Source: Arenimonas sp. (GTDB lineage: Bacteria > Pseudomonadota > Gammaproteobacteria > Xanthomonadales > Xanthomonadaceae). From it: DNA of 64,000 nucleotides. This document shows, in pieces, positions 1 to 64,000 of the stretch (position 1 is the first letter of the stretch; each line of letters starts with the position of its first letter). The stretch covers positions 27,701 through 91,700 of the forward strand of contig NZ_DATGBO010000042.1 of assembly GCF_035312645.1 (NCBI RefSeq). The letters run 5' to 3'. Position numbers and translations under genes: made by a program. A model generated the notes under the pieces. The model saw only the letters and a list, made by a program, of their open reading frames with translations, had not been told where the DNA came from and made no database searches.

Positions 1-342
1 GACTGGGCGCCGCACAAGATCCAGGGCTGGACGCCGGACTTCATTCCGTCCGTGCTCAATCGTGCGGTCGCCGACGAAATCCACCCCATCGATGACCTCA
101 GCGCCCGCGATACAGCTCGACGGCTCGCCGCAGAAGAAGGCGTATTCGTCGGTATCTCCGCCGGCGCGACCGTGGCTGCCGCGCTGCGCGTCGCCGAATC
201 CGCGGCGTCGGGCTCGGTGCTGCTGGCAATGCTGCCCGACACCGGCGAGCGCTACCTGAGCACCTTCCTGTTCGAGGGCATCAATGAAGGTTCCGATGAC
301 ACCTGGCTGGCGGAATTCGAAGCGGGGTCACTCGCGGCGTGA
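1..342 (+). CDS. cysK: Cysteine synthase A, 3' part (truncated by window start)
   Basis: Frame 1 reads ..[39 protein letters not shown], the CysK C-terminal motifs; next to cysD/cysNC. Confidence 0.88.
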
Positions 343-351
343 GTCTCAGAT

Positions 352-429
352 CGTCATCCCGGCGCAGGCCGGGATCCATGCTGATCCCGCTGAAAAACCA
401 CAATGGGCTCCGGCTTTTCCGGGATGACG
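352..429. repeat. CGTC-type palindromic repeat doublet
   Basis: CGTCATCCCGGCGCAGGCCGGGATCCA ... TGGGCTCCGGCTTTTCCGGGATGACG inverted arms; related to 19453-19548. Confidence 0.75.
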
Positions 430-542
430 GATGCGGTGTTGCCCTGGCATCCATTTTGCCCGGGCGCGAATACAGGTCAAACTCCGCAAACAGAGGGCTG
501 CCGGCGCGAGCCGACAGGAAATTGTTTTTCACAAGGCGACCC

Positions 543-1475
543 ATGATGTCTGCGGCACCGGTGCAATCCTCTCTTCCCCCGCTTTCCAATCTCGACCACC
601 TCGAGGCCGAGAGCCTGCATATCCTTCGCGAGGTGGCGGCATCGTTCCAGCGACCGGTGGTGCTGTATTCGATCGGCAAGGATTCGTCGGTGCTGCTGCA
701 CCTGCTGCGCAAGGCATTTGCGCCGGCGCGGCCACCGATGCCCTTGCTGCATGTCGATACGACGTGGAAGTTCAAGGAGATGATCGCGTTCCGCGATGCG
801 CTGGTGGCGCAGTACGGGCTGGATCTGCGTGTACACATCAACCCCGACGGTGTTCGCGACGGCATCGGCCCGTTCACGCACGGCGCGGCGGTGCACACCG
901 ACGTGATGAAGACGCAGGCGCTCAAGCAGGCGCTGGATGCCGGCCGCTACGATGCCGCGATCGGCGGGGCGCGCCGCGACGAGGAAAAATCCCGCGCCAA
1001 GGAACGCGTGTTCTCGTTCCGTTCCGCGCAGCACCGCTGGGATCCAAAAGCGCAGCGTCCCGAATTGTGGCAGCTGTACAACACGCAGGTGCATGCTGGT
1101 GAGAGCGTGCGGGTGTTTCCGCTGTCGAACTGGACCGAGCTCGATATCTGGCGTTACATCGCCCGCGAAAACATCCCGGTGGTACCGCTGTATTTCGCCG
1201 CGCAGCGCCCTGTGGTGGAGCGCGACGGCGGCCTGATTCTGGTCGATGACGAGCGCCTGCCGCTGCGTCCGGGCGAAGTGCCGACGCTCAAATCCGTACG
1301 TTTCCGCACGCTGGGCTGCTACCCGCTCACGGGCGCGATCGAGTCGCACGCCGATACGCTCGAAGCGATCATCGACGAGATGCAGCACGCGCGCAGCTCC
1401 GAGCGCCAGGGCCGGCTGATCGACCACGACCCCAGTGCATCGATGGAGAAGAAGAAGCAGGAGGGATATTTCTGA
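543..1475 (+). CDS. cysD: Sulfate adenylyltransferase subunit 2
   Basis: [59 protein letters not shown]; start placed at ATG 543, not the ORF-track start 339. Confidence 0.95.
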
Positions 1476-1495
1476 TGGCTTCTGCGTCTTCCCGG

Positions 1496-1597
1496 GTCGC
1501 GATTTACATCGCTCCTACAACGCGCGGTTTTCGTAGGAGCGATGGAAATCGCGACCTTCGTGGCATGGCGGAGAATCGCGACTTGCGTCGCCCCTGC
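1496..1597. repeat. GTAG-type REP cluster (three arms) between cysD and cysNC
   Basis: GTCGCGATTTACATCGCTCCTAC (1496-1518), GTAGGAGCGATGGAAATCGCGAC (1533-1555), degenerate TCGCGACTTGCGTCGCCCCTGC (1576-1597). Confidence 0.85.
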
Positions 1598-1608
1598 GGG
1601 GTAGCGCC

Positions 1609-3528
1609 ATGACTGCCGCCACCGACACGATCCCGCGCCTGCGCTTCATCACCTGCGGCAGCGTCGATGATGGCAAGAGCACGCTGATCGGGCGTCTGCT
1701 CTACGAGACGGGCGCGCTGTTCGATGATCAGCTCACCGCGCTCGCCGCCGACAGCCGTCGCCATGGCACGCAGGGCGCGAACATCGACTACGCGCTGCTG
1801 CTCGACGGCCTCGCCGCCGAGCGCGAGCAGGGCATCACCATCGATGTCGCATATCGCTACTTCCACACCGCGCGGCGCAGCTTCATCGTCGCCGACTGCC
1901 CCGGCCACGAGCAGTACACGCGCAACATGGCCACCGGCGCCTCCACCGCCGACCTGGCCGTCGTGCTGGTTGATGCCCGCAAAGGCCTGCTCCCGCAGAC
2001 GCGCCGGCACAGTTATCTGGTGCATCTTTTCGGCATCCGCCAGATCGTGCTGGCGGTGAACAAGATGGATCAGGTCGGATATTCGCAGGAGGTATTCGAT
2101 CGCATCGTCGCCGAGTACCAACAACTCGCCACGACGCTGGGCATTGATCACATCACCGCGCTTCCCGTCTCCGGCCTGGTCGGCGACAACGTCATCGCCG
2201 CTTCGGCGAACACGCCCTGGTACGGCGGCCCGAGCCTGCTTGCGCATCTGGAGAGCGTCGATCTTGATGCCCCGCGCAGGAGCGGCTTTAGCCGCGATCC
2301 CGCCTACGCGAAGCAAGAGGACGAAGGAGCACGGTCGCGGCTGAAGCCGCTCCTACAAGACACGCCCTTCCGCCTGCCGGTGCAATGGGTCTGCCGCCCC
2401 GATCAGGATTTTCGTGGTTTCACTGGGCAGGTCGCCGCAGGCACGGTCGCGGTCGGCGACGCCGTCGTCGTGTTGCCGGCGGGCAAGACCGCCAACGTCA
2501 CCCGCCTGCAGGTAGGCGAACAAATCATCGAGCGCGCGCAGGCCGGGCAATCGATCCTGCTGTGCCTGGATGCCGAGATCGATGTCAGCCGCGGCGATGT
2601 CATCGCCGCCGTTGCTGATCCACCCGCCGTCGCCGATCAGTTCGCCGTGCACCTGCTTTGGCTGCACGATGCGCCGTTGCTGCCCGGGCGCCGCTATGCG
2701 CTCAAGCTCGGCGCGCGCACCGTCAACGCCCAGGTCACCGAGATCAAGCACAAGATCGATGTGAACACGCAGGAGCATCTGGCTGCGACGCGACTGGAGC
2801 TCAACGAGATCGCGTACTGCAACCTCAGCCTCGACCAGGCGATCGCGTTCGAGTCCTTTGCCGACAACAGAACGCTGGGCAGTTTCATCCTGATCGACAA
2901 GCAGACGCTGGCCACCGTTGCCGGTGGCACCATCGATTTCGCGCTGCGCCGCTCCGCCAACGTGCACTGGCAGGCGCTGGCGGTCGATCAGGCGGCGCGC
3001 GCGAAGATCAAGCAGCAGACGCCGCGCTGCCTGTGGTTCACCGGCCTGTCGGGTTCGGGCAAATCGACGATCGCCAATCTGGTGGAAAAGCGCCTGCTAG
3101 CCGCCGGCCAGCACACGTATCTGCTCGATGGCGACAACCTGCGCCACGGCCTCAACCGCGACCTGGGTTTCCGCGACGAGGATCGCGTCGAGAACATCCG
3201 ACGCGTGGCCGAAGTGGCCAGGCTCATGGTCGATGCCGGCCTGATCGTGATCGTCAGCTTCATCTCGCCGTTCAAGGACGAGCGCCGCATGGCGCGCAAC
3301 CTGTTCAAGGAAGGCGAGTTCATCGAGGTCTTCGTCGATACCCCTCTCGCAGACTGCGAGCGCCGCGATGTCAAAGGCCTCTACGCCAAGGCCCGCGCTG
3401 GCCAGATCCCCAACTTCACCGGCATCGACTCGCCCTACGAACCGCCCGAGCATGCCGAGCTGGTGCTCGATACCTTGCAGCACACGCCGCAGCAGCTTGC
3501 CGAGATCGTGGCCCAGAAAGCCCTGTAG
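1609..3528 (+). CDS. cysNC: Bifunctional sulfate adenylyltransferase subunit 1 / adenylylsulfate kinase (CysN/CysC fusion)
   Basis: [54 protein letters not shown]; C-terminal kinase [36 protein letters not shown]. Confidence 0.95.
2276..2356. repeat. REP doublet inserted in frame within cysNC
   Basis: GCAGGAGCGGCTTTAGCCGCGA (2276-2297) and TCGCGGCTGAAGCCGCTCCTAC (2335-2356); 81 bp = 27 codons; same class as intergenic 29588-29653. Confidence 0.88.
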
Positions 3529-3635
3529 GAGCGATGGCAATCGCGACTCCGCCGCACACCGGTCGCGATTGCCATCGCTCCTACAAAAAAATTGCGGGTT
3601 GATCGCGACAACGTCGCGGCTTACGCCGCTCCTAC
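3525..3635. repeat. GTAG-type REP doublet plus solo arm; left arm provides the cysNC stop codon
   Basis: GTAGGAGCGATGGCAATCGCGAC..GTCGCGATTGCCATCGCTCCTAC (3525-3584) and TCGCGGCTTACGCCGCTCCTAC (3614-3635). Confidence 0.88.
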
Positions 3636-3639
3636 AAGA

Positions 3640-4326
3640 TCACGCCGGCAACGACCAATCGATCAGCGCGCGTTGGCGACCTTGCAGCCAGCGATTGGCA
3701 GCGGAGAAATGGCCGCAGCCGATGAAGCCGCGATGCGCGGACAACGGCGACGGGTGCGGCGCACGCAACACGCAATGCCGGCGCGTGTCGATGATCTTGC
3801 CCTTGGCCTGCGCGTAGCTGCCCCAGAGCATGAACACCAGGCCTTCGCGTTCGCGATCCAAGGTTTCGACGATGTGGTCGGTGAAACCTTCCCAACCTTT
3901 GCCCTGATGCGCGCCGGCGCGACCGGCTTCGACGGTGAGCACGGCGTTGAGCAGCAGCACGCCCTGCTGCGCCCAGGGCATCAGATAACCATGCTTCGGA
4001 CGCGGCAGGCCGAGGTCGCGTTCGATTTCCTTGAAGATGTTGAGCAGCGACGGCGGCACGTCCACGCCCGGCGCGACGGAAAAACACAGGCCATGCGCCT
4101 GTCCCGGCCCGTGATACGGATCCTGGCCGAGGATCACCACGTTGGTCGCATCGAACGGCGTGGCGTCCAGCGCCGCGAAAATCTGCGGCCCGGGTGGATA
4201 GATGCGTTTGCCCTGCGCTTTTTCGCTGCGCAGAAATTCCGCCAGCGCGCGCATTTCCGGTCGCAACAGATAATCGCCGACGCGGGATTTCCAGGAGGGT
4301 TCGAGCTTGATGGTGTCGGTGGCCAT
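3640..4326 (-). CDS. ung: Uracil-DNA glycosylase (family 1)
   Basis: [54 protein letters not shown]. Confidence 0.96.
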
Positions 4327-4402
4327 GCGATGCATCACGCGCGAATAATCCGGCCATCACTCGAAGGAATTCGGAATGACGTTCGGCAAGGACGAAAGTT
4401 TT

Positions 4403-5260
4403 TTACTGCGCTGCGTCCTGCTTGGCCAGCTTCTGCCGCAGCAACCGCCCTACGCGCAACTGGAACAGCAGCTTGGTGACCAGCAGGCGCTCCTCGATGG
4501 GCTTTTGCACGAGGTCGTTGGCACCGGCGCGCAGCAGGTCGGTCTGGTTGGCGGGATTGGCATCGCCGGTCATCACCAGCACGGGTAGCAGGCCCTTGGG
4601 GTAACCGAAATCGCGGCGGATCGAATGCACCAGATCCTTGCCGGTGAGTTCGCCTTTCAGATAGACGTCGGTGAGCACGACATCGGGGCCGGGAATCTTG
4701 CCCTGTGCCTTCATCGTTTCCAGATGCGCGATCGCATCCTCGACGCCGGTGGAATGGATCACCGTCAGGCCATGCTTTTCCAGCATGCGCCGGGTCGCGA
4801 CGGCGACGACGCGGCTGTCCTCGACGTACAACACTTCGCCGCCTTTTTCCGATTCCGGCGCGACGTAGCCCTTGATGAACGCGGCGAGCGCGTTGAAGCC
4901 CAGCGACTTGTCGAAATAATCGGTGACATCGTCGCTGATGCTGCGCGTCTCCAGACGTTCCTGCACGTCGCCGGAGACCACAATGATCGGGATGTAGGCC
5001 TGCGGCGTGTGGTCGCGGATGTGCTTGGCGAGTTCCAAGCCGTCGATGTCCGACAGGCGCAGCGCGGTGGTGACCAGGCTGATGCTGCCGGTCTGCAACG
5101 CGGCCTTGGCTTCGCCGCCGGTTTCGCAGCCGACGAATTCCATGTCCGGCAACTGCTGGCGCAGCACGCCCTCGATCATCTTGCGGACAACCTTCGAACC
5201 GTCGACCACCATGATGCGGGGCGACGTGGTGTCGGCGAGTCGGAAGCCGGGGCTGCTCAT
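4403..5260 (-). CDS. Response regulator made of two receiver-type domains, no output domain
   Basis: IMVVDGSKVVRKMI..DGLEL..IIVVSGD..YFDKS and VLYVEDS..VVLTDVYL..VLVMTGD..GANDLVQKP. Confidence 0.85.
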   Translation of the reverse strand: MSSPGFRLADTTSPRIMVVDGSKVVRKMIEGVLRQQLPDMEFVGCETGGEAKAALQTGSISLVTTALRLSDIDGLELAKHIRDHTPQAYIPIIVVSGDVQERLETRSISDDVTDYFDKSLGFNALAAFIKGYVAPESEKGGEVLYVEDSRVVAVATRRMLEKHGLTVIHSTGVEDAIAHLETMKAQGKIPGPDVVLTDVYLKGELTGKDLVHSIRRDFGYPKGLLPVLVMTGDANPANQTDLLRAGANDLVQKPIEERLLVTKLLFQLRVGRLLRQKLAKQDAAQ

Positions 5261-5281
5261 CGGGACTGGCTCAAGGGAACC

Positions 5282-6274
5282 TCATATCTCGGTAGGTCGA
5301 GTCTGCCTCAGATGATGGCCGGTGGCGAGCCACGCGCCGAACCAGCCGATCGCCGTGGCGCCAGCGAGCACCAGCCCGATCCCCGGCAAACCCGGGCCAT
5401 CGAGCTGGAAGTGGCTACCGTAACTGGCAATCAGCGCGGAAAGCTTCGGCTGCATCACAACTCCGGCGATCGCCAGCAGGCCCAGGGCCAAGGCGCCCGA
5501 AGCCAGTCCATACCAGGCGCCGAGATAGATGAAGGGCCGACGCACGAAGCCATCGGTGGCGCCGAGCTGCTGCAGGATGCCGATTTCCTCGCGACGCGCA
5601 CCGATATCCAGACGCACGGTGTTGCCGACCACCAGCAACACGCCGAGACCAAGCAGCGCCGCGATCACCCACATCAGGCGTTCGCCGAACGCCAACCACG
5701 CCGACAGCCGCTGCCGCCAGACTGCATCGTGCTGCACCGTTGCTATTTCCGGGCGCTGCTTCAGCGCCTCCGCCAACGCGGCGCCATCGTCGCGCGGCTG
5801 CACGATCAGCACGGTCGGCAACGGATTCTCGCCCAACGTGTCGAGCGCGCCGGCGAGATCGCTCATCTGCCGGAATTCCGCCAGGCCTTGCTCGGGCGTC
5901 TTCACAGTGACGGCGGCGACGTCGGGGCGTGCGCGCAATTCGTCGGCGATGCGCGCGGCCTGTGCGGCATCGACTTCCATGTTGAGAAACACACCGATCT
6001 CGCGCGACTCGCGCACACTGCCGGAGAAACGTTCGATGTTCGCCAGCCCCAACCCCAACCCGAGCGGTAGCGCGATCGCCACCGCCATCACGCCGACGGT
6101 GAGCAAGGTCGCGAACGGGCGCTGGAAAAAACGGCCGAGACTCGACACCAGCGAATACGCATGCTGCTGTCGCCAGGCGCGAAAACGCTTGCCGATGCCG
6201 CCTTCGCTCAGGCGCGCGGCCCTGGGTTTATTGCGGACATCTTTTTTTTGCGGTTCGGCTTTCGCGGCGCTCAC
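5282..6274 (-). CDS. ftsX: Cell division ABC permease FtsX
   Basis: Membrane protein overlapping ftsE; VGNTVRLDIGARREEIGILQQLGATDGFVRRPFIYLG. Confidence 0.9.
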   Translation of the reverse strand: MSAAKAEPQKKDVRNKPRAARLSEGGIGKRFRAWRQQHAYSLVSSLGRFFQRPFATLLTVGVMAVAIALPLGLGLGLANIERFSGSVRESREIGVFLNMEVDAAQAARIADELRARPDVAAVTVKTPEQGLAEFRQMSDLAGALDTLGENPLPTVLIVQPRDDGAALAEALKQRPEIATVQHDAVWRQRLSAWLAFGERLMWVIAALLGLGVLLVVGNTVRLDIGARREEIGILQQLGATDGFVRRPFIYLGAWYGLASGALALGLLAIAGVVMQPKLSALIASYGSHFQLDGPGLPGIGLVLAGATAIGWFGAWLATGHHLRQTRPTEI

Positions 6275-6957
6275 GAGGCGAGATCCTCGGGGGAAATATC
6301 GTCGCCGAGTTTGCCGTGACTGAGCACGAGCACGCGCTTGCGCATGCGCTTGACCAGGGCGAGATCGTGACTGGCGATCAGCACGGTGGTGCCCAGCGCC
6401 GGCAGCGCGGCGAAATGCTGCATGATTTCTGCGGCAAGCGTGGGGTCGAGATTTCCGGTGGGTTCGTCGGCAACCAGAAGCCGTGGTTGCGCGGCGATCG
6501 CACGGGCGATGCCGACGCGTTGCTGTTCGCCGGTAGACAATTCGCCGGGGCGGGATTTCTCGCGTGCGCCGAGCCCGACTTTTTCCAGCGTCACGCGTAC
6601 GCGCTTGCCGACTTCCGCCGATGGCGTACCGGCGATCAGCAACGGCAGCGCGACGTTGTCGAACACGCTGCGATCCATCAGCAGGCGGTGATCCTGATAG
6701 ACCACGCCGACGCGGCGGCGATGCAGTGGCACCTGCCGGCCGCGCACTTTTGCGAGATTGCGATCATCGACCAGCACGGCGCCGCGGGTCGGGCGCTCGC
6801 TGAGATGGATGAGCTTGAGCAAGGTGCTTTTGCCGGCGCCGGAATGACCGGTGACGAAAAGCATCTCACCTTCATCGACCGAGAAACTGAGCTCGGTCAG
6901 CGCGGTGTGGCCGCCGGGATAACTCTTGGTGACGCCATCGAAGCGCAGCAGGGTCAT
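6271..6957 (-). CDS. ftsE: Cell division ATP-binding protein FtsE
   Basis: FVTGHSGAGKSTLLKLI, GVVYQDHRLL, LSTGEQQRVGIARA, LVADEPTGNLD. Confidence 0.93.
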   Translation of the reverse strand: MTLLRFDGVTKSYPGGHTALTELSFSVDEGEMLFVTGHSGAGKSTLLKLIHLSERPTRGAVLVDDRNLAKVRGRQVPLHRRRVGVVYQDHRLLMDRSVFDNVALPLLIAGTPSAEVGKRVRVTLEKVGLGAREKSRPGELSTGEQQRVGIARAIAAQPRLLVADEPTGNLDPTLAAEIMQHFAALPALGTTVLIASHDLALVKRMRKRVLVLSHGKLGDDISPEDLAS

Positions 6958-7008
6958 GGGCCGTCCGGTTGCCATCGGTGATCAGCAGTCTAGCCGCTTG
7001 TTTCTTCC

Positions 7009-7069
7009 GTGGGAGCGCTCATGAGCGCGAATGCTCTTTCAAAAGCCTTCGCGACCAGAGCGCTCCTGC
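7009..7069. repeat. Degenerate GT(A/G)G-type REP doublet
   Basis: GTGGGAGCGCTCATGAGCGCGA..TCGCGACCAGAGCGCTCCTGC, downstream of rhlB. Confidence 0.7.
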
Positions 7070-7076
7070 GCAGGCA

Positions 7077-8771
<1,695 letters not shown>

Positions 8772-8944
8772 TTGGTCTCATTCGCGCGGTCTTGCCGCGC
8801 TTGCGCGTGTCGCGCTGGGGTCGCAAACTGCGACGATGCTTCGGACGGGGTCGCCGGCTTGGTTTTCGGCTGTGGAACCCCCAGTTTAGCTCAATCGACG
8901 GTCAGACCCGATCGTCTTCTTCGATAAGAATCAGGAGTTTCCCC

Positions 8945-9277
8945 GTGAGTGACCAGGTACAGCAGGTTGGCGACAGCGATTTCGAGGCCCAGGTCCTGAA
9001 GTCCGATACCCCGGTGCTGGTGGATTTCTGGGCCCCGTGGTGCGGCCCCTGCAAGATGATCGGCCCGCTGGTCGACGAACTCGCCGGCAGCTATGCCGGC
9101 AAGGTCAAGGTGGTCAAGCTCAATATCGACGACAACCAGACCAGCCCGCGCAACTACGCGGTGCGTGGCATCCCGACCCTGATCCTGTTCAAGGACGGCA
9201 AGCCTTTCGGCACCCAGATCGGCGCGCCCGGCGACATCAAGCAGCGTCTGGTCAAGCTGATCGAATCCGGCCTCTGA
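8945..9277 (+). CDS. trxA: Thioredoxin 1
   Basis: [25 protein letters not shown]; GTG start at 8945. Confidence 0.95.
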
Positions 9278-9458
9278 GCCCGGATGATTCACCTTCGCGA
9301 CCGGCCCTGCGGGGTCGGCGCGATGAACCCGTGATTCAGCGCCGGCTTGTGGTCTGCCCGCAGCCGGTGTTAGCGTAAGTCCCAGCAAGGTGCCCACGGC
9401 ACTGCTCCTTCTGCACCATCTCCTTTCTTCCCCCTGACTCGCATTCGCGAGGAACTCT

Positions 9459-11234
9459 GTGTCCGACAACGAGACCGATACCGGCAGTCCTGCCGTGAAA
9501 GCCCCGCGCAAACCGCGCGGACCCAACAAACCACGCACTGCCGATGACGCCGCCGCTCCTGCGGCCGCTCCCGCGCCTGTCGCCGAGGCTTACGTCCCGG
9601 CTGCGCCGGTCGCGCCGCGACAGCAGGAAGCGAACGCCGACGCCGGCCAGCAACCGCGCCCGCAGGGTAGCCAGTACGGCGGTGCGGCCCAGGGCGAAAG
9701 CCAGGGTCAGAACCAGAACGCGGGCCAGCCGCAGGAGCCCCGCGAGGGCGGCCAGAATGCAGGCCAGGGCGGCAGCGAGGAAGGCGGTTTCCAGAACCGT
9801 AACCGCAATCGCCGCGACCGCTTCCGCGACCGCTTCAAGGATCGCGATCGCAATCGCCCCGCCGGCGAGGAAGGCGGCGACAGCAACGCCGGCAACAACG
9901 ACCGCGGCGATCGCCCCGATCGTCCGCAGCAGGGCTATCAACCGCCGCAGTTGCCGCCGGATTTCCCCAGCTACACGCTGACCGATCTCAAGCGCATGCC
10001 TGCGCACAAATTGCTGGAGATGGCGGAAACGCTGAACCTGCACGAAGGCGTGGCGCGCATGCGCAAGCAGGACGTCACGTTCGCGCTGTTGAAGGTGCTG
10101 ACCCGCCATCCAAACGGTGTCGCCGGCGACGGCGTGCTGGAAATCCTGCCCGATGGCTACGGCTTCCTGCGCAGCGCCGATGCCAGCTATCTCGCCGGCC
10201 CGGATGACGTGTACATCTCGCCCAGCCAGATCCGCCGTTTCAACCTGCGCACCGGCGATGAAATCTCCGGCCGCATCCGCAGCCCGAAAGACGGCGAGCG
10301 TTACGTCGCGCTCAACATCGTCGACACGATCAACGGCGAGCCGCCGGAAGCGTCGAAAGGCAAGGTGCTGTTCGAAAACCTGACGCCGCTGTTCCCGCGC
10401 AAGCGCTTCACGCTTGAGCGCGGCAATGGCTCGTCGGAAGACATCACCGGCCGCATCATGGATTTGATGGCGCCGCAGGGCAAAGGCCAGCGCGCGCTGA
10501 TCGTCTCGCCGCCGAAAGCCGGCAAGACGATGCTCATGCAGAACGTCGCCCAGGCAATCATCCACAACCATCCCGAGACGCACCTGATCGTGCTGCTGAT
10601 CGACGAGCGCCCGGAAGAAGTGACGGAAATGCAGCGCACCGTGCGCGGCGAAGTCATTTCGTCGACGTTCGACGAACCGGCTGCGCGCCACGTGCAGGTC
10701 GCCGAAATGGTGATCGAGCGCGCCAAACGCCTGGTCGAGCACAAGAAAGACGTGGTGATCATGCTCGACTCGATCACCCGCCTCGCCCGCGCCTACAACA
10801 TGGTCGTGCCGAGTTCGGGCAAGGTCCTGTCCGGCGGCGTCGACGCCAACGCGCTGCATCGTCCGAAGCGTTTCTTCGGCGCGGCGCGCAATGTCGAGGA
10901 AGGCGGTTCGCTGACGATTATTGCGACGGCGCTGGTCGACACCGGCTCGAAGATGGACGAGGTGATCTACGAAGAGTTCAAGGGCACCGGCAACAGCGAA
11001 GTGCACCTGGACCGCCGCATCGCCGAAAAACGCGTCTACCCGGCGATCAACATCAACCGCTCCGGCACGCGCCGCGAAGAGTTGCTGATCGAGCCGGACA
11101 TGCTGCAGAAGATCTGGATCCTGCGCAAACTCCTGCACCCGATGGACGAGCTGTCGGCGATGGAATTCCTGCTCGACAAGATGAAGACCAGCAAGTCCAA
11201 CGACGAGTTCTTCCAGAGCATGAAACGCAGCTGA
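9459..11234 (+). CDS. rho: Transcription termination factor Rho with long N-terminal low-complexity extension
   Basis: [64 protein letters not shown]. Confidence 0.96.
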
Positions 11235-11252
11235 TTTCTCGCTGTGTCGATC

Positions 11253-11282
11253 AAAAAAACGCCGGCGTAAGCCGGCGTTTTT
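11253..11282. terminator. Bidirectional intrinsic terminator
   Basis: AAAAAAACGCCGGCGTAAGCCGGCGTTTTT between convergent genes. Confidence 0.85.
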
Positions 11283-11312
11283 CATTTCATCGATGTCTCC
11301 GGCGAAATGCGC

Positions 11313-12224
11313 CTACATGATCACCGTGCCGACGACGTCGGTTTCCAGCCGGATGCTGCTGGCCAGCGGCAGCACCTCGCCGTTGACCGTGTCCGATGCG
11401 CCGATGCGCTGCAGCTCCGGATTGGGTTTGAGCCAGTCCATCTCACGGCGTTGACCCCGCACTTCGGTGCGCCACTGGCCGGGCACGCTCTCCTCGGAAC
11501 TCCCGCTTGGCAGAAAAACGATCGGCACGGTGATCGTGTGGTGTCCCGCATCTTCCTTCGCGAAACCCGCAGGCACCTCGAATCGCCAGGTCCTCGCGGC
11601 CCGCAGGGCGGACTGCTCCAACGTCGCGACGGCTTGGCCCAGAACTTTGGGCGCACCACTCACGTCGCGCAGGATCGTCTGCACCGCAACCACGTCCTCG
11701 ACGCGACCATCGTTGCCCACTTTCAGACCGAGCAGTACGAGACCGCCAATGTTGAGTCGCTCGAGGCCGATGGGATACTGCGGTGGCACCAATCGCTTCG
11801 CGGCAATGCTGGCGAGCGCTGCGGCAGGCTTGCCCGGATCTTTTTCATCGCCCGTGAAAATCACGTTGTCGACCCTGATCTGGTACTTCTCGCCGAGTTT
11901 TGTAGCAGACAGCGTGATGCGCATGCGCGTATTGATCGGCATCACCGGGCCTGCGCTCGGCGTCCGGATGAAACGCCACTGCCGCACGATCCGATCGAGA
12001 TTGTTGCGCAGGCTGTCAGGCACCGGCGTTTCCATCCGGAAATCGGTCAGGCCGCCATTCGTATCGATCGAAACCACGCTGTCGACCTGCATGGTCAACA
12101 CCGATTCCAGGCCCTCGACCGGCACGATGGAGTGATAGTCCGGAGGAGGTGTATTCGCGCCGGCCCCGCTGGTCAGAGCGACTCCACCCACGCAAAACAA
12201 CAGCAGGAAAGCCAAACGACGCAT
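11313..12224 (-). CDS. Secreted/periplasmic energy-transducer TonB C-terminal-like protein
   Basis: N-terminal signal MRRLAFLLLFCVGG; PPQYP..GLVLLGLKVGNDGRVEDV..ALRAARTWRF resembles TonB_C. Confidence 0.6.
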   Translation of the reverse strand: MRRLAFLLLFCVGGVALTSGAGANTPPPDYHSIVPVEGLESVLTMQVDSVVSIDTNGGLTDFRMETPVPDSLRNNLDRIVRQWRFIRTPSAGPVMPINTRMRITLSATKLGEKYQIRVDNVIFTGDEKDPGKPAAALASIAAKRLVPPQYPIGLERLNIGGLVLLGLKVGNDGRVEDVVAVQTILRDVSGAPKVLGQAVATLEQSALRAARTWRFEVPAGFAKEDAGHHTITVPIVFLPSGSSEESVPGQWRTEVRGQRREMDWLKPNPELQRIGASDTVNGEVLPLASSIRLETDVVGTVIM

Positions 12225-12339
12225 CACGGCACCTCGAAAACAATTGAGCAGGCGGCAAGGGTATCCGAGGACTCCCTCGGGTCCAACTGCGTGTTCGCGC
12301 GGAGCCCGTGCATAATCCCCGCATCGACGCGAGGTGGAC

Positions 12340-14133
12340 ATGCACGGCCAGGGCAATCTCGAGCTGTTCCTGATTTTTCTCGTCGCCGCCGTGCTGGCGG
12401 TGCCGCTGTTCCGTCGGCTTGGTCTCGGCGCGGTGCTTGGTTATCTGGTCGCGGGCGCGGTGATGGGGCCGTTCGGTTTCAAGCTGGTGAAGGACCCCGC
12501 GAGCACGCTGGCGTTTTCCGAGCTCGGCGTGGTGATGCTGCTGTTCGTGATCGGCCTGGAGTTGTCGCCGGCGCGACTGTGGGTGATGCGCCGACAGGTG
12601 TTCGGCATCGGCGGTCTGCAGGTGGCGATCAGTGCGCTCGCCATTGGTTTGGCCTGCGCGCTGTTCGGTCTTGGCTGGCGCGCCAACATCGTGATCGGTC
12701 TCGGCCTCGCGTTGTCGTCCACCGCCGTCGGTCTGCAACTGCTCGCCGAGCGCAAGGAACTGACCACGGGTTACGGCCGGCTCGCGTTCGCGATTCTGCT
12801 GTCGCAGGACCTGGTCGCGATCCCGTTGCTGGCGCTGATTCCGCTGCTGGGCGAAGTACAGACCGCCGCACACGCCGCATCACCGGGTTATGCCGTGATG
12901 AAGGCGGTCGGCATGATCGCGCTGGTGGTGATCGGCGGCCGCCTGTTGTTGAAACAATTGTTCCGTGCCGTCGCCTGGACGCAGATGGGCGAGGTGTTCA
13001 CCGCGACCTCGCTACTGGTCGTGGTCGGCACGGCCTGGCTGATGCAGCTCGGTGGATTGTCGATGGGTCTGGGCGCGTTCCTCGCCGGCGTGCTGCTCGC
13101 CGATTCGGAATTCCGTCACGAGCTCGAAGCGCAGATCGAACCGTTCAAGGGTTTGCTGCTCGGCCTGTTCTTCATCTCGGTTGGCATGAGCATCGACTTG
13201 CAACGGGTGATGGCCGAGCCCGGCCTGATCGCCGCTGGTGTGCTCGCATTGGTGCTGGTGAAGATGCTGGTGTTGATCCTGATCGGCTGGCGCCCCGGCA
13301 GCCTGCCAATCCGTCAGGCGCTGATGCTGGGTGCGGTGTTGGCGCTCGGTGGCGAATTCGCCTTCGTGGTCTTCGGCGAAGCGGCGAAGGTCGGTTTGAT
13401 CGAGGCAGCATTGCGCGATCGCCTGGTCGCGATCGTCGGCCTGTCGATGGCGGTGACGCCGCTGCTGGTGATCGCGATGTCGCGCTTCCTGCGCGAGCAT
13501 CCGGAGCCGAAAGAGGAACGCCCTGCCGACGTGATCGATCAGGAAGCGCCGCGGGTGATCATTGCCGGCTTCGGACGCATGGGCCAGATCGTCGGACGCA
13601 TTCTGCGCGCGCAGAAAATCCCGTTCATCGCGCTCGAGCACAACACCGAACAGGTCGCGCTGTCGCGCCGCTTCGGCACCATGATCTATTTTGGCGATCC
13701 ATCCAAAGCCGACCTGTTGCGCGCCGCGCACGCCGAGCGCGCGGAAGTTTTCGTGCTGACCACCGACGATCCGGAAGTGACTGTGCGCACCGCGCGCATG
13801 CTGCGCCGGCTGTATCCGAACCTGAAAGTATTTGCGCGCGCGCGCAATCGTCAGCACGCCTTCAAGCTGATGGATCTGGGCGTGGAAGTGATCCGCGAAA
13901 CTTTCCACTCCAGCCTGGAACTGAGCCAGCAGGTGATGGAAGCGCTGGGCGTCCCCCCCGACGTCGCCAGCGACCGCCGCGAGCGTTTCCGCATGCACGA
14001 CGAACGCATGATGCGCGAGCAGCACCTGATCTACGATGACGAGGCGGCGCTGATCGCCAATTCGCAGCAGGCGTTGAAGGATCTCGAAAGTCTGTTCGAA
14101 GCGGACGAAAGGCCGGAGCAGGGAAAAGCCTGA
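12340..14133 (+). CDS. CPA2-family K+ efflux antiporter (KefB/KefC type)
   Basis: LFVIGLELSP, HELEAQIEPFKGLLLGLFF, KTN domain IIAGFGRMGQIV, YFGDPSK, ARARNRQHA; kefB versus kefC not distinguishable by eye. Confidence 0.9.
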   Translation: MHGQGNLELFLIFLVAAVLAVPLFRRLGLGAVLGYLVAGAVMGPFGFKLVKDPASTLAFSELGVVMLLFVIGLELSPARLWVMRRQVFGIGGLQVAISALAIGLACALFGLGWRANIVIGLGLALSSTAVGLQLLAERKELTTGYGRLAFAILLSQDLVAIPLLALIPLLGEVQTAAHAASPGYAVMKAVGMIALVVIGGRLLLKQLFRAVAWTQMGEVFTATSLLVVVGTAWLMQLGGLSMGLGAFLAGVLLADSEFRHELEAQIEPFKGLLLGLFFISVGMSIDLQRVMAEPGLIAAGVLALVLVKMLVLILIGWRPGSLPIRQALMLGAVLALGGEFAFVVFGEAAKVGLIEAALRDRLVAIVGLSMAVTPLLVIAMSRFLREHPEPKEERPADVIDQEAPRVIIAGFGRMGQIVGRILRAQKIPFIALEHNTEQVALSRRFGTMIYFGDPSKADLLRAAHAERAEVFVLTTDDPEVTVRTARMLRRLYPNLKVFARARNRQHAFKLMDLGVEVIRETFHSSLELSQQVMEALGVPPDVASDRRERFRMHDERMMREQHLIYDDEAALIANSQQALKDLESLFEADERPEQGKA

Positions 14134-14524
14134 GCGCAGGAGGTTTCGCAGGCCCGGCAACGTCAACTTCCGAATAATCCGGACAGGAAAACCTTCATTC
14201 GACAGCGCCGGCAATTGCCAGCACAATGCGCCGCAGCGCGGGACTGCTTGTCCTGCCGCATCCAGGCGCAGCAACATCGCGCCGAACTCAGGGGGCTGGG
14301 GAATGCAGAGCAACGATCCGGGCGTATTCGCCATAGGCCGCGTGTGGCGATTTTTCGCCTGCGCTTTTTTCCCCTCGCCACGACGCCACGACCACGTTGA
14401 TCGTGCGCACCGCGACCACAGCCGCGCCGGATCGGGCCGCTGACGATTCTCAAGTACTTGCACTGCACTGCCCGAGTGATCGGGCAGCGTTGATTCCATC
14501 CAGACAGTTTTCCAGGGGCACGAA

Positions 14525-17500
14525 ATGATCATCTCGCTCAGCGCCATCGCCGCCGCTTGCAAAGGCCGCGGACTTTTCGTGCAACGCACTTCGACCCGCT
14601 TCGTCGCGGCGCTGCTGCTGACCTTCGGACTCGTCGCCTCGGCGCAGGCGCAGGTGATGAACTTCACCGGCGCCTCGCCTTCGACCTTCACCGGCCCCGG
14701 CCAGGTCATCACGTTTTCGCTGACCTTCAACCAGTCCAACGCGATCACGCAGTCGATCTCGCTCAACAACATGAACTACCCGGGCTCGGCCCTGTCCTGC
14801 GCGGGACTGCCGCTGGCGCCGAACGGCAGCACGACCTGCACCTTCACCTACACCACGACCGCCGCCAACAGTTTCGATATCACCGAGTTCGGCATGTTCA
14901 CTGCCCTCGACCCGAACAACATTCCGCGCAGCGGCAACATCAGCAACCAGCAGGTCGTGCCCCTCGTGGTGGCGACCACGCCCTCGGCCTCGATGTCGCT
15001 GTCACCGGGTACGGTGCTTGAAGACGGCGCCAGCAATCTCGTCTACACCGTTACCCTGAGCCAGGCGGCGACCGCCGCGACCACGGTCAATATCACCACC
15101 GGCGGCTCGGCGATCTCGGGCACCGACTACACCGGCGGTGTCGCGTCGGTGACCATCCCGAACGGCGGCACCACCGGCACCATCACCATCAACCCGACCG
15201 CGGACACCGTCGTCGAGCCGAATGAAACCGTCACCCTGACTATCGCTGCCGGCACCGGCTATACCGTCGGCGCCGCACCGAGCGCGACCGGTACGATCGT
15301 CGACGACGACACGCCGAACCTGTCGATCAACGACGTCGCGATCAACGAGGGCAATGTCGGCACCAGCAACGCGACCTTCACCATCAGCCTGAGCGCACCG
15401 GCGCCGGCTGGCGGCGTGACCTTCAACATCGCCACCGCCGACAACACCGCCACCGGCGGCATCGACTATGTCGGCAGGGCCCTGAGCGGCCAGACGATTC
15501 CCGCGGGTAGCACGACGTATTCCTTCGCCGTGGTGGTCGATGGCGACCCGCTGTTCGAAAACAACGAAAGCTTTTTCGTCAACGTCAACAATGTCGCCGG
15601 CGCCATCGTGGTCGACGGCCAAGGTCTGGGCACGATCAACAATGACGACACCGCGCCTACCGTGTCGATCAACAATGCCAGCGTGACGGAAGGTAATTCC
15701 GGCACGGTGACCGCGGCATTCACGGTGGGCCTGAGCGCCGCCAGCGGACTGACGACCACCATCAACTACGCGACCGCCAATGTCAGCGCGACGGCCGGCA
15801 GCGACTACACCGCCACCAGCGGCACCCTGACCTTCAATCCCGGCGTGACCACGCAGCCGGTCAACGTCACGGTCAATGGCGACAACACGCCGGAAGCGAA
15901 CGAAACCTTCAACGTCGTCTTGTCATCGCCGTCGAACGCGACGATCGGCACCGGCACCGGCGTCGGCACGATCACCAACGACGACACGCCAGTGACGGTC
16001 AATCCCGGCAGCCTGCCGGCTGCCTTTGTCGCCAGCGCCTACAGCCAGACGGTGACCGGTGCCGGCGGCAACAACGGCCCCTATGTCTTCACGATCACGG
16101 CTGGCAGCATGCCGGCAGGCTTGACGCTGTCATCGGCCGGCGTACTCAGCGGCACACCGACCGCGAGCGGCACGTTCAACTTCACCATCAAGGCCACCGA
16201 CAGCAGCGGCGCACCCGGTCCGTATAGCGGCACCCAGGCCTACACGCTCACCGTCAATCCGCCCGCGGCGCTCGTCTTGCCGGCAACCGCGCTCGCCGGC
16301 GGCACGCTCGGTTCCGTGTATTCGGCAGCGCTCAATCCGGCCACCGGCGGCACGGCGCCCTACTCGTATGCACGCACCGGCGGCGCCCTGCCGGGCGGTG
16401 TGACTCTGAGCAGCGCGGGCGTGCTCGGCGGCACGCCGACGGCGCTCGGCACGTTCAATTTCACTGTGACTGCCACCGACAGCACTGGCGGCGCCGGGCC
16501 GTACACCGCGAGCCAGAGCTACAGCATCGTCGTCATCGACAACCCGCCGATCGCCGGTGCAGTCAGCGCCACCGTCGCCTTCAACAGCGGCGCCAATCCG
16601 ATCACGCTCAGCCTCAGCGGCGGCACGGCCGTCTCGGTAGCGATCGGCACCGCGCCTGCGCACGGCACGGCGAACGCGAGCGGCACCAGCATCACGTATC
16701 AGCCGAGCGCGGGTTACGCCGGCAGCGACAGCTTCACCTACACCGCCACCAACAGCGGCGGCACATCGGCGCCGGCCACGGTGACGATCACGGTGAGCAG
16801 CCCGACCATCACCGTCACGCCCAGCGGTGGTTTCGCCGCGACCGTGGGCATCGCGTATTCGCAGACCTTCACCTGGGCCGGCGGCACCGCGCCTTACGGT
16901 ACGTATGTGGTCAGCGGATTGCCGGCCGGCGTTGCGATCACCGGCAGCAGCAGCAACAGCGTCACTGTTTCCGGCACGCCGACGGCAGCGGGTTCGTTCG
17001 CGTTGACTGCCACGGCCACCGACAGCAGTACCGGCACCGGTCCATTCACCGTCGGCCAGCCGTTCACGCTCAGTGTCGCCGCGCCGACCCTGGTGCTGGC
17101 GCCAGCAAGCACGACGTTCACGACGCCGTATGCCGCGCCGTATTCGCAGGCATTCACCGCCAGCGGCGGCATCGGTCCCTACAGCTACGCGCTGACCTCG
17201 GGCGCGCTGCCGGCAGGCGTCAGCTTCACCAGCGCCGGCCTGTTGAGCGGCACGCCGACCGCACCGGGCAATTACTCGATCGCCATCACCGCTACCGACA
17301 CCGGCTCCAGCGGCCTGGGCGCGCCGTTCGCGGTGACCAGCAACTACACGCTGGCAGTCACCGCCCCGACCATCGTGATCACGCCAGCAACGCTGCCGGG
17401 CGTCACTGCCGGCACCGCCTATTCGCAGACTCTGTCGGCGAGCGGTGCGGTCGCGCCATACAGTTACGCCTTGAGCGCAGGCAGCCTGCCGCCCGGCATA

Positions 17501-19312
17501 TCGCTGAGCTCGGCGGGCGCCGTGTCCGGCACGCCGACCAGCGCGGGCAGCTTCAACTTCACGGTCACCGCGACCGATGCCAACAGCCAGACCGGCAGCA
17601 TCGCCTACACCGTGGTGGTCGCAGTGCCGGTGCTGACGCTGACACCGGCGACGGTTCCCGGCGGCACCGCGAACACTGCCTACAGCCAGACCTTCTCGAC
17701 CAGCGGCGGCATCGCGCCTTACACCTACTCGCTGAGCAGCGGCGCTCTGCCGCCGGGAATCAGCTTCAGCAGCGCCGGTGTGTTGAGCGGCACGGCGACA
17801 TCGTCGGGCACCTTCAATTTCGCTATCACCGTCACCGACAGCACCGGCGGCACCGCCGCGACGACGACCAGCAGCTATGCCCTGGTGATCGCCGCGCCAA
17901 CGTTGACGCTGATCCCGGCCAGCCTCGCTACGGGCGTCGAGCACGTCGCCTACAGCCAGACCTTCACCGCCAGCGGCGGCATCGCGCCGTACAGCTATGC
18001 AGTGACGTCGGGCAGTCTGCCGCCCGGGCTTGCGCTCAACGCGAGCAGCGGCGTGCTCAGCGGCGCGCCGAACGCGAACGGCAGCTACACGTTCGCGATC
18101 ACCGCCACCGACAGCACCGGCGGCACGCCGGCAACGATCACGCAGAGCTACACCGTGCTGATCGCGCTGCGTCCGGATCCGTCGAAGGATGCGGAAGTTC
18201 TCGGCATGCTCGATGCGCAGGTCGCCTCGACCAGGCGTTTTGCGGAAGCGCAGATCGGCAATTTCCGCTCACATCTGGAAAGCCTGCATGACGGCGGCAG
18301 CTCCGCTGGCGGCATCGCCAGCAACCTGAGTTTCAGCAATGCCAACACGGCTTATGGCACGAACAGCCAATGCCTGCAGCCGACGCTGACACACAACGTC
18401 ATCGACTGCCCATCGCCGCGCCTGAACGACACGACGATGCGCGCCGACGATGGCGGCAGCGCGCCGAAAGCGAACAACGACACGCTGTTCAATCTCTGGG
18501 CCGGCGGCGTGATCCGCACCGGTGACCGTGACGACCGCATCGGTCGCAGCGGTTTCGATTTCGAGAGCGACGGCGTGAGCCTCGGTGCCGACTATCGCGT
18601 CGACTCGTCCTTCGTGATGGGCGCAGGCATCGGTGTCGGCCACGACAACACCGATGTCGGCCACAACGGCAGCCGCGTCGACGGCAATGCCTACACCGCC
18701 GCGCTGTACAGCAGCTTCCATCCGGCCTCGCACTTCTATCTCGACAGCCTGATCGCCTACCAATGGCTGTCGTATGACCTGAAGCGCTTCATCACCAGCA
18801 CCGGCGGCCAGGCGATCGGCAAGCGCGATGGCAATCAGTGGTTCGTCTCGCTGTCCGCGGGCGGCGAATTCCAGCACGGCGGCCTGCACCTCACGCCGTA
18901 CGCGCGCTGGGACTATGCCCGCGCCAATCTCGATGCCTACACCGAGCTCGGCGATCCGGTCTGGACCCTGCATTTCAACGAGCAGCACATCAACACGTCG
19001 ACCTTGAATCTCGGTCTGCGCATGGACTGGCGCCACCTGACGAACTGGGGCGCGTTCTCGCCGCAGTTCCGCGTCGAGTACCAGCACGACCTGAACAGCA
19101 ACGGCGACGCCCTGCTGACCTATGCCGATTCGATCGCCGGACCGGTGTACCGCGCCAGCCTGCTCGACTCCGACAAAAACCGCCTCGAACTCGGCCTCGC
19201 CGGCCTGTTCGAACTGGCGAACGACTGGAACTTCCGCGTCGAATACCGCCATCAGCAAAGCAGCAACGACCAGAGCCAGGCCGTGCAGCTGAATGTCGAG
19301 AAGAAGTTCTGA
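14525..19312 (+). CDS. Autotransporter adhesin-like protein with Calx-beta and putative Ig repeats
   Basis: Extended signal peptide; three Calx-beta-like repeats ending GTI.NDD/DDD; about seven YSQ.....GG..PY Ig-like repeats; C-terminal beta-barrel ending NVEKKF. Confidence 0.88.
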   Translation: MIISLSAIAAACKGRGLFVQRTSTRFVAALLLTFGLVASAQAQVMNFTGASPSTFTGPGQVITFSLTFNQSNAITQSISLNNMNYPGSALSCAGLPLAPNGSTTCTFTYTTTAANSFDITEFGMFTALDPNNIPRSGNISNQQVVPLVVATTPSASMSLSPGTVLEDGASNLVYTVTLSQAATAATTVNITTGGSAISGTDYTGGVASVTIPNGGTTGTITINPTADTVVEPNETVTLTIAAGTGYTVGAAPSATGTIVDDDTPNLSINDVAINEGNVGTSNATFTISLSAPAPAGGVTFNIATADNTATGGIDYVGRALSGQTIPAGSTTYSFAVVVDGDPLFENNESFFVNVNNVAGAIVVDGQGLGTINNDDTAPTVSINNASVTEGNSGTVTAAFTVGLSAASGLTTTINYATANVSATAGSDYTATSGTLTFNPGVTTQPVNVTVNGDNTPEANETFNVVLSSPSNATIGTGTGVGTITNDDTPVTVNPGSLPAAFVASAYSQTVTGAGGNNGPYVFTITAGSMPAGLTLSSAGVLSGTPTASGTFNFTIKATDSSGAPGPYSGTQAYTLTVNPPAALVLPATALAGGTLGSVYSAALNPATGGTAPYSYARTGGALPGGVTLSSAGVLGGTPTALGTFNFTVTATDSTGGAGPYTASQSYSIVVIDNPPIAGAVSATVAFNSGANPITLSLSGGTAVSVAIGTAPAHGTANASGTSITYQPSAGYAGSDSFTYTATNSGGTSAPATVTITVSSPTITVTPSGGFAATVGIAYSQTFTWAGGTAPYGTYVVSGLPAGVAITGSSSNSVTVSGTPTAAGSFALTATATDSSTGTGPFTVGQPFTLSVAAPTLVLAPASTTFTTPYAAPYSQAFTASGGIGPYSYALTSGALPAGVSFTSAGLLSGTPTAPGNYSIAITATDTGSSGLGAPFAVTSNYTLAVTAPTIVITPATLPGVTAGTAYSQTLSASGAVAPYSYALSAGSLPPGISLSSAGAVSGTPTSAGSFNFTVTATDANSQTGSIAYTVVVAVPVLTLTPATVPGGTANTAYSQTFSTSGGIAPYTYSLSSGALPPGISFSSAGVLSGTATSSGTFNFAITVTDSTGGTAATTTSSYALVIAAPTLTLIPASLATGVEHVAYSQTFTASGGIAPYSYAVTSGSLPPGLALNASSGVLSGAPNANGSYTFAITATDSTGGTPATITQSYTVLIALRPDPSKDAEVLGMLDAQVASTRRFAEAQIGNFRSHLESLHDGGSSAGGIASNLSFSNANTAYGTNSQCLQPTLTHNVIDCPSPRLNDTTMRADDGGSAPKANNDTLFNLWAGGVIRTGDRDDRIGRSGFDFESDGVSLGADYRVDSSFVMGAGIGVGHDNTDVGHNGSRVDGNAYTAALYSSFHPASHFYLDSLIAYQWLSYDLKRFITSTGGQAIGKRDGNQWFVSLSAGGEFQHGGLHLTPYARWDYARANLDAYTELGDPVWTLHFNEQHINTSTLNLGLRMDWRHLTNWGAFSPQFRVEYQHDLNSNGDALLTYADSIAGPVYRASLLDSDKNRLELGLAGLFELANDWNFRVEYRHQQSSNDQSQAVQLNVEKKF

Positions 19313-19335
19313 GGCAGCGATTCCGATGCAGCAAT

Positions 19336-19369
19336 GAAGACCGCCGCATTTGCGGCGGTCTTTTTTTTG
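19336..19369 (+). terminator. Intrinsic terminator of the autotransporter gene
   Basis: GAAGACCGCCGCATTTGCGGCGGTCTTTTTTTT. Confidence 0.85.
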
Positions 19370-19452
19370 CCGCGTGAACCGCGTTCGCATGGGTGCGATG
19401 GCATGTACGGAATGCTTGCTCCGCGCACGCAGCGGACGGTGCCATTCTTTCT

Positions 19453-19548
19453 CGTCATTCCCGCGAAGGCGGGAATCCAGCGACTTTCCTTGTCGCCTGG
19501 GTTAGAGAAAAGCGAAGACGCTGGATTCCCGCCTTCGCGGGAATGACG
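19453..19548. repeat. CGTC-type palindromic repeat doublet
   Basis: CGTCATTCCCGCGAAGGCGGGAATCCAG ... CTGGATTCCCGCCTTCGCGGGAATGACG perfect inverted arms. Confidence 0.88.
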
Positions 19549-19616
19549 TTCTTCTGGGATATTTTTCGCAAGTGGCGTGCTCCGGGCGCGTGCAACACAT
19601 CGCGCATCCGGTGCCA

Positions 19617-22600
19617 CTACCGCGGCTCGCGCAAAAACCTCGCCAGTGACGGTGCGCCGCGCGCCGGTTCGAATTCCGCGGCGATGTCGATGTAGCCGCG
19701 CAGCAGCGCGAGGTCGTGCGCGGTGCGGCCGAGGGCGTCGCGGCGCTGGCGGTCGGCGCCTTCGCGCAGCAGGCGCTGGACCACGCGCGACAGGCCGTGC
19801 ATCGCCGCCATGTGCAATGCGGTCAGCCCGCGATTGTCCTGCTGGTCCAGCGATACGTCTTCGCCGAGCAGACGATCGAGCACGGTCAGCAGCACGTCTT
19901 CATCGCAGGCCGCACCCGCTTCGGCGCGTGCGCCGAGCAGCAACAGCAGCGGCGTCTGGCCGGCGGCGTTGGCGCGGTCCGGCGGCAGGTCGGCCATCAG
20001 CAACAGATCGAACAAGGCGAGCACGCGCTGGCGTTCGCGTGCGGTGAACGCATGCAGCGCCGCGCAATGCAGCGCGCTCAAGCCTTGGTCGTCGATCGCA
20101 TCGACATCGGCGCCGCGCGCGAGCAGGCGCCCGGCGATTTCCGGCAAACCCAGCGCCGCCGACAACATCAGCGGCGTAACACCGCCGGGTAAAGGTTGAT
20201 TGGTGTCGGCGCCGGCCTGCAGCAGGCGATCGACGACGGCCAGATGCCGCATGCTGATCGCCGCCGACAACGGCGTGGCGCCGGTGCGTGCGCTGACGCC
20301 GGCATTGGCACCGCGTTCGATCAGCACCTGCACAATGCTTTCATGACCACCGCCAGCCGCGCGCAGCAGCGCGGTGCAACCCTGGTGATCGACGGCATCG
20401 ACCGATAGGCCGAGATCGAGCAGGCGCGCGACGGCATCGACATCGCCGCCGATCGCCGCTGCCGGCAAATCCTGCGGCTGCAGCGCGCGACCCGGCAACA
20501 CCCAGCCACGCCATTCCAGCCAATGACTCAGATCGCTGCGGCCGGCCGCGAGCGCGATGCCGAGCGCGGTCTGCCCGCCGGGTGTGCGCGCTTGTGGCAG
20601 GCCGCCGAAACGCAGTAGCAGGCGCAGCGCGTTTTCGCGGCCCAGCGCCGCCGCGACATGCATCGCGGTCTGGCCGCGGGCATCGCGGACGTTGGGATCG
20701 ACGCCCGTGAGCAGCAGCAATTCCGCGAGCCGCGACCAGCCCAGACGCACCGCCGCGATCAGCGGCGGATCGAGCGTGGCGCGCGCGCCGAACGCATCGG
20801 CGCCGCGTTCGAGCAAGGCGGTCGCCAATTGTTCGTTGCCGCGCGAAACATATTCGCCGGTGAGGCAGGCATCGAGAAAACGCGCGAGACCACCGAGGCC
20901 GCCGACCGGCTGGCCGCGTTCGAGCAGACGCCAGAGCGCCGCCTGCGCCGGACCGCCGCGATCGAGCAGATGAAACAACACGCTGTCGTGTTCGTCCGAG
21001 GCCAGATCGGCGGAGGCGCCATGCCGGCACAGCCAATCGAAACAGGCGAGGCCTTCGTCTTCGGAAAATTCCAGCAGCAGCGCCGACAACGCTTCCGGCG
21101 ACGGGCCCGCACCGAGACGCAGCATCGCCTCGGCCGATTCGAAACGTTGCGCGCGCAGCGCCTCGCGCAGCAGTTCACGCGGTGTCTTGTCGAAATGACC
21201 CTCGGCCAGGCCTTCGGCGACATTCGCCGGCAACGCATAATCGGGATCGAGCACCGATACCTGCGGCCAGCGTCCGCCTTCGATCGCATAGTCCATCGCG
21301 CGGCGACCATCGGCATCGACCTGCAACGGATCCACGCCCAGCGCGAGCAACTGCCGCAGCACATCCGGTGCGGCGCCAGCGATGCTCGCCAACACCAGCG
21401 CGTTGCGTTGCTGCGCATCGCGCGCCTGCGCGTCGGGCCGCGCCTGCGCGAGCCGCTGCACGGCCTCGAGTTGTCCGTGTCGCGCCGCCTCCAGCAAGGG
21501 CGTCAAGCCCTGCGCGTCGTGCGCATTGCGGTCGGCGCCGGCATCGAGCAGCACGCCGACGATGTCGGCATTGCCGCAGGCGCAGGCCTGCATCAGCGCG
21601 GTGCGCTGCTCGAGCCCGCGCGCATCGACGCGCGCCTTGTGCCGCAGCAGCAGTTGCACGCCGGCGGGATCGTCCTCACCCGACACCGCCGCGAGCAACG
21701 CAGGCTGGCCGCCGGCCGGTTCGGGCTTCGCGCCGTGTTCGATCAGATAGCGCGCGAGCCGCCAGTTGCCGGCGTTGCAGGCGATGCCCAGCGCGCTGAA
21801 ACCTTCGCCATTGAGCGTGTCGACCTGCGCGCCGGCATCGAGCAACAGGGCCGCGACCGCGGGATCGGTGCTGCGCGCCGCGTGATGCAGCGGCGTGTTG
21901 CCTTCGTGATCGGCCGCGCGCGGATCGGCACCGTTCGCGAGCAAGGTCATCACCGCCTCCGGACGACCATGCCAGCTGTCGCGCGTAGCCGCGAGCAACG
22001 GCGTGAGGCCGCCGTGGGCGAGGTTGAGATCGACGCCGCGCTTGATCAATTCGCGCAGCAGTTTCAAATCGCCCTGCAAGGCCGCGAGCATCGGCAGGCT
22101 GCGCTGGTCGCGATCGCCTTCGCCGGGCAGCGCATGCGCATTGCCACCTTCGGAAAGTGCAGCGAGCGCAGCATCGGCGCGACCGGCGCGCAAGGCAGCG
22201 TAAAGACGCGCATCGACGGGCAGATCCGCGTCGGCGGGATCGGGCGCGGACTTGTTTTCGGTCGCGCGCACGACGCTGTCTTCCTTGATCGGCAGACGCG
22301 ACGGCAAGGGCGCCAGCGCCACCGGACGATGCACGAACGCATGCACGGCCAGCGACAACAAGGGGTAAGCGATCAGCAGCGGCAGGCGCGCGATCACCGG
22401 CACCACCCCGGGCCAGGCCAGGCACAGGCCTAGTGCGAGCAGCGCGAAAACCGCCAGTGCGATGCCGAGGCCGCGCGTGGATTCGCCTTCACCGCCGCGA
22501 CCCGAAGCCGACAGCAACGCAGCGAACGACTGCGGCTGGCGCGCCGCCTGCACGAACGACGGCCACATCCGCCACAGCACCAGCAACACGCAGCCAGCCG

Positions 22601-22922
22601 ACAGACTCAAGCCCAGCGCCGGCATCAACTCGCCGCTCTCGCGCAGACTTTCCAGCGGCCAGGCCGCGACTGCCGCGAGCAGGCCGCCCGCGAGCAGCCA
22701 CAACAGCGCGATGCTGGCGAGATCGGCGAACAGGGGAAATTTCGGCCGCGCCAGATCGCGGCTTTCGCGCAGCAGACTCCAGCCGAACACCAGCAGCGGT
22801 TGCGCAAGCAGCAACAGCAACGCGATCAGCACCGGCATAGCCAGCAGCAGCGCCGACCAGGCCAGGGCGAGGCCGAGCAGCAACACGGCCCAGGGCCGCC
22901 AGCGCGAGCGCGACTCAGCCAT
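19617..22922 (-). CDS. Ankyrin-repeat protein with N-terminal transmembrane region
   Basis: Hydrophobic N-terminal ~200 aa; many ankyrin motifs (GNTPLHHAA, GLTPLLEAA, GQTAMHVAA, GCTALLRAA, GLTALHMAA). Confidence 0.88.
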   Translation of the reverse strand: MAESRSRWRPWAVLLLGLALAWSALLLAMPVLIALLLLLAQPLLVFGWSLLRESRDLARPKFPLFADLASIALLWLLAGGLLAAVAAWPLESLRESGELMPALGLSLSAGCVLLVLWRMWPSFVQAARQPQSFAALLSASGRGGEGESTRGLGIALAVFALLALGLCLAWPGVVPVIARLPLLIAYPLLSLAVHAFVHRPVALAPLPSRLPIKEDSVVRATENKSAPDPADADLPVDARLYAALRAGRADAALAALSEGGNAHALPGEGDRDQRSLPMLAALQGDLKLLRELIKRGVDLNLAHGGLTPLLAATRDSWHGRPEAVMTLLANGADPRAADHEGNTPLHHAARSTDPAVAALLLDAGAQVDTLNGEGFSALGIACNAGNWRLARYLIEHGAKPEPAGGQPALLAAVSGEDDPAGVQLLLRHKARVDARGLEQRTALMQACACGNADIVGVLLDAGADRNAHDAQGLTPLLEAARHGQLEAVQRLAQARPDAQARDAQQRNALVLASIAGAAPDVLRQLLALGVDPLQVDADGRRAMDYAIEGGRWPQVSVLDPDYALPANVAEGLAEGHFDKTPRELLREALRAQRFESAEAMLRLGAGPSPEALSALLLEFSEDEGLACFDWLCRHGASADLASDEHDSVLFHLLDRGGPAQAALWRLLERGQPVGGLGGLARFLDACLTGEYVSRGNEQLATALLERGADAFGARATLDPPLIAAVRLGWSRLAELLLLTGVDPNVRDARGQTAMHVAAALGRENALRLLLRFGGLPQARTPGGQTALGIALAAGRSDLSHWLEWRGWVLPGRALQPQDLPAAAIGGDVDAVARLLDLGLSVDAVDHQGCTALLRAAGGGHESIVQVLIERGANAGVSARTGATPLSAAISMRHLAVVDRLLQAGADTNQPLPGGVTPLMLSAALGLPEIAGRLLARGADVDAIDDQGLSALHCAALHAFTARERQRVLALFDLLLMADLPPDRANAAGQTPLLLLLGARAEAGAACDEDVLLTVLDRLLGEDVSLDQQDNRGLTALHMAAMHGLSRVVQRLLREGADRQRRDALGRTAHDLALLRGYIDIAAEFEPARGAPSLARFLREPR

Positions 22923-23184
22923 CGCCGACGCCGCCTTCCACGAGGGGGTCGAGCACGGTCTGCGGTGCCTGCAGATAAAAGCCGCGCTCGATCAGATTGC
23001 TACGCACCACCGCGACGTCGGCGCGCGCGAGTTTGCGACCTTCGATCAGCTCGACAACGAGCACGAATTCCAGCGCTCCCAGCGGCAGCCGCACCGCGTC
23101 CGGAACGAGCGCGAAAGCGTCCTTCTCGCGCAGATAGAGGTAGGCATCGGGTTTGCGCAGGGATTTGTAGACGAAGGCTTGCAT
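22915..23184 (-). CDS. YcgL domain protein
   Basis: VYKSLRKPDAYLYL..F..VP..L..GALEFVL..RKLARAD...V..NL.ERGFYLQ.P. Confidence 0.8.
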   Translation of the reverse strand: MQAFVYKSLRKPDAYLYLREKDAFALVPDAVRLPLGALEFVLVVELIEGRKLARADVAVVRSNLIERGFYLQAPQTVLDPLVEGGVGDG

Positions 23185-23341
23185 GGTGCCCGGGCGCAGG
23201 AGGTGGCGAATTGTCGCCGCAAACACCGGCCCGGGAAAGCGCCGCGACCCCTTTCAGGCGCATCCGGCAAGGGACTTTGCGCACGGGAAGGCCGCAGCGG
23301 CGTTTGCTAGTCTTGGCGTTTTCCTGAACACGGAGCCGTCC

Positions 23342-25711
23342 ATGCGCTTTCGCCTGATCGCCCTCGCCCTGCTGGTTTCCGCTCCGGCGCTGGCGCAGAC
23401 CCCCATCACGCTGGACCAGGCGATGGCGCATCCGGACTGGATCGGTCCGCCGGTGGAATCGGCCTGGTGGGCCTGGGATGGCGAGCACGTGCTGTACACG
23501 CGCAAGCGCGAAGGTTCGCCGATCCGCGACACCTACCAGCAGGGCAGCAATGGCTCTGCGCCGGAACGCGTCGGCGAGTCGGAACGCGAGCGTCTCGATG
23601 CCGAAGCGCCGGTGTTCAACCTTGATCACTCCGGCGCGGTGTTCGTCCGCAACGGCGACATCTTCCAGCGCCAGCTGCATACCGGCGGTTTCGTGCAGGT
23701 CACCCGCAGTGCCGACGACGAAGAAGATCCGCAGTTTTCGTCCGATGGCCGCGCCGTGCTGTTTCGCATCGGCACCGACTGGTTCGCCTGGAATTCCGAT
23801 GATCGCCTGATCAGTCCGGTGGCCTTGCCGCGCGCGGAAAAGGACCCGGCCGCCGCGCCGGCCAAGGACGCGCAACGCGACATGCAGCTGCGGCTGATCG
23901 CCACGCTCAAGCGCCAGAAGGACGATCGCGACGCACTGCGCCAGCAATCCGAAACGCTGCGCAGGGGCGACCTGTCGCGCGCCGTGGCGCCGGTGTATCT
24001 GGGTGCGGACATCCAGATCGACGCGACTGCACTGTCGCCGAACCGGCGCTGGCTGCTGGTCGTGACCTCAGCAAAAGGTGCCGACACCGGCCGCGTCGGC
24101 AAGATGCCCAAGTACGTCACCGAGTCGGGTTACGAGGAAGTCGAGGACGTGCACACGCGCGTCGGCCACAACCTGCCGATCGCGCAGAACCTCAAGCTGG
24201 TCGATCTCGCCAACGGCAGCGTGCACGATCTTTCCTATGCCTCCCTGCCCGGCATCAGCACCGACCCGCTGGCGGCGATGCGCCAGGCGCAGAAGCTCGA
24301 TGCGCTCAAGGGCGAACGCGACGTGCGCGTGATCAACGAAGGCGACAACGGCGCCGGCGCCACCATCCACTGGTCCGCGGACGGCAACAACGTCGCGGTC
24401 ATGCTGCGTGCGATCGACAACAAGGATCGCTGGATCGTCACCGTCGATCTGCCGGGCGCGAAGCTCAAGCCCGTGCATCGCCTGACCGATCCGGCCTGGA
24501 TCAACTGGAACTTCAACGATTTCGGCTGGCTGCCCGACGGCCGCACGCTCTGGTACCTGTCGGAAGAGAGCGGCTACTCGCATCTGTACACGCTCGCTCC
24601 GGGCGGAAAAGCGACTGCACTGACCGGCGGCAATTTCGAAACCTCGTCGGTGCAATGGTCGCCCGATGCCGCCACCGCGTATTTTGTCTGCAACCAGAAG
24701 TGGCCGGGTGACTACGAAGTCTGCGCGGTTTCGCGCAGCGGCGGCGCCGTGCGGGAAGTGACCGCACTCGATGGCGTCGAAGGTTTCACGCTCTCGCCCG
24801 ATGGCAGCAAGCTGCTGGTGCAGTACTCGGCCAGCTACCTGCCCAGCCAGCTCGCGATTGTCGCCAGCAGCGGCGGCGCGGCGACCAAACTCACCGACAC
24901 GCGCACGGCCGACTTCAAGGCGCGCAGCTGGATCGAACCGCAGTACGTGCAGGTGCCGTCCACGCACGGCGCCGGCATGATCTGGGCCAAGCTCTACCGC
25001 CCGGCGCAACTCGAAGCCGGAAAAAAATATCCGCTGGTGATGTTCGTGCATGGCGCCGGCTATCTGCAGAATGTTTCCGCGCGTTATCCGGCGTATTTCC
25101 GCGAACAGATGTTCAACAACCTGCTGGTGCAGCAGGGCTACATCGTGCTCGACATGGACTACCGCGCTTCGGAAGGTTACGGCCGCAGCTGGCGCACGGC
25201 GATTTACCGGCAGATGGGGCATCCGGAACTCGACGATTACATCGACGGCGTGCATTGGCTGGTCGCCAACCAGCAGGGCGATGCCACCAAGGTCGGCATC
25301 TACGGCGGCAGCTACGGCGGCTTCATGACCTTCATGGCGCTGTTTCGGGCACCCGACGTGTTCCGTTCCGGCGCCGCGCTGCGCCCGGTCAGCGACTGGA
25401 GCACCTACAACCACGAATACACCTCGAACATCCTCAACACGCCCGATGTCGATCCCGAGGCCTACAAGGTTTCCTCGCCGATCGAATTCGCCGAAGGCCT
25501 GCGCGGCGACCTGCTGATCGCGCACGGGATGATCGACGACAACGTGTTCTTCCAGGATTCGGTGCGTCTGTCGCAGCGCCTGATCGAACTGCGCAAGGAC
25601 CACTGGCAGCTCGCGCCCTACCCGATGGAACGCCATGGCTTCGTGCAGCCGGAAAGCTGGTTCGACGAATATCGTCGCATCGACCAGTTGTTCGAACGCA
25701 CGTTGAAATAA
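23342..25711 (+). CDS. S9-family (DPP IV/prolyl oligopeptidase-like) secreted serine peptidase
   Basis: Signal peptide; GIYGGSYGG nucleophile, HGMIDDNV, ERHGF catalytic His. Confidence 0.9.
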   Translation: MRFRLIALALLVSAPALAQTPITLDQAMAHPDWIGPPVESAWWAWDGEHVLYTRKREGSPIRDTYQQGSNGSAPERVGESERERLDAEAPVFNLDHSGAVFVRNGDIFQRQLHTGGFVQVTRSADDEEDPQFSSDGRAVLFRIGTDWFAWNSDDRLISPVALPRAEKDPAAAPAKDAQRDMQLRLIATLKRQKDDRDALRQQSETLRRGDLSRAVAPVYLGADIQIDATALSPNRRWLLVVTSAKGADTGRVGKMPKYVTESGYEEVEDVHTRVGHNLPIAQNLKLVDLANGSVHDLSYASLPGISTDPLAAMRQAQKLDALKGERDVRVINEGDNGAGATIHWSADGNNVAVMLRAIDNKDRWIVTVDLPGAKLKPVHRLTDPAWINWNFNDFGWLPDGRTLWYLSEESGYSHLYTLAPGGKATALTGGNFETSSVQWSPDAATAYFVCNQKWPGDYEVCAVSRSGGAVREVTALDGVEGFTLSPDGSKLLVQYSASYLPSQLAIVASSGGAATKLTDTRTADFKARSWIEPQYVQVPSTHGAGMIWAKLYRPAQLEAGKKYPLVMFVHGAGYLQNVSARYPAYFREQMFNNLLVQQGYIVLDMDYRASEGYGRSWRTAIYRQMGHPELDDYIDGVHWLVANQQGDATKVGIYGGSYGGFMTFMALFRAPDVFRSGAALRPVSDWSTYNHEYTSNILNTPDVDPEAYKVSSPIEFAEGLRGDLLIAHGMIDDNVFFQDSVRLSQRLIELRKDHWQLAPYPMERHGFVQPESWFDEYRRIDQLFERTLK

Positions 25712-25719
25712 CGACACCC

Positions 25720-25757
25720 GTAGGAGCGACGCAAGTCGCGACTCGCGTCGCTCCTAC
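25720..25757. repeat. Collapsed REP doublet (two arms fused at GTCGCGAC)
   Basis: GTAGGAGCGACGCAA-GTCGCGAC-TCGCGTCGCTCCTAC. Confidence 0.82.
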
Positions 25758-25772
25758 AACACGGAACATCGC

Positions 25773-26546
25773 ATGGACCTGCAACTGCAAGACAAAGTCG
25801 CCATCGTCACCGGCGCCAGCCGCGGCATCGGCCGCGCGATTGCGCAGATGCTTTCCGCTGAAGGCATGCGCGTAGTGCTGGCGGCGCGTTCGCGCGATGG
25901 GCTGGAGCAGACCGCAGCTTCTCTGCCTGGCGAAAGCCTGATCGTCGTCACCGACCTGCGTGACGCCGACACGCCAGCGGCTCTGATCGCGGCGGCAGTC
26001 GCGCGCTTTGGTCGACTTGATGCCTTGGTCAACAACGCCGGTGCAACCAAACGCGGCGATTTTCTTGCGCTTCCCGATACCGACTGGGACGACGGCTTCG
26101 CGCTGAAATTCTTCGGTGCGATGCGCCTGTGTCGCGCGGCGTGGCCGGCGCTGCAAGCCAGCACCGGTGCGATCGTCAACATCAGCGGCGTCGGCGGCCG
26201 CACTGGCAGCGCCGAATTCACTATCGGCGGCGCGGTCAATGCCGCGGTGTTGAACCTGACCAAGGCGCTGGCCGATCGCGGCGTGCGCGATGGCGTGCGC
26301 GTGAACGCGATCAATCCCGGTTCGATCGCCAGCGAGCGTTTGCAGGCGCGCGTCGTCGCTTTCGCGAGCGAGCACGGCATCGATGCCGCGAGCGCCGGGC
26401 AGCGCCTCGCGCAGGAGTTCCGCGTCGCCCGTTTCGGCCGGCCGGAGGAAATCGCCAATGCCGTCGCCTTTCTGTTGTCGCCGCAGGCCGGCTACTGCCA
26501 GGGCGCGATCCTGGATGTCGATGGCGGACAGACAAGGACGCTGTAG
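25773..26546 (+). CDS. SDR family oxidoreductase
   Basis: VTGASRGIG, LVNNAG, VRVNAINPG; classical YxxxK is replaced by FTIGGAVN. Confidence 0.88.
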   Translation: MDLQLQDKVAIVTGASRGIGRAIAQMLSAEGMRVVLAARSRDGLEQTAASLPGESLIVVTDLRDADTPAALIAAAVARFGRLDALVNNAGATKRGDFLALPDTDWDDGFALKFFGAMRLCRAAWPALQASTGAIVNISGVGGRTGSAEFTIGGAVNAAVLNLTKALADRGVRDGVRVNAINPGSIASERLQARVVAFASEHGIDAASAGQRLAQEFRVARFGRPEEIANAVAFLLSPQAGYCQGAILDVDGGQTRTL

Positions 26547-26653
26547 GAGCGACGCAAGTCGCGACCAAGGCTGGCAAGGTGAGCGTTCTAGCGGGCTGCT
26601 GGCGTTGTCGGAACGGCCGCACACCGAATAGTCGCGACTTGCGTCGCTCCTAC
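26543..26653. repeat. GTAG-type REP doublet; left arm provides the SDR stop codon
   Basis: GTAGGAGCGACGCAAGTCGCGAC..GTCGCGACTTGCGTCGCTCCTAC perfect inverted arms. Confidence 0.88.
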
Positions 26654-26664
26654 CAATAGCCGCA

Positions 26665-26693
26665 CAAAAAACCCGGCGCGAGGCCGGGTTTTT
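26665..26693. terminator. Bidirectional intrinsic terminator
   Basis: AAAAAACCCGGCGCGAGGCCGGGTTTTT between convergent genes. Confidence 0.8.
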
Positions 26694-26715
26694 CGCCGCC
26701 GCAAAAACCAATCGC

Positions 26716-28485
26716 TTATTTCTTCGCGCGCTGCGCCGGCACGAACTCTTCGCGCACGGCTTTCGCCAGCAAGTCTGGCGGCAGCAGGCCCTGGTCGAGC
26801 AGGAAGTTGTTGAAGGTGAGGCGATCGAACTTGTCGCCCAGCGCGAGTTCGGTTTCCGCGCGCAACTGCATGATCCGTGCGTAGCCGTAGTAATAGCTGC
26901 CGGCCTGGCCGGGCGAGCGGAAGGTGTAGCGGTCGAGTTCCTGACGGGCCATCGCTGGCGACAGCATCACGTCTTCGGTCAGCACCTTGCCGGCGTCCTC
27001 GCGAGAAATCAGGCCGAGGTTCAACATCGGATCGAGCATCGCGCGTGCGGCACGCAGCAGACGAAACTGCAGCGCGATCATCTGGCCATCCAGCGGCTCG
27101 CTGGGCAGCATCTCGGCTTCGGCATACAGCGCCCAGCCTTCGACATTGACGCTGTTGAACGCGTACAGGCTGCGCGCCTGCGACACGCCGCGTTCGATCA
27201 TCGCGCTGAACTGCAACTCGTGGCCGGGGCGGCCTTCGTGCGCGCTCAACGTCCAGCCCGCCGACGGATTGTTGAAATCGTCGTAGGCATCGTCCTTGCC
27301 GGTGGCGCCGGGGTTGCCGACCGGCAACACAAACTGGCCCTGCTCACCGGTGTTGCCGATCAGCGGCGGCGGCTGCATGTGCGGCGCCGGCTGCGCGGCC
27401 GATTCCGCTGCCGAGGCCAGACGCATGATCATCGGACGCGCCGGCAGATCGGCGACGCGCTCACGCTTGATCGCCGTTTCCAGCGCTTGGTTGACGTCGT
27501 GGTAATGCGCTTCGAGCTTGTCGTTGGCGATGGTGTCGCGCTTGAGCGCGCGGATCACTTCGCGATAGTCGCTGGCCTTGATGTTCTTCTGCGCAGCGAC
27601 CAGCGGCGCCAGTGCCTGCATGTTCGCACGCGTCTCCATGAATTCGAGCTGCGCGCGCTCGATCAGTACACGCGGATCGATGTCGATGCCGACGCGCTTG
27701 AGGCGATACGCGTACAGCTCCGGCGGCAGGCGGAAATCGCTGCGCGCCAGCGGCAAGACCTGCGCCTTTTCCCAGGCCGCGTAGTCGCTTAGCTGTTTGT
27801 CCAGCGCCGCGAGTGCCGGCCCAGCGCCCTCGATCTTGAATTCGGCGAACAGGTCGTGGATGCCCTTGAGATAGGTCGGCACGTTCGCGATCGATTGCTC
27901 GACGCGCGCCTTGAACGGCCCGATCAGGCCGGACTTCGCGCGGCTTTCGTTGAAGCGCGCCTTGGCCAGGTCGACCATCGGCGTGCTGCCGGGAAACAGG
28001 CCGGTGTAGCGTTGCAACAACTCCAACGATTTCGCCCGCCGACTCGCCGGCAACTGTTTGTCGAGCAGGCCCTGCAATCCGCCGAACTCCATCTGCGGCA
28101 CGTCGTTCCAGTCGAGGTTGTACTTGTCGCCGAGGCGGGTGCCGACGATCTCGTCGTTGATCGAGCCGATCAGGATCTGCAGGTCCTGGCGGACGTTGGC
28201 ATCTTTCTCACCAGCGAGACGCTGCTGCAATTCGTCGCGCGTCGCGGTCATCGCCGCGATGTAGCGCTCGCTGAGCTTGGGACCGAGATCGGTGGCGAGG
28301 CCGTCGTATTCGCTCAGACCGCTGGACGAGGCATCCTCGGGCCCGAACCGCGCCTGCGCTTCCAGCAACAGACGGGTATTGGCGTTGCTGGCCGTAACCC
28401 AGGGCTTTTCAACCGGTGGCGCCGCTTGCGCGGCCACGCTGACCAGCAGGCCCAGACTCAGGATCAATCGTGTCGACATCGGCAT
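26716..28485 (-). CDS. DUF885-family secreted protein (HExxH-like, possible metallopeptidase)
   Basis: Signal peptide; SAHEGRPGHELQF, NVEGWALYAE, RLLRAARAMLD, PGQAGSYYYG. Confidence 0.8.
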   Translation of the reverse strand: MPMSTRLILSLGLLVSVAAQAAPPVEKPWVTASNANTRLLLEAQARFGPEDASSSGLSEYDGLATDLGPKLSERYIAAMTATRDELQQRLAGEKDANVRQDLQILIGSINDEIVGTRLGDKYNLDWNDVPQMEFGGLQGLLDKQLPASRRAKSLELLQRYTGLFPGSTPMVDLAKARFNESRAKSGLIGPFKARVEQSIANVPTYLKGIHDLFAEFKIEGAGPALAALDKQLSDYAAWEKAQVLPLARSDFRLPPELYAYRLKRVGIDIDPRVLIERAQLEFMETRANMQALAPLVAAQKNIKASDYREVIRALKRDTIANDKLEAHYHDVNQALETAIKRERVADLPARPMIMRLASAAESAAQPAPHMQPPPLIGNTGEQGQFVLPVGNPGATGKDDAYDDFNNPSAGWTLSAHEGRPGHELQFSAMIERGVSQARSLYAFNSVNVEGWALYAEAEMLPSEPLDGQMIALQFRLLRAARAMLDPMLNLGLISREDAGKVLTEDVMLSPAMARQELDRYTFRSPGQAGSYYYGYARIMQLRAETELALGDKFDRLTFNNFLLDQGLLPPDLLAKAVREEFVPAQRAKK

Positions 28486-28563
28486 GTCCTCGGGAAGGTG
28501 AGGCAGCTTGCGCTGCGCTGCAGGAAGGCGAAATGGGGCATTGGTCATGTTTGCGGCTGCCCC

Positions 28564-28696
28564 GTAGGAGCGATGGCGTTTTCAACGGCGAAGCCGGTCA
28601 TCGCAACCAAGGCTGGCGAGGTGAACGTCAGGATGAGGCCACTGCCATCGACATATCCCTCGCATGCCGCGCAGTAGCGATTGCCATCGCTCCTAC
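28564..28696. repeat. GTAG-type REP doublet with interrupted left arm
   Basis: GTAGGAGCGATGGC.. / ..GCGATTGCCATCGCTCCTAC; spacer CAAGGCTGGCGAGGTGAACG resembles the spacer of 26543-26653. Confidence 0.78.
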
Positions 28697-28747
28697 GGGG
28701 TAAGCCGATGCTCGAAATCCATCCAGACTTTGATTCGGTACAGCAGC

Positions 28748-29458
28748 TCAGCGCTGATCCTGTTTCGTCGGAACCGCCGCTGCGCCGAACAGGACTTTTT
28801 TCATCTCGTCGGTCATTTCAGTCTTGCGCCTGTATTGTTCGCCCAGCGCATAGGCGCGTTGCGTTGCCGGGCGCAACTTTATCGCCTCGTACCAGCGCAG
28901 CACATTCGGATACACGGCGAGATCGACGTGATGCCAGTCGTGCGCTGCGGCCCAGGGATAACAGGCAAGGTCGGCGATGCTCAGCGCGGCGCCGGCAATG
29001 AAATCGCGACCGGCCAGATGCGCGTCGAGCACCGCGTACAAACGCGCGGTCTCGCGCGTGTAGCGTTCGATCGCATACGGGATCTGTTCCGGCGCATAAC
29101 GCGTGAAATGATGGTTCTGCCCGAGCATCGGTCCGAAGCCGGCCATCTGCCAGAACAACCATTCCAGCACCGTCTTCCGCCCGCGCAGATCGGCAGGCAG
29201 CAGCTGGCCGGTTTTCTCGGCGAGATAAAGCAGGATCGCGCCGGATTCGAACAGCGACAGCGGTGCGCCGCCATCGGCAGGCGCGTCATCGACGATCGCC
29301 GGCATGCGGCCGTTCGGCGCGATCGCGAGATAGTCGGGCTTGAATTGCTCGCCAACACCGATGTCGACCGGCGCGATGCGATACGGCATGCCGGTTTCTT
29401 CGAGGAAGAGCGTGATCTTGTGACCGTTGGGCGTGGGCCAGTAGTGGAGAGTGATCAT
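28748..29458 (-). CDS. Glutathione S-transferase, YfcG/YghU-like
   Basis: YWPTPNGHKITLFLEE, PNGRMPAIVD, LFESGAILLYLAEK, WLFWQMAGFGPMLGQ. Confidence 0.9.
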   Translation of the reverse strand: MITLHYWPTPNGHKITLFLEETGMPYRIAPVDIGVGEQFKPDYLAIAPNGRMPAIVDDAPADGGAPLSLFESGAILLYLAEKTGQLLPADLRGRKTVLEWLFWQMAGFGPMLGQNHHFTRYAPEQIPYAIERYTRETARLYAVLDAHLAGRDFIAGAALSIADLACYPWAAAHDWHHVDLAVYPNVLRWYEAIKLRPATQRAYALGEQYRRKTEMTDEMKKVLFGAAAVPTKQDQR

Positions 29459-29494
29459 GTCTAACCTCAGCGGTGGCTATCTCGACGCTTACCA

Positions 29495-29580
29495 GCTTGC
29501 GGAAATCGCAGTGACCGTCGAAGCGATCAGCTTGCGGAAATCGCGGCTTTTTGTTGAACCAATTTGCTTGCGGAAATCGC
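29495..29580. repeat. Three 15-bp direct repeats at 35/36-bp period
   Basis: GCTTGCGGAAATCGC at 29495, 29530 and 29566. Confidence 0.8.
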
Positions 29581-29587
29581 GGTTTTT

Positions 29588-29653
29588 GCAGGAGCGGCTT
29601 CAGCCGCGAAATTTCTGTCGGCAATGGCGAGTCGCGGCTGAAGCCGCTCCTAC
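29588..29653. repeat. REP doublet
   Basis: GCAGGAGCGGCTTCAGCCGCGA..TCGCGGCTGAAGCCGCTCCTAC. Confidence 0.88.
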
Positions 29654-29664
29654 GGTTTTGCGCA

Positions 29665-30429
29665 TCACGCGAGGTAGCCGCCATCGACGGTCAGCGTCGT
29701 GCCGGTGACGTAACTCGCGGCCGGGCTGGCGAGGAACAACACCGCCGGCGCGATTTCGTCGGGCTGCGCGGCGCGGCCGAGCGGAATCAGCTGCGTCATC
29801 ATTGCCATGAGTTTCGGGTTACCGGTGACGGCGGATGCGAATTTTGTTTCGGTCAGGCCGGGCAGCACCGCATTGACACGGATGCCGGCGCTCGCCAGTT
29901 CCTTGGCGAAGGCTTCGGTCATATTGACGATGCCGGCCTTGGTCACCGAATAGATGCCCTGCCCGAATGCCGGACGCTTGGCGTTGACCGAAGCGATGTT
30001 GACGATCGCGCCGCCGCCCTTGCCTTTCATGCGCTTGGCGGCCTGCACCGTGCACCAGAAATAGCCGCGCAGATTTACTTCGACGGTTTTTTCGTAGCTG
30101 GCCAGGTCCATGTCGATCAGCGGACCGAAATACGGATTGGCAGCGGCGTTGTTGACCAGGATGTCGGCCGTCTTGCCCTCGGCGTCGAGTTGCGCGAACA
30201 GCGCTTCAATCGCCGCGGGATCGCCGACGTGCATCGCATGCGCTTCGGCGGAACCACCGGCGGCGCGGATTTTTCCGGCAACGGCTTCGCAGCCTTCGAG
30301 CTTGCGGCTGGTGCAGATCACATGGGCGCCGTGCGCGGCCAGCAGCAGGGCGATGCTCTCGCCGATGCCGCGCGAGGCTCCGCTCACGAGCGCGGTTTTC
30401 CCCGAAAGGCCAAATGTGTCTTCGGTCAC
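29665..30429 (-). CDS. SDR family oxidoreductase
   Basis: VSGASRGIG, LVNNAA, YSVTK, IRVNAVLPG, TVDGG. Confidence 0.9.
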   Translation of the reverse strand: MTEDTFGLSGKTALVSGASRGIGESIALLLAAHGAHVICTSRKLEGCEAVAGKIRAAGGSAEAHAMHVGDPAAIEALFAQLDAEGKTADILVNNAAANPYFGPLIDMDLASYEKTVEVNLRGYFWCTVQAAKRMKGKGGGAIVNIASVNAKRPAFGQGIYSVTKAGIVNMTEAFAKELASAGIRVNAVLPGLTETKFASAVTGNPKLMAMMTQLIPLGRAAQPDEIAPAVLFLASPAASYVTGTTLTVDGGYLA

Positions 30430-30509
30430 ACTATTTCTCCGAAAAAGCGGGCTAGACTCGACGGATTGCCAAGGCTTTGGAGCCTAGCACAGCCGTCTCG
30501 GGGGACAGG

Positions 30510-31310
30510 ATGAGCAGTCAACGGCGGGTTTTGATCACCGGTGCCGGCAGCGGCCTGGGTCAGGCGCTCGCGCTACGTTATGCCCGCGCTGGCGCTCGCG
30601 TCGCCTGTGTCGATCTCGACAACGAGCGCGCCGAAATCACCCGCGCGATGTTGTCCGGCGGCGGCCATCTCGCCCTGGTCGCGAACGTCGGCAACGACGA
30701 GGCGATGGAGCAGATGCACGAAGCCGTGATGCGCGAATGGGGCGGTCTCGACGTACTGATCAACAACGCCGGCATCGCCTCGGGTGGCCCGATGATCGAG
30801 ACCACGATGAGCGAGTGGCGGCAACTGCTTGAAGTCGATCTGCTCAGCGTCGTGCGCGGCTGTCGCCTGTTTCTGCCCGGAATGATCGCCGCCGGCAGCG
30901 GCCAGATCATCAGCACCGCGAGCTTCGCTGGTCTCGCCGGTGCGCCCGGCATGATGACTTATGGCGTCTCCAAGGCCGGCGTAGTCGCGCTTTCCGAACA
31001 GCTGCGCGCGGAAGTGCACGACCAGGGCATCCGCGTCAGCGTGATCTGCCCGAGTTTCTTCCGCACCAATCTTTGCGACACGGCGATCGGCAGCGAGAAG
31101 GTGAAAAACCTCGCAGTGAAGTTGATGGACACCGCGCCCGATACCATCGACAGCGTCTCCGACAAGGTGTTCGCGGCGGCCGAGCGCGGTGAGTTCATGA
31201 TCATCCCGACCCTGCGTGAGCCGATGCGCTGGCGCATGAAGCGCTGGTTCCCGGAGCTGTATTTCCGGCAGTTGCTGAAGATGGTCGCCGCGCGCGTGCG
31301 CGCGGCCTGA
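30510..31310 (+). CDS. SDR family oxidoreductase
   Basis: LITGAGSGLG, LINNAG, YGVSK. Confidence 0.9.
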   Translation: MSSQRRVLITGAGSGLGQALALRYARAGARVACVDLDNERAEITRAMLSGGGHLALVANVGNDEAMEQMHEAVMREWGGLDVLINNAGIASGGPMIETTMSEWRQLLEVDLLSVVRGCRLFLPGMIAAGSGQIISTASFAGLAGAPGMMTYGVSKAGVVALSEQLRAEVHDQGIRVSVICPSFFRTNLCDTAIGSEKVKNLAVKLMDTAPDTIDSVSDKVFAAAERGEFMIIPTLREPMRWRMKRWFPELYFRQLLKMVAARVRAA

Positions 31311-31318
31311 GCACGCAT

Positions 31319-32377
31319 ATGGACTGGCTGATCTACGGCGCCAATGGTTACACCGGCAAGATGATTGTCGAAGAGGCCGTACGCCGCGGCCTGCGTCCGG
31401 TGCTTGCCGGCCGCAATGCCGATGCACTGGAAACCCTCGGAAAGAAATACCGGCTGCCGGTGCGTGCGTTCGCGCTCGACAATCCCGCGGCGGTCCGCGC
31501 CGGCCTCAACGGCATCGGTCTGGTGCTGCATTGCGCCGGGCCGTTTTCGGCGACCAGCGCACCGATGCTCGAAGCCTGCCTCGATCTCAAGGCGCACTAT
31601 CTCGACATCACCGGCGAGATCGATGTCTTCGCGCACTGTCATGCCCAGCATGCGCGCGCGCAAAAGAGCGGCATCGTGGTGCTGCCGGGCAGCGGCTTCG
31701 ACGTGGTGCCAACCGATTGCCTGGCCGCGCAGCTCAAGCGCGAACTGCCCGATGCCGATTCGCTGGTGCTGGCGTTCGAAGCCGGCGGCGGCCCGAGTCC
31801 GGGCACCGCGCTGACCAGTGTAGAAGGCCTGGGGAAAGGTGGTCGTGCGCGCATCGATGGCGGGGTCAGGCGCGTGCCGCTGGCCTGGAAGACGCGTACG
31901 TTCGACAAGGACGGCGAGGCGCGTTTCGCGATGACCATTCCCTGGGGCGATGTCTACACTGCATTCGTCTCGACCGGCATCGCCAACATCGAAACCTATA
32001 TGGGCGTGCCGCCGGCGACCGCGAAAAATCTGCGCCGCATCCGCTGGCTGGGGCCGCTGCTGGGCACGCGCCCGGTGCAGTCGTATCTGAAGAAAAAGGT
32101 CGCCAAGACCGTGCTCGGGCCGTCCGCGGAAAAACGTGCCGACAGCGGTACCGTGGTCTGGGGCGAAGTCCGCGATGCCGCCGGCAAGCAGGTCTTCGGC
32201 CAGTTGCGCACACCGAACGGCTACGAACTCACCGTCACCGCTTCGCTGGGCATCGCACAGCGCCTGCTCACCGGCGCGCGCCCCGAGGGCGGCTATTACA
32301 CGCCATCGCTGTTGATGGGTGCGGACTATGTGCTGTCGCTGCCTGGCGTGACGGGCTCGGCCTTCGTCGCGAGCTGA
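31319..32377 (+). CDS. Saccharopine dehydrogenase-like NAD(P)-binding oxidoreductase
   Basis: IYGANGYTG, LAGRN, HCAGPF, HYLDITGE, GFDVVPTD. Confidence 0.85.
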   Translation: MDWLIYGANGYTGKMIVEEAVRRGLRPVLAGRNADALETLGKKYRLPVRAFALDNPAAVRAGLNGIGLVLHCAGPFSATSAPMLEACLDLKAHYLDITGEIDVFAHCHAQHARAQKSGIVVLPGSGFDVVPTDCLAAQLKRELPDADSLVLAFEAGGGPSPGTALTSVEGLGKGGRARIDGGVRRVPLAWKTRTFDKDGEARFAMTIPWGDVYTAFVSTGIANIETYMGVPPATAKNLRRIRWLGPLLGTRPVQSYLKKKVAKTVLGPSAEKRADSGTVVWGEVRDAAGKQVFGQLRTPNGYELTVTASLGIAQRLLTGARPEGGYYTPSLLMGADYVLSLPGVTGSAFVAS

Positions 32378-32385
32378 GCGGTTTT

Positions 32386-32456
32386 GTAGGAGCGGCCTTG
32401 GCCGCGATTTGAACGGTTGCCGCGGCAATCATGGTCGCGGTCATGCCCGCTCCTAC
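32386..32456. repeat. GTAG-type REP doublet
   Basis: GTAGGAGCGGCCTTGGCCGCGA..TCGCGGTCATGCCCGCTCCTAC. Confidence 0.85.
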
Positions 32457-32497
32457 AAACAACCATCCTCGCTGGCGCCATCCCGTAAAATGGCCGG

Positions 32498-34663
32498 ATG
32501 GATGTTTCCTATCTGCTCGATGATCTCAATGCCGCCCAGCGCGAGGCGGTTTCCGCGACCCCCGGCCACTACCTCGTGCTCGCAGGTGCGGGCTCGGGCA
32601 AGACGCGCGTGCTCACGCATCGCATCGGCTGGTTGAACCAGGTCGTCGGCGTGCCGGCGCACGGCATTCTCGCGGTCACCTTCACCAACAAAGCCGCAGC
32701 GGAAATGCGCGTCCGCGTCGATGCGCTGCTCAATGGCGGAATGCGCGGCATGTGGGTCGGCACCTTCCACGGCCTCGCGCATCGACTGCTGCGCCTGCAC
32801 TGGCAGGAAGCCGGATTGCCGGAGTCATTCCAGGTGCTCGATGGCGACGATCAATTGCGCCTGATCAAGCGCATCGCCAACGATCTCGAACTCGACGATG
32901 GTCGTTTTCCACCACGGCAACTGGTGTGGTGGATCAACGCCCAGAAAGACGAAGGCCACCGCGCGAAACACATCCAGGTGCCGGGCGGCGACTTTTTCAC
33001 CAAGACGATGCTGCGCGTCTATGAGGAATACGAACAGCGCTGTCAGCGCGCGGGCCTGGTGGATTTCGCCGAGATCCTGCTGCGCGCGCACGAGTTGTGG
33101 CTGGAACATCCGGTCCTGCTGCAGCACTACCAGCAGCGCTTCCGGCAGATCCTGGTCGACGAATTCCAGGACACCAACAGCATCCAGTACGCCTTCATCC
33201 GCGTACTCGCCGGCGAGACCGGGCAAGTGTTCGTGGTCGGCGACGACGACCAGTCGATCTACGGCTGGCGCGGCGCAAAGGTCGAGAACATGCAGCGTTT
33301 CCTGCGCGATTACCCGAACGCAAGCACGATCAAGCTCGAGCAGAATTACCGCTCCAGCGGCAACATCCTCGCCGCCGCGAACGCGGTGATCGGCCACAAC
33401 CCCGAGCGCCTCGGCAAGCAACTGTGGACAGCCGACGGCGAAGGCGAGCTGATCGATCTCTATGCCGCCTACAACGAAGTCGACGAAGCGCGCTTCGTGG
33501 TCGAGCGCATCCGCGCGCATGTCAGCGACGGCGGCCACGCTGCCGAATGCGCGATTCTTTACCGCAGCAATGCGCAATCGCGGGCGATGGAAGAGCAGTT
33601 GCAGATGACCGGCATGCCGTACCGCGTCTACGGCGGCCAGCGCTTCTTCGAACGCATGGAAATCAAGGACGCGATGGCGTATCTGCGTCTGGTCGCGAAT
33701 CGCGACGATGATGCGGCATTCGAGCGCGCGGTGAACACGCCGACGCGCGGCATCGGCGATCGCACGTTGGACGAGGTGCGGCGCGTGGCGCGCGCCAATG
33801 CGATTTCGCTATGGCGGGCAACGGAGCAGTTGGCCGATGGCAGCGCACTCGCCGGTCGCGCGCGCAACGCGATCAAGGGCTTTCTCGAACTGATCGCCGT
33901 GCTTGCGCAGGCAACGCCGACGCTGCCGTTGCACGAACAATTCGATCACGTGCTGGAACGCTCGGGCTTGCGCGCGCACTACACGGCCGAATCGAAAGGC
34001 CAGCTCGATTCGCGCACGGACAACCTCGATGAACTGGTATCGGTCGCGAGTCGCTTCGAGCGCCGCGACGACGAGGCCAGCGAGAGCATGAGCGAACTCG
34101 TCGCCTTCCTCGCCTACGCCGCGTTGGAAGCCGGCGAAGGTCAGGCCCAGGATGGCGAGGACGGCGTGCAGCTGATGACCTTGCACAGCGCGAAAGGCCT
34201 GGAGTTTCCGCTGGTGTTTCTGGTCGGGCTCGAAGAAGGTTTGTTCCCGAGCAACCGCTCCAGCGAAGAAAGCGGACGACTCGAAGAGGAACGCCGTCTC
34301 GCCTATGTCGGCCTGACCCGTGCACGCCAGAAGCTCACGCTCAGTTACGCCGAATCGCGGCGACTGCACGGCATGGAAATGATCGGCATGCCGTCGCGTT
34401 TCCTGCGGGAAATTCCCGCGGCGCTGCTGCATGAAGTGCGACCGAAGGTGAACGTCTCACGTCCCGGATTTTCACCCCGTTACGAAGAATCGCCTGCCGC
34501 TGGCGCCCTCCGTCTGGGCCAGCGCGTTCATCACGCGAGTTTCGGCAACGGCATCGTGATGGACAGCGAAGGCAGCGGCGCGCATGCGCGCGTGCAGGTC
34601 AATTTCGAGGATGCCGGCCCGAAGTGGCTGGTGCTCGCCTACGCGAATCTGGCGCCGGCGTAA
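32498..34663 (+). CDS. uvrD: DNA helicase II
   Basis: LAGAGSGKTRVL, TFTNKAA, LVDEFQDTN, VGDDDQSIYGWRGA, LEQNYRS, TLHSAKGLEFP, EEERRLAYVGLTRA. Confidence 0.95.
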   Translation: MDVSYLLDDLNAAQREAVSATPGHYLVLAGAGSGKTRVLTHRIGWLNQVVGVPAHGILAVTFTNKAAAEMRVRVDALLNGGMRGMWVGTFHGLAHRLLRLHWQEAGLPESFQVLDGDDQLRLIKRIANDLELDDGRFPPRQLVWWINAQKDEGHRAKHIQVPGGDFFTKTMLRVYEEYEQRCQRAGLVDFAEILLRAHELWLEHPVLLQHYQQRFRQILVDEFQDTNSIQYAFIRVLAGETGQVFVVGDDDQSIYGWRGAKVENMQRFLRDYPNASTIKLEQNYRSSGNILAAANAVIGHNPERLGKQLWTADGEGELIDLYAAYNEVDEARFVVERIRAHVSDGGHAAECAILYRSNAQSRAMEEQLQMTGMPYRVYGGQRFFERMEIKDAMAYLRLVANRDDDAAFERAVNTPTRGIGDRTLDEVRRVARANAISLWRATEQLADGSALAGRARNAIKGFLELIAVLAQATPTLPLHEQFDHVLERSGLRAHYTAESKGQLDSRTDNLDELVSVASRFERRDDEASESMSELVAFLAYAALEAGEGQAQDGEDGVQLMTLHSAKGLEFPLVFLVGLEEGLFPSNRSSEESGRLEEERRLAYVGLTRARQKLTLSYAESRRLHGMEMIGMPSRFLREIPAALLHEVRPKVNVSRPGFSPRYEESPAAGALRLGQRVHHASFGNGIVMDSEGSGAHARVQVNFEDAGPKWLVLAYANLAPA

Positions 34664-34665
34664 TT

Positions 34666-34708
34666 CGCGTACCGGACGAGCGCGAACTCGTCCGGTAGCG
34701 AGGCGCGA
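34666..34708. terminator. Hairpin between convergent uvrD and kinase genes
   Basis: TCGCGTACCGGACGAG-CGCGAA-CTCGTCCGGTAGCGA inverted repeat without a U-tract. Confidence 0.5.
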
Positions 34709-36568
34709 TCATTTCTTGCCGATGCTCTCGACCACGCGGTCGAGATTGCTTTCCAGTGCCTGCTGCACCTTGGCTTCGGCATTGAGCGTGGTGTAGTCGA
34801 TCTTCGAGCGGATGCCGGTACTCAGCGGACGACCGCCGCGACCGAATGGACGCACGCTGAGATACGCGGAGGTAAGGCTGGCGGTCTGGCCGTAGAAGCT
34901 GATGTCCTGGCTGCCGATGCCCTCGGCACGCACGCGGATGACCACGTCGGCACGGCCCGCGCTCTGCACGAGATGCAGGCCAGCGCCCGAGAGTTTTTCC
35001 TCGATCATCTGTTCGGCGGGAATGACCAGCGCGGGATCGCCCGAGCTTTGCACGATGAAGGTACGCGCACCGGTCAGGGCGGCGCCGGCGGCATCGTCGC
35101 GCAACTCGGCGCGCTCTTCGCCGCGCTGCGCCACGGCATCACGCAGCGGATGCGGACGCTCGCCGACCGGCGTTGCCGCGAGCGATGGCGTCATCGCGGC
35201 TGTCGCCGTGTTTCCGGTGCCTGGGGTTTGCGCCGTCGTCGTATTCGCCGCAGCGGTAGCATCCGTCACAGGCGGAACCGGTGGTGCGGGCACGGCCGGC
35301 GTGGCAGCCGATGTTGTCGCAGCGGTGGTCGCGGATGCGGTCGTTGCGGGCATCGCCGATGCCGCGCTGGTATCGACCACCGGTACCGGTGCGGTCGCGA
35401 CGACATCGGGCGGCGTCGCGCTGGTGCCGAAAATCTTTCCGCGCAGTGCCCAGGCGCCGCCAGCCAGCAGCAGGAGCAACAGGCTCAACCCGGCCCACAA
35501 TGGCGCGCGCGAAGGCCTCGCGGGCGGCGGCGATACCGAGGGCGGCTGGGTGATGCCGGGTTGGGTCTTGTTTTCAACCGCCGCCGTCGCAACTGCGGGC
35601 GCGACGGTGGGCGCACCCACCGAAGGCGGCGGCGTCGGTGCGCGCATGCCGATGCCGGGAGTGACCGGCGTGGCCATGCCGATCAAGGTGGCGGCCGGGC
35701 CGCTGGGAGCAGCGGTCTTGATGCTGAGCGGACCGCCGACGGAAACCAGCGGGTGCTTTTCCAGATCGGCGATCAGCTCATGCGTGCTCTGGTAGCGATC
35801 GGCGGGATCCTTGGCGAGCATCCTGGCGAGAATCGCCGCGACTTCCGGATCGACGGTGGAATTGATTTCACGCACATCGGGAATTTCCGACTGCACGACA
35901 TCGAGCATCAGCTTGAGCGGGCTCTCGTCGGAGAACGGCGTGCGGCCGGTCAACGACTCGAACAGCACGATGCCGAGAGCGAAAATATCCGAGCGCTGGT
36001 CGACGGCCTTGCCCAGGCAGACTTCCGGCGAGAGATAGCCGGGCGTGCCGACGAATTCGCCGGTGCCGGTGAGCTTGCTGTTGAAATCGTGATTGGCGAG
36101 CGCGATGCCGAAATCGGCAATCTTCACCTGGCCGCGTTGGCTGAGCATCAGGTTGGCGGGCTTGATATCGCGATGGATCACGCCGCGGTCGTGGGCGACC
36201 GACAGGCCCTGCGCGGATTGATGCAGGATCTTGAGCGCGTCGCCGACGGTGAGGCGACCTTCGCGCTTGAGCAGCCCCGAAAGCGATTCGCCGTCCACGA
36301 ACTCCATCACGAAGAACGGCTGCTCGTTTTCCTGGCCAATGAAATAGATCTGGATGATGTGCGGATCGTTGAGCGAGGCCATCGAGCGCGCCTCGCGCAG
36401 GAAGCGCTCGACCAGCAAAGCGTCGTGGGCCAGCGACGGCGCCAGCTCCTTGATCGCGACGTAGCGCGTCAACGCCGGCTCATAGCCTTTGTAAACCACG
36501 CCCATTCCGCCCCGACCCAGCTCGGCGACAATTTCGTAATGACCAACCCGCGTCTTCATGAACTGCAT
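34709..36568 (-). CDS. Hanks-type Ser/Thr protein kinase with transmembrane helix and periplasmic C-terminal domain
   Basis: LGRGGMGVVY, VAIKEL, HRDIKPAN, DFG, GTPGYLSPE, SDIFALG; A/P/T-rich linkers around LWAGLSLLLLLLAGGAWAL. Confidence 0.92.
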   Translation of the reverse strand: MQFMKTRVGHYEIVAELGRGGMGVVYKGYEPALTRYVAIKELAPSLAHDALLVERFLREARSMASLNDPHIIQIYFIGQENEQPFFVMEFVDGESLSGLLKREGRLTVGDALKILHQSAQGLSVAHDRGVIHRDIKPANLMLSQRGQVKIADFGIALANHDFNSKLTGTGEFVGTPGYLSPEVCLGKAVDQRSDIFALGIVLFESLTGRTPFSDESPLKLMLDVVQSEIPDVREINSTVDPEVAAILARMLAKDPADRYQSTHELIADLEKHPLVSVGGPLSIKTAAPSGPAATLIGMATPVTPGIGMRAPTPPPSVGAPTVAPAVATAAVENKTQPGITQPPSVSPPPARPSRAPLWAGLSLLLLLLAGGAWALRGKIFGTSATPPDVVATAPVPVVDTSAASAMPATTASATTAATTSAATPAVPAPPVPPVTDATAAANTTTAQTPGTGNTATAAMTPSLAATPVGERPHPLRDAVAQRGEERAELRDDAAGAALTGARTFIVQSSGDPALVIPAEQMIEEKLSGAGLHLVQSAGRADVVIRVRAEGIGSQDISFYGQTASLTSAYLSVRPFGRGGRPLSTGIRSKIDYTTLNAEAKVQQALESNLDRVVESIGKK

Positions 36569-36776
36569 CCCTTCCCGTTGACCGCATGGTAGACCCGCGT
36601 TCCCTGCACGGGAAGCAAGGGCCGGAACCCCGCGAGTGGGCCGGAAAAGTGCTTCCGGCGACATGTGCTGTTACGCATTCGAATGCCCTGGACGGCCGTT
36701 TTCGCGACCTTTTTCCCACTGCGGCGTCGAAAAACCGGCCTTTGCCGCGACAGGAGAACGCGACCCTATCCAAATT

Positions 36777-36792
36777 TGTGACGCACGTCACA
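36777..36792. promoter_or_regulatory. CRP/Clp-type binding site upstream of the kinase
   Basis: TGTGA-CGCACG-TCACA preceded by AAATT; exact match to the TGTGA-N6-TCACA consensus. Confidence 0.65.
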
Positions 36793-36934
36793 GAGTGTTT
36801 TATGGGGGATCCACCACTCCCGACCCGCCAGTCGAGCCGAAAAGAGTGCGGCTGAACTCATCGGAAGGCCGCTGAGTGTGCCGGCGGCGGCACGCACGCA
36901 ACGCTCGCAACGCAAAGCAGCGCGAATATTCTCC

Positions 36935-37384
36935 TCAGCGCTGATAGACATCCGGCCGGTAGCGCTCCATGAAGCGCTCGGGTCGGCTTAACGGAGCGAA
37001 ATCATGCTGCGCATAGAGCCCGTGCGCATCGGCGGTGGCGAGCAGGAAGCGGCGCAGGCCCTGCAGGTCAGGATGGGCATCGATCGCCCGCAGCATCGCC
37101 TTGCCCACGCCCACACCACGCGCGTCGGGCAGCACGAAAACATCGCAAAGATAGGCGAAGGTCGCGCGATCGCTGACCACACGCGAAAAGCCGACGAACT
37201 TCCCGTCCAGCAACGCACTGAAACACAGCGAGTTTGCGATCGCCGCTTCAACCACCGGACGCGGCACGCCACGGCACCAATACGAATCCTTGCTGAGGAA
37301 ATCGTGCACGACGTCGATATCGATGTCGGCGGCATCGACGCTGATACGCAGAGCCGCAGTCATCGTCATCGCATTCGCTGTCAT
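36935..37384 (-). CDS. GNAT family N-acetyltransferase
   Basis: VGFSRVVSD, AYLCDVFVLPDARGVGVGK, ADAHGLYAQHDF; exact start uncertain (37363-37384). Confidence 0.85.
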   Translation of the reverse strand: MTANAMTMTAALRISVDAADIDIDVVHDFLSKDSYWCRGVPRPVVEAAIANSLCFSALLDGKFVGFSRVVSDRATFAYLCDVFVLPDARGVGVGKAMLRAIDAHPDLQGLRRFLLATADAHGLYAQHDFAPLSRPERFMERYRPDVYQR

Positions 37385-37508
37385 GGGCGTGATCGCTTCC
37401 TGGCGTCGGACCGAATCGGCGATGCTCCCGACGAGCCGGAAGCATCGCAAAAGCCGCCAGCCGCCTCAAGAGCCTTAGAATCCCGATATCGCCGCAACGA
37501 GCACCGCC

Positions 37509-40265
37509 ATGACCCGCCTTGTCCTGATCGACGGCTCCTCCTATCTGTATCGCGCATTCCATGCGCTGCCGCCGCTGACTGCGCCTGACGGTTCGCCGAC
37601 CGGCGCGCTGTTCGGCATCGTCAACATGCTGCGCGCAACGCTGAAGGAAAACCCCGACTACGCCGCTTTCGTCGTCGATGCTTCCGGTCCGACCTTCCGC
37701 GATGCGATGTATCCCGAGTACAAGGCGAATCGCCCGACGATGCCCGACGATCTGCGCGCGCAGGTCGAGCCGATGATGAAGATCGTCGAGGCACTCGGCT
37801 TCCCCATCCTGCGCGTGGGCGGCGTTGAAGCCGACGATGTGATCGGTACGTTGGCGTTGCAGGCGCACGCCGAAAACATTCCAGTGATGATCTCGACCGG
37901 CGACAAGGATTTCGCGCAACTCGTGCGCCCGGGCATCACCCTGACCAACACGATGACCGGCAGCTTGTATGACGAGGCCAAGGTCTTCGAGAAGTTCGGC
38001 GTGCGCCCCGACCAGATCATCGATTACCTGTCGCTGATGGGCGATACCGTCGACAACGTGCCCGGTGTCGACAAATGCGGGCCGAAAACCGCCGCGAAAT
38101 GGCTGGCCGAATACGGCACGCTGGCGGCGGTGATGGAGCATGCCGACAAGATCAGCGGCAAGATCGGCGAGAACCTGCGCGCGGCGCTGCCGCGTCTGCC
38201 GCTGAGCCGTGATCTGGTGACGATCAAGACCGACGTGCCACTCGATCTCACGCCAAAACAACTGAAACTTCGCGAGCGCGACCAGGTCGCGTTGCGTGAG
38301 CTGTTCACGCAATACGGATTTCACGCCGCGCTGCGCGAGCTCGATGGTGGCACAGCGACGGGCGGTGGCGCAGCGGCCGGCGGCAAGCCGAAGCCATCGT
38401 TCCAGGCCGCGACAACTTCAACGGAAGCCGAAACGCCGGATGCCGCGCTGTCGGTCAAGGGCGAGTATGAAACCATCCTTACGCTCGCGCAGCTCGATGC
38501 CTGGGTGGAAAAAATTCGCGATGCCGATTTGATTTCCTTCGACACCGAAACCGACGCGCTGGATCCGATGCGCGCGAATCTCGTTGGCATCAGTCTCTGT
38601 GTTCAAACCGGTCGCGCCGCCTACCTGCCGCTTGGCCATGATTTTCCCGGCGCGCCGACGCAGTTACCGATGGCTGAAGCGCTGGATGCGTTGCGGCCGA
38701 TTCTCGAAGACGCCGGCAAGCGTAAGGTCGGTCAACACGGAAAATACGATCTGCATGTGCTGCGTCGCCACGGCATCGCCGTCCAGGGCTACGCCGAAGA
38801 CACGATGCTGGAAAGCTTCATCTGGAACGCCGGCATCCAGCGTCACGACATGGATTCGCTGGCGACAAAATACCTGGGCTACACAACCATCCGCTACGAG
38901 GAAGTTGCCGGCAAGGGCGCCAAGCAGATCAAGTTCTCGCAGGTCGCTCTGGAAGAAGCGACAGCCTACGCGGCCGAGGATGCCGACATCACGTTGCGTC
39001 TGCACCAGGTGTTGTCGGCGAAACTGGCAAGCGTTCCGTCGCTGGAAAAAGTCTACCGTGAGATCGAGATGCCGCTGGTGCCGGTGCTCGAACGCATGGA
39101 AGCGACCGGCGTGATGATCGATGCGACGGAGTTGCGCCGGCAAAGCGTCGACCTGTCGCAGCGCATGCTGGTCGCGCAACAGCGCGCCACCGAACTGGCA
39201 GGCCGCACCTTCAATCTCGATTCGCCCAAGCAGATCGGCGCGTTGTTGTTCGATGAACTCAAACTCCCGGCGCTGGTGAAGACACCGACCGGCGCGCCCT
39301 CGACCAATGAAGAGGCGCTGGAAGCGATCGCCGACCAGCACGAATTGCCGCGCCTGATCCTCGACTACCGCGGTCTCGCAAAACTGCGCAGCACCTACAC
39401 CGACAAATTGCCGGAGATGGTCAATGCTGTGACCGGTCGCGTGCACACCAGCTATCACCAGGCCGGCGCCGCCACCGGTCGCCTGAGCTCGAACGATCCG
39501 AACCTGCAGAACATTCCGATCCGTACCGAGGATGGGCGCCGCATCCGCCGGGCTTTCGTCGCACCTGCGGGGCGCAAGATCGTCGCCTGCGACTACTCGC
39601 AGATCGAGCTGCGAATCATGGCGCACCTGTCCGAAGATCCCGGTTTGTTGAAAGCCTTCGCAAGCGGCCAGGACGTACACCGCGCGACGGCGGCGGAGGT
39701 ATTCGGCGCCACGCTGGAAACCGTCACCAGCGATCAGCGCCGCGCCGCCAAGGCGATCAATTTCGGGCTGATGTATGGCATGAGTGCCTTCGGGCTGGCG
39801 CGCCAGCTCGGCATCGGTCGTGGCGAGGCGCAGGATTACATCGCGCTTTATTTCGCCCGCTATCCCGGCGTGCGCGACTTCATGGAACGCGTGCGGCAAC
39901 AGGCGCGCGCCGATGGTTTTGTCGAAACCGTATTTGGCCGCCGCCTGTATCTGGCCGAGATCCATTCTAAGAATCAGGGCCAGCGCGCCGGCGCCGAACG
40001 CGCGGCGATCAACGCGCCGATGCAAGGCACCGCCGCCGACATCATCAAGCGCGCGATGGTCCGCGTCGACGAATGGCTGCAGCCGCATTCAGCGCGCGCG
40101 CTGATGCTGATGCAGGTTCACGATGAACTGGTGTTCGAGGTCGACGGCGATTTCGTCGATACGCTATTGCCCGCGGTGCGATCGCGCATGGAGTCCGCGG
40201 CGCAATTGCGTGTGCCATTGGTCGTGGATGTCGGCGTCGGCGAAAATTGGGACGAAGCGCATTGA
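37509..40265 (+). CDS. polA: DNA polymerase I
   Basis: LIDGSSYLYRAFHA, EADDVIG, SFDTET, ATGRLSS, DYSQIELR, AKAINFGLMYG, QVHDELVFE. Confidence 0.97.
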   Translation: MTRLVLIDGSSYLYRAFHALPPLTAPDGSPTGALFGIVNMLRATLKENPDYAAFVVDASGPTFRDAMYPEYKANRPTMPDDLRAQVEPMMKIVEALGFPILRVGGVEADDVIGTLALQAHAENIPVMISTGDKDFAQLVRPGITLTNTMTGSLYDEAKVFEKFGVRPDQIIDYLSLMGDTVDNVPGVDKCGPKTAAKWLAEYGTLAAVMEHADKISGKIGENLRAALPRLPLSRDLVTIKTDVPLDLTPKQLKLRERDQVALRELFTQYGFHAALRELDGGTATGGGAAAGGKPKPSFQAATTSTEAETPDAALSVKGEYETILTLAQLDAWVEKIRDADLISFDTETDALDPMRANLVGISLCVQTGRAAYLPLGHDFPGAPTQLPMAEALDALRPILEDAGKRKVGQHGKYDLHVLRRHGIAVQGYAEDTMLESFIWNAGIQRHDMDSLATKYLGYTTIRYEEVAGKGAKQIKFSQVALEEATAYAAEDADITLRLHQVLSAKLASVPSLEKVYREIEMPLVPVLERMEATGVMIDATELRRQSVDLSQRMLVAQQRATELAGRTFNLDSPKQIGALLFDELKLPALVKTPTGAPSTNEEALEAIADQHELPRLILDYRGLAKLRSTYTDKLPEMVNAVTGRVHTSYHQAGAATGRLSSNDPNLQNIPIRTEDGRRIRRAFVAPAGRKIVACDYSQIELRIMAHLSEDPGLLKAFASGQDVHRATAAEVFGATLETVTSDQRRAAKAINFGLMYGMSAFGLARQLGIGRGEAQDYIALYFARYPGVRDFMERVRQQARADGFVETVFGRRLYLAEIHSKNQGQRAGAERAAINAPMQGTAADIIKRAMVRVDEWLQPHSARALMLMQVHDELVFEVDGDFVDTLLPAVRSRMESAAQLRVPLVVDVGVGENWDEAH

Positions 40266-40389
40266 TGAAACCGCCTACACCACGGCGCGCGTCTAGTCTC
40301 TAAACGCTGACTGAATCGCACGAAATCTTAACGATGCGATTCACGAACTTCTCATCGCGCGGGTGTTCATATGAGCCGCAACGGATGCA

Positions 40390-40504
40390 ACGTCCGTTGT
40401 TGGATCAACTCCCTCCCCTGAGGTGATCCTGATGAAGCCGGCTTTCCCCAGCCCGCTTCAACCCCCGGGCCCCGCAAGCTTCCCCTGGCTTGCGGGGCTT
40501 TTTT
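40390..40504 (+). ncRNA. Putative sX13-like small RNA
   Basis: Downstream of polA; three hairpins each with a C-rich (CCCC) loop; the last ends in a U-tract; 5' end is estimated. Confidence 0.7.
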
Positions 40505-40526
40505 ATTGCCGCGATTTTTCCTGTCT

Positions 40527-41563
<1,037 letters not shown>

Positions 41564-41581
41564 CTATAATCCCGGCAATCA

Positions 41582-42547
41582 ATGACCAGTCCACCTGCCG
41601 CCAGCGCCCGCCTGCGCATCACCCACACCGACGACGGCGACGCCCTCATCCGCTTCGATTTCGGATCCGGCCCGGCCTCGCCCCTGCGCATTCCCTGCCC
41701 CGCCCTTGGCGCGTCAGGACTGTGCGAAACCTGGCATGGCGGCGAGATCACCGAATCGGCGGAAACCTGCGGCGCCGCTTGGGCGCATGGCGAGCACTAC
41801 GCTCTGGTCGCGATCAGCGTCGAAGAGGTCGGGGGCGATGTCGAGCACGCCGCCGAACTCGCCTACGAGCGCCTGCTCACCTGCGTGCGGCCCTCGGCGC
41901 ATCCGTTCCTGCTGCGCATCTGGAATTATTTCGGTGCGATCAACGACGGCGATGGTGATGGCGAACGTTATCGCCGTTTCTGCGTCGGCCGCGCGCGCGG
42001 TGTCGACGGCATGTTCAACGATCCGCCACCGGCCGCGACCGCGATCGGCGGCGATATCGACCCCGATGGCGCGGCGTGCGTGCAGGTCATCGCGCTATGC
42101 GCACGCGCGCCGGCGATCGCGCTGGAAAATCCGCGACAGACGCCGGCCTGGCGTTATCCGCGCGAATTCGGACCGGTCTCGCCGGGTTTCTCGCGTGGCG
42201 CTCTGCTCGATGCCGACACTGATCGTCCACGCCTGCTCGCCTCGGGCACGGCCAGCATCGTCGGCCATGTCTCGCAGCATGTCGGCAACGTCGCCGCGCA
42301 ACTGCGCGAGAGCCTCGCCAACCTGGATTCGTTGCTTGCCGAGGGCGAGAAGAAGTGCGGCCGCGCGTTTCCGCTGGTCAATTGCGAAACGCTACGCGTC
42401 TATCTGCGCCATAGCGACGACCTGGTGCTCGCGCAGGCTGTCATTCGTGATTCGGGCATTCCTGCCGAGCAGGTGCTTTACCTGCGTGGCGACGTCTGTC
42501 GACGCGAGCTGGACGTGGAAATCGAAGGCGTGTTCGTCGCGGCGTGA
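41582..42547 (+). CDS. FkbO/Hyg5-family chorismatase-like protein (XanB2-like)
   Basis: LLRIWNY, RYRRFCVGRA, PAATAIG, ENPRQ..AWRYP..FGP.SP.FSR, SGTASIVGH, DVCRRELDVEIEG. Confidence 0.78.
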   Translation: MTSPPAASARLRITHTDDGDALIRFDFGSGPASPLRIPCPALGASGLCETWHGGEITESAETCGAAWAHGEHYALVAISVEEVGGDVEHAAELAYERLLTCVRPSAHPFLLRIWNYFGAINDGDGDGERYRRFCVGRARGVDGMFNDPPPAATAIGGDIDPDGAACVQVIALCARAPAIALENPRQTPAWRYPREFGPVSPGFSRGALLDADTDRPRLLASGTASIVGHVSQHVGNVAAQLRESLANLDSLLAEGEKKCGRAFPLVNCETLRVYLRHSDDLVLAQAVIRDSGIPAEQVLYLRGDVCRRELDVEIEGVFVAA

Positions 42548-42628
42548 TGGCGTCGATGGCCATTTCGATTTCGATGGGTCTGAAAGCCCGACCATCACTA
42601 TCCCTTCGATTTCATTGTCGTGAAGAAA

Positions 42629-42650
42629 TCGCGGTCATGCCCGTTCCTGC
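42629..42650. repeat. Solo degenerate REP arm
   Basis: TCGCGGTCATGCCCGTTCCTGC, close to 32435-32456. Confidence 0.55.
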
Positions 42651-42661
42651 GAAGCAAATCT

Positions 42662-43429
42662 TCAGTTCAACTCGACCCACACCGGCGCGTGATCGCTTGG
42701 ACGATCCCAGGTGCGCGGCTCGCGATCGATCACCGCGCCGATGCAGCGCGACTTCAGCGCCTCGCTGATCAGCGCGAAATCGATGCGCAGTCCGAGATTG
42801 CGACGGAAGCCCGCGGCGCGGTAATCCCACCAGCTGAAATGCCCGCCCTCGCCGCTGTGCAGGCGGAAGCTGTCGTGCAGACCGAGATCGATCAAGCGGC
42901 TCAGTGCAGCGCGTTCGGCGGTCGAGGTCAGGATGCTGTCGTCGTTCCAGATGGCGGGGTCATGCACGTCGCGGTCATCGGGGGCGATGTTGAAATCGCC
43001 GAGCACCACGAGCTCGGGATGTGCCTTGATTTCCTGCGCCAGCCAGCCATGCACGGCATCCAGCCAGCGCAGTTTGTAGTCGTATTTCTCGGTGCCGATA
43101 TCCTGGCCGTTGACCACGTACAGATCGACGATGCGGATGCCGGCGACGGTCGCGGCAATCACGCGTTTCTGTTCGTCCTCGAAGCCCGGAATGCCGATCT
43201 GCACCTCGGTCGCCGGCGTTCGGCTCAGGATTGCCACGCCGTTGTAGGTTTTCTGCCCTGAAAACACGCTGCGATAACCGAGCTCGGCGAGCGCACTGTC
43301 GGGAAAGCGGCTGTCCTCGAGCTTGGTTTCCTGCAACGCGACCACGTCGGGGGCGCGCAGTTTGAGCCATTCCTCGAGATGTGGCAGGCGCACGTTGAGC
43401 GAGTTGACGTTCCAGCTGGCGATCTTCAT
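42662..43429 (-). CDS. xth: Exodeoxyribonuclease III
   Basis: MKIASWNVNS, ALQETK, YNGVAILSR, LGDFNIAP, FSWWDYR, GLRID, SDHAPV. Confidence 0.93.
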   Translation of the reverse strand: MKIASWNVNSLNVRLPHLEEWLKLRAPDVVALQETKLEDSRFPDSALAELGYRSVFSGQKTYNGVAILSRTPATEVQIGIPGFEDEQKRVIAATVAGIRIVDLYVVNGQDIGTEKYDYKLRWLDAVHGWLAQEIKAHPELVVLGDFNIAPDDRDVHDPAIWNDDSILTSTAERAALSRLIDLGLHDSFRLHSGEGGHFSWWDYRAAGFRRNLGLRIDFALISEALKSRCIGAVIDREPRTWDRPSDHAPVWVELN

Positions 43430-52650: not shown

Positions 52651-53166
52651 GTGTCAGACATCAATAATCCCTATGCCGCGCCCGCGGCACAGGTGTTTCG
52701 TGCTGCATCCGTCTCCGGCCTGTCGCTGGCCGAGCGCGGCAGTCGCCTCGCCGCCGTCATCGTCGATTCGTTGATCACCTTTGCGCTCTACCTGCCACTG
52801 CTGATCGGCGTGCTCGTTTCCGATGGCAGGCAGGGCGATGCGCATGAAACTCCGGTGGCGCTGATCATCGGTGGCCTGATTTCCGTCGTCGGCGCGATCG
52901 CCCTGATCGTCTACACGGTGCAACTGGTGAGCCAACGTGGCCAGACCATCGGCAAGCGCGCGCTCGACATAAAGGTCGTCCGCGGCGATGACTCGCCGAT
53001 CGGACTGGGCCGCAGCTTCTGGCTGCGCAACTTCGTTCCCGCCCTGATCGGTATCGTGCCCCTGCTCGGCCCGATGTTCTCCCTCGTCGATATCCTGATG
53101 ATCTTCAGCGACGACCGCCGCTGCCTGCATGACCGCATCGCCGACACCAAGGTCGTCAAGAGCTGA
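52651..53166 (+). CDS. RDD family membrane protein
   Basis: NPYAAP, LAERGSRLAA.IVD, GQTIGKRAL.IKVV, RCLHDRIADTKVV; GTG start after an AGGGG RBS. Confidence 0.85.
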   Translation: MSDINNPYAAPAAQVFRAASVSGLSLAERGSRLAAVIVDSLITFALYLPLLIGVLVSDGRQGDAHETPVALIIGGLISVVGAIALIVYTVQLVSQRGQTIGKRALDIKVVRGDDSPIGLGRSFWLRNFVPALIGIVPLLGPMFSLVDILMIFSDDRRCLHDRIADTKVVKS

Positions 53167-53864
53167 TGCCGACCGCTGCACCGCCGCTCGACACCTTGCG
53201 CGAAGTCGAAACACCGGAAGGCGTGGCGCTGACCTTGCGTGCCGCCGGCCCGGTGCCGCGGGCGCTGGCCTGGCTGATCGACTTCACGCTGCGGCTCGGC
53301 ATTGTCTGGGTCGTGGCAATGATCACGACCCTGCTCGGCCATGCCGGCAATGGCGTGATGGCGGTGATCGTGTTCCTGGTCTACTGGGGTTATCCGATCG
53401 CGCTCGAGGTGTTGTTCAACGGCCAGACCTTGGGCAAGCGCGTGATGGGCCTGCGCGTGATCCGCGACAACGGCGCGCCGATCGGCTGGATCCCGTCGAT
53501 CGTGCGCAACCTCATGCGTAGCGTCGACATGTTTCCGGCGATGTACGGTTTCGGCCTCGCCAGCTGCCTGATCGATCGTCACGCGCGCCGGCTCGGCGAC
53601 ATTGTCGCCGGCACCCTGGTCGTGCATGTCGATCCGCCGGAGCGCGTGCTGTATGCCCCCGAGGTTCCGCCGCTGCCGCTGCCAGTGCTGCTGTTGCGCG
53701 AAGAACAATCGGCGCTGGTCGCATTCGCCGAACGCGCGCCTTTGATCACCCGTGAGCGCCAGGAAGAACTCGCCAACCTGCTGGCACCGCTGACCGGCGC
53801 TGCCGGTTCGCTGGGCGTGCAGCGCTTGTTCGGCTACGCCAACGGCTTGCTGGGGCGGCGATGA
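53166..53864 (+). CDS. RDD family membrane protein
   Basis: ETPEGV.L, RALAWLID, GQTLGKRVMGLRV, RRLGDIVAGTLVV. Confidence 0.88.
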   Translation: MPTAAPPLDTLREVETPEGVALTLRAAGPVPRALAWLIDFTLRLGIVWVVAMITTLLGHAGNGVMAVIVFLVYWGYPIALEVLFNGQTLGKRVMGLRVIRDNGAPIGWIPSIVRNLMRSVDMFPAMYGFGLASCLIDRHARRLGDIVAGTLVVHVDPPERVLYAPEVPPLPLPVLLLREEQSALVAFAERAPLITRERQEELANLLAPLTGAAGSLGVQRLFGYANGLLGRR

Positions 53865-54865
53865 AGCAGGAAGTTTTCATCGCCCGCCACGCCCAGGAAT
53901 GGGCCACGCTCGAGCGCTGGCTGGACCGCTACGAGGGTTCGCGCCGCAGCAGCAAGTCGCGGCTCTCGCCTTCCGAAGACGGCCCCACCGAACTGGAATT
54001 CCCCGCGCGCTACCGTCGTCTTTGCCAGCAATTGGCGATCGCCAGCGGTCGCGGTTACAGCCCGCTGGTGGTCAATCGCCTGCAGGCGCTGATGGAGCGC
54101 GGCCACGGCGTGATGTACCGGCCGCCAGCGCCGCGCTGGCGCACCGTCGCCGATTACGTGCTCGCGGGTTTTCCGCGACTGGTGCGCGCTAACGCGCGCT
54201 GCATGCTGCTGGCGGCACTGCTGCTGTATGTGCCGATGCTGTCGATGATCGGCGCGATGCAGGTGTATCCGGAACTCGCGCATGCGTTTTTCAGTCCGGC
54301 CGAACAGGCGCAGTTCGAGGAAATGTACGACCCGACCGCCGCGCATGTCGGCCGCGATCGCGAAGCCAGCGGCGACATGGAAATGTTCGGCCTGTACATC
54401 TGGAACAACGTCAGCATCGGCTTCCGCACGTTCGCCAGCGGCCTGGTTTTTGGCATCGGCGCGATCGTCGTGCTGGTGATGAATGGCGTGAGCATCGGTG
54501 CCGTCGCCGGACACCTGCAGGCGATCGGCTATGGCGCGCCGTTTTGGAAATTCGTGGTCGGACACTCGGCGTTCGAGCTCACCGCCGTCGTGATCTGCGG
54601 CGGCGCCGGCCTGCGCCTCGGGCTTGCGCTGATCGCGCCCGGCCGCCAGACCCGCGGCCGCGCCCTGGTCGAGGCCGGTGTCGTCGGCGCGCAACTGGCG
54701 ATGGGCGGATTCGCGATGCTGGTCTGCGCGGCGTTCATCGAAGCGTTCTGGTCGTCGAACGGCGCCTTGCCGGCAGTGGTGAAATACAGCGTCGGCGCCG
54801 TGTTGTGGTCGATCGTGTTGTTCTGGTTGTGGCGTGGCGGCCGGGGCGTGGTCGATGCGCATTGA
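53861..54865 (+). CDS. Stage II sporulation protein M (SpoIIM)-like membrane protein
   Basis: YRRLCQQLA, YIWNNVSIGF, VVGHSAFELTA, AAFIEAFWS. Confidence 0.82.
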   Translation: MKQEVFIARHAQEWATLERWLDRYEGSRRSSKSRLSPSEDGPTELEFPARYRRLCQQLAIASGRGYSPLVVNRLQALMERGHGVMYRPPAPRWRTVADYVLAGFPRLVRANARCMLLAALLLYVPMLSMIGAMQVYPELAHAFFSPAEQAQFEEMYDPTAAHVGRDREASGDMEMFGLYIWNNVSIGFRTFASGLVFGIGAIVVLVMNGVSIGAVAGHLQAIGYGAPFWKFVVGHSAFELTAVVICGGAGLRLGLALIAPGRQTRGRALVEAGVVGAQLAMGGFAMLVCAAFIEAFWSSNGALPAVVKYSVGAVLWSIVLFWLWRGGRGVVDAH

Positions 54866-56429
54866 TTCGGTCCGCATCGCGCTGCGCCCGCGCATGCCCT
54901 GGGAAGCCATCGATCTCGGCCTGAGCCTGGTGCGCCAGCATGCTGGCGCGATCTGGGGGCCGTGGTTGCTGGTCAGCCTGCCAGTGCTGCTTGTGCTCAA
55001 TGCGCTGGCCTGGTGGATCGATACGCCCTGGCTGGCACTGGTGCTGATGTGGTGGCTCAAGCCAGTGTTCGATCGCGTGCCGCTTTACGTGTTGTCGCGC
55101 GCGGTGTTCGGCCCGGCACCGGGCTGGCGCGAAACCCTGCGCGCACAGGCGAACTGGGGGTGGCGTGCGCTCTGGCCGACGCTGCTGTGGCGACGTCTGG
55201 ATCCATTGCGCAGCCTGCACCTGCCGATCGATCAGCTCGAAGGCCTGCAGGGCGCGCGACGTTCGCAACGGCGCGGCGTGTTGCGCTCGGCGGTGTCCGG
55301 GCCTGCGCTCGTGCTCACCTTCATGCTGCTGTTGTTCGTGCTGGCGCTGTTCGCCTCGTTCTGGATGTTGGTGCTGATGTTCGTGCCCAGCGAATTGCTC
55401 AGCGATTCGGCCAAGGAGTTGTGGGAAACCTTCTTCGCCTCGCCGCCGACCTGGGCGTTGCTGGTCGGCAACGGCGTGTTGTGGTTGGCGGAAACCGCGG
55501 TGGAACCGTTCTATGTCGGCGGCGGATTCGGCCTGTATCTCAACCGCCGCATCCATATCGAGGCCTGGGATCTGGAACTCGGTTTCCGGCGCCTGATCGC
55601 GCGCCTGCGCGATGCCACGCAAGGCCTCGGCGTCGCGGCATTGCTGATGCTCTCGCTACTCGTATGCGTGGGCCTGCCGATGCCGGCAACGGCGGCAGTC
55701 GTACCCGCCAAGATCGCCGACAGCAAAACCGCCGCAGCGGAAAAAACTACGTCGGCGCGGTCGTATCAGCAGGTCTTCGGAGCGGAATATCGTGACGGCT
55801 CCGAAGCCTTCGGCAGCGCAGTGAAGAAGGGCTTCCAGGATCCGCTGCTCGGCGAGAACAAGACCGTGACGTCCTGGCAGCTCAAGAAGCGCTGGGAATT
55901 CAAGCCCGACAAGAGCGAACGCGAACCGCCCGCCTGGCTCAAGGGTCTGGGCGAAGTGTTCGGCATGATCGGCGAATACGGCCTGTGGCTGATCGTCGCG
56001 GTCATCGCGATCTTCATCCTGTTCAATCTGCCGCGCTGGTTCCCCTGGGTACGCGACAAATTCCAGCGCCAGAGTGTCGATCCGGTCAGCGAGCAACGCA
56101 TCGAATTGCCGGTGAAGCTGCCCGACGATCTTCCCGCCGGCGTGCGCAAACTCTGGCGCGAAGGCCAGCGTCGCGAAGCCCTGGCCCTGCTCTATCGCGC
56201 CTGCGTGGTCGGCCTCGCGCAACGCCTCGGCGCGCCGCTGCCGCCCGGCACCACCGAGGCACAATGCCTGCGGCGCGCGCGCGGTCTCAACGACAACGAC
56301 AGCGAGCAGCGCCTGCGCGACATCGTGCGCACCTGGCAGTACGCCGCGTACGCCGGCCGCTGGCCCAGCGACGACGAACTCGATGCCCTGCTCGGCGACT
56401 GGCCGCGACATTTCGGCGGTGCGCGATGA
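54855..56429 (+). CDS. Membrane protein with C-terminal DUF4129-like domain
   Basis: LRPR.PWEA.DLG, LYLNRRIHIEAWDLEL, REALALLYRA, TEAQCL, WQYAAYAG. Confidence 0.75.
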   Translation: MRIDSVRIALRPRMPWEAIDLGLSLVRQHAGAIWGPWLLVSLPVLLVLNALAWWIDTPWLALVLMWWLKPVFDRVPLYVLSRAVFGPAPGWRETLRAQANWGWRALWPTLLWRRLDPLRSLHLPIDQLEGLQGARRSQRRGVLRSAVSGPALVLTFMLLLFVLALFASFWMLVLMFVPSELLSDSAKELWETFFASPPTWALLVGNGVLWLAETAVEPFYVGGGFGLYLNRRIHIEAWDLELGFRRLIARLRDATQGLGVAALLMLSLLVCVGLPMPATAAVVPAKIADSKTAAAEKTTSARSYQQVFGAEYRDGSEAFGSAVKKGFQDPLLGENKTVTSWQLKKRWEFKPDKSEREPPAWLKGLGEVFGMIGEYGLWLIVAVIAIFILFNLPRWFPWVRDKFQRQSVDPVSEQRIELPVKLPDDLPAGVRKLWREGQRREALALLYRACVVGLAQRLGAPLPPGTTEAQCLRRARGLNDNDSEQRLRDIVRTWQYAAYAGRWPSDDELDALLGDWPRHFGGAR

Positions 56430-57562
56430 ATCGCCGCCGCTGGCTGTTCCCTTTGCTGATCGTTGCCGTGATCGCAGTCGCCGTCACGGCCTTTCTGGTG
56501 CTGTTCGAGCAGGTGCCGCAGACGCTGCGTTCGCCGCCGACCGGCGCGGGCCGCTACAACCCGTTGTATGCGCTCGAGCGCAGCCTGGTCGCGCACGGCA
56601 TCGACGCGCACTCGCATCGTCGGCTGGAACTGGCGGCGATGAAACTGCAGCCCGGCGACGGCTTGCTGCTTTACACCGATCCGCGCCTGCTCAGCCAAGC
56701 GCAGGCCGCGGCCGTACTCGCCTGGGTCGACAACGGCGGCCATCTGGTCGTCACCATGCCGCCCAATGACGGTGGCAAACCTGGCGCATTGCTCGAAGAT
56801 ATCGGCGTGAGCGCTTTCGGATACGACGAGGATGCCGGCGGACTTGCGTCTTCATCCTGCGAGTCGCTCACGATGAATCGAGGCGCATCCGCGCGGGACA
56901 TGCTCTGCAGCGACAGCCGTTTTCTTCCGCCAAAAAATGGCGTGCTGGCGACCTGGGGCAACGACGAACGTGGCTATGCCTATGCCCGTTTTGCGCGCGG
57001 GCGCGGCAGCGTGGACGTACTGGCGGATCTCGATTTCCTCGACAGCGATCATCTAGATCGCGATCTCAACTGGCAACTTGCCTATCAGGTGCTCGCGCCG
57101 GCGTTTCCGAAAGGCCGACTGCATCTGGTCTACAACGCCGACGTGCCCTCGTTCTGGCGCATCGTGCTGGCGCATGGCTGGCAGGTTCTTCTCGGTCTCG
57201 CGTTGATGATCGCGACTTGGATCGCGATGCGCAGCCAACGTTTCGGGCCGCTGCAACCAGCGGCAGCGCCACCGCGACGCGCGCTGCTCGAACACGTGCA
57301 GGCCGCCGGCGAACACGCTTGGCGACGCGGTGCCGCGCGCGGCCTGCATGCCGCGCTGCGCGATGCGTTTCTCGCACGCCTGCGCCGTCGTGATCCGATG
57401 GCGATCGCGCTGCAGGGCGAAGCGCGCATCGACTACCTCGCGAAAAAACTCGATACCAGCACGCTGCGCGTGCGCAACGCGCTGGTGCCGCCACCGATCT
57501 TCCACGCCGAAAGTTTCCGCGAGGCCATGGCCACGCTCATCCAATTGGGACTCCGCATATGA
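56426..57562 (+). CDS. DUF4350-like domain membrane protein
   Basis: N-terminal TM, LAWVDNGGHLVV, C-terminal TM then RFGP....RRALLEH; position in the conserved cluster. Confidence 0.72.
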   Translation: MNRRRWLFPLLIVAVIAVAVTAFLVLFEQVPQTLRSPPTGAGRYNPLYALERSLVAHGIDAHSHRRLELAAMKLQPGDGLLLYTDPRLLSQAQAAAVLAWVDNGGHLVVTMPPNDGGKPGALLEDIGVSAFGYDEDAGGLASSSCESLTMNRGASARDMLCSDSRFLPPKNGVLATWGNDERGYAYARFARGRGSVDVLADLDFLDSDHLDRDLNWQLAYQVLAPAFPKGRLHLVYNADVPSFWRIVLAHGWQVLLGLALMIATWIAMRSQRFGPLQPAAAPPRRALLEHVQAAGEHAWRRGAARGLHAALRDAFLARLRRRDPMAIALQGEARIDYLAKKLDTSTLRVRNALVPPPIFHAESFREAMATLIQLGLRI

Positions 57563-58545
57563 CCACCGATACTCCCGTCGCTTTCTTCACCGCCGCCGAA
57601 CTCGGCGAACGCATCGCGGCGGTACGCGCTGAAGTCGAACAGGCTTTTGTCGGCCAACCCAAGGTGCTCGACCAGGTCTTGATGGCCTTGCTCGCCGGCG
57701 GCCACGTGCTGCTCGAAGGCGTGCCTGGGCTCGGCAAGACCTTGCTGGTACGCGCGCTCGCGGCAGCGATGGACTGTGGTTTCTCCCGTGTGCAGTTCAC
57801 GCCCGATCTGATGCCCAGCGATGTCAGCGGCCATGCGGTCTACGATCCGAAAACCGAGAGCTTCAAGATCCGCCGCGGCCCGGTGTTCACCAATCTCCTG
57901 CTCGCCGACGAAATCAATCGCGCGCCGGCGAAAACCCAGGCGGCGTTGCTGGAAGTGATGCAGGAGCAGCAGGTCACCATCGAAGGAAAAAGCTTTCTGC
58001 TGTCGCCGCCGTTCATGGCGATCGCCACGCAGAACCCGGTCGAACAGGAAGGCACGTATCCGTTGCCGGAGGCGCAGCTCGACCGCTTCCTGGTGAAGGT
58101 ACTGCTCGATTATCCGGACCTCGCCAACGAAGTGCGCATGGTCGCCGAGGTCAGCACCGGGCGCACGGCCACCGATTTCGATCTGTCCAAGGTCAAGCGC
58201 GTGCTCGGGCCTGCCGATATCGTCGCGATGCAACGCGGCACCGCCATGGTGACGATCGATGAGGCGGTGATCGACTACGCCGTGCGCATCGTGCGCGCCA
58301 CGCGCGAATGGCCGGGGCTGGCGATGGGCGCGGGGCCGCGCGGCTCACTGGCGTTGGTGCGACTGGCGCGCGCGCAGGCAGTGATGGACGGCCGCGATTT
58401 CGTCACGCCCGACGACCTGCGCACGATCGCCAAACCCGGACTGCGGCATCGTCTCGCGCTGGCGCCGGAGCTGCAGATCGAAGGCCAGCGCGTCGATCAG
58501 GTGCTTGATGCGCTGCTCGCGAAAGTGGATGCGCCACGACGATGA
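57559..58545 (+). CDS. MoxR family AAA+ ATPase
   Basis: HVLLEGVPGLGKT, RVQFTPDLMPSD, LLADEINRA, ATQNPVEQEGTYPLPEAQLDRF. Confidence 0.95.
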   Translation: MTTDTPVAFFTAAELGERIAAVRAEVEQAFVGQPKVLDQVLMALLAGGHVLLEGVPGLGKTLLVRALAAAMDCGFSRVQFTPDLMPSDVSGHAVYDPKTESFKIRRGPVFTNLLLADEINRAPAKTQAALLEVMQEQQVTIEGKSFLLSPPFMAIATQNPVEQEGTYPLPEAQLDRFLVKVLLDYPDLANEVRMVAEVSTGRTATDFDLSKVKRVLGPADIVAMQRGTAMVTIDEAVIDYAVRIVRATREWPGLAMGAGPRGSLALVRLARAQAVMDGRDFVTPDDLRTIAKPGLRHRLALAPELQIEGQRVDQVLDALLAKVDAPRR

Positions 58546-59846
58546 GACCGGCGCCCGCCCTCGTCTGGGCGTTCCTGCTGCTGGCGCTGCTCGGCATTCC
58601 CGTCGCCTGGGGTTACCTGCCGATGGCGGCGTGGCTGATCAGCGGCGCGGCGTTGCTGGTGCTGGCTGTGCTCGATGGTTGGCAGTTGTTGTCGCGCGCG
58701 ACGCCGCAGGTTGAGCGCGATCTGCCGGCGATCCTGCCGCTGGGTCCGGAACGCGAAGTGACACTGCGCCTGCGCAGTGATTCGCGCTTCGGCCAACGCG
58801 TGAGCGTGCACGACCTGCATCCGGGCGATTGGCCGGTGCGCGGCCTGCCGCGGGCGGTGAGCCTGCATCCGGGCAAGGAATCGGCGTTCACCTATCACGT
58901 GTTGCCGATGCGCCGCGGCGCTTTCGTCTTCGAGGGCTGTCATTTGCGTCTGTGGTCGGCGCTGCGCTTGTGGACGCGGCAACGCACCTTGCCGCTGCGT
59001 TCGCCGGTGAAGGTGTATCCGAATTTCGCGCCGCTGGCGAAGTACGCGCTGTTCAGTGCCGAACAGGCCTCGCGCATGGTCGGCGCGCATCTGCAGCGCC
59101 GCCGCGGCGACGGCACCGATTTCCACCAGATGCGCGAATACCGCGTCGGTGACAGCCTGCGTCAGATCGACTGGAAGGCGACCTCGCGCGCGCACCGGCT
59201 GATCTCGCGCGAGTACCAGGAAGAACGCAACCAGCAGGTCGTGCTGCTGCTCGACACCGGCCGGCGCATGCTCGCGCACGATGGTCGCATCGCCCATTTC
59301 GATCACGTGTTGAATGCCTCGCTGGTGCTGTCGTATCTCGCGTTGCGCCAAGGCGATGCCGTCGGCCTGATGGCGCACGGCGGCGCGGCGCGCTGGCTGC
59401 CGCCACAGCGCGGTCTGGGCACGATCGATGCGCTGATGGCGACGCTGTACGATCTCGAGGCGCAGCCGGTCGCCACCGACTATCTCGAGGCCGCGACCCG
59501 GCTCGCGCAGCGCCAGCGTCGCCGCGCACTGGTGATGCTGATCACCAACGGGCGCGACGAAGACATCGAAGACCTGCTCGCCGCCGTCAACCTGTTGCGC
59601 AAGAAACACCTGGTCTGCGTCGCCAGCCTGCGCGAACAGGCGCTGGACGAAACCCTGCAGCAGCCGGTGAACGATCTGTCCGGCGCGATCCGCGCCGGCG
59701 CTGTCGCCAACTATCTCGACGAACGCCGCCGCGCCCACGATGCGCTGCGCCAGCACGGCATCACCGTGCTCGACGTCACCTGCGCGGAGTTGCCGGCCGC
59801 GCTGGTCGAACGCTATCTCGCGATCAAGCGCCAGGGCCGCTTGTAG
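58542..59846 (+). CDS. DUF58 domain (vWA-like) protein
   Basis: VKVYPNF, GTDFHQMREYRVGD.LRQIDWKAT, VVLLLDTGRRM. Confidence 0.88.
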   Translation: MRPAPALVWAFLLLALLGIPVAWGYLPMAAWLISGAALLVLAVLDGWQLLSRATPQVERDLPAILPLGPEREVTLRLRSDSRFGQRVSVHDLHPGDWPVRGLPRAVSLHPGKESAFTYHVLPMRRGAFVFEGCHLRLWSALRLWTRQRTLPLRSPVKVYPNFAPLAKYALFSAEQASRMVGAHLQRRRGDGTDFHQMREYRVGDSLRQIDWKATSRAHRLISREYQEERNQQVVLLLDTGRRMLAHDGRIAHFDHVLNASLVLSYLALRQGDAVGLMAHGGAARWLPPQRGLGTIDALMATLYDLEAQPVATDYLEAATRLAQRQRRRALVMLITNGRDEDIEDLLAAVNLLRKKHLVCVASLREQALDETLQQPVNDLSGAIRAGAVANYLDERRRAHDALRQHGITVLDVTCAELPAALVERYLAIKRQGRL

Positions 59847-59889
59847 GTGTAGGTGTAGGTGTAGGCGTAGGCGTAGGCGTAGGCGTAGG
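59842..59889. repeat. Tandem hexamer array (TGTAGG)4(CGTAGG)4
   Basis: GTAGG at 59843, 59849, 59855, 59861, 59867, 59873, 59879, 59885. Confidence 0.92.
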
Positions 59890-59938
59890 AGCCAGCTTGC
59901 TGGCGATACCGGCGGGTCGCCAGCAAGCTGGCTCCTAC
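59885..59938. repeat. GTAG-type REP doublet
   Basis: GTAGGAGCCAGCTTGCTGGCGA..TCGCCAGCAAGCTGGCTCCTAC perfect inverted arms. Confidence 0.9.
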
Positions 59939-59941
59939 GAA

Positions 59942-60445
59942 TTATTTTTCGGGCGCGTCCTGCTTCTTTTCGGCGGTGGCCTTCACGTCGAACGTCACGC
60001 CTTCGAGGATCTTCAGCGTCGCGGCGAATTCCTCGGCGTTCGCGGCGCTGATCCAGACATGCGCGACGCCATCGCTTTCGCTCTCGCCGAAGCTGATCAA
60101 GGTATCGCGCGCGTAGGCGCCTTGCTTTTCGTCCGGCGAAGCGTTGTACCAGGTGACTTCATACGGGCCGATATGACTGGTCTCGGCCTTGTTCTTTTCT
60201 TCGTGCAGATAGCTCGGGTGCTGGCCGAGATACACGCCGAACACTTGCTGGTCGCCACGCATCGCACGGCAGACATCGAAATCGGGGCCTGTCGTGTGCT
60301 TCCAGGTCAGCCCGGATTTCGCCGGCAGGTGCGGACAGATCGCCGCGGCTTCATTGGCAGCGGCGCTGGGAGCCGCCGTCTTGGCGAAGGCGACGCCGGT
60401 GAGCGCGCAGAGGATCAACGCAACGGATAACGATATTTTTTTCAT
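59942..60445 (-). CDS. Hypothetical secreted protein
   Basis: Clear signal peptide MKKISLSVALILCALTGVAFA; two Cys; no family recognised. Confidence 0.65.
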   Translation of the reverse strand: MKKISLSVALILCALTGVAFAKTAAPSAAANEAAAICPHLPAKSGLTWKHTTGPDFDVCRAMRGDQQVFGVYLGQHPSYLHEEKNKAETSHIGPYEVTWYNASPDEKQGAYARDTLISFGESESDGVAHVWISAANAEEFAATLKILEGVTFDVKATAEKKQDAPEK

Positions 60446-60595
60446 GGTCGTGATTCTCAGGGGCGCGAGGAAAGCAGTCGGAAGGTCATGCTGGTGATTC
60501 AGCGACGTGTGCGGAAATGATTGCGGAGGCGTATCCGGAACGTACGATTACTCGTCGCGCACGTCATCCCCTCCTCCTTTGCCTGCAGGGAGGAG

Positions 60596-61069
60596 CTAGC
60601 CGGCCCGCGTGCAAGTCACTGCATCCGTTGTGGTCGCCTCGACCGGTTGCGTGACCAGGTGTTTGCCGGCTTCGAGCACTTTCTTCTTCGCCCAATTCTT
60701 GCGCTTCAGGCGGGCATTCGCATCTTCCTGGCCCATCGCCAGGGTGTAGTCGCGGCTGTCCGAGGAAATGAACTTCGCCGAATCGAAATGGATGTCGATG
60801 ATGCCATCGGCCAATTTCCAACTGCCCTGCAGGCGCGTGCGCGTGGTCACCGACAGGCCGCCCTGGATCATCGTCGCGGTCGACAGCTCCGAGAACGAGC
60901 CGTCCTTCGCATACGCCGGCTCATCGACAATATTCACCGTCGTGTCCGGACCCTTGATCGAATACTGACCGCATTTCCATTGCCCGGCGATGTCGGCGGG
61001 TGCAACGGCGGCGCAACAGGGCGAGGCGATCGACGCCAGCGCAGCGGCAGCGAGAATTTTCCTGATCAT
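60596..61069 (-). CDS. Hypothetical secreted protein (possible beta-barrel/lipocalin-like)
   Basis: Signal peptide, IAGQWKC motif, LQGSWKL; no family assigned. Confidence 0.6.
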   Translation of the reverse strand: MIRKILAAAALASIASPCCAAVAPADIAGQWKCGQYSIKGPDTTVNIVDEPAYAKDGSFSELSTATMIQGGLSVTTRTRLQGSWKLADGIIDIHFDSAKFISSDSRDYTLAMGQEDANARLKRKNWAKKKVLEAGKHLVTQPVEATTTDAVTCTRAG

Positions 61070-61196
61070 GGGGATGCCAGCATGTCGTGATGGGGTTGCG
61101 CATTCTAGACCCAGGCGAAACCGACTTGCCCGTTCAGGTTCTCCACCTGATCGAATCAATCTTTTGCAGGAAAGAGACCGCCAGACGGAGTCGCGT

Positions 61197-61529
61197 TCAC
61201 GGCACGAACGCCTCGACGGCCGTCACTGCCGCGACCGCGATCATCCCGTACACGTGCGGATACCAGTCGCCACTCGCTGCGCTCCATTCGTAGCGCACTG
61301 CGTCGCCCAGTGCTGCCGAATCGAGCGTCAGCCGCAGCAAATTCGTCCGGCCCTGCAGGTGTCGCTGCGCGACGCCGGCGATCTGCGCTGCGGTGGCGCA
61401 ATGGATGAAGCCTTCGCGTTGCCAGCCGATGGGCGCGTACACGCCGCTGTCTTTCTGCGCCATCCACTGCTCGGCGTCGGCGAAGTGATGGATCAGCGCG
61501 GGGCGTTCGACGGGTGCGGAATCATTCAC
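61197..61529 (-). CDS. DUF952 domain protein
   Basis: IHH....W, EGFIHCAT..Q, LLRLTLD, YEW....YPHVYG; GTG start inferred. Confidence 0.82.
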   Translation of the reverse strand: MNDSAPVERPALIHHFADAEQWMAQKDSGVYAPIGWQREGFIHCATAAQIAGVAQRHLQGRTNLLRLTLDSAALGDAVRYEWSAASGDWYPHVYGMIAVAAVTAVEAFVP

Positions 61530-61554
61530 GTGCAATCGCCGCGATGCGACCGGC

Positions 61555-62397
61555 TTAGTCCGCCGTCGCCAATGCCGCCGAGCGCTGCTGCAGCGAGTCG
61601 AACACCGGATCGGTTTCCGGACGTACGCCGTGCCAGCGTTCAAAACTTTCCGCGGCTTGTTCGACCAGCATGCCGAGACCATCGACCACGTGCTTGCAGC
61701 CGGCGCTGCGCGCCCAGGCGAGGAAGGCGATCGCGGCTTCGCCATAGCTGAGATCGACGGCGAGCGCGCGTGGCGCCAACAAGGCCATCGGCAGGTTCAT
61801 CGTCAACGAATCGCGGCCCATCGAAGTGGCGTTGATGATCAGATCGAACGCGCCCTGGTTGCCAAGATCGCTCCAGTAGCGCGAATGCACGCGGCCGGGC
61901 TGGCCCAGCGCATCGCAGAGCGCATCGGCCTTGGCTGGACTGCGGTTGATGATGAACAACTCGCCGATACCTGCATCGAGCAGCGCGGGCGCAACGCCAT
62001 GCGCCGCGCCACCGGCGCCGAGCAATAACGTGCGACGTTCACGCAGGTCGAATTCGCGACGCTCGGTGAGGTCGCGGACCAGACCGGCGCCATCGGTGTT
62101 GTCGCCATCCCAGCCGTGTTCGGTGCGGATCAGCGTGTTGACCGCGCCGGCGCGCTCGGCGCGCTCGCTGAGGTGTTCGCAGAGCACGAGTGCCATCTGT
62201 TTATGCGGCAACGTGATGTTGGCACCACGGCCGCCGGCGCGGGCGAAGGCCTCGAGCGCGTCGTGGAAATCATCGACGGCGACATCGATCGCCTGGTAAT
62301 CGAGCGCGATACCGGTCTGCCTGCCGAACGCGGCGTGGATCTTCGGCGACAGGGAATGCGCGACCGGATGACCGAAGACGGCGTAGCGTGAAGTCAT
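61555..62397 (-). CDS. aroE: Shikimate dehydrogenase
   Basis: [53 protein letters not shown]. Confidence 0.95.
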
Positions 62398-62531
62398 CGC
62401 AACTCTCCCTGGCAGAAAATGACGAGTACCGCGTCCGCAACCACTGAAGCCAGACTCTACTCCCGTCGCCGGCCGAACCGCACCTGCAAGTTTCATCCGC
62501 CATCGCGACTTGCCGGGTGCGCGCTGTCACG

Positions 62532-64000
<1,469 letters not shown>

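Follow-up and report, generated by a model that had tools for sequence, protein, structure and literature searches.

Results and Discussion

Genes and repeats at the cysNC locus

The window, meaning the whole stretch of DNA that was analysed, comprises 64,000 nt of contig C42 of an Arenimonas sp. MAG assembly (2.83 Mb in 150 contigs, 95.8% complete; this genome is referred to below as G000). Near its start lie cysD and cysNC, together with several REP elements. The features relevant to this study are as follows.

543-1475, plus strand: cysD (PAPS_reduct family), the partner subunit gene, upstream of cysNC; open frame 339-1475
1497-1554: two head-to-head REPs of another loop variant (ATGTAAAT/ATGGAAAT), within the 133-nt cysD-cysNC spacer
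1609-3528, plus strand: cysNC, the host of the insert; 639 codons, a CysN GTPase fused to the APS kinase CysC
2276-2356, plus strand: REP doublet (REPIN) of 81 nt, in frame in cysNC, coding for residues 223-250
2276-2298, plus strand: left REP arm, GCAGGAGCGGCTTTAGCCGCGAT, read as (R)RSGFSRD; 3 mismatches to the 23-nt REP word (20/23)
2299-2333, plus strand: spacer of 35 nt, coding for 11 residues + (R); no other match above 13 nt in the genome
2334-2356, minus strand: right REP arm, GTAGGAGCGGCTTCAGCCGCGAC, read on the plus strand as SRLKPLL(Q); no mismatch to the REP word (23/23)
3525-3584: REP doublet of the ATGGCAAT variant, abutting the end of cysNC; its GTAG head overlaps the stop codon
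29588-29653: intergenic REP doublet of the TTCA-loop, GCAG/GTAG type, the same type as the cysNC doublet and used here as the comparison copy

The cysNC product has the composition of a CysNC protein, with an EF-Tu-like GTPase domain, domains II and III and a C-terminal APS kinase (Pfam GTP_EFTU, residues 12-196; GTP_EFTU_D2, 272-333; GTP-eEF1A_C, 344-442; APS_kinase, 473-621), and it matches the solved CysN of P. syringae (1ZUN_B) with E = 3.9e-128. The adjoining cysD has its counterpart in contigs L113-L115, where a 310-aa called gene with PF01507 occupies the matching position. In nine of the ten related loci fetched, cysD and cysNC overlap by one base, as against the 133-nt spacer found here. 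At the other end of the gene, the TAG stop codon of cysNC (3526-3528) is at the same time the TAG of the GTAG head of the doublet at 3525-3584.

An in-frame REP doublet in cysNC

The REP word was defined as the 23-nt sequence GTAGGAGCGGCTTCAGCCGCGAC, and matches with up to three mismatches were counted across the window; six occurrences were obtained, compared to 0.01 expected by chance. Within the 81-nt insert, the inverted arms proper (2278-2297 and 2335-2354) are 20 nt long, 95% complementary and 37 nt apart. The doublet starts at the second base of codon 223 of the 1609-3528 frame, ends at the first base of codon 250 and contains no stop. When compared to the intergenic doublet at 29588-29653, its right arm is identical at 23/23 positions and its left arm displays two differences. 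The first-pass annotation had described an in-frame, stop-free 81-bp inverted doublet with arms nearly identical to those of the intergenic copy, and the arms, the open frame and the quoted peptide were all reproduced.

As in other REPINs, the same REP is present twice in inverted orientation around a short spacer, and a single long hairpin can be formed. The right arm has the outer GTAG end of the GTAG superfamily, and the left arm carries the variant GCAG, a head seen in five of the 14 TTYA-loop copies of the genome. The folding energy of the RNA spanning 2266-2366 is -50.7 kcal/mol (z = -5.4 relative to shuffled sequences). An intrinsic-terminator scan detected no plus-strand terminator-like site or U tail within the insert or following it, and a search of the insert against Rfam returned no family, only sub-threshold matches to generic hairpins (miRNA).

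The insert is present in independent assemblies

The sequence comes from a MAG of 150 contigs and REPs are repeats, two circumstances under which an assembly artefact, such as a mis-join at the repeat, might be suspected. The exact 639-aa CysNC protein is, however, encoded on seven contigs, and the 81 nt were identical in all four contigs compared, which originate from four different samples (JGI, ENA). One of them, L116, has 11 silent differences elsewhere in cysNC and differs at 27 of 900 downstream bases, and therefore represents a different strain. Furthermore, cysNC continues in frame on either side of the insert, and inserts of the same kind are found in relatives assembled elsewhere. 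We consequently consider an artefact next to impossible. The fact that the strains differ at silent positions only was rejected as evidence for purifying selection, because the look-up retrieves identical proteins only and dN is thus zero by construction.

The host gene appears intact

REPs lie before cysNC, within it and at its stop codon, which could bring to mind a decaying pseudogene whose frame is open across the insert by chance, although this arrangement lends such decay no direct support. Against it, all 639 codons are open with a GC3 of 0.83; no Pfam domain is truncated, and an alignment of 45 orthologues has many invariant columns; the gene adjoins cysD and is the sole strong cysN-like match in the genome, the next listed match having E = 6.0e-7 over residues 17-173; and none of the insert-bearing orthologues contains an internal stop. 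Decay is thus very improbable, and CysNC most likely stays functional with the insert in place, as judged from the gene sequence.

The insert lies in the linker between the CysN G domain and domain II

To place the insert in the protein, the segment between the motifs WY.G and R.PVQ was compared among orthologues. Its length is 90 nt in most of 29 relatives; of 77 further orthologues, 68 have a linker of exactly 30 aa, and most Lysobacterales orthologues have no counterpart of the insert. The alignment with the structure 1ZUN_B covers residues 10-223 and 252-442 and leaves residues 224-251 unmatched, and removal of 2276-2356 leaves a linker one residue shorter than the usual one. Among 102 distinct full-length orthologues, all internal insertions of 10 aa or more were located in the CysN domain I/II linker, and indels elsewhere in CysNC were all of 7 aa or less.

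An AlphaFold model of CysNC built with 45 orthologues leads to the same position. Residues 221-250, between the helix at 210-216 and the strand at 255-265, are predicted to be disordered (mean pLDDT of 35, 28 and 29 per block, all below 50), as compared to 81-92 in the blocks before them and 85 in the block after. The insert also lies between the Pfam GTP_EFTU and GTP_EFTU_D2 domains. Both the alignment and the structure model thus bear out the placement in an inter-domain linker proposed by the first-pass annotation, and the insert is predicted to form a disordered surface loop of roughly 27 residues where the G domain meets domain II.

All long linkers for which the DNA was inspected contain REP-like or other hairpin-forming DNA; three further ones were covered as protein only (P0005-P0008, P0031) or in partly resolved form (L003). 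An estimate of how frequent such linkers are, based on 17 long linkers among 120 matches, was discarded; these counts are unusable as a frequency because the search words were drawn from the insert region.

Both arms are read in stop-free frames, so that the doublet would be translated as a loop of roughly 27 residues. Our preferred reading, that cysNC contains an in-frame GTAG-type REPIN which is translated as a disordered loop of a functional enzyme, is in our judgement likely to be correct. The doublet would have arrived by the same route as the other REPs of the genome, presumably through the action of RAYTs on single-stranded hairpin DNA. It would have survived in a linker of roughly 10 residues that may be the single internal place in CysNC where extra residues are tolerated, and it would be a tolerated passenger rather than a needed part of the protein.

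The REP population of the genome and its RAYT-like genes

The REP family is strongly over-represented in its own genome. A loose REP pattern detected 353 REPs of the GTAG superfamily, arranged as 127 doublets and 99 singlets; the GTAG ends point outward in 127/127 doublets. The octamer GTAGGAGC is present in 422 copies, compared to about 86 expected. The dominant loop variants are ACGCAAGT (79 copies) and ATGGCAAT (62 copies); the TTYA-loop type, to which the cysNC doublet belongs, has 14 copies. The combination of a GCAG left head with a GTAG right head occurs in three doublets, namely the one in cysNC and those at C42:57288 and C150:251, and the spacers of the latter two are unrelated to the cysNC spacer. 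A BLAST search of the whole genome with the 35-nt spacer yielded no second copy (no match above 13 nt), and no other copy shares both arms and spacer with the cysNC doublet. The search of this assembly for a master copy of the doublet was thus negative.

Two genes of the Y1_Tnp family (PF01797, RAYT-like) were identified, each with flanking REPs; when read by eye, their translations display an HWH motif and a conserved tyrosine region. The gene on C148 is flanked by REPs of the ACGCAAGT type, and that on C20 by the CTCAYGAG and GGCATGAC types. Neither of these two PF01797 genes of the 95.8% complete assembly is flanked by TTYA-loop REPs.

In-frame repeats in other genes and in the same linker of relatives

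In-frame REP segments were also detected in other high-GC3 reading frames of the same genome, coding for IcmF-like, MetH, MetG, E2, DsbD and GspB proteins; the E2 hit is an acyltransferase according to Pfam, and the IcmF-like MeaB-mutase fusion contains three in-frame elements. All these segments are situated between domains or in a loop. In relatives, the MetG linkers contain stretches coded by REPs of other families. The first-pass annotation had pointed out that REPs are normally extragenic. With several in-frame REPs in this genome and others published elsewhere (PMC3733652), the cysNC case is not an exceptional one.

The CysN linker itself was found to be lengthened in a number of relatives, as listed below.

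G010: +54 nt, a TTCA-loop REPIN with GTGG heads
G012, copy on C17: +75 nt, a GGCATGAC-loop REPIN
G012, copy on C258: +117 nt, with a degenerate GGCATGAC REP copy inside
G009: +51 nt, an inverted repeat of 13 nt, with 5-6 further occurrences elsewhere in its genome
G016: +54 nt, a pair of GGA-loop hairpins, half of it also present elsewhere
Arenimonas MAG (L087): +99 nt, a GTAGGGGCG-type REPIN

A protein search added further metagenomic orthologues with linkers such as GSGFSRD..SRLKPL, RSGHDRD..SRPGPL and similar ones. The G016 insert resembles a 51-base in-frame element of G000 in that both have two hairpins, the latter having no sequence similarity to the REP doublet. Homology between the two was nevertheless rejected, since their local alignments scored 10-17, compared to a benchmark score of 77 between two 51-base copies.

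Judging by these sequences, the CysN linker appears to have been occupied repeatedly, by palindromic inserts of at least five repeat families across the Lysobacterales. More widely, housekeeping enzymes of REP-rich Lysobacterales retain palindromic repeats that are read in frame within the linkers between domains; cysNC is one example of this pattern.

One gain or several

The first-pass annotation had proposed a recent REPIN insertion tolerated in an inter-domain linker. The REPIN, its in-frame position in the short domain I/II linker and the intact appearance of the gene were all upheld; the recent date was not. The insert is identical in all sampled strains; its spacer is found nowhere else in the genome, so that there is no direct sign of recent copying; and sister clades have REP-derived inserts in the same linker that persist across species, which also speaks against a singular event. 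The nearest available relatives of G000 are at about 75-77% protein identity, with fourfold sites near saturation.

A CysNC tree was computed after removal of the insert columns. G010 was nested among insert-free sequences, and G000 was sister to the G012 clade, all members of which have REP-derived inserts. The junctions vary: the insert follows VDLDAP in G000 and VDL in G010, and P0014 has a longer left flank. The head and loop variants of each insert match the REP population of its own genome. Thus, TTYA-loop REPs in G010 have 18 GTGG and 9 GTAG heads, as compared to 9 GTAG, 5 GCAG and no GTGG heads in G000; G012 has no TTYA-loop REPs, about 30 copies of GTGGGAGCGGGCATGACC and close variants, and 44 GTGG-headed REPs in all. 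Taken together, the tree, the junctions and the REP variants would favour several gains over one origin.

In the other scenario, a REP already occupied the linker in an ancestor shared by the G000, G012 and G010 clades, and the insert goes back to this old occupation. The sister position of G000 to the uniformly insert-bearing G012 clade fits such an ancestry, as does the reading frame of P0014 and P0012, in which the REP is read as in G000 (RSGHDRD...SRPGPL and RSGFSRD...SRLKPL, respectively); in addition, inserts persist across species at saturated synonymous divergence and every sampled G000 strain has the identical insert. This scenario has to add a turnover of REP types by conversion or re-insertion and a clean excision in the insert-free lineages. 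It is at odds with the different junctions of G000, G010 and P0014, with loop types that differ at six of eight central bases, and with the match of each insert to the REP variants of its own genome; moreover, the insert-free L008, L009, L010, L012 and L035, which lie between the clades, would require 3-4 exact losses. We regard old occupation as possible but as distinctly the less probable history.

Passenger or maintained hairpin

The conservation of the arms was analysed in the G010 clade. Its arms are 84-98% identical to those of G010, compared to 55-84% at fourfold sites of the same genes. Within the subclade of G010, P0004, P0010 and P0011, spacer identity is 0.84-1.00, as against 0.59-0.84 at fourfold sites. 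Among the eight sequences compared, 94.3% of the arm cells are paired and four pairs have changed on both sides; the covariation score was 0.115 compared to 0.077 in shuffles, and was reached by one of 500 shuffles. In P0013 both arms have changed in a complementary way, to CTTG/CAAG from the TTCA/TGAA of the others; CTTG/CAAG is also found among the free REPs of G010. Decayed palindromes are seen in P0037, in P0016 and in the C258 copy of G012.

This conservation appears unlike that of a purely neutral passenger and points to either selection on the hairpin or homogenisation against other REPs. We take the insert to be a tolerated passenger; its arms may have been kept alike by conversion or re-insertion from resident REPs, or by some selection on the hairpin.

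One possible explanation is selection acting on the hairpin as RNA or DNA within the coding region, the peptide being a by-product. As RNA the hairpin might pause ribosomes where the two domains meet, shield the mRNA upstream of it or determine how much of the N-terminal part is made relative to the C-terminal part; as DNA it might serve as a site for a REP protein or gyrase. A related suggestion of the first-pass annotation is that the mRNA hairpin might alter how the downstream cysC half is translated or degraded. Such a role would agree with the very stable fold, with arms that are better conserved than fourfold sites, with the pairing, double changes and covariation described above, and with the persistence of the palindrome while the peptide varies. 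Most orthologues, however, have no insert, the site is held by different repeat families of unrelated sequence, and the palindrome has decayed in the three cases named (P0037, P0016 and G012a). In addition, gene conversion or re-insertion from the many REP copies would also conserve the arms, the sample is of eight sequences only, and the insert has no terminator-like tail. For the cysNC doublet we therefore hold selection on the hairpin to be rather unlikely.

The broader proposal that in-frame REPINs at domain boundaries are generally kept as structured nucleic-acid elements, and not as mere passengers, is slightly less probable still, and we consider it unlikely. If true, maintained REPINs may stall translation once a domain has left the ribosome or influence mRNA decay, and this would explain why palindromes outlast synonymous sites and acquire complementary double changes while the peptide drifts.

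Comparison to known systems

In-frame intragenic GTAG REPs and the Rickettsia palindromic elements (RPEs) are already known, and cysNC is a further case. Since both have been described before, the doublet is not new in kind. According to Di Nocera, De Gregorio and Rocco (2013, BMC Genomics 14:522; PMC3733652), monomers and dimers of GTAG REPs occur inside known genes, dimers code for 20-30 residues, and the hosts include the Xanthomonadales X. oryzae and S. maltophilia; intragenic copies were proposed there to lie in flexible linkers or loops. A table of the same paper contains near-identical peptides, for example GSGFSRDAGGTEIADKSAP (GSGFSRD...) from P. mendocina. The gene list of that study, which emphasises DNA repair and replication genes, does not contain cysN or cysNC, and its accessible parts report neither the reuse of one linker by several families nor arms conserved above synonymous sites (PMC3733652).

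Similarly to the cysNC doublet, RPEs are palindromic repeats that are in frame in genes which stay functional, and they code for surface peptides (Ogata et al. 2000, as cited in PMC3733652). The cysNC insert shares with them a length that is a multiple of three, the lack of stops, a conserved host gene, the absence of a counterpart in most orthologues and, on the basis of the model, a predicted location of the coded segment in a loop or linker outside folded domains. Conversely, RPEs are longer, belong to an obligate intracellular alphaproteobacterium, are not GTAG REPs and have no dedicated transposase known, whereas the cysNC element belongs to the ordinary REPINs of a gammaproteobacterium that is free-living and has RAYT genes.

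REPINs consist of two inverted REPs with a short spacer, which form a long hairpin (Bertels and Rainey 2011, PLoS Genet 7:e1002132; PMC3116915). Their populations count dozens to hundreds per genome and persist vertically over long times, and single-copy RAYTs are flanked by REPs (PMC3116915). The classical REPINs are extragenic and share a spacer within the family (PMC3116915); the cysNC copy, by contrast, is intragenic with a unique spacer, and its own loop variant was not found to flank a RAYT.

Implications

Two aspects seem worth following up: that several repeat families have settled in a single linker, and that the palindrome persists. A REP doublet can apparently join a core metabolic enzyme without breaking the gene, and the short CysN linker would serve as an entry site for palindromic repeats of at least five families among the Lysobacterales. 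It thereby offers a natural series for asking whether the recurrence stems from a target preference of the mobilising enzyme or merely from selection for permissive sites; the same series can be used to ask whether the hairpin itself is maintained. For annotation, segments such as GSGFSRD..SRLKPL or VGA..APT in the linkers of MetG, MetH, IcmF, E2 and CysN should be taken as repeat-derived and not as new motifs. The CysN linker may also be a permissive site for engineered insertions.

As a minor observation on the linker, a coding palindrome for V-(D/E)-(L/I)-D (GTCGAnnTCGAC) precedes the insertion point in insert-free orthologues.

Repeats bordering cysNC

Besides the element in the linker of CysN, the cysNC gene of the window (encoding a CysN GTPase fused to the APS kinase CysC) has REP sequences at each end:

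1476-1608: cysD-cysNC spacer, 133 nt, holding two REPs
1497-1518 and 1533-1554: the two REPs, arranged head to head
3525-3584: REP doublet immediately 3' of cysNC, with the cysNC stop codon inside its GTAG head

As the downstream doublet's GTAG head includes the TAG stop codon (3526-3528), the C-terminus of CysNC is set by a repeat. At the other end of the gene, cysD and cysNC overlap by one base in nine of the ten related loci fetched (L117-L123, L125 and L126), while in the tenth (L124) the contig begins too near cysNC for cysD to be visible. In view of this overlap in relatives versus the 133-nt gap observed here, translational coupling of the two genes may have been lost in the window's genome.

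cysNC in related genomes

The CysN-linker element of the related genome G009, a 13-nt inverted repeat, was found again just 3' of its cysNC (C63:3437-3484), a parallel to the REP-flanked cysNC of the window. A single MAG, G012, contained two diverged cysNC copies (C17:18524-20425 and C258:257-2194), each with the REP-derived linker insert in a different state; these may be paralogues, or two strains in one bin. Among the metagenomic proteins, the chimeric-looking P0002 (597 aa) carries the window's cysNC insert, altered only where PAYAKQ has become PARAKQ, and in P0003, a CysNC of 722 aa, part of the G domain is duplicated internally.

In-frame REPs in other genes

Outside the window, in-frame REP singlets and doublets were located in the source genome at:

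C18:21904-22526
C47:9987-10045
C115:690-757
C148:16323-16344
C13:9348-9369

Three of the elements are in the gene for an IcmF-like mutase fusion; the other host genes encode MetH, MetG, an E2 acyltransferase and DsbD. Every one of these elements falls either in a loop or in a stretch separating Pfam domains, and the encoded peptides include VGATQVA..ATRVAPT. REP-coded stretches of other families are also present in the MetG linkers of three relatives (G002, G003 and G014; loci L138, L139 and L140), with peptides VGAPSGAKAL..APEGAPT and VGGTSVP..GTEVPPT; judged by these sequences, the MetG linker appears to be a second recurrent landing site.

RAYT-like genes

The source genome contains two RAYT-like Y1 transposase genes:

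C148:58998-59507: gene 1, with ACGCAAGT-type REP pairs on either side
C20:14327-14902: gene 2, flanked by CTCAYGAG and GGCATGAC REP types

Follow-up and report, generated by a model that had tools for sequence, protein, structure and literature searches.

A MoxR–DUF58 operon of Arenimonas sp. from a recurring six-gene set of membrane-associated proteins

Within a stretch of 64,000 nt from Arenimonas sp. (contig NZ_DATGBO010000042.1; hereafter the window), positions 52651–59846 are occupied by one tightly coupled operon, which is an ordinary member of a widely recurring six-gene set, with one extra RDD gene in front. The set comprises an RDD-family protein, a SpoIIM-like protein, a DUF4129 protein, a DUF4350 protein, a MoxR ATPase, and a DUF58 protein, and the inheritance of these six together, as an autonomous unit, is well supported. 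With about an even chance of being right, the operon can be read as encoding both a membrane-anchored MoxR–DUF58 remodelling module and its inner-membrane substrates.

Layout and inheritance of the operon

The seven same-strand genes (g1 to g7, all on the forward strand) and their Pfam domains were recovered by ORF and Pfam checks exactly as the initial annotation had listed them, and all six junctions overlap at the positions it had given. From g1 to g7 the overlaps amount to 1 nt (TGATG), 4 nt (ATGA), 11, 4, 4, and 4 nt. In a survey of about 90 related loci, the −4 ATGA junction was found between g2 and g3 in 67 of 85 loci, between g4 and g5 in 82 of 92, and between g5 and g6 in 81 of 89, the −11 junction between g3 and g4 in 69 of 91, and the −4 junction between g6 and g7 in 38 of 91, all of these counts being upper estimates, as the start-picking rule is biased toward nearby starts. 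Because they are kept across some 90 related loci, the overlaps represent more than chance. The stoichiometric machine originally proposed is a suggestion drawn from this translational coupling.

The upstream intergenic region (52507–52650, forward strand), situated between a divergent CxxCxxCC gene and g1, carries a putative AGGGGA ribosome-binding site ahead of g1. Some 25 nt in front of the GTG start, the sequence TTGCAC-N18-AAAAGT may be a promoter of the sigma-70 type; a consensus promoter scan gave none on the forward strand in front of g1. At the other end of the operon (59846–59950, forward strand), a hexamer run, (TGTAGG)4(CGTAGG)4, leads from the stop codon into a REP-like hairpin with 23-bp arms, followed by AAUUAUUUUU. 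With an RNA fold of −52.8 kcal/mol (z = −8.5 versus shuffles), this end of the operon is a candidate terminator.

The expectation that the genes co-occur across genomes was borne out by a neighbourhood survey, which showed a co-inherited unit that exists in two gene orders, has unrelated neighbours from taxon to taxon, and possesses a MoxR clade of its own. In a sample of 301 Pseudomonadota genomes, a SpoIIM-family gene occurs in 32; in 31 of them a DUF4350 match lies no more than about 4 kb from it, and in the 32nd a DUF4129 match lies 4.4 kb away; the distribution is patchy, covering about 11% of the sampled Pseudomonadota. The order g2 to g7 is identical in 80/80 Lysobacterales loci wherever the contig allows; in the operon described here, all six families are adjacent on one strand. 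This order is the same in 11 other Type A loci, and a Burkholderiales contig showed matching gene order by independent Pfam calls. A second order, DUF4129-DUF4350-MoxR-DUF58-SpoIIM-RDD, occurs in Sphingomonadales, Brevundimonas, and Hyphomonas, such that one arrangement belongs to the Gamma- and Betaproteobacteria, and the other to the Alphaproteobacteria. The flanks (ALDH, a 203-aa ORF, CxxCxxCC, aroE, and hemB) are syntenic within the Lysobacterales, and no flanking family common across taxa was found. The seven-gene unit of the initial annotation thus holds as an operon in this genome, while the conserved unit consists of six genes, g1 being accessory: it immediately precedes g2 in no more than 6 of the 80 Lysobacterales loci, and additionally in locus L087.

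A literature search retrieved no functional study or experiment on any orthologue of the six-gene cluster, in agreement with the early statement that it has no defined function. The cluster type itself, on the other hand, had already been noted (PMC5898192, PMC8191103); Makarova, Galperin and Koonin in 2015 described neighbourhoods of DUF4350 with MoxR and vWA, and of SpoIIM with vWA and MoxR (PMC5898192).

The encoded proteins

Topologies were predicted from hydropathy, the positive-inside rule, and AF2 models. Six of the products are membrane proteins rather than the five counted at first, the sixth being DUF58 (g7) with an N-terminal two-helix membrane hairpin (hydropathy). The accessory RDD-family protein g1 (52651–53166; 171 aa, GTG start, approximately three TM helices; Pfam RDD 1.9e-24) is a lineage-specific RDD paralogue. 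The core RDD-family membrane protein g2 (53166–53864; 232 aa; Pfam RDD 4.3e-19) is present in 77 of the 80 Lysobacterales loci and elsewhere in both gene orders, and its C-terminal domain of about 80 aa is read as cytoplasmic. The SpoIIM-family (COG1300) polytopic membrane protein g3 (53861–54865; 334 aa; Pfam SpoIIM, PF01944, 5.9e-32) has a basic N-terminal region of 110 aa and an acidic loop (residues 133–193), which hydropathy and charge place in the cytoplasm and the periplasm, respectively; its conservation profile displays the motifs NN, NG, H..EL, and AAF.E.

The polytopic protein g4 (54855–56429; 524 aa), whose start at 54855 was fixed by two alignments (A1 and A2), consists of an N-terminal helical membrane domain (aa 1–275) with the conserved motif EPFYVGxGFGLYLNRR...EAWDxE (aa 217–241), a variable linker that is probably periplasmic, the final TM helix (aa 365–390), and a DUF4129 helical bundle (aa 426–520; Pfam DUF4129 1.4e-9 at aa 446–513, nt 56190–56393) read as cytoplasmic. 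The AF2 model is entirely helical (pLDDT 82.9), and neither sequence nor fold searches gave a relative in the PDB. At 50% identity, 1,234 clusters were obtained with E ≤ 1e-30. The alphaproteobacterial form has no N-terminal membrane domain, and for this reason that domain cannot be the universal client of the system.

The bitopic protein g5 (56426–57562; 378 aa; Pfam DUF4350 8e-14) is built from TM1 (aa 3–26), the α/β DUF4350 domain (aa ~41–236), TM2 (aa 243–270), and a five-helix domain (aa 284–377), the DUF4350 domain being read as periplasmic and the five-helix domain as cytoplasmic (AF2 model, pLDDT 87.7). It contains exactly two cysteines, C145 and C161, both invariant (alignment A3) and both located in the predicted periplasmic domain, where they probably form a disulfide bond. 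In a Foldseek search, the model resembled glycosidases of several GH42-type families (best E 1.8e-4), the aligned part being read as their non-catalytic middle domain; Makarova et al. had already tied DUF4350 to the GH42 trimerisation domain by HHpred (PMC5898192).

The MoxR AAA+ ATPase g6 (57559–58545; 328 aa; Pfam AAA_3 3.5e-64, AAA_lid_2 5.8e-20) had been called intact, and its catalytic motifs are indeed kept: Walker A (GVPGLGKT, aa 54–61) and Walker B (LLLADE, aa 113–118) are conserved in 98 homologues, as are ATQNP (aa 156–160) and GAGPRGS (aa 257–263), read as sensor 1 and sensor 2. Judged by its sequence, g6 has the motifs needed for ATP hydrolysis. Its nearest solved structure is 2r44 (1.9e-77). 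The AAA_3 core with AAA_lid_2, the intact Walker motifs, and the adjoining DUF58 gene make it an AAA_3-type (MRP-like) MoxR; in the tree it groups with Type B MoxR, and the MoxR proteins of both gene orders form one clade (support 1.0). The DUF58 protein g7 (58542–59846; 434 aa; Pfam DUF58, PF01882, 5e-28, aa 196–378) shows a weak VWA_2 match below the cut-off (2.8e-4), and the body following the membrane hairpin, with the vWA-like domain, is read as cytoplasmic. It has no canonical MIDAS motif DxSxS; the position reads DTGRR (aa 238–242), and 93 homologues share the conserved form DtGRRM.

Relatives of the cluster

One close parallel is the MoxR–DUF58–TgpA triad (PA2875-PA2874-tgpA, co-transcribed in P. 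aeruginosa; PMC3507681), which the Arenimonas genome also contains, on contig C123; a profile search gave only two DUF58 genes in this genome, g7 and the TgpA-linked one. Both systems have an AAA_3-type (MRP-like) MoxR, a DUF58 protein devoid of the MIDAS motif, and a polytopic membrane partner in which a TM helix is followed by DUF4129, as it is in g4. On the other hand, TgpA_N and the periplasmic transglutaminase core of TgpA match the C123 protein and not g4, genes for DUF4350, SpoIIM, and RDD proteins are missing from the triad, and its MoxR falls into a separate clade apart from that of the cluster (≈ 40% identical, Walker A DLPGxGKT). The homology between the DUF4129 parts of g4 and TgpA is visible at the profile level only (pairwise BLASTP E = 1.1). 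In P. aeruginosa TgpA is essential while the linked MoxR, PA2875, is dispensable (PMC3507681), and consequently MoxR may only modulate its partner.

In mycobacteria, the same six families are adjacent in Rv3689-Rv3695, known here from a publication that reports co-regulation in M. chelonae RNA-seq (PMC8191103); the cluster has orthologues in M. chelonae and M. abscessus. This likewise uncharacterised cluster comprises a membrane protein, DUF4350 (Rv3691), MoxR (Rv3692, moxR2), DUF58 (Rv3693), SpoIIM-like Rv3694c, and RDD (Rv3695). It differs in phylum, in gene order, and in strands, the "c" of Rv3694c denoting the opposite strand, and its DUF4129 part is apparently a separate, shorter gene, whereas g4 fuses an N-terminal polytopic domain to DUF4129. 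Archaeal arCOG01314 neighbourhoods also combine a membrane-anchored DUF4350 protein with COG0714 MoxR and vWA in a predicted membrane complex, and bacterial SpoIIM homologues adjoin vWA and COG0714 genes (PMC5898192). In archaea, however, the partners belong to the S-layer or Ig-like type, and secretion is predicted for the vWA protein, in contrast to the g7 body read as cytoplasmic; no set of RDD, SpoIIM, and DUF4129 has been described for them (PMC5898192).

The Bat or MRP-type operons (MoxR-DUF58-BatA-E) resemble the cluster in the succession of MoxR and DUF58 and in their membrane-associated partners. They differ in having the vWA proteins BatA/BatB and TPR proteins, domain types that were absent from g1–g7 and the flanking ORFs in the Pfam search, and in the place of MoxR, which leads the Bat operon but occupies the fifth of six positions in the present set. 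Mutants of Bat-type genes in Riemerella and Francisella have stress and envelope phenotypes (PMC11834572).

With the engulfment proteins SpoIIDMP of Bacillus, g3 shares the Pfam family of SpoIIM (PF01944), a membrane scaffold in the engulfment machine. The scaffold analogy drawn at the outset does not hold if taken literally: the 95.8%-complete genome gave no match for SpoIID or SpoIIP (PF08486, PF07454), the lineage is non-sporulating, and g3 shares family membership alone, not function.

A proposed remodelling module and alternative readings

We infer the mechanism of the module, its client, its output, and the formation of a complex as follows. A cytoplasmic MoxR hexamer would be tethered to the membrane through DUF58, with its N-terminal hairpin and its vWA domain devoid of MIDAS. 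Its docking site would be the DUF4129 helical bundle, on the cytoplasmic side behind the final TM helix of g4. ATP hydrolysis would then assemble, disassemble, or switch a hetero-oligomer made up of g2, g3, g4, and g5, in which the DUF4350 domain, with its oligomerisation-type fold, would be the sole sizeable periplasmic element. Of 42 places inspected, 41 have DUF4129 next to DUF58, mostly accompanied by MoxR: 22 cluster-type DUF4129 places and 19 of 20 sampled TgpA-type places, the triad on contig C123 being among the 41. A weak physical lead for such a complex may be seen in a single pull-down from M. tuberculosis, in which the divisome protein Rv0954 brought down Rv3694c (SpoIIM-like) and Rv3695 (RDD) (PMC8093794).

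The operon could alternatively encode a novel secretion or transport system, with the RDD, SpoIIM-like, g4, and g5 proteins as conduit, MoxR–DUF58 energising or gating the passage of an exported protein or polymer, and DUF4350 in the role of GldG in GldA/F/G. Makarova et al. suggested a secretion or membrane-remodelling complex for archaeal DUF4350 with MoxR and vWA (PMC5898192), DUF4350 cross-matches GldG-like ABC_transp_aux proteins, and the majority of the operon products are polytopic membrane proteins. True GldG-like proteins, however, form a separate group and sit elsewhere, with an ABC-2 transporter, ABC_transp_aux and DUF4340; the Pfam search gave no ABC ATPase or ABC-2 permease in the cluster, and in none of the taxa examined was it accompanied by a conserved cargo gene, an outer-membrane component, or a gene of the ABC or secretin type. 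Moreover, the fold search with g4 gave no relative among transporters of solved structure, and MoxR ATPases are not known to act as translocation motors. Export is considered unlikely.

AAA+ MoxR hexamers work with vWA adaptors in RavA–ViaA, NorQ–NorD, and CbbQ–CbbO. A classical MoxR–vWA chaperone for cofactor insertion or maturation (NorQ/NorD, CoxD/CoxE, CbbQ/CbbO type), whose client enzyme is encoded elsewhere and for which the membrane proteins are mere anchors, has in its favour that such systems are typified by the pairing of MoxR with a vWA protein (reviewed in PMC12067865), and NCBIfam indicates weak similarity to chelatase and GvpN ATPases. The known adaptors possess MIDAS and serve a defined enzyme client, whereas here MIDAS is lost, its replacement is conserved, and the partners are integral membrane proteins. 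The flank survey showed no client gene conserved nearby, and five co-inherited membrane partners exceed the needs of an anchor, such that this reading appears improbable. The option of metal insertion raised in the initial annotation is weakened by the same feature, as the absence of a canonical MIDAS motif from DUF58 argues against it, and it found no specific support.

There is very little to recommend a conflict, defence, or stress-signalling system of the MoxR–vWA ternary type. The patchy distribution would suit it and bpMoxR (PF20030) matches g6 above the cut-off (44.8 bits), but AAA_3 scores far higher (215 bits), PADLOC yields merely a P-loop-level mad8 match (7.9e-4), Pfam gave no effector, β-propeller, or nuclease at the locus, and a housekeeping context that stays stable across the whole order is not what a defence island would show. 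The idea that unrelated genes adjoin by chance and are held together by local synteny within the Lysobacterales is effectively refuted and deserves next to no credence: the flanking genes are also syntenic, so that synteny inside one order alone proves little, but the set recurs with near-perfect co-occurrence (31/32), with other flanks and a second gene order in other classes, in mycobacteria, and with a single MoxR clade.

For the remodelling module, the output is most likely envelope assembly or maintenance rather than metal insertion. Tentatively, DUF4129 may be a general cytoplasmic docking domain by which MoxR–DUF58 modules grip polytopic membrane proteins, and the six-gene cluster could then represent a class of inner-membrane machines powered by an AAA+ ATPase, hitherto uncharacterised and spread over many bacterial phyla, the mycobacteria included. 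Such a machine would act alongside the essential TgpA transglutaminase system, remodelling a complex that faces the envelope and that may sit at the division site.

Operon layout and protein anatomy

The seven consecutive plus-strand reading frames at 52651-59846, referred to as g1 to g7, carry the starts, stops and overlaps described in the initial annotation, whose observation is confirmed; the g4 start at 54855 is set by the N-termini of homologues. The junctions comprise a 1-nt TGATG overlap between g1 and g2, four ATGA overlaps of 4 nt, and an 11-nt overlap between g3 and g4, all as claimed. The proposed domains were likewise recovered by Pfam, namely RDD in g1 and g2, SpoIIM in g3, DUF4129 at the C-terminus of g4, DUF4350 in g5, AAA_3 and AAA_lid_2 in the MoxR protein g6, and DUF58 in g7, which also has a sub-threshold VWA_2 match; an NCBIfam search of the operon products returned nothing specific beyond Pfam. 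Hydropathy agrees with membrane proteins in g1-g5, but the total of five given earlier was too low, since the DUF58 protein also starts with two membrane helices; MoxR is the sole soluble product. The operon closes, at 59846-59950, with a (TGTAGG)4(CGTAGG)4 hexamer run that contains the g7 stop codon and passes into a perfect REP-like hairpin (59884-59950) whose arms are 23 bp long, with a U-run after it (-52.8 kcal/mol, z = -8.5); this may be the operon terminator. A consensus promoter scan found no promoter upstream of g1, and no clear common promoter motif emerged from a k-mer comparison of 74 upstream regions. Divergent from g1, on the minus strand at 52225-52506, lies a 93-aa CxxCxxCC (PF03692) zinc/iron-chelating-domain gene, which is found upstream of the cluster, in synteny, in 39 of 80 Lysobacterales loci and not in other taxa.

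The MoxR protein is intact, as had been claimed, with Walker A (GVPGLGKT) and Walker B (LLLADE) conserved in 98 homologues, together with ATQNP and GAGPRGS, which can be interpreted as sensors 1 and 2. In the vWA domain of g7, DTGRR occupies the position of the MIDAS motif DxSxS, and this replacement is conserved; a PDB sequence search with g7 gave nothing meaningful. The AF2 model of g4 (pLDDT 82.9) is wholly helical and runs from a polytopic N-terminal domain, whose aa 217-241 form a motif that is conserved and partly charged, through a disordered variable linker and the last membrane helix to the DUF4129 bundle. Its best Foldseek match had only E = 3.8, with no solved-structure relative, and a PDB sequence search with the g4 profile found nothing. 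In the g5 model (pLDDT 87.7), an N-terminal anchor leads into an alpha/beta domain, which a second membrane helix separates from a five-helix C-terminal domain. Foldseek relates this model to several GH42-type glycosidase families (E from 1.8e-4), and the aligned part would correspond to their non-catalytic middle domain, consistent with what Makarova et al. obtained by HHpred (PMC5898192). The g5 C-terminal domain was also considered as a DUF4129 relative and rejected (hhalign of g4 against g5, probability 0.6%).

Hydropathy and charge suggest a cytoplasmic location for the DUF4129 domain, the DUF58 body, the N-terminal domain of g3 and the C-terminal domain of g5, and a periplasmic one for the DUF4350 domain, the linker of g4 and one loop of g3. 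The only two cysteines of g5, C145 and C161, both invariant, lie in its alpha/beta (DUF4350) domain and probably form a periplasmic disulfide. At one sampled locus (L142), the precomputed annotation of 7037-8011 assigns a newer Pfam family, PF28475 (DUF8413), to the SpoIIM-like protein, on its N-terminal domain; a local Pfam scan of g3 reported no PF28475.

Conservation and gene order

The locus belongs to a known kind of gene cluster, the six-family set of RDD, SpoIIM-like, DUF4129, DUF4350, MoxR and DUF58 genes annotated as Rv3689-Rv3695 in mycobacteria, which Makarova, Galperin and Koonin described in part in 2015 (PMC5898192). A full-text literature search found no functional study of the cluster, in keeping with the earlier statement that it has no defined function. 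The nearest g4 homologues all come from Lysobacterales, headed by Arenimonas oryziterrae (60% identity), and in 80 loci of this order the arrangement g2-g7 is constant wherever the contig allows, with g3, g4 and g5 present in all 80, g2 and g6 in 77 and g7 in 73. By tblastn, on which the g1 counts rest, an iterated g1 profile having drifted onto g2-type RDD proteins, g1 occurs in only 6/80 loci. The conserved unit therefore comprises six genes, and the seven-gene unit originally claimed stands for the core g2-g7 and falls for g1. Overlapping junctions are kept across approximately 90 loci. None of 72,556 plasmids searched by tblastn had a match to g5.

Since the flanks are also syntenic within the order (ALDH, a 203-aa ORF and CxxCxxCC; aroE and hemB), the survey was extended to 301 genomes spread evenly over Pseudomonadota. 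DUF4350 was above cut-off in 65 of them, a family-level count that overestimates the MoxR cluster because the Pfam model cross-matches GldG-like ABC_transp_aux proteins. Gene order was read in 40 of these places. Eleven have the order of the window, RDD-SpoIIM-DUF4129-DUF4350-MoxR-DUF58 (Type A), and seven the order DUF4129-DUF4350-MoxR-DUF58-SpoIIM-RDD (Type B; L090, L091, L096, L103, L112-L114). One place has the middle four genes alone (L088, G081:C44, 7965-13183); its host genome has no SpoIIM-family gene, and its MoxR is divided between a pair of overlapping frames, pointing to a frameshift, pseudogene or sequencing error. About 14 gave a weak DUF4350-type match only (L089, L092-L094, L098, L099, L101, L108-L111, L115, L118, L119), and in a further seven the cluster profiles had no match. 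Among the weak matches, L099, L111 and L118 were rejected as clusters, Pfam identifying GldG-like ABC_transp_aux beside an ABC-2 transporter and DUF4340; the window locus, unlike these, is not a GldFG-type transporter.

SpoIIM was above cut-off in 32 of the 301 genomes, and in 31 of these it lies approximately 2-4 kb from the DUF4350 match; the remaining genome (G092) has a short DUF4129 gene 4.4 kb from SpoIIM. Type A was found in Pseudomonas, Stutzerimonas stutzeri, Alloalcanivorax and Endozoicomonas, and Type B in Sphingomonadales, Brevundimonas and Hyphomonas. Remoter full-length g4 relatives occur in Thiotrichaceae and Burkholderiales, one Burkholderiales contig showing the Type A order by independent precomputed Pfam calls. 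The Type B DUF4129 protein is short (approximately 230 aa) and lacks the polytopic N-terminal domain of g4, for which a profile search of the alphaproteobacterial loci returned no homologue; the Type B MoxR has the Walker A sequence GPPGTAKT in contrast to GVPGLGKT, and the Type B DUF4350 proteins are barely picked up by the Pfam model. In the MoxR tree, Types A and B are grouped (support 1.0), apart from TgpA-linked MoxR. The cluster is therefore an old unit with rearranged order and not a repeated chance assembly. Outside Pseudomonadota, occurrence is taken from the annotation table of one paper, an RNA-seq study of M. chelonae listing neighbouring and co-regulated genes orthologous to Rv3689 (membrane protein), Rv3691 (DUF4350), Rv3692 (MoxR), Rv3693 (DUF58), Rv3694c (SpoIIM-like) and Rv3695 (RDD) (PMC8191103).

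DUF4129 and the TgpA system

The sister of the cluster is the MoxR-DUF58-TgpA triad, of which the same genome has a copy on another contig (C123, locus L121, 128-4134): a second MoxR-DUF58 pair is followed by a TgpA-type protein with TgpA_N, transglutaminase core and DUF4129 domains. The Walker A motif of this MoxR is DLPGLGKT, with Asp replacing the first Gly. The product of the downstream ORF (3222-4595) has an Slp outer-membrane lipoprotein domain towards its C-terminus, at aa 316-448. The P. aeruginosa genes PA2875-PA2874-tgpA share a transcript; TgpA, which has a periplasmic transglutaminase domain, is essential, whereas MoxR is dispensable (PMC3507681).

DUF4129 has matches at 69 places, spread over 56 of the 301 genomes; 22 of the places are cluster-type and the rest mostly TgpA-length frames. 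TgpA-linked DUF58 proteins score low in the DUF58 search, and adjacency was therefore counted in 20 retrieved TgpA-type places: DUF58 lies immediately upstream in 19, and MoxR as well in at least 17. Altogether, 41 of 42 examined DUF4129 genes adjoin DUF58, usually with MoxR; the sole exception is a TgpA-type gene (L134, G062:C494, 5729-7828) for which neither MoxR nor DUF58 could be detected over the 5.7 kb upstream. The MIDAS motif is also missing from TgpA-linked DUF58 proteins, and DUF4129 comes after the last membrane helix in both systems. BLASTP between the DUF4129 domains of g4 and TgpA from the same genome was non-significant. By analogy between the two systems, we infer that DUF4129 may serve MoxR-DUF58 as a cytoplasmic handle on its membrane partner. 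DUF58 itself was found in 201 of the 301 genomes, and a 2025 review regards its role and its relation to MoxR as still unknown (PMC12067865).

Proposed role and significance

Inherited as a single unit, the six genes include an ATPase that retains its catalytic motifs. On the reading favoured here, DUF58 would tether the hexameric MoxR to the membrane and connect it with the DUF4129 domain of g4; ATP hydrolysis would then assemble or switch a g2-g5 complex, with the DUF4350 domain as its periplasmic face. Three weak leads suggest that the output concerns the envelope: the sister TgpA system has a periplasmic enzyme, and true SpoIIM acts as a scaffold. Furthermore, Rv3694c and Rv3695 co-precipitated with the divisome protein Rv0954 (PMC8093794).

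The machine envisaged in the initial annotation is, as a whole, partly supported. Its metal-insertion option is disfavoured by the conserved MIDAS loss in g7, and its SpoIIM analogy does not extend to engulfment, in that the genome, without SpoIID and SpoIIP, has no SpoIIDMP machine. Nor is the locus a Bat operon, BatA/B and the TPR proteins being missing. A secretion system, as suggested for an archaeal neighbourhood, is an unlikely reading, as neither a cargo nor an outer component is conserved with the cluster. A cofactor chaperone for a distant client appears somewhat less probable still, given the absent MIDAS and the lack of a conserved client. Defence is very improbable, given a negative PADLOC search and a stable chromosomal context. 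Chance adjacency is refuted; the proposed gene-neighbourhood check found the six families co-occurring and co-localised, in two orders and with no flanking family in common between taxa.

To the picture of the cluster, the analysis adds the six-plus-one structure, the two gene orders whose MoxR proteins fall in one clade, the conserved MIDAS loss, an inferred topology with a probable periplasmic disulfide, and the rule that DUF4129 adjoins MoxR-DUF58; to the biology, the window's copy adds only the extra RDD paralogue. The adjacency rule ties the cluster to TgpA, essential in P. aeruginosa. As the cluster gives the very common MoxR-DUF58 pair fixed, co-inherited membrane partners and is present, at genus or species level, in tractable bacteria (Stutzerimonas stutzeri, Pseudomonas, Brevundimonas, mycobacteria), it offers a practical way into the role of MoxR-DUF58 at the membrane.
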